From Stegostoma tigrinum (lineage: Eukaryota): 64,000 bases of DNA. Of the stretch, positions 1-64,000 are shown in pieces. The notes below the pieces were generated by a model. That model searched no databases. It saw nothing but the letters and a program-made list of their open reading frames with translations, and was not told the DNA's origin. Each line of letters begins with the position of its first letter. Positions within the stretch are counted from its first letter, which is position 1. The stretch lies in assembly GCF_030684315.1 (NCBI RefSeq), contig NC_081362.1, positions 96,703,187-96,767,186 of the forward strand, in the 5' to 3' direction. The translations under genes and the position numbers were made by a program.

Positions 1-2709
1 AGTCTGCGGACTTGTTCCTTATGTCTTTGGAACCCAACAACCACCTTCTGCAAATTCCCCTACAAGCCAGTCACTGTACGAACTTGGGAATACCTAACGA
101 TTCATTCAGTGCCACTGAGTCAACTTCCTGGAATTCCCTCCCTGTGGGAGTTTTGGGTCAAACCGCAGCACATGATCTGCAGCAGATTAGGAAGAAAGCT
201 CACTCACAGTCATCTCCACTATAATAATTATCATAAAACACTTCTGATAATGTGCCACAAATCCATCTTATTAAGTAGCTGAGAGTACTTGATCTGGGGA
301 CTTGTATGGACAGAGGATTGGCTAATGAAAAGATGACAGACAGTTGGGATTAAGGTGGTACTTTCATGGTGGCAATTTTCAAATTAAACTGTTTATTGAG
401 ATCCCCAACTTCCAAAAGGTCCTAAATTATCATCTGCCATTTAAAGGAACATCTGCCAGGACTTTGTCAATTGAAACAATAATGCTTTCCAAACAATATT
501 TCTTTCTCTCAAACAGAAAACAATCCACTTTCACACTTGAAAGTGCCCTAATGATTTCAATGTTTATTTTGTTTGCTCATAAAATCTGTCCAAATGCAGA
601 CAAATTCCCACTTGCACTCCAACAACTGTTCCTGTCAGATTCATATTTTAAAATTACATCACAACTTCAGAAATATTGACTTGTAAATCTTTGAGTCCCA
701 TCAGAGACAGAGGCCAAAACTGACATGCCATGAATTCAGAATCCAATTTCCAAACTCAATGATATTAAAATCATACAGAAACTACATACTCACATCACAG
801 TCTTTGGACTCAAATGGGGGGAGTCCATGGGTAATCAAACCTCAATGAACTGCAAGCCATTCTATAAGTGTAACTGAATGAACAATGTGGCCAATTTGTA
901 TCTCTTCTGGCTTCCGATCCAAAGTAAAGAAAAAAAAATTGGTAGTTTGTTTGATGACCTCAAAAATAATTTATTATCAGTAAGACAGGTTATTGAAAAG
1001 GTGGAAAATGTGATCAGGAACTACATTTCTGTTTGGGTTAAACCATATCCATGAATCTCAAACACGTTCATTCACAGACAAGGTGCTATAGCTCTGCAGT
1101 AAGAGTTTGTGCTGTTTGTTAAAGGCCTGAAAGAAAGACCATCCCAGTGGGACAAGGAAATCACACCAGAAGGCAGAATGTGCTGACCTCTCAGAGTTCC
1201 TTCAATTTCTTGTCAATGAGGCTGATTCCTGAAAGTTATACAGTGGTGTGAGATCTTCTGACCATCATTCAGATTCTGATGGGAAATAATTTGAAATCCT
1301 GATCTTGGAAACTTTATCTTTACAAATTCTTCATGAAGAGATCTGACCAACCTTTCCCACGTATTTTACTGACTGAGATGGAGAACTTGTGCAGCTGGTC
1401 CTGATTGAAGTTTCCTTCCTTTGTTATCAGAAGGGAACATTTTTCACTGCTTTTGGTCAGCTGGACAATTCTGCTTCAGCTGCTGTGAACGCACACAGCA
1501 ACTTGGGCCGGGAAACTGTTGCCGGGCCGCATTCAAAATCAGTCAGTCCAGCAACTTAGCGATAAAACCCAGTTCTTACCTTGTGTTAACATCCTTCATC
1601 GAGTGAAAATGAATTTGAATTTTGTAAAACACAGTATATTTTGTTCTTTCAGATGCAAGTGATCGTGGGGTAAACCGTTTTCAACCAAGAAATGTCTAAA
1701 CAGTTCAATGAACCAGGTTCTCATTGTCTGCACATTTTTGTGTTGCCCTAATATGGGAATCAATTCATTTTTTTTTCGTTTTGCTACAGACTTCACAGGG
1801 TTATTCTCATGTTTTCTTATAAATTCGCTGTTTTTGTTTTCAGCTGAAGATCCTGCTCCCGGCTCTGCCTGCTCCTGCACATCCGTCAGAATTGCGCTTC
1901 GAAATGAAATTGTCTCCACTGCTCTTATTTCTCCATCCAGTCTGATTGTCCACACATTTCTCTGCATTACATCTGATCTGCTGTTGGGTGCCCACTCCTA
2001 CCCAATGGGACATGTGGAAGAGAAAGCCCCAGGAACTACCTGACCCAGGATGGAGACTGAAGCCTGGCTCTCAGGAATGGTCAAAACGAAGCTCCAGCGA
2101 ATTATGTCGGAAACGCCCAGAATACGATGATCATTCTTCCCGAGTCACATGGCTGGGACGGATGGAGTGTAATGTCGAATAATGACAACATCTCAGCACC
2201 AATCCCAGTCTCAGCTGTGGGAGCTCATGGAGACCAAGTTTGTTCCCTTACCCCGTGCTCGATGTGGACTGGTTCCCTTTAGCCTGCATCGAACTAGTTT
2301 TCTCTTCAATGGAGAGAGATATGTGTGTCCCTGTGTGCTCCATGGTTCATTCCTGATCCCCAGGAGATTCCCTGCAGATGGGTAACCTCACAGAGAAATC
2401 TCCCTGACTCTGTTCATCCAGCCCAATGGCACTGACACTCTTGTGAGTCGAATGGAATTAATATCCCTGCACGATAAAGCTCCATATTTCCCACAAAATC
2501 CTCCTGCAATGTCACAGAAAACCCCCCTCAGGAAATCACCCGCCCTCAACCAACACTGAACCTGAGCTCAGCTTCCAACCCGCAGTGAAACCATCCCTGA
2601 GATCACTCTCCATCACTTCCTCAGTTTTATTCATCGCGAACTGATTTCTAATTCATCCATTGGGCCAGGGGTTATTGCTGGAGGAGATTGTCATGTAAAC
2701 TCTACTTAC

Positions 2710-3048
2710 TGTCTACAATGAGCTGGCTTCCTCCGCCAAGGACGTGTCCCCGGACCGAGCAGCGATAGACCCCAGTGTCGCTGGGCTGCACGTTTGTGAT
2801 GGTCAGAAGGAAGCTGCTTTCGGAGTCTCTGGAAGGTTCGAATCGCTCAGCGAATCCTGAATACCAATGTCTGCCATTCCATGCGTCATGTACCAAGATC
2901 CGCTCTCTCTTTCCTGGCCGCTCCCGGTACCAGTGAACACGGATCCGTCTCAGTGCGGTGTTCCTCACGGTGCACTGTAATCGGGCAGTGAGACCCTCTG
3001 TGACACGTTGCAGGACCGGAGACTGGAGAAGGACCAGGGCATTTGCAC
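2710..3048 (-). CDS. Germline-joined VJ-type Ig V-set exon (V1) of a non-rearranging antigen-receptor-like gene
   Basis: Acceptor tattttgaag|GT and donor A|gtaagt, phase 1-1, 339 bp, open. Translation (G)ANALVLLQSPVLQRVTEGLTARLQCTVRNTALRRIRVHWYRERPGKRERILVHDAWNGRHWYSGFAERFEPSRDSESSFLLTITNVQPSDTGVYRCSVRGHVLGGGSQLIVD. It has the B-strand Cys, C-strand Trp, RF, LTI, DxGxYxC and a J-like xGxGSxLxV in the same exon, with no RSS. Confidence 0.93.
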
Positions 3049-3879
3049 CTTCAAAATATAAAAAGTAAATGAACAGCTGTCAGATTTTTCTAAGCTCCCG
3101 CCAGGGTTTACAGGGTCCCTGCCAGCAGCCTGAGTCCTGTACAAGGAGGGGACAAATTGCCAGGACCAGCTGTGATCGTTTGATGGTGCTTGGTATCCTG
3201 GCTCTCAGTCACTGTGTGCTGAGAACAGCAACACAGATGTTGCTGTAACAGGGACATGTTGAGCTCACGCTGTCCAACTGCTGCCTGACACGAGTTAACT
3301 TTCCACACACTGCAATTCTCTTCCCTGGACTATTCATCGTGGGAGAGGCTTCCTCACGACACGCAGCAAATGTGACGATTGGAACTGAGAAGAGGCTGCT
3401 GCTTTAGAAGAGGAAGCCAGGCTGTATTTTAAGGGGGAAGATATCGTCAAAGACTAACAGAGATACAGCTTCTACAGCCTCAGCAAACTGAAGCCGCTCC
3501 GCAGGCTAGGGTACCGGGGGGGTTGGAGGGCAGACTGGGGGCAATGGGGAGTTTCTCCCTCCATGCCCTGGATATCGAAACAAAAACTTAATTGCTGAAA
3601 AAGCTCAGCAGGTCTGGCAGAATCTGTGGAGGAGAAAACAAGTTAAAGTTTCAGGTCCAGTCACCCTTCCTCGGGGCTGATGGTGGCTGGAAAAACGTCA
3701 ATTTATCTTCTGGAAGTAGGGAGGTGGGTGAGGACGGGAGTAAAAGAAAGCTTATAGCCAAAAGAGAGAGAAAGACAGTTGGACAGACAAAGGAGTTGTT
3801 AACGATCAGGCGGGGAGGGTGAATAGTTGTTAATGGGGACTGTTAGTGACTAACAACACGGGGTGTACAGAGATCCTCA

Positions 3880-5720
3880 CCATAGCTACTGCCACCTGCA
3901 CAAAAGTAAAATTGGAAAGATGACCAAACCATGGCTTCCACAGGAAATTGGAGACAGTACAAGATCCAAGGAAGAGGCAAACAAGCTGGCTGAACAAAAT
4001 AACAGAACAGAGGAGAGATTGATTATTGCAAAGATTAAGGGATTAACGGAATGATTAAGGGAATGATTAAGGGAAAGAAAATAATAGACAAACGTATGTT
4101 TGAGGGGAACATAAAATCTGACCAGAATGGTTTTTTCTGTTGGGATCTAAAGAGAAGAGGATTGATGAAGATAAATGTTGTTGCCTTCCAGTCAGAAACT
4201 AGAATTCCTAATGGGGAGCAAAGAACTGGTGAAGGAACTTTGTGAAATCTTTTGTCTCTGAGCTCACAAAGGAGGATACAAGTAACGTTCCAGAAATGTT
4301 GGGGAACAAAGGGTTCATTGAGAAGGAGGAACTGATGGAAATCAGGATTAGTCAACAAATATAGTTGGGGAAATTTATGAGATTGCAAGATAATAAATCT
4401 GCAGGCTCTGATAATCTCCATTCCAGAGCACTTAAGGAAGTGGGCCTGGAAATAATGGACGCATTGTTGGTCATCTGCCAAGGTCCTACAGATACTGAAC
4501 AGTTGTTGGGTAGCTAATGTAACCCCACTGTTTAAAAAGGAGACAGGGAATTATAGACCATTTTCCTGATGGTGCTCCTGGCAAAAATGTTAGATTCCAA
4601 TATAAAAGATTTAATAACAGAGCACTTTGAAAACTGAGGCTTCGGGGATTTACAAAAGCTTCACAAATTGACTGGAACTCTTCACGCATGTTACTTGTAG
4701 AGTTGATGAAGGGGAGACAGTGGATGTAGTGTATTTGGATATTCAGAAGGCTTTTGAGAAAATCACATGAGAGATTAATGTGTAAAATTAAAGGAAATTG
4801 GCTCTGGGTGTTGTATATTAAGACTTTTTGGAGAACTAGTTTGCAAACAAAGAGAAAACAAAGAGCAGGAATAAATGGATCTTTTTCTGACTGGTAGCCA
4901 GTGACTAATGGGACACGTCAGCAGTAGGATGGCGCGATTCACAATATATATGAATGATTCAGATGAGGGAAATAGACATAATATGTTCAAGTTTGCTAGT
5001 GACATAAGGTGGGTGGGAGGGTAAGTTGTGCGGAGGATGCCATAATGTTTCCGTGTGAATTGGATAAGTTGAGTAACTAGCCAAATGCATGGCAGATGCA
5101 GGATTATGTGGGAAAATGTGACCTTATTCACTTTGATACAAAAACAAGCCGGTAGATTCATATTTGAAGGATGATAATTGGGGAGTAGTGGAGGTACAAT
5201 GAGACCTGGGTGTCTTTGCACACCAGTCACTAAAAAGAAATGTTGCAGATGCAGCAGGCAGTAAAAAGGGAAAATACTGTGTTGGCCTTCACAGTGAGAG
5301 AATGAGTACAGGAGCAGGGATGTGTTACTACAGTAATACAGAGTCTTGGACAGACCACACATGAAATATTGTGAGGAATTTTTCTCTCCTTATCTGAGGA
5401 AGGATGTTCTTACTACAGGGGGAGTGCAGCAAAGATTTACCAGACTGACCCCTTGGATGTTGATATTCAGCATGAAGAGAAGTTGAATCATTTCCAATTG
5501 AATTCACTGCACTTCAGAAGAATTTGAGGACGAGTCTCAAATAATTCTACAAAAGTTCAACAAGTCTAGATAGGTTAGATGCAGAAAGGATGTTCCTGGT
5601 AGTAGGCGAGTCAGGAGTCTGAGGATACTGAGTAAACCATGTGGGACTGAGAAGAGGAGAATTGTGTTCACAGGGCCAGTGAACAGTGAATATAAATGAG
5701 GGAATCTGGTAGAAAGAAGC
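3880..5720 (+). mobile_element. Decayed CR1 ORF2 (RT) fragment
   Basis: gtggatgtagtgtatttggatattcagaaggcttttga, aagtttgctagtgacata and other CR1 RT hallmarks, with many stops. Confidence 0.8.
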
Positions 5721-6779
5721 AGCAGAAGTAAAGGACATTGATTTCTCTCTGAATGCAGCAGCACCTCTCTGAGGGACATGGACTGGACTGGATCGACCAG
5801 ATGCTCTTCGAACTGGTAATGACTGCCTCTGGATCCTCTTTTCACATTCCCCATTGTGGGGGTCACTCTTGAGGTCATTATCTCTATATCACTGCCTCTG
5901 ACCTTGAGCACTTTCTCCTGGATCACAGTCAATATCTTGCCTCATTCACTGCCTGCCTGTGACAGTATCAGGTTCCTCTTCTGCAGTGAAGGCATAACGG
6001 GAACATCTATTGTCTATTCTGTGTCCCTAATCCCCATGGAAACATTGCATCGCTTGGCCCCTAATCTACCCCAATGATTCTTTGATAAAACTAATGACTG
6101 CGGATGTTTTAGATCTGAAATACAAACAGAAATTGTTGGAGAAACTCAGCAGGCCTGGTAGCATCCGTGGGAAGCTTCGAGTCCAGGGATTCTGCATCAG
6201 AACCCCAGTATTTTCTCTTTTTGTTCCAAGAGGCACAGGTTGAGAGATTTAGTTCCAGAGGGCAGTGATCAGGCCAATGATGGCACAAAACAAAGTGTTT
6301 TACTTGGAAAAGACAAAAGTACTGAAGATAATTTTTGCTCCATCTTATATTTAAACAAAGAGTTAAATCTTAACAGCATACACCTCTTAACTCAATTTCA
6401 CCACCATTTTGTCCCTGTTGATGTGCTGATGGGAAACACTGGTTAATGCCAATTACGGCTTCAGGAAGTTTGATTTAGGAGCTGGAGTCTGAACTGCAGA
6501 CATTGCATCACATGAAGGAAGTGGAAAATTCCCTGGAAACCTTTCTGCAGAAGGTGCTGACACATCTTGGATAAGGGAATTGAAGAAGAGTCATTTATCA
6601 GGGACAGGACGCTGTGATGCATATGAGGCCAAAATGGGTTCCATGGAAATACATCTGAGGAGCCTCAGCTCCTGCAGTTATCCAGCAGCTATAAGGTTCT
6701 TACAAGGTGTGTGGGCAAGCGTGGGGACTGCAGGGAGAATGTGCAAACTGTCCATGGGACATTGGGATGGGAGTGATTC

Positions 6780-8830
6780 AAGTGGGGAGAGGAAATAGGA
6801 ATGTCATTGTGGGAGGAAACAGTATAATGCCGGGGATAGATCCTGCTCTCTACAGACATGAGCATAATTCCCGAAGGATAGGCTGCCTGACCAGTGCCAG
6901 GGTCGAGGATATCTCCTCAGAGTCGGAGAAGAACTTGGACATGAAAGAGCAGTATCCAGTCATCATCATCCATGTCGAGACCAATGACACTGGAAACACA
7001 AGAAAGGAGGTTTCACTGAAAGACTTTGAACAGTTTGCAGCTAAATTAGAATGCAGAACTTCTGAGATAAGAATCTCTGGATTACTGTCTGTGCCACAGA
7101 CAAACGGGAATAGGGATATAGAGTCAATCAGTGAAAGACGTTGTTTGGAGTTTGGTTGAGGTGGAATACGTTTTCATTCATGGGTCACTGGTGTAAAAGT
7201 GGGCTGTTCTCCTGGGACAGGCTTCACTTGAGCCATGCTAGGATTAGTGTCCTGGTGTATTGAACAACGAGGGTTGTGGAGAGGTTAGTAAACTAATTAG
7301 AAGGGGGCAGGGTGAAAGAGAAAGCATTTGGAGGCAGACAAAGCAAGATGAGGCAGCAGCATTACAGGAACAGGCAGAGTGTACAAACTCAGAAAAACAG
7401 TGGTCAACGGGGTCACCAGGGGCATTAATGTTAAAAAAACCAATAAGTGAATGACTCTTTCCTTGAAAACACTTTGTATTTTGGACAAAATGACAGCTCA
7501 ATTACACATTCAGATTTGGCATGAAATATTCATTCTCTTTCTCTCTCTACTGGTACTGCCAGGCCTGCTGAGTTTCTCCAGCATTCCCTGTGCTTGCTTG
7601 ACATTTCTATCATATGCAGTATTTTGCCTTTAGTAAAATAGGAAGCCATTGATGCAATACTTTCGGATTTTCAGTCAGTATTTTACAAGATCACACACAC
7701 GAGGATACTTAACAAGAGCCCCATGGTTTTGAGAGTAGTTTCTGCATATGGATAGAGAATTGGCTGACAAAGAGGGGAATTTTCAGGATGATAACCAACA
7801 GCTATTGGGTTTGAACAGGGATCAGTGCTGCAGCCAAAATTATATACATTATATTGTAATGAATTGTATTAGGAATGTGAATGGACTGTCACCAAGTTTG
7901 AGGATAACTCAGAAATAGTTGGGAAGGCAAGTAGTGACAAAATGTCTGCATCGGGACATTGACTTTGGAAAGTGAGAAGGCAAAAGCTTGGCAGATGGAA
8001 TATAATGTGAAGAAATGTGAGGTCATTCAATTTGACAGGAAGAATAGAGGAGATGAATATGGTTGAAATGTGAAAAACTGCAGAAAGCTTCCGCACAGTG
8101 GGATTCAGGAGTCAATGCCCATGAATCACAAAAAACTAACATCCAAGTTCCATTGGTAATAGTGAAGTCAAATGGAGATTTGGCCTTTATTTGCAAAGGA
8201 AACAGAATAAAATTCGGAAGCGGTGCTTCAACTATACAAAGCACAAATTCAGAACATAACTGGAATATTATGAAAAGTTTTGGGTCCCTGAGCAGAGGAA
8301 AGATGTCCTGTCATTGGAGGCTGTCCACAGAGCAATTACTGGGCAGGTATTCAGTGAGGAAAGATTGTCTTATGGGGAGAGATTAAATTGCTTGTACTTG
8401 CACTCATCAAAACATCGAAGAACGAGATGTAACCTTATTGAAACGTAAAAGATTCTTACAGGATTTGACAGGGTACATGCATAAAAATTATTTCTGGTGT
8501 GAGAGTCTGGGAGCAGAGGATAGAATCTCAGAATACGGGGGTGTACATTTAAAGCAGAGATAATGAGGAATTTGTTCACTGTGAGGAGAAATCGATACAA
8601 CACAGTGCTGTTGAGGCTGGGTCATTCATGTTGATGTTTAAATATTTTGTTTCATGGTTAAACATTCATGTTTAAATTTGAGAAAGGCAGATTTTTAATC
8701 AGAAAGTAAAACAAGGGACAATAGAGGAAAAAAACAAGAAGCTCAAGTTGGGGATTGTCAGAGAAACCTTGATGTCATTGAAAGACAAGCAACTCGATGG
8801 GCTGAATGGAATGTTTCTGCTCCTTTGTCT
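6780..8830 (+). mobile_element. Decayed CR1 ORF1-esterase and RT fragments
   Basis: VIVGGNSIMPGID...IIHVETNDTG (GDS/HVGTND esterase), followed by RT 3' remnants at 7640-8830. Confidence 0.75.
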
Positions 8831-10344
8831 TCTGTCTTCTAGAGCTGAGCAGCAAGGAAACAGGCAATTCGATCCAGCTGGCCTTGGCCAACCAGATATC
8901 CAAAACTGATCAAGTCTAATTTGCCAACATTTGGCCAGATCCCTCAAAATCCTTCCTACTCATGTAGCCATCCAGGTGCCTTTTCAATTCTGTAATTGCA
9001 GCAGCCTGCATCATCTCCTCCGGCAACTCTTCCCAGACACACACCACCCTCTGCGTTAAAATGTCTCCCATTAGCTCACTTTTAAATCTTTCCTCTCTCC
9101 TGTTAAAATCCTGCCCTCCAGTTTTGGACTACCTTACAAAGAACAAAGAACAAAGAAAATTACAGCACAGGAACAAGCTCTTCGGCCGTCCAAGCCTGCA
9201 TCAATCGAGATCCTCTGTCTAACCTGTCATCTATTTTCTAAGGGTCTGTGTCCACTTGCTCCCTGCCCATCCATGTACCTGTCCAAATATATCTTAAAAG
9301 ACGCTATCGAGCCTGTGTCTACCACCTCCGCTGGCAACACGTTCCGTGCACGCACCACCCTCTGTGCAAAGAACTTTCCACGCATATCTCCCTTAAACTT
9401 TCCTCCTCTCACTTTGAACTCATGACCCCTCGTAATTGAGCCCCCTACTCTGGGAAAAATGCTTTTTGCAATCCACCCTGTCTATACTCCATAATTCTGT
9501 AGACTTCAATCAGGCACACCGTCAATCTCCGTCTTTCAGATGAAAATAATCCTCATCTCATGACCCCTCGTAATTGAGCCCCCTACTCTGGGAAAAATGC
9601 TTTTTGCAATCCACCCTGTCTATACTCCATAATTCTGTAGACTTCAATCAGGCACCCCGTCAATCTCCATCTTTCAGATGAAAATAATCCTCATCTATTC
9701 AATCTCTCTTCATAGCTAGCACCCTCCATACCAGACAACATCCTGGTGAACCTCATCTGCACCCTTTACAAAGCATCCACATCCTTTTGGTAATGTGGCG
9801 ACCAGAACTGTACACAGTACTCCAAATGTGGCCGCACCAAAGTTCTATACAACTGCAACATGACCTGCCAACTCTTGTACTCAATACGCCGTCAAATGAA
9901 GGAAAACATGCCATATGCCTTCTTGACCACCCTATTGACCTGCGTTGTCACCTTCAGGGAACAATGGATCTGAACTCCTCCCTTGGGAAAGAAGACCGTG
10001 GATGTTCACCACATCTGTGCGCCTCAGGATTTTATAAAGCTCTATACGGTCACCCCTCAGCCTCCAACAATCCAGGGAAAATAGCCCCACACTGTTCAGC
10101 CTCTCCCTATAGATCAAATCGTATTATCCTCACAACACCCTTCTCTTTTTTTTTGGAAAGCATTCAAGTTTAGCAACACCTTTCTTCTGGCAAGGAGACA
10201 AGAACCGAACGCAATATTCTAAAAGTGGACTAATGTCTAATCTCAATGCAATTACCAATGAAGACAAGCTCTCCTAATGCCTTCTTCACTACCCTCTCGA
10301 ACTGCGACTCCGCTTTCAAGGAATTATACATCTGCATTCCAAGG

Positions 10345-11425
10345 GATAAGAAAGTGTGGAGCTGGATGAACACAGCAGGCCAAGCAGCATCTTAGGAGCA
10401 AAAAGCAGATGTTTCGGGCCTAGACCCTTCATCAGAAAAGGGGGATGGGGAGAGGATTCTGAATTAAATAGGGAGAGAAGGGGAGGTGGACCGAAGATGG
10501 AGAGAGGAGAAGATAGGTGGAGAGGAGAGTATAGGTGGGGAGTTAGGGAGGAAATAGGTCAGTCCGGGGAGGACGGACATGTCAAGGGGGCGGGATGAGG
10601 TTAGTGGGTAGGAAATGGAAGTGCTGCTTGCGATGAGAGGAGGGTACAGGTGAGAGGAAGAACAGGTTAGGGAGGCAGAACGAGCCGGCCTGGTTTTGGG
10701 ATGCAGTGGTTGGATGGGAGATTTTGAAGCACTGTATCTGCAGTACCCGTTGTGGCTTCCTCTACATCGCGGAAACCAAGCGGAGGCTTGGGGACTGCTT
10801 TACAGAACACCTATGCTCAGTTCACAATAGACATCTGCACCTCCCAGTCGTGAACCATTTCAATTCCCCCTCCCATTCCTCAGACGACATGTCCATCCTG
10901 GGCCTCCTGTAGTGCCCTAATGATGCCACCCGAAGGTTGCAGGAACAGCAACTCATATTCCGCTTAGGAACTCAGCAGCCCAATGGTATCAATGTTGATT
11001 TCACCATCTTCAAACTCTCCCCTCCACCCACTGCATCCCAAAATCAGCCCAGCTCGTCCCCACCTCCCTAAACTGTTCTTCCTCTCACCTATGCCCCCCT
11101 CCCACCTCAAGCCACACCTCCATTTCCTACCTCCTAACCTCATTCTGCCTCCTTGATCTGTGCATCCTCCCCAGACTGACCTATCTCCTCTCTACCTCCC
11201 CACCTATATTCTCCTCTCCACCTATCTTCTCCTCTATCAATCCTCAGTCCACCTCCCCCTCTCTCCCTATTTATTTCAGAATCCTCTCCCCATCCCCCTT
11301 TTCTGATGAAGGGTCTCGGCCCGAAACGTCAGCTTTTGTAGTCCTAAGATGCTGCTTGGCCTGCTGTGCTCATCCAGCTCCACACTTTGTTATCTCAGAT
11401 TTTCCAGCATCGGCAGTTCTCATTA
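10345..11425 (+). mobile_element. Penelope-like element fragment with GIY-YIG remnant and inverted pseudo-LTRs
   Basis: CICSTRCGFLYIAETKRRLGDCFTEH...HFNSPSHS. 10350-10700 is an inverted copy of 11030-11390, with hammerhead motifs at both ends. Confidence 0.88.
11303..11330 (+). ncRNA. Minimal type-I hammerhead ribozyme (Penelope-associated)
   Basis: CTGATGA-a-GGGtctcggCCC-GAAACGTC: intact core, stem II, palindromic ACGU stem III and a GUC cleavage triplet. Confidence 0.75.
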
Positions 11426-13701
11426 TCCCTGCACCCCAAGGGAGCTTTGCTCAGCAACATTCCCCAATTCTCTCCCTTTAACTGTACAAGCGCTGCCTTG
11501 ATTGGCCTTAACAAAATGCAAAACAACATGTTTATCTGAATTAAACTTCATCTGACACTCCTCAGCCAATAGGCCCATCTGATCAAGGTCCCATTGTACT
11601 CTGAGATAACCTTCTTCAATGTCCTCGACACCATCAATTGTGTTGTCATCTGCGTACTTACTGAGCATATGTCCCCTATTCACATCCAAATAATTTATAT
11701 AAATGACAACTAAAAGTAGTGGACCCAGCACTGATCCTTGCGACGCATCGCTGATCACAGGCCACCTGTCTGAAAAGCATCCAGAAAGATCTAACCTTGC
11801 CAACGATCTACCATGTAGAACCTTATCGATGTCTTGTTGAAGTTCATGTAGACAATGTCTAACGCTCTGCCTTCATTAATCTTCTTTGTCTCTTCTTCAA
11901 AAAACTCAATCAAGTTAATGAGACACAATTTCTCATGCACAAAACCATGTTGAATATCCCTGATCAGTCATTACATTTCCAAATACAAGTAATTCCTGTG
12001 CCATCTAATCCCCTCCAACAACTTAACAAACACTGATGTCAGACTCACCGGTCTACAGTTCCCTAACTTTTCCTTACTACTTTTCTTAAATAATGGTACC
12101 ACATTAGCCAAACCTCAAGGTTTCTGACACAGCACCTTTGGCTCTTGATGGTACAAACATCTCAGCAATGGTCTCAGAGATCTCCTCACTAGCTTCCCAC
12201 AAAGTTCAGAGATAGACCTGACCAGATTCTAGGGATTTATCCAACTTTATGCATTTTAAAACATACAGCACCTCCTCTTCCATAGTATGGACACTTTTCA
12301 AGATATCACTACTTATTGCCCCATGCCGACTATATCCCATATCCTTCCGTACAGTCAACACTGACAAAAAATACTTGTTTAGGATCTCACTGATCTCCTG
12401 CAGTTAAAGTTGAAGTGCTCAGAAAACCAGTACTGAAATGCTGGGACCAATGGCTTCCTTCTTGATCAGAACATTTCTGTGATTTTGGGAACAGTGAAAT
12501 TACACACTGCACAGCAAATATTGCTTCCCCCTTTAAGCTTCCTGAACTCACTTTGCAGCTGTTGTGCTGAAAATGCAATCGCGATCTTAGTTGAGTTGTC
12601 AAAATCGCATTTCCTGCAGGCAGTGTCTATCTTTGGTCTGTAGATGGTGAAATCCTCAGTTTGTTCCACATTATAGTCTGTCCATTAAACAGCTGGGAAA
12701 TGGTGGGAGCAATGAGGATACTACAGTGTCCGTGATTCTATGGAAGAAGCTTGCCTCAGTTGGCCACTCACACATAGTTTTGGCAGCCACAGCTTCCAGG
12801 AGCTTGTCTCAAAGCTGACCTTCCAATGGAATGGGCAAATGTCACACAGCAGTTACAGACAAGATACAGTGAGCGCGTGAGGCTGTTCCATACAGACGAG
12901 TGTGTCACTGTGGCAGCAGATCACCTGGCAGGAGTGAGTACAAGCAGCAGCAACAGAGAGAAGATTGCACTCTGCCGTTGTTGCCATCAGATTTTCATGG
13001 GGTGATCAGTGGCCTAGTTTGAAGATTTCAAGATTACAAAACAGAATTTGAAAAAGAGCAGTCGTCTGACCATTAAAATCCTTCTTTCAATTAACACCTT
13101 CACATATAACATGAACTGACTTTCAGCACATTTCCCTTTCGAAAGGCTCCCAGTTTTGACCAGTCCCAGGGTTCGGAGCTGTCACAGATACAGAACTTCA
13201 AACTGATTCGCAGTTTGTGAAGTTCTTGAGATGTTTTAATGGAGCCAATTAAATATTATTGATTGCAGAGAATTGTGAGTGTCAGCATGGCTCCATTGGT
13301 GAAATGCATTCTGAATCACAAAGCTGTAAAATCACCAATTTCATAAAAACAGTTGGCTCTCTTTCAAATCCACCCCAATGAGACCCAGTGAACACGCAGA
13401 CTCATCCAATCCACCCCGAATACACATTTTAATGTGCAACCTGCTCCTCAATCCCATTCTCCCATTCAGTGAATGACAGAAAATGATGGGAGGCACACTA
13501 TGTTTTCTGCTCTGTGTTCCCAGCCATGGAGCTCAATGTCACCTTCACCAAACTATCTCGAGACAGTGATAAATTCTCCCTGTGACACTCCCCTCGAGTT
13601 CTCAAAGTTCAAACGTATAGAATTTGCATAACTTCAAGAGCAGCACAAACCATGGAACGACCTTTTACAACAAGTTGAACCTCTCCAAAACAAACACTCA
13701 C

Positions 13702-13753
13702 CCAAAGCAACACAGAGGGACAGGGTCACAGCATAGAGAGTTCCGCTGATCAT
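13702..13753 (-). CDS. Signal-peptide (leader) exon of the VJ Ig-like gene
   Basis: gaaATG start, MISGTLYAVTLSLCVAL(G), 52 bp, phase-1 donor G|gtgagt. It joins V1 in frame to give MISGTLYAVTLSLCVALGANA-LVLLQSP, the typical split-leader layout of antigen-receptor V genes. The intervening 10.6 kb is mostly repeats. Confidence 0.75.
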
Positions 13754-13884
13754 TTCACCAGAGCAACCACCCTGTTTATCCACACAGTTTATTGTATGTC
13801 CAGTTAATAGATGGAAACACAAAGTGTGCCAGCCAACTGCAGCTTCTTCAATGGTCCATTTCTCAGGAGTTAAAGAAGTTTAAG

Positions 13885-14005
13885 TGTCTGTAAAGAGGAA
13901 GCAGTGAGAATAAACCAATGGCTGCTGTCTTCTGAGGAAGGATATAACTGGCTGGATTTTCTTAATGTGACTCAGAGAGGTTTATTTCAGGAGTGACGTT
14001 AATTA
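13885..14005 (-). promoter_or_regulatory. Putative leukocyte-type promoter of the VJ gene
   Basis: Within 130-250 bp upstream of the leader ATG: AAAGAGGAAGC (Ets/PU.1-like, about 13892), CCAAT (about 13915), a second GAGGAAG (about 13934), TGACTCA (AP-1, 13968-13974) and AGTGACGTTA (CRE-like, 13992-14001). Motif match only. Confidence 0.35.
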
Positions 14006-14559
14006 TTTATTCAGTGCAAGTTTCTCACAATCAGAGACTTAAACATTGAGAATTCACACATTTGTTACAATCCTGTAAATGGTGAAAACACTTATTCAAA
14101 CACACTGGGTCAACACCCATCATATTTACAACAACAACTGCCATTTCTTTAGCAGCAGGTACTGAGTAAAATGATGTCAAATCTTTGCACAAGTGAGGGA
14201 ATGATCAAATTTTATCACCAGTTGAGGAATGAGTCCTTACATCAAAATCCCCAAAACCTGATTAAAAGACAAAAATTGCTGAAGAAACTCAGCAGATTCC
14301 ACAGCATCTGTGGGGAGAGAAGCAAAGTTACCGTTTCCAATCTTGTGCAACTCTGCTTCAGAAACATGATCAAATGGTGAGATCCGAAGCAGAGTCTGAA
14401 AGAGCAGGCAATGATGGAGAAACGGGATAGGTTAAAATGGAGGATACCCGAAAATAGACCCAGCGACCACAGTCACAACAACATCAACGACGAAAGCAAA
14501 GTTGCTGGATAAGATCAGCAGGTCTGGCAGCATCTGAGATGGCAAAAATAGGGTGATAG

Positions 14560-17500
14560 AACATATAAAACTCATAGAACAGTACAGCACAGGACAGGCC
14601 CTTCAGCCCATGATGTTGTGCCAGACTTTTACCCTAATCCTAAGGTCTATCCAACCTCCACCACAACCTTATACTATCATCCATATGCCTTTCTCATAGC
14701 TGCTTAAATGCCCCAAATGAGGCCGACTCCATTACCCTCTCCAGCAATGCCATACACGCCCCTACCCCTCTCTGAGTAAAAAACCTGCCTCTGATGTCTC
14801 CCCGATATCTAACTCCGCTCACTTTAAAACTATGTCCCCTCGTAATAGCTACCTCCACCGGAGGACAAAGTCTCTGGCTGTCCACTCGATCTATACCTCT
14901 GATCATTTTGTACACCCCTATCAAGTCACCTCTCTTCCTTCATCGTTCTAAAGAGAAAAGCCGTGTCTCTCTCAACCTTTCCTTGTAAGACCTTCCCTCC
15001 AATCCAGGCAATTTCCTGGTAATGTCCTCTGCACCTTTCCAACACCTCCACATCTTTCCTGTAATGAAGCAACCAGAACTGGACACAATACTCCAGATGT
15101 GTCCGAACCAGGCTTTTGGATAGCTGGAGGATAATTTCACACTTCTTGAACTTGATCCCGCTATTAATGAAAGCCAATGCGCCATACAATTTCTTAACAA
15201 CTCTATTCATATGGGTGGCAGCTTTCAGGGGACTGTGGACATGAACCCCACAATCCCTCTGCTCCTCCACACTGCCAAGAATCTTTCCCTTCACCCTGTA
15301 TTCTGCTTTCAAGTTTGTCCTTCCAAAATGAATCACCTCACTCTTTTCAGGCTTAAACTTCATCTGCCACTTCTCAGCCCAGCTCTGCATTCTATCAATG
15401 TACCTCTGTAGCCTAGAAAAGCCCTCCGCACTATCCACAAAGTGACCCACCTTCATATCATCTGCAAACTTGCTAATCCACCCTTTCACTCTTTCATCCA
15501 AATCATTTACAAAAATCACAAACAGAAGAGGACCCAGGACAGATCCTTGTGGTACACCACTCGTAACTGAGCACCATGTGGAATATTTTCCGTCCAGTGC
15601 CATCCTTTGTCTTCTAAGGGTCAGCCAGTTCTGAATCCAATCTGCCGCATTTCCGCCTATCCCATGCCTCCTTACATTCTGCATGAGCCTCCCATCGGGA
15701 ACCTTGTCAACGTCTTACTTAAATCCGTGTAAATCACATCCACTGCTCGACCTTCAATCATGTGTTTGGCCACCTCTTCAAAGAATTTATTAAGGTTTGT
15801 GAGGCATGATCTACCCCTCACAAATCCATGCTGACTATCACAAATCAAACTGTGCCTATTGAAATGATCGTAAATCCACTCTCTCAAACACCTTTCCAAT
15901 AAACAGTACTCCACTGATGTAAGACTAACTGGCCTGTAATTTCCGGGATTATCCTTATTCCCCTTTTTGAACAAGAGAATGACGTTTGCCTCTCTCCAAT
16001 CTTCCGGCACTACACCCATGGACAGTGAGGACAAAAAGATCATCGCCCAAGGCCGTGCGATCTCTTCCCTCACTACCCAGGGAATCCTTGGGTAAATCCC
16101 ATCAGGCCTGGGGGACTTATCTATCTTCAACGTCCTCAAAATTCCCAGCACATCTTCCTGACTAACATCAACCTCCTCTAGCCTGCCAGTCTGGTTCACA
16201 CTGTCCTCCTTTACAACTAGGTACCTCTCAGTTGTGAATACAAAGAAAAATATTGATTAAAAACATCTCCTGGCTCTTTCGGCTCCGTGCACAAATTCCC
16301 TTTACAATCCATGATCAGCCCTAGCCTTTCTCTGGTCATTCCCTTATTCCTCATGTACATATAAAAAGCCTTGGAGTTTTCCTTGATCCTATCTGCCAAG
16401 GTTTCTCATGCCCTATTATTGCTCTCCTATGCTCTTTCTTTCGCTCCTTCCTGGATAACTTGTAACCCTCGAGAGCATTTTACATTCCTTGTTTCCTACA
16501 CCTTCCTAAACCTTATACAAGCCTCCTTCTTCCTCTTAACCAGTCATTCGACCTCTCAAGAGAACCAAGGCTCCCTCACTCGATCGCGTCTTCCCTGCCT
16601 GCGAGGGACAAACACATCGAGCACACACAGTATGCATTCCTTAAACAATCTCCATATTGCAAAAATGCTCTTCCCTGACAGCATCTGTTCCCATTTTATG
16701 TTACCCAGCACTTGCCATACAGAATTATAGTTACCCTTCTCCCAATTATAAACCTTACCCTGCTGTATGTACCTATCCTTTTCCATGACTATTGTAAAAG
16801 TAACAGAGTTATGGTCGCTACCGCCAAAATGCTCTCCTACCAACAGATCTAACACTTGGCCCGGTTCATTGCCAAGCACCAAATCCAACGTGGCCTCTCC
16901 TCGTGTTGGTCTATCTACATACTGTGTCAGGAATCCTTCCTGAACGCACTGGACAAAATCCGTTCCATCTAAACTATTACAATTAAAATGTTTCCAATCA
17001 GTATTTGGAAAGTTGAAGTCACCCATGACTACAACCCTGTGACTTCTGCGCCTTTTCAGTACTTGCCTCCCAATCAGCTCCTCCACTTCTCCGCAACTCT
17101 GAGGGGGTCTGTAAAAAAACCCCAACAAATTGACTGCTCCTTTCTTGTTCTGTGCCTCAACCCAAACACACTCTGCAGACATACCATTCTCAAACTGCCT
17201 TTCAGTAGCTGCTATACTAGCCCTGACTCGCAATGCCACTCTTCTTCCACCCTCCCTATTTCATTTAAAGCATCTAAATCCTGGAGCTTCCAACAACCAA
17301 TCCTCTCCCTGAGCTACCCAAGTTTCTGTAATGGCCACAACATCATAGTTCCAAGTACTGACCCATGCTCTAAGTTCATCCACCTTATTTCTGATACTTC
17401 TAGCATTGAAGTATACACACCTCATAGCATCTGTGTCTACAATTACGCTCGATCGACCACATTTCTTTATAAACAACCTCACTCCCTGTTGTTTCAGAGA

Positions 17501-18230
17501 TAAATCCAATAAAGCCGCGTAGAATTTGTCCTGGATGTCTGAATCCAGCCTAACTCCCTGTACTCATTTTTCACATTCTCTGTCCTTTTTCTACCTGTGC
17601 CATGCGAACCAATGTGTACCATGACTGCTGGTTGCTCACCCTCCCCCTTAAGGATCTTGAAGACACGATCCAAGACATCACAGGCCCTGGCACCCGGGAG
17701 GCAATATACCATCCGTTCATCTTGTTCGCATCCGCAGAACCACCTATCTATGCCTCTTACTATTGAATCCCCCACTACAATTGCTTTCCTATTCTCCCCG
17801 CTTCCCTTCTGTGCCACAGGGCCAGGCTCAGTGCCAGAGACCTGTCAGCTATGGCATTCCCTTGGCAGGTTGTCCCACCCAACAGTATCCAAAACAGTAT
17901 ATTTATTATTGAGGGGAACGGCCACAGGAGATCCCTGCACCGTCTGCCTACCCCCTTTCCCCTTCCTGACAGTCAGCCAGTGACCTTTTTCCTGTACCTT
18001 GGGTGTGACCACCTCCTTGTAACTTCTCTCTATCACCCCCTCAGCCTCCTGAACGATCCAGAGTTGATCCAGCTCCAGTTCCAGATCCCTAATGCAGTTT
18101 TTGAGGAGCTGGAGTTGGGTGCACTTCTTGCAGGTGAAATCAGAGGGGACACCAGCAGTGACCCTTACCTCCCACATCCTGCAAGAGGAGCTTGCAACTG
18201 CCCAAACATCCATTCCCTCTACTCTAGATT
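14560..18230 (-). mobile_element. Near-full-length CR1-clade LINE (ORF1 zinc-finger/leucine-zipper plus SGNH esterase; ORF2 APE plus RT), frameshifted
   Basis: Successive ORFs: CRMWE...FTCKKC..LQLL (ORF1), AIVVGDSIVRGID (esterase), CVYFNARSIRNK/AITETW/VMGDFNFP/SDH (endonuclease), NYRPVSLTSV/QHGF/GVPQGSVLGP/KFADD (RT). The 3' tail is ttctatg-type. Confidence 0.93.
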
Positions 18231-18627
18231 TCCAGAAGAATTTTAAAAAGTGTTCACATTTCGGGCCTGGTGACACTTCCTTAGAACTTCCTCAGAATTC
18301 AGCGACCACTGTGTGTGATTTGCTGATGGCCATTCATTGTGAAATCAGCTGGAGGTCACCAGGAAACACACAGCATTAGTTAAATACAGACCCAGCCCTA
18401 ATACCATTGAAATTATTTCTCAGACGCCTGTGGGTTTGTGTCATACCAGAGGCTGGGACTTGATCTTGCACCTTGTGGACTACAGTTAGGGACACTGCCA
18501 GTGAGCAACAGCACCCTGACCCTGACATTGTTTATATGTCTCAAGGGCAGCAGCTTCTATAAAACAGTGGCTCGAACCATTGTTCATTTCAGTTGCTGTT
18601 TGTTACAAGGCAGTAGTTTATAACACA

Positions 18628-18790
18628 TCAGTACACAGCGAGTTTGGGTGATGTTTGAGGTGCAAACTTTATCACCTCAAATGTGCACGAGCTGCCAGCA
18701 GCTCCTGGTCGTACTTTTGAAAGAATTAGCTCAAGAACAGAGACACATTGATTAATGTTCACATAATTAAATATTTCCTCAGCAATTGAT
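18628..18790 (-). pseudogene. Possible degenerate cytoplasmic-tail (terminal) exon of the V3-V2 pseudogene
   Basis: Acceptor tttatttcactgatag| followed by an open frame SIAEEIFNYVNINQCVSVLELILSKVRPGAAGSSCTFEVIKFAPQTSPKLAVY* with tyrosine-motif-like spacing. It lies in unique sequence between repeats. No homology confirmed. Confidence 0.2.
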
Positions 18791-19434
18791 CTATCAGTGA
18801 AATAAAGCATAATTTAAAATAAAAATGAACAGACTGTGTCAAAAATAATTGACTATGTTATAAAAACCACTCAAACTACAGGCAGCAACTACTGTTCTCT
18901 GTTGGCACTGGTGTTATTTGCCAGTCTCTATCTGCAACATGTGAACTGATATTATGTCGAAATGAAGCAGCTGACGTGTGGATTGGCTCAAACTTGCTTA
19001 ATCAACACTAACTTGCAGTTTGATTGTCCCTTTAACACAGTAAAACGCTTCAGGATTTCTCACATGGAGTCACATAAGGAGACATTAGTCTGGTGACATT
19101 CTACAGTGGCAACTGAGATGATATCTTCTTCGTTCTTCCGAAGTGTGTCACATCACATTTATCGACGTTAAGTTCTAGATACCACTGATCTGCCCATCTG
19201 ATCAATCTGTTTCTATCCTCCTGTAACCTAAGACCTTCCTCCTCACTGTTAACTACCCGGCCAATCTTTGTGTCAGTTGCAATTTAATTACCATCCCTCA
19301 ACTCAGACCTGCATCATGATATGGGAAACCAAATTTGTAATTCAGAGGATGAAATGTTCAGCCTTGCAACAGACTCAACATGGAGTCAGGTGGTTAATAA
19401 AGCAATCTGGTGGATGGAGCATCGCTGTGGACAC

Positions 19435-20660
19435 AGGGACGGTATGAGGTGTGTATACTTCAATGCTAGAAGTATCAGAAATAAGGCTGATGAACTTAGA
19501 GCATGGGTTAATACTTCGAACTACGATGTTATGGCCATTACTGAAACTTGGGTAACTCAGGGAGAGGAATGCTTGTTGGAATTTCCAGGATTAAGATGCT
19601 TTAAGAGGAAAAGGGAGAGTGGAAAAAGAGGTGGGGGAGTGGCATTGCTAGTCAGGGTTAGTAAAGCAGCTACTGAAAGGCAGTTTGAGAATGATATGTC
19701 TACACAGTCAGTCTGGGTTGAGGCCCAGAACAAGAAAGGAGCAGTCAATTTGTTGGGGTTTTTTACAGACCTCCTCAGAGTGGCAGAGAATTGGAGGAGC
19801 GGATTGCGAGGCAAGTACTGAAAATGCGCAGAAGTCACAGGGTTGTAGTCACGGGTGACTTCAACTTTCCAAATATTGATTGTAAACATTTTATGCAGTT
19901 TAGTTGGTTTAGATGGAGCGGATTTTGTCCAGTGCACTCAGGAAGGATTCCTGACACAGTGTGTAGATAGACCAACACGAGGAGAGGCCACGTTGGATTT
20001 GGTGCTTGGCAATGAACCCGGCCACGTGATAGACCAGTTGGGAGGAGAGCATTTTGGCAGCAGCGATCATCTGTTACTTTTACAATAGCCATGGAAAAGG
20101 ATAGGTGCATATAGCTGGGTAAGTTTAGAATTGGGGAAATGGTAATTATAATTCTGTCAAGCAAGAACTGGGTTATATAAAATGGGAACAGATGCTGTCA
20201 GGGAAGAGCACTATTGAAATTTGGAGATTGTTTAAGGAATGCATACTGCATGAGTTCAATATGTTTGTCCCTCGCAGGCAGGGAAGATGTGGTCGAAAGA
20301 GGTCGAACGATTAGCTAAGAGGAAGAAGGATTCTTACATAAGGTTTGGGAAACAAGGATCAAAAGAGGCTCTGGAGGGCTACACGTTAGCCAGGAAGGAG
20401 TTGAAGAAAGGGTTTAGGAGAGCTATAAGAGAGCATGAGAAAACCTTGGTGGACAGGATGAAGGTAAACCCCAAGGGTGTTAAACGTACGTGAGGAATAA
20501 GAGAATAACCAGAGAAAGTTAGGGCCGATCAAGGAATGTAAAGGGAATTGGCGTACGGAGCCTAAAAAGATAGGAGAAGTCCTTAATGAATATTTTTCTT
20601 CAGTATTCACAACTGAAAGGGACCTAGTTGTTGCGGACGACAGTATGGAACAGGACTCTT
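19435..20660 (+). mobile_element. CR1 endonuclease-region fragment, same subfamily as and inverted relative to 14560-18230
   Basis: MRCVYFNARSIRNKADELRAW..., PTRGEATLDLVLGNEPG; near-identical to the reverse complement of about 16205-17435. Confidence 0.9.
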
Positions 20661-20699
20661 TTATGAGCAGAACATAAATGCTCTGTGAAACGGTCACCC

Positions 20700-21510
20700 A
20701 GTCTACGCTTCATTTCCCCAATGTAGAGGAGACCATATTGTGAGCAGCGGATTCTGGGATGTGCAGGTGGAGTGTTGCTTCACTTGGAAGGTATGTTTGG
20801 TCCCTGGGATACTGGGGAGGGAGGAGGTAAATGGGCAGGTGTTGCACCTTCGCTGGTTACAGGGGAAGGTGCCGTGGGGCTGCGGTGGGGTGTTGGGGGT
20901 GAAGGAAGTATGGACCAGGGAGGGAAGTGGAATATGTATCTGGTGATGACATCTCACTGGAGATGGCAGAAATGGTGCCTGATGGTGCTCTGGATGTGGA
21001 TGCTGGTGGGATGGTCGGTAAGGACAAGGCGAACCCTATTGCTGTTGTGGGAGGGAAAAGTGGGGGTGAGGGCTGAAGTGCGGGAGATGGGTCAGATCCG
21101 GTTGAGGGCCCTGTTGACCACGGAGCTGGAGAATCCCCAGTTGAGGAAGAAGGTGGGCATTTCGGAGGCTTCCTTGTCGAAGTTGGCCTCATCTGAACAT
21201 ATGCGACAGAGATGGAGGAGCTGAGAGAATGGGATGGAGTCATTATAGGAAGCAGGGTGCGACGATGTATCGTCCAGGTAGCTGTGGGAGTCAGTGGATT
21301 TATCGTGGACATCGGTGGCCAGTTTATCCCCAGAAATGGAAACAGAGATGTCAAGGGAGGGAAGGGAGGAATCAGAGATAGACCAGGTGCAATTGAGGGC
21401 AGGATGGACATTGGAGGCTAAATCAATGAGCTTTTCTAATTCCAGACGAGAGAGTGAAGCAGCACCAATGATCTCACCAATATATCAGTGAAAGAGTTGT
21501 GGGTGTGACT
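20700..21510 (-). mobile_element. Penelope-like element RT C-terminal/GIY-YIG fragment
   Basis: Frameshifted homology to the 59941-60852 element (PCNQRRCNTC zinc knuckle; LYIGE region). Confidence 0.82.
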
Positions 21511-24500
21511 GTCAACTTCACTCTCTCGGTGCTGATGGACCTTAGACTTTACACAATGAACTTTTGAGACCAGCTTAAAGACAAAAGGATAATCTAATAA
21601 CATCTAGTGGTCTGGTGACATTCTACAACGGCAACAGAAATGATGTCTTGTTAGTTCTTCTGAAGTGTATCACATCACATTTATCAGGGCTATGTTCTAG
21701 CTGCCACTGATCTGCCCATCTGACCAATCTGTTTCTATCCTCCTGTACCCTAAGACCTTCCTCCTCACTTTTCACCACTTGGCCAATCTTTGGATCATCT
21801 GCAATTTAATTACCAACAATCACACTCGGACCTACATCATTTGTATACAGCATGGAGAGTAAGGGACCCAACACTGATCCTTGTGGTACACCACTGGACT
21901 CTAATCACACCAACAGCATTCGGCCATCACCCTCTATTTTTGTGATGGCTCCAGTTTTGGATCCAACTTGCCAAGTGATTCTCAATCCCATCAGCTTTTA
22001 CTTTCGTGACCTGCCTCCCATAGTGGGCCTTGTCAAAGGTTTTGCTGAAATCCCAATAGCCCACATTCCCCAGAGAGTTGCGAAGACTCAGTCATTTGGA
22101 ATGTTCTAGATTGAAATTGGTAGCTATCTGGAGATGATTTACATCAACGGATTTGGAAATAGTGTGCTAAAGTACCAGTGAGTTCATCGATCATTCATCA
22201 TTTGATCGAGTGGTGAAGTAGGATTGATGGGCTGAATGGCCTAGTCCCATTTCTATGTCCCTCTGACTGTGTCTCTGGGACTAAAGGAATGAATGAGAGT
22301 TATAAGAAGACGAGTAACCAGGGTTGGCGTGAGGAATGGTTTAGATCAGAACAGGGGCATCAGAGGTGTAGGTGGGGTGTCATTAAGCAGAACAGGAACT
22401 GCAGATGGTTGTGGGAATCAATGGCCCTAAGATATGAATGCAGAGAGTTTGAAATTTCCCATTAAAAACCACAAGACCATAAAGCGGAATGGTACAAAAG
22501 CAGAATTAAGCGATTCAGCCCAATTGTTCTGCTGCACAATTTGGTCATCACTGAAATGTCTCTCAACCCCATTCTCCTGTCTTCTGCTCAGAACCTTTAA
22601 TCACCTTGCAAACCAAGCACCTATCTGTCTTTCTCTTAAATACACTCAATAAATTGTTCCCCACAACTTTCTGTGGCAATTGCTCCCATAATTTCACCAC
22701 CTTCTAGCTGAAGAAATTCCTCCTCATCTCAGTTCTAAAAGATCGTCCCTTCACTCTGAGGCTGACCCATCGGCTCCTAGACTCTACTAGTCATGGAAAC
22801 CTTTTCTACTTGAACCAGGCCACTCAATATTTTGAAAGTTTAAACCAGATCACCAGTTCGCCCCCGCATTCCATCTTCCAAATTCCATTGAGTACAGACC
22901 CAGAGTACTCAAATAGTCACATCTGAATGAGTTACACCGTAAACCGATTTAACCTTAAGTCTAAATGCTGCAGACATACAGATCAGCCATGGTCCATCTG
23001 AATGTGGAAACGGATCATGGAACTGAATTCTAAGAAATACAACATGTTTCTATAAAATTATTCCCTTTTTATTATGTTAAAGTCTCGATTCTCTATTTTT
23101 AAAGAAAACTGCAGGTTGAATGAGTGATACTGAGAGAATTCTGAGCAAACTATGAACTGGAAACATGTCACTTTAATTCCCAATGTTCCCACTATGGGAT
23201 GCAGGTCATGAAAGTAAAAGCTGATGGGATCGAGAATCACTTGGCAAGTTGGATCCAAAACTGGAGCCATCACAGAAATAGAGGGCGATGTTCGAATGCT
23301 GTTGGTGTGATTAGAGTCCAGTGGTGTACCACAAGGATCAGTGTTGGGTCCCTTACTCTCCATGCTGTATACAAATATAAACCCACATGGTTCACTAATG
23401 TCATTCAGGAAAGGAAATCTGCCATCCTTATCCAGTCTGGCCAACATGTGTATCCAGACACACAGCAATGTGGATAATTCTTATTCACACCTGAAATGAC
23501 CAAACAGGTTACTCAGTTTGACGGCAATTAGAGATGAGGAACAAATGCTGACCTCACCAGGGATGGCCACATCCCATCAGAAAATGAAGAAAAATTATTC
23601 CCTGGAATTCCACAATGACCCATCCATTAACTGGAACATTTTACACTCTTGACACCCACAGCCTATCTACCACCTTTCTACAAGGCATAGACCTGGAATA
23701 TGATGGAATTCTTCTCTATTGCTTTGCTCAGTGCAGTTCCAAAAACACTCAAGAAGTGCCACAGCATCCAGGACAAAGCTTTGGCACCACAACTAACGCA
23801 TTCAACATACCCTCCCTTTAACACCAATGCACAGTGTGTACCATCCACAAGATGCCCTTCAGTGACTCACCAAGACTCATCCAACAGCGGCTTCTGAACC
23901 CACAGATTCCCCCATCTGAAAGGACAAGGACAGCGGGTACTTCTTCAGGTTCCCCTCCAAGGCACTCACCATCCACACATGGAAATATACCATCACCGTT
24001 CCTTCAGTGTCACTGGGTCAAATGTCCCAGCACCAAGGGCACCATAGCAGGTCAGGAAGGCAGCTCACCATCACCTTCTCAATGCATTGCAAAGAGGAGC
24101 TGGAGCAGGCCAATTAGCCATTGTGGCTGCTCCACCATTCAACATATTCATCGAATCACACTGTGGCAACAGGCCATTCAGCCCAACAAGTCCACACTGT
24201 TTCTCTGAAGAGCACTCCAAGTAAACTCACCCACTCCTGCCTACCCTCTCCCTGTTATTCCTAGGGCTAATCCACCAAGTCTACAAATTCATGGACACTG
24301 TGGGCAATTTAGTGCAGCCAATCGACCTAGCCTGCACATCTTTGGACTGTTGATGATAAACCCATGCAGATACAAAGAGAATGTGCAAACTCTGCACAGA
24401 CAATCACCCAAGGGTGAAACTAAACCTAGGCCCCCTGGCGCTTTGAGGCAGCAATGCCAGCCACTGAGTCACGTCTATCCAACTCGGTCCCCAGACCCCC

Positions 24501-24987
24501 CATTCCTCACCAAACCCTTTGATTCCTTCTCATTCTCAGAACTAAATGTAATTCCTTCTTGAGAACAGACAATGTTTCGGCCTCAACTGTTTCCCGTGGC
24601 ACAGCATTCCATGGACTCCCCACTCTCTGGGTGAAGACATTTATTTTCAAGAGCCATTTGAGATGAACAACAGTTGCTGGCCCGGCCAGTGATGGCCATG
24701 TCCCAAAAATGAATGAAACAAAACCAGATAGTGACTGGAGAATGTTAAATACAACACTGAGAACAAAAAAGATGAAGAAGGGGAGTGAGAAAGAGTTTGA
24801 GATTGAGGACCTAGTCTAAGAGGAGAAACAATTTATTCTATCCATGAGTAGAACAAGGGAAGCTAATTGTTTTATATCAATCTCTCTGCTTTCTCATTAT
24901 CAGAGGAATTCAACACTTTCTCCTCTCTGATAAATCCATGTGGAAGGGGTTGCTGCATCAGATTATTGTAAGGTAAACAGGACATAC

Positions 24988-25332
24988 CCATTACCATCAG
25001 CTGGATTCCATTTCCATTGATATCTCCACACACTTTATTGTAATAGACCCCACTGTCACTGGGCTGCACATTTCTAATGGTCAAAATTTAGCTGTTATTG
25101 GAGGAACCTCTGGAAGACTGGAATTGCTCAGTTATACCTGGGCTCCATTGTGTGATGCTCGTCACATAATGTGTTAAAACCTACTCCGTCATATTCGCTG
25201 GTTGCTCCCAGTGCCAGTGAACATCAGCGTGTGTCACTGTGTAATTCATCATGATGCACTGTAACCGGGCAATGTGACCCTCGGTGATACGTTCCAGGCT
25301 TGGAATCTGGAGAAGGACTGGGGCATTTGCAA
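24988..25332 (-). pseudogene. Pseudogenised germline VJ exon (V2), paralogous to V1
   Basis: Acceptor tctcttaaag|, donor G|gtatgt, 345 bp. Translation ANAPVLLQIPSLERITEGHIARLQCIMMNYTVTHADVHWHWEQPANMTE*VLTHYVTSITQWSPGITEQFQSSRGSSNNS*ILTIRNVQPSDSGVYYNKVCGDINGNGIQLMVM. Two in-frame stops and the F-strand Cys replaced by Asn. Confidence 0.88.
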
Positions 25333-26433
25333 CTTTAAGAGAAATATATTGAATGAATCAATTCTGAGGAAGGTGAATGGACACACAACATTAACCCTGA
25401 TTTCTCTCCACAGATGCTGCCAGACCTGCTGAACTTTTCCAGAAATTTCTGTTTTTGTTTCTGATTCCCAGCATCTGCAGTGTTTTTGGTTTTTTTATTA
25501 ACGAAGCTACAACAGTCTGAAGTTTTTGAAGGGCTCCAATTTTAGAGTTAAAAAGAGAGGACAGATTGTGAGAGTGAACCAATTGGGTGAAATTATTCAA
25601 ATAAACAAGACATTTTAGACCATAAGGCCATGGGATACAGGAGGTGAATTTAGCCATTCTGCCCATTGGGCCTGCTGTACCATTTGATCATGGCTGATAC
25701 GTTTCTCAATCCCATTCTCCTGCCTTTGACCTGCAATCCTTGCTCATCGGGAATTCATCCATCTCGTCAATACACTCACTGACTTGGACTCCACAGCTCT
25801 CTGCAGCAATGTCCTCCACAGATTCACCTCCCTGAAACTTATCAAATTACTCCTCATCTCAGTCTCAAATGGTCATGCCTTCACTCCGAGGCTGAGACCT
25901 GAGGTCCGAGTCTCTCCTATTAGTGGAAACATCCTCTCCATGACCACTCAATCAAGGCCACTCGGTACTCGGTCTGTTTCAATCTGATTCCCCGTCATCC
26001 TTCTAAACTCCATCAAGTACAGAGCCGGAGGCATCAATCACTCCTCAAGTGACAGCCCTTCATCCCCGGGATCCTTAATGTTAGTCTACTTTGAACCACC
26101 GACCCCCACCACAACACCAGCACGTCCAGCCTTTGAGACAATTTGTAGAAATAAAGAGCTGGACAGTCAGTGAAAAAACTGTTTTAATCAATTCAGAACA
26201 CATGAGGTTCTCAGAATTCAGTCTCAAAAGGAAAACCATTTCCTTCAGCTTGAATGGTAACCAAAGGGTGTCCGCAGCGGTTCAAAAAGGCAGCTCAGCA
26301 CCACCTCCTCAAGGGCAGTTAAGGATGGGCAATAAATGCAGGCCCAGCCAGTGACACCTACAAACAGATCTTCAATTCATTCATCGGGTAAGGGCTATTC
26401 GCTCGAAGTGATTGTCATGTAAACTCTACTCAC

Positions 26434-26563
26434 TGGTGATATTGAGCAGGCTTCCTCTCCCATAAATCCTTCCCCAGACTGAGCAATAATAGACCCCAGT
26501 GTCACTGGGCTGCACGTTTGTGATGGTCAGAATGAAGCTGTTACTGGAGGGGTCTCTGGAAGG
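26434..26563 (-). pseudogene. 3' half of a third germline VJ exon (V3), truncated by a LINE fragment
   Basis: PSRDPSSNSFILTITNVQPSDTGVYYCSVWGRIYGRGSLLNIT, donor A|gtgagt. The following intron (gtgagtagagtttacatgacaatc...) is homologous to the intron after V1. The 5' half is replaced by RT-derived sequence from about 26565. Confidence 0.88.
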
Positions 26564-26564
26564 C

Positions 26565-26820
26565 CAAGATGTTCCAGGACAGCTACAACATTGATATCTA
26601 TCTAACAATGTGTAAAACTGCTCAGGCATGTCCTGTACACAAAAAGCAGGACATATCCAACTCAGCCAGTTACTGCCCCTTCAGCCTACTCTCAATCATC
26701 AGTAAAGTGATAAATGGATTTATCAACAGAGCTATCCAGTGGCAGTCCAGCTGCAATAACCTGCAAGGCGATGCCCAATTTGGGTTCTGCCAGGGTCATT
26801 GAGATCCTCACCCTCACCAG
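26565..26820 (+). mobile_element. LINE RT fragment (CR1/L2-like) that truncates V3
   Basis: CPVHKKQDISNSASYCPFSLLSIISKV...DAQFGFCQGH. Confidence 0.85.
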
Positions 26821-26824
26821 GAAC

Positions 26825-26898
26825 TACAGCTGAGCAACAGAATGCCAGCTTTCCCCATAGTACAGCTGAGCAACAGAATGCCAGCTTTCCCCATAGTA
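26825..26898. repeat. Perfect 36-bp tandem duplication
   Basis: tacagctgagcaacagaatgccagctttccccatag x2, starting at 26825 and 26861. Confidence 0.95.
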
Positions 26899-27006
26899 CT
26901 TAACTCGTCAGTCCGTTTGTTTCAAACAGTGCCAAAGACCCACTGACAGGATTGATTATCATTAATGGAAATTATTAAACCGAAATCACATTTTAAACTT
27001 GCACTT

Positions 27007-27012
27007 TTTATT
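27007..27012 (-). terminator. Candidate polyadenylation signal (AATAAA) of the ZNF395-like gene
   Basis: tttatt on the plus strand in an AT-rich tract about 3.3 kb past the stop codon, followed by T-rich sequence on the minus strand. Confidence 0.35.
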
Positions 27013-27349
27013 TAAAATTAGGAAGTTTTATCAAAATACAAATTGTCACTTGGTATTACAAACTTTGAGCACGGCTACATAACTGTCAGCATTTCTCATC
27101 TTTCATTCTTCAGGACACAATTGCAAGAATACCAAACCTCAACAGGAATAACCATACATGCTACATAAAGAAAAGGGTTCTGATTGATTGGAGAGGGGGT
27201 CCTGATTGGGAAATACCTCTTCCCTTGTACATTCTGCAAGACCATGTACCAACCAATATGTTTACAATTAATGAAAGGCATTAACACTGCTTGGATAAGG
27301 CATTGCTATGGGAAATGCACCAAGGGATAGGTATCCCCCAAGTTTCTGT

Positions 27350-27790
27350 TAGATTGAAAAGGCATAATGTCTGAACAAATCCCTTTACCCTGCAGAGGAG
27401 CAGGCTGTGTGTATGTGATTACATATAGTTTCTAGCAAGGCTAAATGAGCCTCATTGGGACCCTGACTGGTAGCCTTGAATTGACTGTCTAATTTATAGT
27501 GCATCCTAGATTGTTCAGAATGTGTTGTCCAGTCATGGAATCACATCTAAGCTTGTTCACTATGTTCTGAGTTTCACACACATGTACTGGTTAGGCAGAC
27601 TCAGTTTTCTGCCTGTTACAATCAGCTGTTTGACCAGTCATTGTGTTGTAGATACCGCATACTAGTTTCACACTGGCACTAAAACTCTTGGGCCACGTTA
27701 TTCATTTATGGGACGGACAGAATGTCTCTTTGTCCTGTTAGTAGTGTGGGATCCACTCAAACACCCCAATCCAATCAGATTCTTTCTCCC
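27350..27790 (-). mobile_element. Old Penelope-like GIY-YIG remnant (second family) within the putative 3'UTR
   Basis: The minus strand reads as a degenerate EF.CQC...Y...T, then HL..LE.....P.LC. Confidence 0.5.
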
Positions 27791-30314
27791 TGAATCCCAG
27801 AGGAAAGACTGTGTCCAGGACCCCTCGGAGCTCTCTTGTTAGAGTCACTGATTTTTAAAGGCACTTGTGGGTTTTGTAGTCCACGGGATAGTAATTAGAA
27901 TTTATCTTTAACTTACAGACGGGTCTTAAATTCATTCTGTTCAAATTTCCAACTGTATAAATATAGAAAGCCATTTCAGCCTGGTAATGCTCATGACGCT
28001 ACTTAAATTCAGAAGGGGGTCTGAATGTACTTCCATCTTTCTCTATCAATCACTCACACCGTGTTTGAAATGCAAACTGCCTGAGTCCAGGTTGGCCCAG
28101 CAGCTGGAGGCATGGCTTGGGGGTTCAGGGAGCAGAGATGGCCATGTGGATGGGGCAGGGAGCAACTGAGGAACAGGATGGAATTCTGAAGAAGGCTCAC
28201 TGGACTCGAAACGTTAACTGTGTTTTCTCTCTCTCTCTCTCTCTGTCTCTCTCCCCCTCTCCCCACAGACAGTGTTGAGTCTCTCCAGGATTCTCTGTGC
28301 TTGTTTGAAGAGAGAAGGACAGTGGGAAAGAGAGATTCCTTAATTCAATCCATCACCCTGTTCCACTCCAGTAGTTAGCGCTGGTCTTGGGGTTGGGGGT
28401 GTCGAGGGGGGTTGTTTTGTTCAGATTCACTGTGTCAAGTGACGCACACAGTGAGAGGCTATGGGCACGACACAAAGCTGTAGATATGTAAATGTTAATC
28501 CCAGCTTTAACATATTAGTCTGGCTGATCAGGACAGGGTCTTATACATTTTCACATTCATTAGCGAGCACATTGAGATCACTGTGAGTGGCATGCGACAA
28601 GGGGAGAAGTGTAACTGCTCCCAGCACTGGGCAGTAACACCAGAACCAGGAAGATGATACTCAAAATATCAAGGTAACAGACCAGTGAGCACACAATGAT
28701 TTCCTCCTCACGAGCATGACAAGGCAGTAACTGGGCCCTGAGATGACAAAGGGAGATTCCACATTATTCTTAACTCTCAGGGACAAGGTGCTCTGATGAG
28801 AGGGACTCTAAAAGCAGCTTGAATCTTCCAGCTGGATTTTGGGGCTTACGAATGCAACTTCTCACTGCAGCCAATCTGGTTAAAGACTGAGGGTGCCAAG
28901 TAAAGAAGGAGGCCTCAAGCAGCAGAAACGCCAGGGCAAGCTGGACACAGGTGCACCTTAGCCTGAGGTCTCTCAGCAAGCAAGAAGCAGCTCCTGGGCT
29001 GACTGCCCCAGCCCAGACTCACAGGCTGGGCCAAGAGTCTAGGTCTGCAGCTAGGCCTGGGGGGCCTGAAGGAGCAGCCGCATCAGCTAAAAGGGATGGG
29101 CAGTGGCAGGGGAGGAAGGCCCCCAACAACCGATAACCAGTGACAACATCAGGAGGAGCATTGGATGGGAAGGAGGAGGAACTGAACCCACACATACCCA
29201 GGCCCAAGGCTCCAGCTCAGACATGGCAGTTGTGGGAGTGGCAGTGTTTGGGGCCTGTAACCCAGGTCCCAGAGCCCATGACAGAGACTCTAGCCGATGT
29301 CAAGCAGTGACTGGAGAAAGAGTGGAGGAGGAGCACGATGAAAAGAGAAAAAGAAAAGCTCTATTGCAGTAAAATCTTGAATGATATTCAGTGTTTCAAG
29401 ATGGTGCCAGGGTGGTGACACATTGTGTATAACATGTTAAAAAGGACTTTTCACTGTATTTTTATGAACATGTGACAATAAATCTAAACCTAGTGTTAGC
29501 AAAGAGGACTCGGCAGTGTGGACAAGGCTCTTTCTGCTGTTGTCCTTTGCAGTGCGAACATTAATGCCAGCTTGTCCATCAGGTTGGTGATCCTCCCACT
29601 CTCTTCAATCTAGTCCCTCGCAGGGAGTTACAGTGAGATTGATCCAGATCATTATAAACATCGAGGGCTGTCATTAATCACTCAGTCTCTGAAACATCAG
29701 TGAGGTTCAAAACTCATACACATGGAGTTTTGGAAGAAGCTTTAGTGACATCACTTGAAGTTTGGCTGTTCTGCTCCTTTCTCTCCAATCCCTGAGAATT
29801 CCTGTTGAAGGAGAAACAATGACCAGTGACAGATGGTCCATCCCAACTGGAAAAACAAAGTGATCAAATCCAGAAGCATTGCATTTTTGGGGAGAGCTGT
29901 GTCTGAAATTCTGGAATGTCTGTGTTCTGGGAGCAGATCTGCCCTGTCCCAGTCGAGGTCGGTAGTTTGAATGTGGTTCCTGTCAAAGCTGGGACAAGCC
30001 TGTAGCTCTGAGTCCCAGGCTCTAAGAGACACAGTCCATCAGAACATTCCTGTCAATCTCTTGACTCCAATCTGGAGAATAACTGGTCCAAAATACAGAG
30101 ACAGTTTCCGCCCCTCTGGCCACAGTCTGAGAGGAGATGGAACCTCAACTGCGGGCTCCAAGTCTACTGCCCAACATTCACCAATGTCAGCCCTTTGTTC
30201 TGCGATGAATTCATCCTGTCCCAATGCTGAGGACAATGAGCTGACAGATATAAAGACCACAAGAAGGGGGCGATACTGGGGCCCTCTCTGTTCCCACAGT
30301 AACAGCTAGTTGAA

Positions 30315-30426
30315 TCAGTCATGGAAACGTTGACAAGCTTTTTTCCAACGGCACGCTGTACACCACTGGCTTCGATTCTCCACACCATACACTTTACGGC
30401 ATTTCTTAGCTTCTCCACGGACTTTC
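30315..30426 (-). CDS. ZNF395-like: ZNF395-like terminal coding exon (C-clamp/CR3 DNA-binding domain)
   Basis: tttcacag|[36 protein letters not shown]. Confidence 0.96.
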
Positions 30427-33400
30427 CTGTGAAATAAACACACAGTTAGTGCAGTGAGCGGACTGTCTCTGCGAGGAACGACGTATTCTCAGTCTCAGTG
30501 CTGTGCCCTCCCTTCACTCACCTTGGCCCAATGAGGCTAGGCATTGTAGAGGCAAAAACAGCATGGGGCTTCAACAGGGTCACTTGTGGCTGGACAGAGC
30601 AATCACCAAATGTGAAGGCGCATCTGTAATCGGGAGAGATCTGCAATAGAAATAGCCAACAGTGACCACCTGATGGCAGCAGGCTTTCACCATCCACTCT
30701 CACTGAGACTCTCACTGACTACTCACTGACACCATCACTGACCTCCCACTGACACTGTCACTGACTGCTCACTGTCCTCTCACTGTCCACTCTCACTGAG
30801 ACCATCACTGACCAGACTCACTGAGATGTCACTGACACTGTCACTGACTGCTCACTGTCCTCTCACTGTCCACTCTCACTGAGACCGTCACTGACCAGAC
30901 TCACTGAGATGTCACTGACACTGTCACTGACTGCTCACTGTCCTCTCACTGTCCACTCTCACTGAGACCGTCACTGACTACTTACTAAATTAAAACCAAA
31001 AGAACAGCAGATGCTGTAAATCAGGAACAAAAACAAAGTCGCTGAAAAAGCTCAGCATCTGTGAAGAAAAAAATCAGAGGTAACACTGCGGGTCCAGTGA
31101 CCCTTCCTCAGAAATCACTGACCACTCACTGCTCACTTCTATAGTCTCTGCTTTGTCCCATTGACTCTGTCCTCAAGTTAAAGGTATTAATTGTTTGGAA
31201 TTTGTCCCCCTCACATGAATGCTTCCTGGTTGTGCAGTGAGTGGGTCTTACAAGCAGCTTCTGACCCTCGGGGCTTGTGCGTGTACCTGGTAGGTGTGGT
31301 CAACACAGACTTGCCACAGGCAGCTGGGAGCAGATTGACTGAGGGGTCCCGGGAGCTGGTATTCAGAGGTGCCTCTCTGTGATGGGGTGATGGAGACCTT
31401 CTGGTCCTGGAATACAGCAGGTGGAGTCACGCAGCAACGTGTGTTCGCAGTGTCTGGGCTCTGTTCCTCATTCACTGAGATCTCAGTATAATAGAAATCC
31501 TCTTCTCCATCGCTCTGCTCACCATCACCACGCCTATTAGAATCAACCACAAAACATTAGGGCCATTACAGCAAACTCAGCTCCCAATCTGCACCGTACC
31601 CCAAACACACTTGCTGTCCCCACCCCCCGCCCTCCCTGCCCTCGCCATCCCCTCTCCATCCCCATCACCTCCCCACTTTGAGCAACACTCTCTCCTTCAC
31701 TTTCAATCCTCCGCCATACCAAATCTCCACCACCCCTGTCCTGGGGGTGGGGTTGGGGAGGGCGGAAGGTGGAAGGTTTTGAGACACTGAGGGAATTGCC
31801 CTCTTCTCTCCCACCTATCCCTAAATAGTTAGCTCAAACTCCACCTGCAAGATGAGGCTATCTGACTACAAGGTGCTTCAGGCCCTGTCCCTGCTCAATA
31901 TCACAGAGTGAGGCAGTAATTTCAGCCCAATTTTCCATGTTGGCTCTTTGTAAGAATAATCCAATCAGACCCCTCAACCCCTCTGCTCAACCCTAAATGA
32001 TCAATCCTAGTCCGCCTCCAAATCCCTTTTTAAAATTTTTGAGTCAATGTACTTCCCACGGCCTCCAGCTCCAGATTCCAATACTCCCTTAAACATCATG
32101 TCTCAGCCAAACATTCCTCTCCTTCCCCTCTGAATCCACGGCTGAGTACTTTACTTCTGTGTCACTCTGGTTAACAGTCCTCCTGCCACATTCTCAAAAC
32201 AATGGAAAGGTTACAAAACAGAAGGCTGCCATTCGATCCATCATGTGCATGCTGGCTCTGTAGAGGCACAGCTCGGATAGTCTCTCTTCTCAATTCCCTG
32301 GCCTTTCCCCTTCTCCCTGCAAATCTTCTTTTGATTATGAAAGATTCTATCACACACTTGGTCACAGCCCGTCAGGTGTCAACCGCTCACCGTGTGAACA
32401 TTTTATTCACTGTGTCACCATTGTTTCTTTCGCCTGTTACCTTTAACTGGGACCCTCTGACCCTCAAACTTTCTGTACACACAAAAAATCTCTTTGCCCT
32501 CAATTTGTCCTCAGTCTGGACCCCTAAGAAGTTTGAACACCTCAATCAAATCTCCCTCTCAATCTTCCTGTCTGCAGAAAAAACAGTCCCCATTTATCTG
32601 CTCCATCTCCATCAGGAAGTGCCTCATTCTTTGTGTCATTAAATCACACCTGCAAGGAATTCACATTCGTCCTAAAGAGTGGCCCACTGGACTGTACCCA
32701 GTCCTCCCCCGAAACTAAAATAATGTTTGTTAAGGACTCACAGTAACATCCCTGATTTTTAACCTACACCTCTATGAACAGAGCCCAGGATTCTGTAAGC
32801 TTCATTAGAGTTCCTATCACATTATGACACATCCTCACCAATTTCTGCACATGTCCACCCAGCTCTCTGCCCTCCTTTAAAACTGTTTACACTGTTTACA
32901 AAGGGCGACATCACCTGATGAAGAGGCAGCACTCCGAAAGCTTGCGATTTCACAATATAACTTGGTGTCATTACTTCTGATGATTGTTTACACCATAATA
33001 TCTTTCTACTATTTTCAACATTGGTCAAATCTCACATTAATCCAACCTACTCTGCTCTGAGGTAAAAAAACCTCCAACATTCTCACATCTCTGTTATCGC
33101 TGACATCAAACACTTTGACATAATTCACAACCAAGAACCATCATCAAAGACACTGCCTGCCCTCATCCTCAGCTGACTGAAAACAATGCAATAACTGTCT
33201 ACACCACATGGGGGCAGAGACAGACTACAATTGAATTGACCTGATGGTTTGAACAAGACAGACTAAACTCTCAGAGAAATTGCAGAGAGAGCTTCACTCT
33301 GTATCTAACCCTGTGCTGTCCTTGTCCTGGGAATGTTTGATGGGAACGGTGTGGAAAAAGCTCTACTCAGTATCTAACCCTTGGTTCTATGCTTCATATT

Positions 33401-36400
33401 ACAAGGGGACTTATTCCCATTGCCCACAGTCTCTCTTGCCCACACGATCACCCCTTCCTGTGGTCTCCCCAGTTACCCCAGCCCCCCGTTGGACTCCAGC
33501 TCCTACCCGAGATGCACGGTCCGGATGTGCCTGCGGATTCCGGCTGGTGAGGAGAGCAGTTTCTGGCAGAGAGGCCACATGCAGCGATACAGGAGCTTCA
33601 TGGAGTTCTGTGGGAGATAGAGGGCAAAGGAGAGAGAGAGGGAGAGAGTGGGGGAAGCAGGTGGATGGAGAAAGAGGGGATACAGACACAGAGCAATGAA
33701 TTTGACGGAAAGAATTTCCATCATCACAGAATTCCCCCACCCCCTCAACCCACACTGAGGCTGCCCCCATTAGTCTGTCTCCCCATCCACTATCAGCCAC
33801 TCTCCCCAATCTCCATTTCATCCCTCTCCCCAACCCCCATTGCTCCCTGTCTCCTCACATCCCCACCCTGTTGGTCCATTCCTCTCCTGAACACCCCCCA
33901 ACCCTGTGGCAGTGGTAACCAGAGCTCAGTCTTCCCAGGGGAGGGGCTGGTGCCCAGGGTAAATGGTAAACGTGGCATTTTTATTCACAAGAGGTTGTAA
34001 ACACCAGCCCAGCAATTACAGAGCAGTTAATTTAACTGTGATGGAAGGGAACATCTAGCAATATTTATATGGGATAGAATCAATAGGATTTGTTTGGGCG
34101 CAGACGCATTGCCCATAACAAGCTCTGCTTGTAAATATTTAATGGGCTCCAGTGTGTTTTACTGGTGATGGCTAGTGCTTAAAAATGACAAAAAAGTGTC
34201 CTGGTGATGTTACTGGTGGGAAAGTCATGTGGTAGCTTCTGGGTATAAATAAAAAGAGAAAATAAAATTAGCATGGAGTTGGCAACTTGCTGGAAGTTTT
34301 TTTTTTGAAGGGTTAACGGAAAGAGTTAATGAGAGAAATATTCGACATAAATTTCCGGAAGGTTTTTGATGCAGGACCACGCAACAGACTGGTGAGGAAG
34401 GTTACAGCTCATGGTATAGAAGGGGCAGCAGCAACACAGGCACAAAACTGTCTGAGTGACTGGAAGCCGAGATTAATGAGCAATGGATATTTGTCGGGCT
34501 GGAGGAATGTTTGTCGTGGAGATCCCCCCAGGGACCAAGCTTAGGATCCTTGCTTCTCCTGGTATATATTACTGACCAGGATATTGGTTAGCAGTGACAG
34601 TTTCAAAGTTTACAGATGATACAAAACAGGGAAGATTTATAAACTGTGAGGAGGAGAGTGTGGAACTCCAAAAGGACATTGACAGGCTTGTGGGGTGGGG
34701 GGAGGGGGCCAGATGAGGTTCAACATTAAGGAGTGTCAGGTGATGCATTTTGGTAAAAGGACATGGAGAAACAATATAAAATAAAGGTGCCCAGGAGCAG
34801 AAAGACCTAGGTGTGTACATGCACAGACAAGTGGAGAGAACTGTTAATAAAACATACAACATTAATAAGCAGGGCTGAGAACACAAGAGCAAGAAGGTTG
34901 TGATGAATTTATATGAGACACAAGTTAGATCTCAGCAGAAATATTGTGTACATACCTGGGGGCTGTGCCACAGGAATGTTCGTATCTTGGGGGTGAGTCC
35001 ATGCCTAGAACATTGTGAACAGTTTTGATCTCCTTAGCTAAGGAGGATTTTTTGGTGATGGGGTGACAGCAGCAAGTTTCCCAGACTGGTGGGGGAGTCC
35101 AAAACTAAGGGTTACTATGTAATCATAAGGGTTAGGCTATTTAGGGCTGGGATGAGGAGAAATATTCTGAGAAAAAGTCACTGGACCCAAAACATTAACT
35201 CTAGTTTTTCTCCACAGATGCCGTCAGACCTACTGAGCTTTCCAGAGAACATAGAATATAGAACACTACATGGCAATACAAGCCCTACGGCCCTCGATGT
35301 TGCGCCAACCTGTGAAACCAATTTGAAGCCCATCTAACCTACACTATTCCGTTATTATCCATGTGTTTACCCAATGGCCATCTAAATGCCCTTAAAGTTG
35401 GCGAGTCTCCTACTGTTGCAGGCAGGGCATTCCATGACCTTGCTACTCTCTGAGTAAAGATTTTCCAGCAATTTCTGTTTTTGTTTCTGATTTCCAGAAG
35501 CTGTAGTTCTTTGGGTTTTTATGAGAAGAAATATCTTCACCCAGGGAGTGGGCAGCCAATGGAATTCTCTGCCATTGAAAGCAGTTGAGACTAAATTGAA
35601 TATTTTCAAGGAGTTACATATAGTCTTAGAGAGAAAGGGATCAAATGGTATGGGGTTAGAGGGTTGGATTTTAGGTGATTGAGTTTGATGATTAGTTATG
35701 ATCATACTGAACCGCTGAGGAAGCTTGAAGGGCCAAATGGCCTACCCCTGCTGCTTTTTTTGATGCTGCTGTGTTTCTATGGAATTGGAAAAGCGCAGAA
35801 GAGGCCTATGAGAATCGGTTCAAAGATAAGATACTTCAGTGATGAGGATAAATTGGAGAAAAGGAGATTTGATTGAAGTTTAATATGAACAAACTAGATG
35901 AAGGCACTGGGGGAATTGTTGTTCAGTTTGTAGATGACACAACGATAGGTGGAGGGCCAGGTCATAATGAGGGAGTGGGGAATCTGCAGGAGGACTTGGA
36001 CGGGCCGGGAGAGTGGGCAAAGAAGTGGCAGATAGAATACAATGTGGAAAAGTGCATGGTTATGCATTTTGGGAGGAAGAATAGAGGCATAGACTATTTT
36101 TTTAAATGGGGAAAGGTTTCGGCAATCTGAAGCACAAAGAGATTTGGGATTTTCTTAAGGTTAACTTGCAGGTTCAGTTGGCACTTGGCAAGGCAAATGC
36201 AACGTTAGCATTCATTTCACAAGGGCTAGATACAAGAGCAGAGATCTACTGCTGAGGCTGTACAAGGCACTGATCAGATTGCATTTGGAATATTCTGAGG
36301 TATTTTGGGCCTCATAAGGAAGGATGTCCTGGCTTTGGAGGCAGCCCAGAGGAGGTTTATGCAAATGATCCTGTGGGTGAAGAGAATGTCATATGAAGAG

Positions 36401-39400
36401 TGATTGAGGACTCTGGGTCCAAAAGGATGAGGTGGGGGGGGTCTGGTTGAAACTTATAGACTACAGACAGGTCTGGATAGAGTAGACATGAAGAAGATTT
36501 TTCCACAAGTAGGGTGACCCAAGGCCACACTCTGAGTGAAGGGATGACCCTTTAGAACTGAGATGAGGAGGAATTTCTTCAGCCAGAGGGTGGGGAATCC
36601 GTGGGACTCATTGCTGCAGAGGGTTGTGGAGGCCAAGTCATTGAGTATATTTAAGACAGATAGCTTCCTGTTTAGCGAGGGATCAATGGTTATGGGGAGA
36701 ATGGAGGGTAATAGGGTTGACAAACATATCAGTCATGATCGAATGGCAGAGCCGACCTGATTGGCTGAATGGCCTAATTCTGCTCCAATGTCTGATGGTT
36801 TTTGTGGCCTTTTCAAAACGGTGAGGAATCTGGGCAGAGTGGGTGGGGAGAAAATGTTCCCATTCAACAGTGGATCAAGAACCAGAGAGCACAGTTTTAA
36901 AATATTTGGTAAAAGAAGCATGCGTGATGTGAGAAACAATCATTTTCGAGTAGCTAGAGTATGGGATGGACAGTCTGGGAATGTGATGGACAATGGTCCA
37001 ATTGAGGTATTGGACGGTTACTAAAATAGAAATTGTACAGGGTTTTGGGGAATGGTCACAGGAGGTCAAATGTTCAGGGATCCAGTACTGCTGTCTCCCT
37101 TTCGCCCCAACCCACCCACAGGTTTATCTATATGACCGCCCCCCCCTCCCCCACCAATTCCCATTCCCTCCCCCACTCCCTCCACAGATCTGCCTCTGTT
37201 ACACCCACCCACATCCCTCCCCAACTCCCTCGACAGGCCGGTCTCCATTCCACATCCCCCCTCCACTCCCCACCCACCTCCATTCCCCAACACTCACCTT
37301 CCGTTTGCGAGCTGTCGGTTCCTCAAGCAGCAGCGGCTGTGAGTCGTGTCTTTCGGTGCTGTCTTCTCCCTGGGCTATCCCAGTCGACTGGCTGAGTGGC
37401 GGTGTGGAGGGTGAGGGGGTCTCACTGCCCCAGCTCCACATGCCACTGCTCCCACTTCTGAACTCACTCCCCGAATCAGCTAATCCTGACACAGGGACCA
37501 AACAGACAAGAAAGTTCACTCACTCACTGCTGACCTCCCTGCCCCCAGTACAATGTGTCTGGATTCACAGATTTGAGTGTATCCCAGATATTTATACTGC
37601 GTGCAGGAAAGCTGGTACAAGCTGATAACCTTTCAACTCATCAGAGAGAGCTACAGTGTCCTGCCCTGGCTCGGTATGGTGGGTACACAGTACCCCAGTG
37701 AGCCCATTAGGACACAGCCTTATCTTGCTGGCGCTCTGTAGACACTGATTAGATTAGATTAGATTCCCTACAGTGTGAAAACAGGTCCTTCGGCCCAACA
37801 GGTCAACATTGCCCCTTGGAGCATCCCACCCAGACCCATCCCCCTATAACCCACACACCCCTGAACACTACAGGCAATTTACCATGGCCAATCCACCTAA
37901 CCTACACATCTTTGGACTGTGGGAGGAAACCGGAGCACCCGGAGGAAACCCACACAGACACGTGCAAACTCTGCACAAACAGTTACCTGAGGCTGGAATC
38001 GAACCTGGGTCCCTGGCGCTGTGAGGCTGCAGTGCTAACCACTGAGCCACTGTGTGCTCCACTGGCGCTCTAACCTGGCATGTTGCTGCTGTGCAGGGGA
38101 CTGTTGACCAATGGACTGGACGACAAGCTGGTCAGTACCATGGCTGCCATGATTTCATCCATATCAACCACTCCCGAGGCCCTGAATGAGATGGCAGGAA
38201 TGAGTTAGTCACTGATATCGAACAGGAGCTTTCCACATTCACATCCACAAACATCCACTCCTTCCATCACTGATGCTTAGCAGATACGCAAGATACACTG
38301 CAGAAATTCACCAAAGATCCTCAGACAGCACCTACCAAACCCATCTCCACTTCTATCTGGAAGGACAAGGGCAGCAGATACATGGGAACACTAACCCCCT
38401 GCAAGTTCCCCTCCAAACCACTCACCGTCCAGATTGGGATACACACCACAGTTCCTTCACTGAGTTAAATCCTGGAATTTCACCCTCAACAAGGGCATTG
38501 TGGGTTCGCCCCAGCACATGGACTGCAGTGGTTTAAGAAGGCAGTTCACCACCCACTTCTCAAGGGGCACAAATACTGGCCCAGACAGCGACGAATATGT
38601 CCCATGAACTTTTATTTTAAAAAAGCAATCTCTTTCTAGGTGGGCTGAATGGCCTACTTCCCCTCCATTAATTATATGGTCTTATAATAGGGCCCAGAAT
38701 TAACCAGTGTAGACAAACAGGAGGCTGGAAGAACACAGCAGGCCAGGCAGCACCTGCAGGAAAGGAGAAGTCAATGTTTGGGTATTACCTTTCTTCAGGA
38801 TTGGATGTGAGGGTAGGGGGAGGTGCAGGTAAACAGAATGGTGGGGACAGGTGGACACCAGTTCTTCAAATTTGCATTCGGAATCGGTGACACTGCAGGA
38901 GGCCAAAGATAGAGATGTCAGACGGGGAGTGGAGGGTGGGTTGAAATGGGCAGCAACTGGAAGGTTAGGCTGGCCGTTTCAGGCTAATAGAAGATGTTTG
39001 GCAAAACAGTCACCTCCCCTACATTTGGTCTCACCGATGTAGAGAAGACCACATTGGGAGCACCAGACGCAGTAGACTAGGTTGGAGGAGTTGTAGGTGA
39101 AGCACTGTCTTTATGGCACAAACTAAGCAATTGTGAAGGGAACGGTCCTTACGGAAGCCAGAGAAAGGTGGAGAGTAGAAGATGTTCTGGGTGGTGGGGT
39201 CTAATTGGAGTTGGTGGAAGTGTTTGAGGATAATGCATTGGATGCAGAGGTTGCTGGGGTGGAAAACAAGGAGAAGGGAGACCATATTTTCATTATGTTT
39301 GCGGGGGATGTTTACAGCTGTGGAGCAGGGAATAGAAGAGGTGCAGTGGAGGGCTGTCTGAATGACAGAGAGGGGAAATGAACATTGTTTCAAATAGGAG

Positions 39401-42400
39401 AGCATCCAGCATGCTTTGGAGTGAAATGTCTCCTCGTCAGAGTAGATGTGACAGAGCCAGAGGAATTGGGAAAATGGGATGGAGTTTTTGCAGGATACAG
39501 GGTAGAAGGAGGTGCAGTCCACGTAGCAATGGAAGTCTGTGAGTTTATAGTAAATGTTAGTCCATAAACTGTCGCCAGAAATGGAAAGAGAGAGAGCAAG
39601 AATGGGAAGGGAGGTGTCTGAGATAGACCAGAGGGCGGGTTGGAAGTTATTGGCGAAGTTGATGAACTGCTCCAGTTCAGCCTGGGCGCAGGATGGAGCA
39701 GCAACGCAGTCATTGATGTAACGGCAGAAGAGTTGGGGAACAGTACTAGAATTCACCAAGTGATCATATGGCATAAACAGAGATTTTATTTAAAACTACA
39801 CCTCCAACCAGCTCCCTGCTGTGTCCCAGAGATAATGGGAACTGCAGATGCTGGAGAATCCAAGATAACAAGATGTAGAGCTGGATGAACACAGCAGGCC
39901 AAGCAGCATCTCCTCTCCTAAGATGCTACTTGGCCTGCTGTGTTCATCCAGCTCTACATCCTGCTGTGTCCCAGCAGCTAGATTCACCCTACAATCCCAG
40001 CAGGAAAGTGGGGCTATTCCTGCCCCCTAACAGCAGCCCCTCACTGAGCAGGAGAGACATAAAGCTCTAACAATTTAATGACACAGTCATTGATTGGGAT
40101 AGTATTGGTGTGAAAGGTGCAGTGTGGGGTTTGAGATTTCTGAGATGGGTCCAAGGGCAGTTCATTGACCAGTGTGTTTCCAATCCAGCAGAGAATGTTG
40201 GAACTTGTTCCTGGGAATAAGGTGGACCTGCAATTGTTACCCATCCCTAAGTGCCCTTCAACTGAGTGGTTCACTCAACCGTTTGAGAGGGAAGTTATAA
40301 ATCCTGTTGATGAGGTCTGGAGTCACATGTAGGCCAGACCAGGTGAGGGCAGCAGATTTTCCTTCTTAGAGGATATTCGTGAAACCGGTGGTTTTTAGGA
40401 CAATATTCATGATCATCACTACTGAGGCTAGTGTAATGAAAGGTTCATAGTCTATGTAAAATTATTTATATTTAATTTTTGAAATTTTCTGTCAACAAAA
40501 GAAGCAAGTGAGTTAGTTGCTTCAGTGACAGGCTTTCAGCTTTAAAGGAAATGATCAGACAGTCCTTCAGGAATAGTGATTAAATCTGCCTTTTGTCAGA
40601 AAGCAGGTGACTGCAGATCCAGCTGGTGTCTTTGGAAAGATGTTTATATTGTTGGCTTGATGTAGGTAAATTGGAGAATTACCAGATTAGCGACAGAATT
40701 AGGCTTGAAATGCTGGGATTGTCTTCTTTGGAGCAAAGAGACTGAGGACAAATTAGATTGAGGTTTGCAGGATTATGAGAGGTTTGGATGCAATGGACAA
40801 AGGAAAAGGTCTTCCTGGTCACTAGTTGTAGGGAGATGCAGATTTAAGATTTTGGATGAGAGAAGCAGGAGGAATTTGAGAAAGAATGTTTATACCCAGC
40901 AAGTAGTAATGACCTTGAACTCTCTACCTGCAAGGTCATAGGGCAGCAAACAATCTTTAGCTTCAAAAGGACAGGAGACTCGCTGAAAGGAAATAAACCT
41001 GTCAGATACAGAGATGAAGCAGCCAAGTGGGACTGACTGAATTACTCCATAAGGAGCGAGCATGGACTCAATGAGGTAAGTGGCATCGTTTTGTGTTGTA
41101 AATACCTCCATGACACTGATGCCAACCACCTTTGGATTTTCTCGGAATAGCGTGTAGCATTCTCTTGCCTTCCTTCGCTCCCTAATCCAAGTGGACTATC
41201 TCGGAGCCCATATGACCTGATTCCACTGTTTCCTACTCTCCCTTCTCCCACAACACCACACTGCAGGCCCACCTTGGAGGGATGTTGATGCTCTCTGAGC
41301 AGTGGACCCTCTTGCCTTCCATCTGTTTGCTTGTGGCTCTCACATTCTCCCTCTCCTGCTCTTGGAGGCGCGGTGACTTCCGGCTCTCAGCCAATCGGAT
41401 GTCTTCAATTTTCCTCAGCGAGCGTAGGTCCAGCTCCTCCACGTAGACCAGGACCTCATTGTCCAGGTGATTGTGCTGCTCGACTAGGCCCATGTACTCC
41501 CGCCCACTGTGGGTCAGATAAACCTGGGACAAGAAACCAACACTGTCAACTGGAGTGGGTGTCTCAGCTAAATCACCCGTTCAATCAATCCTGGCACACA
41601 ACACTCGGCAGAAACCAAACTCCGCACCTTCTCTGCTCAATTTCTCCCATACGTAAGGACAAGTGTAAGCCATTTAGCCCTAAAAGTCTGCCCCACCATT
41701 CAATAGGACCTTTGTCAATTCCACTCTAACCTAGTCTAAAATAAATTTGTATTCCCTGCCTCCACTAGCTTCTGTGGATGGGAGTATAACAACTCTTAGG
41801 AAGAATATTTCACATCTCTATCTCACAGGGAAAGTCCCTTATCCTTGAGTAGGCAGCATGGTGGCTCAGTGGTGAACACTACTATCTCACAGCACGAGAG
41901 ATCAGAGTTCAATTCTACTCTCAGGTGACGGTCTGTGTGGAGTTTACACATTCTCTCCATGTTTGTGTGGTCTTCTGCTGGGTGCTCCAATTTCCTCCTA
42001 CAGTCCAAAGATATACAGGATTAACCATGCTGAACTGCCCAAAGTGTCCAGGGATGTGCAGGCTAAGTGGATTAGCCATGAGAATTGTAGGGATAGGGTG
42101 GAAAGGTAAGAGGAACTGCAGAAGCTGGAGAATCTGAGATAACAAGGTGTCGAGCTGAATGAACACAGCAGGCCAAGCAGCATCAGAGGAACAGGAAGAC
42201 TGACGTTCTAGGCTGGAAAAGTCAACTTTCCTGTTCCTCTGATGCAGCTTAGCCTGCTGCGTTCATCCAGGCCTACACCTTATTATCTAGGGATAGGGTG
42301 GGATGCTTTTCAGAGGGTTGGTGCAGACATGATAGGCCAAGTGGTGTCTGGCTGCACTATAGGGATTCTAAATTATATCCCCTATACTTAGTCTCCCCTA

Positions 42401-42987
42401 CAAGAGGAAGCATCTTCTAGGCATCCATCATATTCTGTCCCCTCAGGATCTGTTACTTGACAGTAAGCTCACCTCTCGTTCTAAACTCCAATGGATAGAG
42501 CTCTAACTGGTTTAGCCAGTCTTCATGTGTTAACTCTTTCAGCCCTGGATGGGGTTGAGGGGACTGTCTCTGAAGTGGGAGTGAGCCACATCAGAAGAAT
42601 TCACTGGAGATGTAGAAAGGGAAAAGTTATCCTTTCCCCCAGGATTCTGCTGCCCCCTCCCCCCGCACCCCGCTACAGGCAGGCATTGAGCTGCCCAGAA
42701 GCACTCCCCCTGCATTCAGCTGCACTTACCTTCTGTCCTGGGTAGAGTTTGAACCGAGAGAGGCTCTGGAACCCTGGTCCGATGATGCTGTCTTCCCTGT
42801 ACTCCTTAAATCGACCATCCTCAAATGACACAGTGTAAGAGGAGTTGCCTTTCCCAGAATCTAGCCTGTATGCTTGGATAACACCAGGAATCAGGATCCC
42901 ATTCCCGGAAGGACTGGGGGTGTGAACAGTGGCGCCAAGCAACGATCGTTTACCCAAACGTCGAGACAACACACTCGCCATTGTCAT
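30315..42987 (-). CDS. ZNF395-like: ZNF395/ZNF704/SLC2A4RG-family C-clamp zinc-finger transcription factor, 8 coding exons, about 460 aa
   Basis: Exons 42730-42987, 41273-41523, 38075-38181, 37298-37485, 33507-33607, 31287-31533, 30522-30640 and 30315-30426 all have GT-AG boundaries and compatible phases (total 1383 nt). Family motifs include [31 protein letters not shown], a C2H2 finger, [14 protein letters not shown] and the C-clamp. Confidence 0.92.
30522..30640 (-). CDS. ZNF395-like: ZNF395-like coding exon 7
   Basis: ctattgcag|[40 protein letters not shown]|gtgagt. Phase 0 to 2 fits both neighbours. Confidence 0.8.
30700..30985. repeat. Intronic (TCACTGA)-based minisatellite with an 83-bp higher-order unit
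   Basis: Roughly 11-bp ctcactgac sub-units; the same block starts at 30747, 30830 and 30913. Confidence 0.9.
31287..31533 (-). CDS. ZNF395-like: ZNF395-like coding exon 6
   Basis: tctaatag|[20 protein letters not shown]...[19 protein letters not shown]|gtacac. Confidence 0.9.
32915..32943 (+). ncRNA. Minimal hammerhead ribozyme motif, second family
   Basis: cac-CTGATGA-agaggcagcactcc-GAAAGCTT-gcg, with a palindromic AAGCTT stem III; stem II is partly degenerate. Confidence 0.5.
33507..33607 (-). CDS. ZNF395-like: ZNF395-like coding exon 5 (C2H2 zinc finger)
   Basis: cccacag|[34 protein letters not shown]|gtagga. Confidence 0.93.
34270..37050 (+). mobile_element. Cluster of CR1 RT/3' fragments in a ZNF395-like intron
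   Basis: [40 protein letters not shown]. Confidence 0.8.
37298..37485 (-). CDS. ZNF395-like: ZNF395-like coding exon 4 (Ser-rich, NLS)
   Basis: gtgtcag|[30 protein letters not shown]...[12 protein letters not shown]|gtgagt. Confidence 0.88.
37745..38060 (-). mobile_element. HE1-like tRNA-derived SINE, full length
   Basis: A-box gtggctcagtgg, B-box ggttcgattcc, CR1-derived 3' end with a (tctaa)n tail; inserted about 15 bp from a splice donor. Confidence 0.88.
38075..38181 (-). CDS. ZNF395-like: ZNF395-like coding exon 3 (CR1 motif with NES-like segment)
   Basis: cattcag|[37 protein letters not shown]|gttaga. Not in the ORF track. Confidence 0.9.
38700..39760 (-). mobile_element. Penelope-like element fragment (RT YxDD region to GIY-YIG)
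   Basis: [10 protein letters not shown]..., [25 protein letters not shown]. Confidence 0.82.
39830..39959. mobile_element. Fold-back Penelope-derived mini-element with 15-bp TSD
   Basis: Palindromic agctggatgaacacagcaggccaag...cttggcctgctgtgttcatccagct; TSD cctgctgtgtcccag at 39815-39829 and 39960-39974. Confidence 0.85.
41273..41523 (-). CDS. ZNF395-like: ZNF395-like coding exon 2 (DUF4772 region)
   Basis: cccag|[53 protein letters not shown]...SINIPPR|gtgggc, phase 0 to 2. Confidence 0.9.
42102..42287. mobile_element. Fold-back Penelope-derived mini-element inserted in a SINE, 14-bp TSD
   Basis: TSD tagggatagggtgg at 42088-42101 and 42288-42301; inverted arms. Confidence 0.85.
42730..42987 (-). 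CDS. ZNF395-like: ZNF395-like coding exon 1 (start codon)
   Basis: ctgtacag|ATG ACA ATG GCG; [24 protein letters not shown]...[20 protein letters not shown]|gtaagt, phase 0. Confidence 0.92.
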
Positions 42988-43639
42988 CTGTACAGAAGGT
43001 AACAAACACAGGGTCCAACATCACATACAAAACTGGCAGCTAATCCCTGCTAACTGAACGCCCACTGGGAGCTGGAAACACCCATTCACTGTCTACCAAT
43101 CCCTCGCCATTAACCATCCAACAGTCATGATCATCATCAAACTCCTCACCATCATGACCAACGTGACAATATTCACTCAATATTTTACTCAAACGCTCAG
43201 GGGAAGCCTGGGATAGAGGAGCTACAGACTCAAACATTGTGAGTGAGACAAATCCAGGTCTAATAATCCAGACAGTGAGAGTCTGAGTCCCACCCAAAAC
43301 AATCTGAACTTAAGATTCAAGCACCTTCACATTGGATTTGGTCAAAATGGACAAGAAATCTCTGGTCTAGCACCGAACCCGGGAGTGACCCTGAGCCCAG
43401 TCAGGAACCCAACTAGAACCCAATCCAAGTCAACACACATGGACACAAGGCGGTGGAGTAGAAGGACAGCCACAGAGGAAACTTTTCCCTCACTCCCCAA
43501 GCACCTGGGAAAACAAGGAGGAGGAGAAACTACTCCTTGGAGGCAGGGGCGGGCACAGACATCTGTCCCTCTGTGGGTAAGGTGGTAGCACCATTTATGG
43601 ACCTTTGTTTTGGGGAGTGTCCCTTGAACCACAGAATTA

Positions 43640-46600
43640 TTGCAGTGTGAAGAAGGCTATTTGGTCCATTATGCTTGTTCTGGCTGCATTATTTAGTCTG
43701 GTTCTATTACTTAGTACCAGTCTTCTGCCTTTTCCCCATATTTCTGCACACCATTTCAATCCAAATAACTATCCAATACCCCTCTTGAATGTCTCAATTG
43801 AACATGCCTCTACCACATTTCCAGACAGTGCACTCTCTTCCCTAACAACACGCTGAGTGAGAAAGTTTATTTCTCACATCACATTTGTTTTTGTTTTATA
43901 CTTCGCTTTAAATGTAAGTGCTCTCATTTTTAATCCTTTAATGAGCGGGAACAATTTCTCCCGATCCACAGTATCCAGCTCACCCATGATTCCGAAAACT
44001 TCTTTCAGATTTCCTCTCAGCCTCCTCCCCAAGGAGAACTCCCAACTTCTTTAATTTGTCCCCATCACTGAAGTTTCTCATTCCTGGATCATGAGCTTGA
44101 GCCTCTGAATAACTTAGCCCAGTGACATCACAGCAACATTTCCCTATCTTTATACTCCACTCCTTCAGCAAAAAATGCCAAAAGTTCCATTTGCATTCTT
44201 TATTACTTGTTATAAATTAGTTTGCTTTGATTCACGCACAAGGACACCAAGATTCCTCTGCTCTGAAGTCTGTTTCCATTATATAATAAGTTGCTTCTCT
44301 GTTCCACATTAAACATTATCCACATTAAACTTCTTCTGCCAAATGTTGGCGCATTCACCCAACCTGCCTACTTCCATTTGTAATTTCTTAACCCTTCATT
44401 ACAACCTACTGTTCAACCTACTTCAGTGCCATCTGCAAATTTGGCTATATTATTTTCTAATCCTGTATCCTAGTCATTGATATCGATTGTAAATAGTTGG
44501 GGCCTGGGCTCTGCACGTTGCAGTACCCCACCAGTTACATTTTGCCAACCAGAAAAAAAGATGCATTTACGCCACCTCTCAGTTTGCCGTTAGTTAGCTA
44601 ATCTGCTATCCAACTTAATAAATTACCCCAACCTCATGTGATTATACCTCGTGTATTAACCTTTTGTGTGACACTTTATCAAATGCCTTCCGGAAATCTA
44701 GATACACTATATCTACAGGATCCCCATTATCCACATTGGCTTGTTACATCTTCAAAGAACTCTCATAAATTAGTCAAAAATGGCTCACCCTTCAGAAAAC
44801 CATGCTGACACTGCTGTATTGTATTTTGACTTTCCAAATATCCTGTTATCACTTCCTTAATAATGGTTTCTAACTTTTTCCTGATGATATGTTAAACTAA
44901 CTGCTCTATAGTTCCCCACTTTCTGTCTGTCCCCACTTTTTTGAACAAGGACATTATATTCACATTTTTCCAATCCACAAGAACCTTTCCTGCAAGTAGA
45001 GATCTTTGGAATATTATAACCAATAGCCAATAGAGCAATCATCTCTACTGCCACTTCCTATAAGAACATGGGATATAGGCCATCAGGCCATGGGAACTTA
45101 TTCACCTTCAATCCCAATATTTTTCTTTGTTCTTTCATTCCCTGGTGATGATAATTGTTCTAAGTTCCTTTTTTTCTATAATCTCTACTTAGTGTCCTCC
45201 ACTATGAAAACTGAAGTAAAATATTGATTTAATCACTCTGCCATTAATGTGTTTCCCACAATAATCTACCTAGCCTATTCCTCCAAGAGACCAACATTCA
45301 CTTTATCTACTCATTTCCCTCATCAATTTTGAGAAGCTTTTGCTTTCCGATCTTGTATTTTTCACTGGTTTTCTTTCATAATTTATCTTTATTTGTTTCA
45401 TGACTTTTTAGTAACCCTTTGTTGATCTTTAAAACATCCAATCTTCCTCCCTGCCTCTTGCTTTTGCAATCTGGTATGGCTTTGTTCTTAAATCTTAGAA
45501 CCTCTACAGTGTGGAAGCAGGCCCTTCAGCCCAACAAGTCCACACCAACCCTCAGCACATCCCACCCAGACCCATCCCCTCATAATCCATCTAATCTACA
45601 CGTCCCTGAACACTACGGGGAATAGCGTGGCCAATCCACCTAGCCTGCACATCTTTGGACTGTGGGAGGAAACCAGAGGAAACCCACACAAACACAGGGA
45701 GTATGTGCAAACTCCACACAGACAGTTGCCTGAAGGTGGAATCGAACTTCGATCCCTGGCACTGTGAGGCAGTAATGCTAACCACTGAGCAACCGTGCTG
45801 CCGAGAAACTTGGATCCACCCCGGCAGAAAACTGAACCCTAGTCTCCCATGTAATAGGTAGGGATATTATCCACTATGCTACTGAGTACCAAATAGTTTG
45901 CATTAATATTATCTTTCATGTCCTTGCTTACCCATGGATGATTTATTCCTCTCTTACAATCTTCTTTCCTTTATGGAATATATTTTAGTTGGGGGCAATT
46001 ATTTCCTTAAACATCTGTCACTTCTCATCAACTGTGTCCCACAACAGTGGCTCAGTGGTTAGCACTGCTGCCACATAGCACATAAGCCCAGGATTTGGGG
46101 TCTGTGTGGACTTTGCATAGTTTCCCGATGTCTGCATGGGTTTCTTCTGGGAGCTCCAGTTTCGTCCCACAGTCCAAAGACGTACAAGTTAGGTGGACTG
46201 GCGAAGGGGAATTGTCCCAATGTGTGAGCTAGGTGGGTTAGCCATAGTAAATGTGGGATAATGAGGATAAGGGAGAGGGTCTGGGTGGGATGTTCTTTGG
46301 AGGATCGGTGCAGACTTGATGGGCTGAATGGCCTCTATCTGCACTGTATGGATTCTATGAAGAATAAAAAGATTACAATTCCTTATTCTTGTCTTCCCAC
46401 CCAGTCTACTACAGCCAGATCCGTCCTCGTGTCTATGTTTTGTTTAACTCCAGAACAGTAGTGAGGGATTCCAGTTTCTCATCCTCCAACTGGTTTAGAA
46501 ATTCTAGCAGGTATGATCACTCTTCTCTAGAAGATCTTTTACTTTGAGATCGTTAATTAATCACACCTCATTGCGCGATACCAAATCTAGAATAGCCTGC

Positions 46601-47600
46601 TCTCCAGTTGGTCCCACAACATATGGTCCAAGAAACAATCTCAAATACATTGAATTCTCTCTTGCAGATACTCTTGCCAAGTTGATTAATCCATGCTGTA
46701 TGTATGCAGATACAAAAATCCTGTAATCATTGCTGTACTGGTCCTACAGGCCCCCAGTATTTCCAGGCTTATACAATAACCCACTGTAGGTGAAACTCAG
46801 TCACGATTTTAAGGAGCATCTTTTAAGGAAAGACAAAAAAGTCAGACGTGGAATGTTTTCTGAAGGGAATTCCAAGCCTGAAGGCAGAGCAATGATGTTA
46901 GAGTGAGGGAAGGGGGGAAATTGTGCATGGGGGCAAATCGGAGAACATAGAACATAGAACTGTACAGCACAGGAATGGGCCCTTCAGCCCATGATGTTGT
47001 GCCAAACATGATGGCAAATGAAACTAATTCTTTCTACCTGTTCTTGGCCTATATCCCTCCATTTCTTGCATATTCACATGCTTATCTGAAAACCCTTTGA
47101 ATGCCTCTATCATATGAGCCTCTACCACCATCCCTGCCAATCTGTTCCAGATTCTAACAACTCTCTGTGTAAAAAAACTTGTCTCTCACATCTCCTTTGA
47201 ACTTTCCCCCTCTAACTTTAAATGCGTGCTCTCGAGTATTAGACATTTCAACTCTGGGAAAAATATTCTGACTGTCAACCCTATGTATCTCATAATTTTA
47301 TAGGCTTCTATCAAGTCTCCCCTCAGCCTCTGCTGTGCCATAGAAAACAAACTGAGTTTTTTCTAGCCTCTCCGTACAGTTCATACCCTCTAATGCAGGC
47401 AGCATCCTGATAAGCCATTTCTGCACCCTCTCCAAAGCCTCCAGATCCTTCCTGTAATGTGGCAACCAGAACTGAACACAGTACTCTAAGTGTGGCCTAA
47501 CCATTGTTTATAAAGCTGCAACATGACATCCTGACTGCTGTACTCAATCACCTGACCAATAAATTCAAGCAAACCATACACCTTCTTTACCACCTTGTCT
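43640..47600 (-). mobile_element. Decayed CR1 elements with nested SINEs in the first intron
   Basis: GNYRAVSLT, MVRPHLEYCVQFWLPHYRKD and 3' tails. Confidence 0.8.
45500..45805 (-). mobile_element. HE1-like SINE
   Basis: Same family as 37745-38060. Further copies at about 24160-24470 (-), 41850-42370 (+), 46045-46360 (+), 50725-50990 (+) and 61225-61300 (+). Confidence 0.85.
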
Positions 47601-48999
47601 ATTTGCATGGCCATGGAGGGGAAGCAATGATATTGGAGGAAATGACAGTGATAGAAAGGAGGCGAGAGCATGGGGATGGTTTGAGATTGAGGGTGAGGTG
47701 TTGCTGGTCCTGTGTTAAGTGAGCGATTTACAGGGAGAGATTGGGAAACAGGACTTCATGTCAGAGCTAGGACACAGCAGAGATTGTGATAAGCACCGGT
47801 TTTTTGAGGGTGAAATCAGAGTTATTATCAGAGAGACCATTCACCCCAGCATACATGTACTAGCAGGAGGGTGGGCAGGAAATAATTGGGAAGAGAATGA
47901 TGCTGTTGGAATGACTCCAAAACAGACAATTATGCAATAACAAAATTTAACTAAGGCTCAAAACTGTAAAGAGTCCACTCAGTCTTTGGATCCTGATCCC
48001 TTTAAGCCTCAGAATCGACTTCACAGCCGCCATATTAAACTCGCAACTCCAGAGGAAAATTTCCAATGGAATGTCCTTTCAATGAAATTCCTGCTCGCAT
48101 CCCCTCCTCCACACTCCTCAACGAGGCCCTCTTGGCCCCTCCCACAGGGCACCCACGCCTTGGACCCTCCCCAAGGCCCAGGGTCCTCGCTTCCTCCAGC
48201 CTCTGGATGCTGGTCATTTGACCCAGAGTTCTCCTTCCGTCTCTATCTCGAACCTTGACCGTCCTTCAGGCAAAACCTGTTAATGTTTCCTAAATGTTCA
48301 TCGACACAACGTTATCAGAAAGAGTACAGCCACCTCCTCTTCATTCTCACTTCTAATATACCACTTTTTCACATGTTTCGTGGTCAGCATTTATTGCCCA
48401 TCCCCCATTACCCAGAGGGGCAGTTAAGAGTACAACCACATTGCTGTGGGTCTGGAGTCACATGCAGGCCAGACCAGGTAAGGATGGCAGTTTCCTTACC
48501 TGAAGGACATTAGTGAACCAGATTTGCTGACAATCAACAGCAGTTGTATGGTCATCAATGGACTCTGTAACTCCAGATTTTTTATCAAATTCATATTCCG
48601 CCACCTGCCGTGGTGGGGTTTAAACCTGGGTGCCCACGGTCTCTGGATGAACAATCCCGTGGTAGTGTCGTAGGTCATCACCTCCAGGTAATCCAGTTGA
48701 TTGCATCATTTGAATTCAGCAACAAAAAACCTTGCCTTTCCACAAGTTTGCTGTGTGCATGAATTAGTGTGTCCGAGTATGAGGGTGTAACTCACTCAGA
48801 GATAGTGAGAACTCCCAATGGGGCGTTCCTCCAGCTCCACGCTGTGTTATCTCTGAGCGTGAGGATATGTGAGTCTGTGTGAGATTGTGTTCAGTGCTAG
48901 GGGTGTCTGTTGGGGGAAGAGGGTATCTGGGGGAGGGGGAGCTTTGTGCGAGGGTATGGCGGGGGTATGGGGGCGGTGGGTTATTTGATCTTAGCAACG

Positions 49000-50600
49000 C
49001 CTGGCCCCGGGAAGGGATATTCACTGACAATGGAGCTGAGCGCTGCCGATAGGCATTGAGCGGGAACCGGGAGCGATATTGGATGGTGGCGATTACAGGT
49101 GAAATGTAGAAGGTTCAGGGTCACACAGAGAGAGACGGAGAGAGCACAGTGTAACCTCCCAGAAACAGTTCCTTGCTGACCTTTCGGGAATAAATGGGTT
49201 CAGGATGAATTTACCTGAATCCAAGCTGCAGCATCGACCCCGGAACAGCCTGGGTCCCGCTCCTGGCCCGAGTCAAAACCTGCTTCACTGCAGCTCCTAT
49301 CCCGGTCCGCCAGGGTTCTCTACCGCTTCTCTCCCGGTCTGTATCCTTGTCTGTCCAGGTCCTATCCTGGCCGTATCCTGTTTGATTTCAGGTTCTATCC
49401 CAGTCTTTTTCCGGTCCTTTCAGGGTCCAGTCCTGCTTTATCCCGCTCTATCCCGGTGCTGTCCCGGTCCTATCCCGGTGCGATCCCACTCTATACCGGT
49501 GCGATCCCGCTCTATCCCTGTTCTATCCCGGTCCAATCCTGCCCTGAACGGTTTTATCCCGGCCCTAACCCGCTTTATCCCAGTCCTATCCCGATGCTGT
49601 CCCGTGCTTTCCCGCTCTATTCCGGTGCGATCCCGCTCTATCTCGATGTAATCCCGCTGAATCCCAGTCCTATGCCGGTGCGATCCCCCTCTATCCCGGT
49701 GCTGTCCCGGTCCTATCCCGGTGCGATCCCGCTCTATCCCGGTGCTGTCCCGGTGCGATCCCACTCTATCCCGGTGCGATCCCGGTGCTGTCCCGGTCCT
49801 ATCCCGGTGCGATCCCGCTCTATCCCGGTGCTGTCCCGGTCCTATCCCGGTGCGATCCCACTCTATCCCGGTGCTGTCCCGGTCCTATCCCGGTGCGACC
49901 CCGCTCTATCCCGGTGCGATCCCCCTCTATCCCGGTGCTGTCCCGGTCCTATCCCGGTGCGATCCCACTCTATCCCGGTGCTGTCCCGGTCCTATCCCGG
50001 TGCGACCCCGCTCTATCCCGGTGCGATCCCACTCTATCGCTGTGCTGTCCCGGTCCTATCCCGGTGCGATCCCGCTCTATCCCGGTGCTGTCCCGGTCCT
50101 ATTCCGGTGCGATCCCACTCTATCGCGGTGCTGTCCCGGTGCGATCCCGCTCTATCCCGGTGCTGTCCCGGTCCTATCCCGGTGCGATCCCGCTCTATCC
50201 CGGTGCTGTCCCGGTCCTATCCCGGTGCGATCCCGCTCTATCCCGGTGCTGTCCCGGTCCTATCCCGGTGCGATCCCGCTCTATCCCGGTGCTGTCCCGG
50301 TCCTATCCCGGTGCGATCCCACTCCGGTTTCGCTTCGATCTGAAAAACCGCGGTTCGCTCGGACCTTTAACTCTGCCCAGATGTGAGGAGAACGTCTGAA
50401 ATCCCGGAACGGATCACCTGGGTAATCCGGATCTGGATCCTGCGCGGTGTTCGACGAGAGACCAGAGAGTCAGACAGCGCGGAAACAGACTACCCCCAAC
50501 CCACCCTCAACCCAATCCCCAGCTTACCCCGTCCCACCCGGGGTGACTGAGTCCTCAGCTGTGTCTGACGTCTGCCCTCCCTCCCTCCCAGAAACAACAG
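49000..50600 (-). promoter_or_regulatory. CpG-rich 5' region / putative promoter and non-coding first exon of the ZNF395-like gene
   Basis: Strong CpG enrichment. Minus-strand donors at cag|gtaaat (exon end 49215) and gg|gtaagc (about 50528). The frame leading into the ATG exon has an upstream stop and no ATG, so the exon would be 5'UTR. Confidence 0.5.
49430..50325. repeat. 43-bp CpG-rich minisatellite built from 10-11 bp sub-units
   Basis: Unit TCCTATCCCGG-TGCGATCCCGC-TCTATCCCGG-TGCTGTCCCGG. It is homogeneous from about 49680 to 50325 and degenerate to the left. Confidence 0.95.
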
Positions 50601-51529
50601 GCATCCATTTGTTCGCACCCACCCCCTTGCCCCTGCCTACATTTTGATGTATTTTGGCTGTAAACCAGGTTGAATCTTATTTTTCACTTTTCCTTGTCCT
50701 CAGACCTACCTGTGCATTATTCTGTCAGTGGCTCAGTGGTTAGCTCTGCTGCCTCACGGGATCCAGGAACCCAGCTTTGATTCCAGCCTCTGTGTGGAGT
50801 TTACACATTCTCCCTGGGTTTGTATGTGTTTCCTCTGGGATTTCCGGTTTCCTCCCACAGTCCAAAGATGTGCAGGCTAGGGTGGATTAACCATGGAAAA
50901 TGCAAGTATGAGGGAGATGCTCTTTGGAGGATTGGTGTGGACTCAGTGGGCTGAATGGCCTGCTTCCACACTGTAAGGACTCTATAACATCTACAGTATA
51001 GCTATTATCACTGCATTTGCCTTCTGTGGAAATTCTATAATCATTAGGGGATTATTTTGACTAGGGTGGGCGCAATGGGCTGAACGGCCTTTATTCAGTG
51101 CTGTGGATGTGTATGACCCTTTGTTTCATTCTAAACTTGCCATTCCACCTCTGCTACTTTCTCCCCTGTGTCAGACCTTTCCTTTTGGCCTTCCCCCTCT
51201 TTGATGGGCATAACACTCCATCCCAATTCTATGCCCTTCCAGTTCAGAAACACAAACTGAATATTTAGAAATTGACATTGGAATTTTGCTGAAGTTTTTC
51301 ATCTTATATTCACCAGTACAATCGGCAAGAAAACCATTTCAAGGGGAAACCAAGAATTACAAATTCTGACCTGTGCACCCACCCCCGCCCAATGCAGAGT
51401 TTCTCTGGTGTTTCCAGTCTTGGTGATCCAGTTCCTTTCTCACTCTCTTCTGCTCCCACTTTGAGAATGGCTGGAAAAATTCACACAAATTAGAAACCAA
51501 ACAGAGTAATTGTTTTAAACATTTAGACC

Positions 51530-53225
51530 ATAAGAAACAGGAGTAGGCAATTCAGCCCCTTGAGCCTGCTCTGCTATTGTGGGGATAATGGCTGATTCCT
51601 CATGCCCACTTGCTCAGAAACCTTCCTTCCATACCCGGGATCATTCTGGTGAACCTTCTCTGAATTGTTTCCAACGAAATGTAAATGTTTCATAACTCTG
51701 GGATCAAAACTGCTGACAGTACTGCAGATGTTGTTTCAGTGCCTTGGACAATTATAGTAAGACTTCCCTACTCTTATACTCCAACCCCCTTAAAATGAGG
51801 GCCAACATTCCATGAGCCTTCCCAATTGCCTGCTGCCCCTGTATGCTAGCTTTCTGTGTTTCATGCACAAGTTTCTCCAAAGTCACAGGGATAAGATAGA
51901 TGTCTGGGTCTGGGTGGAATGCACTTTGGAGAGATAGTATGGACTCAATGGGCCTAATGGTCTGCTTCCATGCTGTAGGGATTTGAAAAACTGTCTTCTT
52001 CTGTTGCATCTTTCTTCAATTTTCTCCATTCAGATAGTATTCTGTTTATTTTGTTCTCCCTTCCAAAATGAACAACTTCACACTTTCAAAAATTATACTC
52101 CATTTGCAACCTTTTAGTTCACTCTCCTAACCTATCAATATATCAACGTAAACTGTTCATATTCCTCTCACAAGAGACAATAGGAACGGCAGATGCTGGA
52201 GAATCCGAGATAACAAGGTATGGAGCTGGATGAACACAGCAGGCCAAGCAGCATCTTAGGAGCACAAAAGCTAATGTTTCGAGCCGAGACCCTTCATCAG
52301 AAAAGTGGGGATGGGGAGAGGGTTCTGGGATAAATAGGGAGAGAGGGGGAGGTGGACCGAAGATGGATAGTCCTGAAGAATGAGGACATCTGGGATATAT
52401 GGGAGTGGAATGCCTCATCCCAGAAGCAGATGTGGTGGAGGCAAAGGAATTGGGAATGGGGATCTTTGATCCACCTCCCCCTCTCTCCCTATTTATTTCA
52501 GAACCCTCTCCCCATCCCCCTTTTCTGATGGAGGGTCTAGGCCCGAAACATCAGCTTTTGTGCTCCTGAGATGCTGCTTGGCCTGCTGTGTTCATCCAGC
52601 CCCAAACTTTGTTATCTCATATTCCTCTCACAAACTGCCTTTTCACTATTTTTGTGTCATTTGGGAGTATTTCTGCAGTGCATTCACTTCCTTCCTCCCA
52701 GTCATTAATTTGTATTGTAAACAATTGGGTCCCAGCACTGATCCCTGTCGAACCCCATGGGTCATAGGTCACCAACTTCAAAAAGACCCCTTATCCCAAC
52801 TGACTGTTTCCTGCCCATGAGCCAATTCTATAGCTGCATCGATATATTCCCTCCAACATTGTGGGCATTTATGACAACATTTTGTGAGGCTCCTCATCTA
52901 ATGCCTCCTGGAATGCAAACATAACACATTCGCTGGTTCCCCTCGATCCACTCTTGTTGAGACTTCCTCAAAAAACTGTAATGAATTAGCTGGACATGAT
53001 AATAAAATGTGGATGAACACAGCAGGCCAAGCAGCATCTCAGGAGCATGAAAGCTGACGTTTCGGGCCTAGACCCTTCATCCATGCTGGACATGACGATC
53101 CTTTTGTGAAGCCACACTGACACTGCTCGATTAGGTTAAGATTTTCCAAATGTTGTGCTATTACGTCTTTGATAATTGATTCCAATACTTTTCCAACAGT
53201 ACATGTGAGGCTAATTGGCCCATAG
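51530..53225 (-). mobile_element. Decayed CR1 RT fragment with nested Penelope mini-elements
   Basis: NYGPISLTCTVGKVLESIIKD...QCGFTKG; GKAHGMLALILRGLEYKS. Confidence 0.78.
52174..52616. mobile_element. Fold-back Penelope-derived element with 17-bp TSD
   Basis: TSD tcatattcctctcacaa at 52157-52173 and 52617-52633; inverted pLTR arms, each with a hammerhead motif. Confidence 0.87.
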
Positions 53226-54299
53226 TTAAATGGTAATTTTAAACCAGAAGCTGCAGCATGACAGAAGGAGTTTGGACACCGTTCCGAGCTGTGTGGTTTA
53301 TCCGGGCCGGGTTTTGTGCGTTGTTTGTACTCCTGGTTGTAAACAGCACATAACACGCGGCTAGAGCTGTGAATGAACTGGGATTAGGAGCAGAGGGATT
53401 GGGAATAGGAAATAGGGAGATGGAGAGGATTGAGAAGAGAGACTGGGACAGGGAACAGAGGGTGGTGTACAATGCGAGAGACTGAAAGAGGGATTTGGTC
53501 TGTGAGTGGGGGCGCTGGGGATGGGTTTAAATGAGAAATTGGGCAGAATCCCGAATCCATTCCACACCCCCAGGGAGTGGGAGCCGGAGGGGAGTGGAGG
53601 TCAGAGTTAGTGTCTGGAATGAGTCCCTGCTTGACCAAACACACAATCTGACAGGGGATCAGCAGAACCACAGGGTCTGGGGCAGAAACCTCCAGCGGGG
53701 GTGGGGGGAAGGGGGTGTTTGTGTGTGTCTGTGACCCCAGGTCCGGATAATTCACCTTTGCACCTTTTATCCCCCCACCACGGTCCTCTGTTGGGGGGGA
53801 TGTGTGAGGAAGTTCCCCGGGGGTTGGAGTGTGTTCCCCGGGAGGTGGGACTTTGTTCCCAGTGCCCCCAACAGCAGCAGCACCGAGCCCCAGATCCGTG
53901 CGGATCGTGTGTGTTCAGTGATTCCATGTTCCTGCTGCCGGCTCCTCCCTGGTACAGTGTACGTGCCAAGTCTCACATCCCAGCCCCTCCCAGATTGCAC
54001 AGCACAGCAGGATCCCGGCTGCAGCCCCTTGGCTAACTCTCTCTCACACATACACACACGAGTTTACAATCTCAAAGCAGCCACTCCGCTGCGTTTGAAC
54101 AATTAATTCCACCCCAATTCTCCACCAGCTTCCACAGAGTCAATCACTGGCAGCAGGGCTACACAGAAACCAGCTCAGCGCAGGTAAGGAGACCCTGGGT
54201 CGGGATGGGGTCGGCAATAATGAGCAGCGATTAGAGGGAGACGGCAAAGAGCTGAGGGGAAAGGGTGAGGGAATGGATTCCAGAGATCAGAGCATACTA

Positions 54300-56330
54300 C
54301 CCAGCGAAGCACTCCCTCAGCACTGACACTCCAACAGTGCCCACTCCCTCAACACTGACCCTCCGGCAGTGCGGCGCTCCCTCAGCACTGACGCTCTGAC
54401 AGTGCCCACTCCCTCAGCACTGACCCTCCGACAGTGCCCACTCCCTCAGCGCTGACCCTCCGACAGTGCGGCGCTCCCTCAGTACTGACCCTCTGACAGT
54501 GCCCGCTCCCTCAGTACTGACCCTCTGACAGTGTCACACTCCCTCAGCACTGACCCTCTGACAGTGCCCACTCCCTCAGTACTGACCCTCTGACAGTGCC
54601 CGCTCCCTCAGTACTGACCCTCCGACAGTGCCCGCTGCCTCAGTACTGACCCTCTGACAGTGTCACACTCCCTCAGCACTGACACTCCAACAGTGCCCAC
54701 TCCCTCAGCACTGACCCTCCGACAGTGCCCACTCCCTCAGCGCTGACCCTCCGACAGTGCGGCGCTCCCTCAGTACTGACCCTCTGACAGTGCCCGCTCC
54801 CTCAGTACTGACCCACTGACAGTGTCACACTCCCTCAGCACTGACCCTCTGACAGTGCCCACTCCCTCAGTACTGACCCTCTGACAGTGCCCGCTCCCTC
54901 AGTACTGACCCTCCGACAGTGCCCGCTGCCTCAGTACTGACCCTCTGACAGTGTCACACTCCCTCAGCACTGACCCTCTGACAGTGCCCACTCCCTCAGT
55001 ACTGACCCTCTGACAGTGCCCGCTCCCTCAGCACTGACCCTCCGACAGTGCCCACTCCCTCAGCACTGACCCTCCGACAGTGCCCACTCCCTCAGCACTG
55101 ACCCTCCGACAGTGCCCACTCCCTCAGCACTGACCCTCCGACAGTGCCCGCTCCCTCAGTGCTGACCCTCCGACAGTGCCCACTCCCTCAGCACTGACCC
55201 TCCGACAGTGCCCACTCCCTCAGCACTGACCCTCCGACAGTGCCCGCTCCCTCAGTGCTGACCCTCCGACAGTGCCCACTCCCTCAGCACTGACCCTCCG
55301 ACAGTGCCCACTCCCTCAGCACTGACCCTCCGACAGTGCGGCGCTCCCTCAGCACTGACCCTCCGACAGTGCCCACTCCCTCAGCACTGACCCTCCGACA
55401 GTGCGGCGCTCCCTCAGCACTGACCCTCCGACAGTGCCCACTCCCTCAGCACTGACCCTCCGGCAGTGCCCACTCCCTCAGCACTGACCCTCCGACAGTG
55501 CCCACTCCCTCAACACTGACCCTCCGGCAGTGCGGCGCTCCCTCAGCACTGACGCTCTGACAGATCTGCGCTCACTCAGTACTGACCCTCCGGCAGTGCG
55601 GCGCTCCCTCAGCACTGACCCTCCGACAGTGCTCATTCCCTCAGCACTGACCCTCCGACAGTGCCTGCTCCCTCAGCACTGACTCTCCAACAATGTCACA
55701 CTCCCTCAGCACTGACCCTCCGACAGTGCGGCGCTCCCTCAGCACTGACCCTCCGACAGTGCCCACTTCCTCCACACTGACCCTCCGACAGTGCCCCCTC
55801 CCTCAGCACTGACCCTCCAACAGTGTCCAGACCCTCAGCCCTGACCCTCCAACAGTGCCCCCTCCCGCAGCACTGACCCTCCGACAGTGCCCCGCTCCCT
55901 CGGCACTGACCCTCCGACAGTGCGGCGCTCCCTCAGCAGTGACCCTCTGACAGTGCCCCGCTCCCTCGGCACTGACCCTCCGACAGTGCGGCGCTCCCTC
56001 AGCAGTGACCCTCTGACAGTGCCCCCTCCCTCAGCACTGACTGTCCAACAGTGCGGCACTCCCTCAGCACTGACCCTCCAACAGTGCCCCCTCCGCCAGT
56101 GCGGCGCTCCCTCAGCACTGACCCTCCAACAGTGCCCCCTCCCTCAGCACTGACTCTCCAACAGTGCCCCCTCCCTCAGCACTGACCCTCCGACAGTGCG
56201 GTGTTCCCTCAGCACTGACCCTCCGACAGTGCCCCCTCCCTCAGCACTGACCCTCCGCCAGTGCGGCACTGCCACAGCACTGACCCTTTAACAATGAGGT
56301 ATTCCCTCAGCATTGACCATCCAATCCCAC
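54300..56330. repeat. 32/33-bp satellite array (about 60 copies)
   Basis: Unit CAGCACTGACCCTCCGACAGTGCCCACTCCCT with variants. A 291-bp (9-unit) higher-order duplication is visible near 54447 and 54738. Confidence 0.96.
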
Positions 56331-57109
56331 ATTGCAGCAATGAATTGTTCATCTAGTTGTAAATAAAAAACAAAAATACAAAGCTGCTGGAAAACTGAAA
56401 CTAAAAAAGGATTAGCTAAAAATGGGTAATTCAGTGCAAAACTTTAACTGTGTTTCTCTCTTCACAGATGCTGCCAGTCCTGCTGAGTTTCTCCAGCATT
56501 TTCTGTTTCTGTCTGACTGGTTGTTGAGCTGACGTTCTGCAGTGGGATTAGAAATCCCACTCTTGCTGACTTTAAGAGGAGCTGACTATTCTGAATATCA
56601 TCCGACAGGAGGATAAATGTTCTGGGGACGTTAGCGGAGTTTGTGTGGGAGTGGAGCATAGCAGAGGGGCATTGATTGCTCCTCACTCACTGGGGCCTGC
56701 TGTTAGATCTGGTTGTAACAAATAAACCCACAACCCCCTGAGGAAATTCCAATCTTTGAGTGTCTGTTAGTCCTTGTAATGTGAGGAGGTTATTGGCTAT
56801 TCAGCCTGAGCCTTTACTCAGCTTGTAGTCAATGTGGCCAGTCACTGACTTCTGTGGTGAACTCTGGAGAAACAAAGGCTGACTGACCAACTCACCTCAC
56901 AAAGATCACTCACATCTCGTCGCCTGCCCTGTGATCCAAGCCACAGCAAACACAAGACAGAGCCTTTATCCACAAGGTGCCTCCTGTTGAGAGGGATCAC
57001 TGGAAGAGCGTGGGGCACACTGATCTGAGGGGACATCTTTCCTGAACTTAAAATGCACCTTCCTGCACTGAACTCAAAACTGATTTGGATTGAGGGTGGG
57101 GCGTAAGAT

Positions 57110-57775
57110 TGTACAGCTTTGGTCTCCTTTGCTGAGGAAGGATGGTCTTGCTCTTGAGAGAGTGCAGCAAAGGTTTACCAGGCCGATTCCGGGGATGGTG
57201 GGACTGACTTATGAGGAGAGATTGACTAGGTTGGGATTGTTTTCACTGGAGTTTAGACAAATGTGGGGGAATCTCATAGAGACTTATAAAACGCTAACAG
57301 AGCTGGAAAGGCTAGATGCAGGGAGAATTTTCCTAATGATGTGTGCATCCAAAACTAGGGCTCACAATATGAGGAGTTGGGGTAGACCATTTAGGATGGA
57401 GATGAGTAGACATTTCTTCACCCAGAGAGTGGTGAACCAGTGGAATTCATTACCCAGGAAGTAGTTGATGCCAAAACATTGAATGTATTCAAGAGATAAT
57501 GGGAACTGCAGATGCTGGAGAATCTGAGATAACAAAGTGTGGAGCTGGATGAACACAGCAGGCCAAGCAGCATCTCAGGAGCACAAAAGCTGATGTTTCA
57601 GGCCGAGACCCTTGAGACGGCTAGATATAGCACTCAGGATGAATGGGATCAAAGGTTATGCAGTGAAAGCAGGATTAGGCTATTGAGTTGGACGATCAGC
57701 CATGATTGTGATGAATGGCAGAACAGGCACAAAGGGCTGATTGGTCTCCTCCTGCTCCTGTCTTCTATGTTTCTA
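57110..57775 (+). mobile_element. CR1 3' fragment
   Basis: VQLWSPLLRKDGLALERVQQRFTR...HFFTQRVVNQWNSLP. Confidence 0.85.
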
Positions 57776-59934
57776 CCAGAAGAGATTCACAGACTGTGGA
57801 TTGAGCAGACAGTCTCCAGTCCAGCATTTCCATGGGATGGTTTTTGAGCAATTCAAATTAGCATTCATAAAATCATAGCTGGACACACAGAATTTCCTGT
57901 TGTGCACAGTCAGAGTGCATTTCCAGTCTATGAGCTCAATACAGATCATTGGTTTCTGCATTTATGGTCAACCCTATCTCATTAAGGTTATATTTGACAG
58001 ACTTTTCCATCATCTGCAAGTCAGGAGTGTGATGGAATACTCCCCACTTGCCTGGATGGATGCCACTCCAACAACACTCAAGAAGCTCAAAACCATCCAG
58101 GACAAAGCAGCCGCTTGATCGGCCCCACATCCACAAGCATCCACTCCCTCCACCACTGATGCTCAGTAACAGCAGTGTGTACTGTCGATAAGATAAACTG
58201 CAGAACTTCAATGGTCCTCAGACAGCACTATCCAAACCCAAGACCACTTTCATCTGGAATGAAAAGGGCATCAGATACTCCTGCAAGTTGCCCTCTAAGC
58301 TATTCCCCACCCTTACTTGGAAATTTCTTTACCTGGTAGTTTCTTTACTCAGAGAGTAGTAAGGAAATGGAACGCTTTGCCTGCAACGGTAGTGGATTCG
58401 CCAACTTTAGGTACATTTAAGTTGTCATTGGATAAGCATATGAACGTATATGGAATAGTATAGGTTAGATGGGCTTGAGATCAGTATGACAGGTTGGCAC
58501 AACATCGAGGGCTGCAGGGCCTGTACTGTGCTGTAATGTTCTCTGTTCTATGTAAATGTATCACTGTTTCTTCAGTGTTGCTGGGTCAAAATTCCAGAAT
58601 TCCCTCCCTAATGGCATTGTGTGTCAAACCACAGTAGGTGGACTGCTGTGATACAAGAAGGAAGGTCACCACCTCCTCAAGGACAAGTAGAGACCTGCCA
58701 GAGGTGCCACATCCTGTGAAAGAATTTTTAAAAAATCCTCGTTTGCATAGTGTGATTTTGCCATCAATCAGGTGAATACATGTAAGCGATTTGCATAGGA
58801 GGTTGGTTCCAGAAGTTGAGGGTGAATCAGTGTAATACATTTCATGTCTGAAATAAGATATTCCCAAAGGAAAACTTGTCACATCACCTGGAACAACAGT
58901 GTGTGATTGTATCAGGAATAGGCTAACTATCCAGATTGACACCACCGAACAGAACAGTCGACACAGCAATGGTTCTGTTATAACATGTAGAAAAGGGAGG
59001 GGACCTGCCACGACAGATCATTATTTCTGCTGACAATAAGCGAACAAGTCAAACTTCAGACGCTGTTTCAAAGACCGAGGAATGCTGAGTAATCATTGCA
59101 AATCCTGTTGATTGACCCTTTCTGTGTGAAGCTCAGTAATGGAGCAAGGATCAGCTAATTGTACAAGCAGATGAAATAAGACACAAGTAAGCCATTCAGC
59201 CCCTGCTTCTCTGTTCAATAAGATCATGGCTGATCTGTTTGTGTCTGGAATTCCACATTCCCATCGCCCCCAATGACCCTTGATTCTCTGCCTAACAAGA
59301 ACCTATCTTCCTCCACCTTAAAAATCTTCAATGTCAACTCCTTCTCCACTGTTCTGAAGCAGAGAGTCACACAGCCCTCTGACAGAAAAACATTCTCCTC
59401 CCTGCTGTCCTGACAGACAGATCACAATTTTGCATTGGTGCCCTTTAGTTCTGCACTGACCAACAAGAGGAAACATTCTATCCACAGTAAACCTTGACAC
59501 GATTATTCAGGATCTCATACACTTCAATCAGGTCATTCCTCACTAAAATCCAGGGGAAACAGCCCCAGTCTGTCCAAACCCTCCTCATTAGATAACACAC
59601 TTATTCCAGGTACAAATCCAATAAACCTCCTCTGAACCATCTCCAACGCCCTTCCTCGAAAAAGACCAAAACTGCACACAGTATCCGAGATGTGGTCTCA
59701 GCTATACCTTATATGACTGAAAAACAAGATTTTTTAAAAATTATTCAGTGATGTGAACATTGCTGGCTTGGCTATTTATTGTAGGCATTTATTGTCCATT
59801 CCTATTAGCCCTTGAGAAGAAGCTGCCTCTTAAACCACTGCAGTTCGTGTTCTGTCAGTAGACCGACAAGGTCCTTAGGGAGGGAATTCCAGGGTTTCAA
59901 CCCAGTGACACCGAAGGAATAGCAATATATTTCC

Positions 59935-61160
59935 TTCTAGGTGGAAGTGGTTCCTCTTCACACCCACCTTCCTGCAAAAATTCCATCCCCTATTCCCAAT
60001 TCCTTCACCTCCGCCGCATCTGCTCCCAGGATGAGGCATTCCACTCCCGCACATCCCAGATGTCCTCGTTCTCCAAGGATCGCAACTCCTCCCCCCCCCC
60101 CACAGTGGTTGAGAACACCCTCAACCGTGTCTCCCGCATTTCCCGCAACACATCACTCACATCCCGCCACGACTGCCCCCAGAGGATCCCCCTCGTCCTC
60201 ACATACCACCCCACCAACCTCTGGATCCAACGCATCATCCTCCGACACTTCCGCCATCTACAATCCCAACCCACCACCAAAGACATTTTTCAAACCCCAT
60301 CCTTGTCTGCCTTCTGGAGAGACCACTCTCTCCGCGATTGCCTTGTCCGCTCCACACTCCCCTCCAACCCCACCACACCCGGCACCTTCCCCTGGAACCG
60401 CAGGAAGTGCTACACTTGCCCCCCACACCTCCTCCCTCACCCCCATCCCAAACCCCAAGATGACTTTGCACATCAAGCAGATGTTCACCTGCACATCCAC
60501 CAATGTGGTATACTGTATCCACTGTACCCGTTGTGGCTTCCTCTACATTGGGGAAACCAAGCAGAGGCTTGGGGACCGCTTTGCAGAACACCCATGCTCG
60601 GTCCACACTAAACAACTGCACTTCCCAGTCGCGAACCATTTCAACTCCCCCTCCCATTCCTTAGATGACATGTCTATCCTGGGCCTCCTGCAGTGCCACA
60701 ATGATGCCACCCGAAGGTTGCAGGAACAGCAACTCATATTCCGCTTGGGAACCCTGCAGCCCAATGGTATCAATGTGGATTTCACCAGCTTCAAAATCTC
60801 CCCTCCCCCCACTGCATTCCAAAACCAGCCCAGCTCGTCTCCGCCTGCCTAACCTGTTCTTCCTCCCACCTCAAGCCACACCTCCATTTCCTCCCTACTG
60901 ACCTCATCCCGCCCCCTTGTCCTGTCCATCCTCCCCAGACTGACCTATCTCCTCCCTACCTCCCCACCCATATTCTCCTCTCCACCTATCTTCTCCTCTA
61001 TCCATCTTCAGCCCGCCTCCCACTCTCTCCCTATTTATTGCAGAATCCTCTCCCCATCCCCCTTTTCTGATGAAGGGTCTCGGCCCGAAATGTCAGCTTT
61101 TGTGCTCCTTAGATGCTGCTTAGCCTGCTGTGTTCATCCAGCCCCACACTTTGTTATCAT
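59935..61160 (+). mobile_element. Penelope-like element 3' half with GIY-YIG endonuclease and 3' pLTR
   Basis: NRRKCYTC, NVVYCIHCTRCGFLYIGETKQRLGDRFAEH, EQQLIFRLGTLQPNGIN; hammerhead motif in the 3' repeat. Confidence 0.92.
61067..61094 (+). ncRNA. Minimal hammerhead ribozyme motif in Penelope 3' repeat
   Basis: CTGATGA-a-GGGtctcggCCC-GAAATGTC. Confidence 0.6.
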
Positions 61161-61989
61161 GGGATAGGTGGTGGAAGGTGCTGTCTTGTCTCTGTAAGGA
61201 GGTAAGCTCACAATCCAGATGTCAGGAGCAGTGACTCAGTGGTTAGCACTGCTGCCTGACAGTGCCAGGGATTCCAGCTTTGGTGGCTGTTTGGAATTTG
61301 CATATTTAAGGCTGAGATAGCTTCTTGATCTGTTGGGGAATCACGGGAAAATGCAGGAAAGAGGACATGAGGAATATCCGATCAGCCGTGATCCTATTGA
61401 ATGGTGGAGCAGGCTCGAGGGGCCAAACGTTACTGTTTTTCTTTTATTAAAAGTTGCTCGTGGACTATTTAAGTTTTACCCACATTCTGATTGTCTCATG
61501 AGTGTTTTTACTGAGACCATTTGTTATTTCCAGGTTTAAGAGTCTAATTCAAATTCTCATACTTTCCTGGCGTGCTCTGATTGATCCCTTTCTGAACGTT
61601 CACTGAATTAGTATGGAGCAGAAGGAGGCCATTTGGCCCATCATACCTGCACTGGGGTCGTTAAATGGAACAACCTCGTGACAATGTCCAGACTTTACCC
61701 CACATCCTTGCACACTATTTCTACCTCAGTAGCCATCCAACACCCTCTTAAATCCCTCACTTACATTGTGTTAAATACCTCCTCATGTGACTCTGGGAGC
61801 AATATAGCAAAATAAACTCTTTGCAGGAAAAGCTGAATGTGAAAATAATTTGTAACAGGGAGACTCTAACACATTGATAGGAAACCCACACAGGCACAAG
61901 GAGAATGTGCAAATTCCACACCTATCCAAAGCTGGAATCAAACACAGATTTTGAGCTTACCCCCTTAAAGGGACAAGACAGCATCTTGC

Positions 61990-62610
61990 ATGTCCACAGA
62001 TCACTGAAGGTATAGGTACAGGAAGGCAAGGTGGATAAGAAGGTACATGAGATGCTTGTCTTTATTGGCTGAGGCTTAGAATCAAGATCAGGGAAGTTAT
62101 TTTGGAATCGGGGTAGTTTATGAGTGGAACAAACTTCCAGAAGAAAATGGTGGGTGCATGTACAGTTACTGCATTTAAAACACATTAAATAGGAACAGTT
62201 TAAAGGGATTTGGGCCAAATACAAGCCAGTGGGACCAGTTTAGTTTGGGAAACTTGGTCGGCACGGAAGAATTGGACCAAAGGGTCTGTTTCCATGTTGT
62301 ATGACACTCTGCCCCATAGCTCTCTGTGGCAAGGAGTTCCAAAGACTCACAACCCTCTGAGAGAAGAAACTCCTCCTCATCTTAGTCTTAAATAGGTGCC
62401 CCTTTATTATGACACAATGCCATCTGGTCCTAGACTCCCATGAGGGAAACATCCTCTCAGCATTTACCCTGTCAAACCCCTTAAGAACTCTATATCGTTC
62501 AATGAGATCATCTCTCATTCTTCTAAACTCCAATGAGCAATTTTCAGCCTGTTTAATCTTTGCCCATAAGACATCCTTCCCAATGAACCTTCTGCGGACT
62601 GCCTCCAAAA
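61990..62610. mobile_element. CR1 3' fragments in both orientations
   Basis: LEFRRMRDDLIE...RRSFFSQRVVSLWNSLPQR on the minus strand, plus a plus-strand 3' remnant. Confidence 0.75.
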
Positions 62611-64000
62611 TCAAGCTGCTGCCCTTCCCCAGCAGGAACTGCTGTGTAACTCTTACCTACCTTCTGAAACCACCAAACAGGACATTCTTGTACAGCATCA
62701 CTACCTGGCGAAATGATGTAAGTGAAATACATGTGAGTAATGCCCCCATTCCGAGAATAAATTCAACTAATATTCATCAAAGAAATTGAATCAACAAGTG
62801 GGCACTCTTGGTGTTATAATATTCAAGAAATCTAAAATGTCACAGAGAAAACTACGCAGAAAATTCTGTTATTAAAATGGTGGCACCTCACTTCCAGTAC
62901 CCGCACTAAGAGGCTATCAGAGCTCTAGCCCTCCTGTTCAAATGCAAGAAATGAAATTTTAATATCACTCCTTCAGTACTTTTCCCACATAGAGCCCGAG
63001 CTACAGTGTCTCTGAACTTCCACACTGTGTTCATTGTGTAGTGTATAGGGAGCAGGAGACACAAGGCCCCTCTATCCCACATCGTTGTGAAGAAAAGTCA
63101 CTGGACTCAAAAAGTTAGCTCTGTTTCTCTCTTCACAGATGCTGTCAGACCTGCTGAGTTTTTGTTTTTAATGGTTTCCCTGCATTCCTTTTGGGAATAT
63201 TCATTTTGGTTTAGTTTGTTTAGGTAAATCCCATCCAGTTAGAAGCAGAGTAGTGTCTCAGAGATATTGGTGCTGCTAACCCACAGTCAGACCATTCTTT
63301 GTGGCCACGTCCCCATCAGTGACACAGGACTCAGCAGGAAGCATAGCTGCCCTGGGGTCTTCCTGAAGTGCTCTCTCCAGCAATGTCTGAAAAATGAAGA
63401 ATGACAATGTAGATCAGTGCTCACTGTTAAAACGTCACTGAGTCTTCATTCAGACTCCAGTATCACGCAGCCCCTTAATGCTGTTCCATATTCAACAGAA
63501 TCATGGGTGATCTGTGACCCAACTTCAGGCACCCAGCTTTTCATCGCACGCACAAACCCGTAAGCTTAGCAAAAACCTATCAATCTAAAACTTCAAAATA
63601 ATAACTGATCTGCCAGCAATTGCCTTTTGTCAAAGTCAGTTCCAAACAATATTTGCTCTTTGTGTGAAGAACGATTCCCGATCCTAATCCTGAAGAGGCT
63701 GGCCTCTGTGCTGTGACATTGTCTCCAAGTTCTACCACTGCAGTGGGTCTACCAGACAATTTCTACCTTTCACATTGACAGTAAAGTTCTTTCTACACTC
63801 TTAAAATGAATGTAAAGCTCCCTGTACTCTTCTAAATTAGAAGAAAATGTCCCTACATTCTTTTGAAATGAAAGTAATACTCTCTCTACCCTTGTAAAAT
63901 GAAAGTGAATGTTCCTCAACACTGATTCTATTAAAGACTACTTGGACAGAGACAGTATGGGATTAGACAGAGTAAAGCCTCCTCTACATTGTCTGCCATC

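Follow-up and report, generated by a model that had tools for sequence, protein, structure and literature searches.

A zebra shark V exon encodes the membrane-distal domain of a likely inhibitory four-V receptor from a cartilaginous-fish family closest to Ig light chain sigma-2

The V exon designated V1 lies in a 64,000-nucleotide stretch of the zebra shark (Stegostoma tigrinum) genome, here called the window, and belongs to a gene for a membrane protein with four V domains. The reading we regard as likely is that V1 forms the outermost domain of an inhibitory immune receptor, that the V domains of the receptor family have Ig light chain sigma-2 as their nearest relative and work unpaired, and that domain 1 is predicted to bind ligand through its GFCC' face and loops. 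The initial annotation had proposed that V1 is a convergent single-domain V of the VHH/VNAR kind, because residues of the V-V interface are lost.

The V1 exon is a 339 bp, phase-1 open frame with AG/GT ends and matches the Pfam V-set with an E-value of 3e-15. FR2 reads WYRERPGKRERILVH and carries a one-residue deletion relative to the paralogues, and CDR3 consists of the six residues SVRGHV. In our own IMGT-style numbering, anchored on C23, W41, C104 and the G-x-G motif, the relevant codons are R50 AGA (2908), R52 CGG (2902), R103 CGC (2764), R107 CGG (2752) and L118 CTT (2740). The substitutions first noticed in FR2, at 103 (Y to R) and at 118 are thus present in the exon as R50, R52, R103 and L118, but the likeness of FR2 to the VHH KERE motif is out of register, owing to the deletion. 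V1 has 15 arginines, the highest number among 283 family domains, and a net charge of +6; it is also one of nine among the 283 that have no N-glycan sequon. Contigs from runs X1 (2500-3520) and X2 (2500-3042), one of which is possibly the source sample of the assembly, match the exon with no differing letter, so these residues are not assembly errors.

The AF2 model of V1 (pLDDT 89.1, pTM 0.82) shows a complete V-set fold with strands at 45-52 and 58-60, so that C' and C'' are present. A VIA fold search with this model returned antibody and TCR V domains, with Z up to 19.1 and an rmsd of 1.5 A over 111 residues; VNAR is not among the 50 rows listed, which has no bearing either way. ESM Atlas features place V1 in generic V-set clusters, and matches in PDB sequence searches were dominated by antibodies.

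V1 is 100% identical to residues 18-131 of the zebra shark proteins XP_059504820 and XP_059504819 (P0005 and P0031; 585 and 595 residues). Mapped back on the genome, the protein is encoded by a leader exon, four VJ exons, one TM exon and three exons for the cytoplasmic part (Table 1), and all four ectodomains are full VJ domains. Contigs from X5 and X6, two samples of one study whose library kind is not on record, join position 3048 to 13702 over a 10,653-base GT..AG intron. We regard X5 and X6 as RNA solely because their contigs carry this intron-skipping joint, which is absent from the X1 and X2 contigs. They span 2786-3045, with R52 inside and R103 outside, and the splice from V1 to D2 is taken from the database gene model. 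No RSS heptamer was found in window positions 1500-3100, and an octamer, which the sigma-2 gene has, is lacking within 650 bases of the ATG.

The cytoplasmic tail of the V1 receptor holds three tyrosines, in the motifs AVYATV, CHYAEV and SEYAVV, of which only the last is a canonical ITIM, and the TM has no charged residue. D2, D3 and D4 contain one, three and seven sequons, respectively; D2 keeps Y103, W107 and Y118, and D4 also reads FRC. The AF2 model of the full-length receptor has a pTM of 0.33 with domain packing undefined, and a fold search with it returned tandem-Ig matches only, at TM-scores of 0.14-0.26.

Table 1. Exons and residues of the V1 gene, and duplicate pieces in the same window. 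Positions are those of the window unless a genome position is given.
Feature	Position	Strand	Remarks
Split-leader exon (MISGTLYAVTLSLCVAL+G), V1 gene	13702..13753	-	protein mapping and X5/X6 contigs
V1: single-exon VJ domain, domain 1 (membrane-distal)	2710..3048	-	four-V type I receptor
V1 FR2 codons R50-E51-R52, former VH/VL face	2900..2908	-	
V1 R103 (CGC), C104, CDR3, R107 (CGG), L118 (CTT)	2738..2764	-	
Intron towards D2	1..2709	-	
D2, D3, D4, TM, three cytoplasmic exons	G000:C11:96701318, 96699296, 96697154, 96696270, 96692074, 96690138, 96688810		left of window
V2: dead D3-type exon, part of partial duplicate	24992..25330	-	two stops, Cys104 to Asn
V3: 3' half of D2 copy, without 5' half	26432..26563	-	identity to D2

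Two further V sequences in the window, V2 and V3, had been compared with V1 as its paralogous counterparts. The TAG of V2 does sit in the column of V1 R52, and V3 does retain YYC and YGRG, but neither is an equivalent of V1: both are dead fragments, derived from a partial copy of D3 and D2. V3 is 100% identical in protein to D2 residues 203-246, and 97% in DNA over 313 bases. A duplicate of the whole V1 gene is found at C11 96.13-96.16 Mb; its D3 shows no replacement changes, and one of its exons is a D1/D2 chimera. In this chimeric exon (L034:5490-5834, G000:C11:96145486) the 3' part is almost the same as D2, with one silent and one replacement change, and the 5' part is D1-like; recombination between exons shuffles ligand faces. 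Elsewhere in the window minisatellites are found at 49439-50324 and 54310-56324, with periods of 11/43 and 32; the long ORFs near 49.2-50.4 kb are due to these repeats. The remainder, judged by eye, consists of LINE-like and SINE-like fragments.

The genome contains 111 matches to V1 (150 candidates scored), and 53 of these are located at C11:96.06-97.77 Mb. Stops interrupt 17 of the 53, and a few are halves of one exon; V1 lies in a 1.7-Mb birth-and-death cluster. This cluster is flanked by CHRNA2/4-like and ADCY8-like genes (140 of 533 candidate frames scanned) and is on a different contig from the sigma-2, IgH/TCR-alpha-delta (C55) and NCR3/UrIg-like (C44) genes. No C1 domain matched on C11 among the 150 scored candidates, and none was found in the C11 loci examined. 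Protein searches gave 100 homologues, those named being from sharks and rays, and the database entries carry automatic names throughout. A profile search of representatives added six Callorhinchus proteins at 108-124 bits per domain, one of which has a TM and three domains in tandem. Among the 132 new representatives, of which ten had their names looked up, no non-family domain scored above 63 bits, and the best 150 representatives include no bony-vertebrate member. The family is at least as old as Chondrichthyes and is apparently an undescribed family of cartilaginous fishes (sharks, rays and chimaeras). We found no description of it in full-text literature searches, and a term search of the main text of PMC3964593 gave nothing relevant; much of the field is published in subscription journals, and prior mention is possible.

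Family proteins carry one to six full VJ domains. CDR3 has six residues in 281 of 283 domains, and 238 have two cysteines. First domains, which are the most variable, carry 2.3 sequons and a charge of +1.8, the other domains 3.7 sequons and a charge of -1.1. A tyrosine motif is present in 79 of the 99 TM-bearing proteins and a charged TM residue in three; ITAM-spaced motifs occur in 21 of 117 proteins. As far as motifs tell, this is a multigene cluster with both ITIM-type and activating-type tails, as in paired receptors.

Several members depart from the common plan. At L036:8326, continuing into L037 (G000:C11:97363322+), a family V exon lacks a donor and continues as an open frame of ~1,400 residues, in which N-glycan sequons, Ser, Thr and Gly abound; bamboo shark P0117 starts alike (V plus stalk), and this member is possibly mucin-like, secreted or stalked. 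A D1 type with a 12-residue CDR2 duplication (L041:4721-5101, P0008, P0032) is found in zebra, whale and epaulette sharks. The Callorhinchus proteins P0218, P0243, P0245 and P0276 have an extra Cys at 105 and often at 118 (CCVWGDVCG); these cysteines could bridge CDR3 by a disulfide at the pairing site. L054, L055 and L139 (G000:C11:97.69-97.78 Mb) comprise two copies of a divergent two-domain member, whose bamboo shark and catshark relatives (P0154, P0166) have an Arg at the start of the TM and are a possible adaptor-coupled activating form.

The pairing interface was compared over 283 distinct domains of full length, which came from 116 of 117 proteins; isoforms and near-copies are included, so the counts are not independent events. 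Position 52 is W in 167 domains and R in 39. Position 103 is Y in 170, F in five and another residue in 108 (R in five), and position 118 is aromatic in 128 and otherwise in 155 (L in five). All three aromatics are kept in nine domains, one is lost in 172, two in 99 and all three in three. V1 is among these last three, and is the sole domain with both R52 and R103. The light-chain Pro50 occurs in none of the 283, vs eight of nine sigma-2 chains, and R50 in 34. A GNG[ST] sequon adjoins position 118 in 128 domains. In 214 of 219 junctions, 13-14 residues lead from G121 to residue 5 of the following domain. This leaves about three linker residues, and so short a linker would not let two domains of one chain pair in the Fv manner. 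Because Pro50 and the aromatics are lost family-wide and the linkers are short, partner independence is likely old and general, and the V domains of the family likely work unpaired throughout. Dimers between chains are conceivable for some members, since position 118 is still aromatic in 128 of the 283 and W52 persists in 167. The V domain of UrIg2 dimerises via another face, according to part of PMC12227049.

The proposal that V1 is unpaired and uses its former interface as a ligand face thus remains likely, but on other grounds, since the trait is family-wide (four tandem V and no C1 in the receptor; at least one aromatic lost in 274 of 283 domains and Pro50 in all). V1 resembles camelid VHH and shark VNAR/NAR-TCR V in having a charged or polar former VH/VL face and in being likely unpaired. 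Charged residues occupy VHH hallmark FR2 positions in V1 (R50, R52), as they do in some other family members. However, VHH and VNAR/NAR-TCR V are rearranged heavy-chain or TCR domains with a long CDR3, whereas V1 is germline-fixed and light-chain-like with a six-residue CDR3 and both C' and C''. IgNAR V is described as seven-stranded, without C' and C'' (PMC3149040, a legend). Nor is V1 followed by a heavy-chain constant region lacking CH1, but by three V exons, a TM and a tail. It is therefore highly improbable that V1 is a convergent single-domain antigen-binding V whose charged substitutions were selected to free it of a partner. The charged face would be expected of such a domain, but VJ is joined, no heptamer is seen at window positions 1500-3100, C domains are absent, Pro50 had already been lost by the family, the likely orthologues keep the aromatics, and IgNAR V is distant, at 29.5 bits as against 100-117 for sigma-2.

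The closest domain from another species is D1 of epaulette shark P0007, which has the FR2 deletion, R50 and L118 in common with V1 and keeps W52, Y103 and W107. In a whale shark fragment, the second domain is 87.6% identical to D2 of the V1 receptor (next best 73%). The domain before it, a putative orthologue of V1 represented by its 3' half only, reads YYC-SVWGRVYGRG, i.e. it has Y103, W107 and Y118. Because these likely counterparts keep the aromatics, R52, R103 and R107 are private to the V1 lineage. The initial annotation had reasoned that orthologues with aromatics would mark the changes as private decay; they are private for these three arginines, but R50 and L118 are common with the epaulette shark, and decay of a dead gene does not apply because the frame is intact and spliced. 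A dN/dS comparison showed no excess: pairwise values, from extant-only counts, were 0.67-1.04 for V1 vs 14 near paralogues. Relative-rate tests for V1 were flat, with no increase.

That the arginines are nearly neutral, the result of an exposed, unconstrained face drifting under GC-biased gene conversion with no new function, deserves serious weight, although on balance we doubt it. V1 has the highest GC content (57%) and CpG count (22 vs 3-16) among 14 intact exons, the codons for R52, R103 and R107 are all A/T-to-G/C changes from the family codon, and dN/dS does not exceed 1. The private bases of V1 run to G/C in 14 cases and to A/T in four (p 0.031, uncorrected, 14 rows), but one other row is equally biased in the opposite direction (p 0.039). 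Furthermore, divergence from the duplicate is far higher in the V1 exon (dS 0.41 over its 5' part) than in the neighbouring intron, which is 95-100% identical over 420 bases. Against neutrality, the changes concentrate on CDR1 and the GFC face with core residues intact, and D3 of the duplicate pair has no replacement changes, so D1 holds most of the variation. The basic, glycan-free face of V1 suggests an anionic ligand; drift with GC-biased conversion accounts for the arginines about equally well, and is compatible with the explanation that we prefer for the family.

The best match to V1 outside C11 is a cluster of V plus one C1 exon at C60:3.37-3.64 Mb, containing both split genes (V-RSS12, RSS23-J; 394-395 bases removed on joining) and joined genes. 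For the nurse shark NS5/sigma-2 genes, the same order of RSS12 then RSS23 and both split and joined forms, with amplicons of 880 vs ~490 bp, are given in parts of PMC2435157, PMC5192425 and PMC4279169. We labelled the C60 cluster sigma-2 because its organisation fits NS5 and by elimination, kappa-like and lambda-like genes being found on C10 and C34. The labels of the other reference V domains are presumed from context and motifs.

With a V-only profile of the family (47 rows), all 13 sigma-2 rows scored 100.6-116.5 bits and 50 other V domains at most 70.4; IgNAR-type V scored 29.5, UrIg-like 35.5, NCR3-like 21.6-27.9 and CD300-like (C25) 15.1 bits. Identity to sigma-2 V is 38-39% for V1 and up to 50% for slower family members. 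An N..IL.I motif is present in 28 of 47 family rows, 10 of 13 sigma-2 rows and none of 50 others, counts that are not independent because the motif was picked after viewing the alignment. Trees were built on 95 columns, excluding CDR3 and J, from a set with no identified IgL sigma or UrIg2 row. The family was sister to sigma-2 plus a joined C282 gene with support of 100/93 (86 rows). The same relation received 92/79 with 94 rows (17 redundant ones omitted, long-branch rows inside the family clade, bootstrap unsettled) and 94/92 with the 57 rows that were left after dropping 37, under a mixture model in which one divergent C11 domain falls out. In all three best trees the family is sister to sigma-2 rather than nested inside it, but AU tests do not reject other placements, among them a topology that unites all IgL V (p 0.28).

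In addition to having the closest V domain, sigma-2 (sigma-cart, type I, NS5) shares with the family a split leader and an equal J length to the splice site, and one joined sigma-2 gene shares the six-residue CDR3 pattern. In contrast, the family has no C exon and no RSS, has lost Pro50, and has tandem V domains, a TM and a tyrosine tail on another chromosome; the V-J-C minicluster with one C1 exon that characterises sigma-2 is not seen in it. The joined gene, L052 (G000:C60:3633686-3634030), is kept in whale, bamboo and epaulette sharks and is a candidate partner of IgM1gj; its CDR3 is EVWGYI, as compared with SVWSYI and KVWGDI in the family. Derivation of the family from L052 was considered: L052 nests among carpet-shark sigma-2 in all trees, but a grouping of the family with L052 is not rejected by the AU test (p 0.079). 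The CDR3 match may be parallel, because L052 lies within carpet-shark sigma-2 while the family reaches Callorhinchus. Other V genes were encountered in the same searches. The C282 gene, L056 (G000:C282:118189-118536), is a single light-chain-like gene, joined VJ-C in structure, with 40-45% identity to sigma-2 V; all trees place it with sigma-2. L058 and L101-L103 (G000:C60:7.85-8.60 Mb) are arrayed single-exon VJ genes with a C1-like exon behind each, possibly of a PRARP-like or another VJ-C1 family. L131 (G000:C44:25.53-25.54 Mb) is a UrIg-like gene of VJ plus three C1, and L119 and L114, also on C44, are NCR3-like V exons; this contig likely carries the MHC.

Should the sister relation hold, the most parsimonious view is that the common ancestor was a split gene and that germline rejoining gave rise to the family exon. 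We therefore lean, at somewhat short of an even chance, towards a sigma-2 VJ exon whose germline joining preceded the divergence of chimaeras and sharks, and which then left its C exon and multiplied. That the family is instead an unsplit relic, outside the rearranging Ig/TCR V, seems rather unlikely. A topology with the family outside a clade of all Ig/TCR V survives the AU test (p 0.27), and the split leader, the J-like G strand as in antigen receptors, the uniform CDR3 and an age of at least that of Chondrichthyes would all suit a relic. However, the three best trees all join the family to sigma-2 only, no bony-vertebrate member was seen in the best 150 representatives, and the family is located on C11 between CHRNA2/4-like and ADCY8-like genes, not on C44 or C55. 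Furthermore, germline joining is common and has been demonstrated for shark light chains (PMC2193156, in part).

The V1 protein is most likely a leukocyte inhibitory receptor. Its ectodomain would be a monomeric string of beads with the glycosylated D2-D4 as stalk, and D1 would bind ligand via its loops and free GFCC' face. Phosphorylated tail tyrosines would recruit SHP-1/SHP-2, as is typical of other paired Ig-like receptor families, and paralogues with ITAM-spaced tails would activate. The extra arginines of V1, recent and private to its lineage on an exposed face, would likely leave a basic surface, free of glycans, to which an anionic ligand could bind; GC-biased conversion may have contributed.

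We think it unlikely that the receptors are instead Fc- or Ig-binding in the manner of pIgR, or homophilic adhesion proteins dimerising between chains. The full-length fold search did return tandem-V matches like pIgR (E 1e-24, TM-score 0.19), VH is in principle a conceivable partner for a face derived from a light chain, and D2 keeps the aromatics named above. On the other hand, D1 is the most variable domain, and the birth-and-death cluster has both tail types. The second disulfide of CD300/pIgR is absent as well, since most of the 283 domains have two cysteines only and just one has a Cys after W41. In MDIR/CD300/pIgR this disulfide lies in the C-C' region, with a WC motif, and NITR, NILT and MDIR/CD300 are multigene birth-and-death families with V-type ectodomains and inhibitory and activating tails (PMC3031540, in part).

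The receptors described here resemble NITR, NILT, MDIR/CD300 and XMIV in being a multigene cluster with V-type ectodomains and both kinds of tail. All four are paired Ig-like receptor families of fish and amphibians, and in NITR an intermediate (I) domain comes after the V domain. The shark family differs from these families in an ITAM-spaced motif in the receptor's own tail and in its one to six VJ domains, and from NITR in the absence of an I domain; proteins among the fish representatives that we take to be NITR-like from a motif scored at most 40 bits. From CD300/MDIR it differs in the missing second disulfide, as judged from the WC motif. Zebra shark CD300-like and NCR3-like V scored 15-28 bits, and the NCR3-like V (C44) falls outside in the trees. 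The MHC linkage and NKp30-type V of NCR3/XMIV were not seen in the family, as judged from the zebra shark NCR3-like V. UrIg, UrIg2, PRARP and NCR3 have a single-exon VJ with a split leader (PMC12227049, in part), as does the family. However, UrIg and UrIg2 have C1 domains and lie in the MHC or antigen-receptor complex, whereas the family has no C1 and lies elsewhere, and it is far closer to the rearranging V of sigma-2 than to UrIg-like V. The VJ-then-C1 arrangement of UrIg/UrIg2/PRARP is not found in the family, as judged from exon order and the C1 matches.

Put together, and still more tentatively than the germline joining by itself, RAG may have joined a sigma-2 V and J in the germline more than 400 My ago. 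The exon, rid of C exon and heavy-chain partner alike, would have become a set of tandem single-domain paired receptors with ITIM and ITAM tails, present from chimaeras to rays, with V1 as a recently remodelled basic ligand-binding tip. To our knowledge, few NK or myeloid paired-receptor families have been characterised in sharks. The family is a large candidate set of such receptors, present in databases as automatic gene models with misleading names, and it is also a source of hundreds of natural V domains of light-chain type, likely able to fold on their own. The value of the finding lies in this family and its kinship with sigma-2, the proposed nanobody-like convergence of V1 being minor. 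Depending on what that kinship reflects, either receptor genes may arise backwards, by germline joining of rearranging genes, which would weaken the argument that unsplit means ancestral, or the family may be a better relic.
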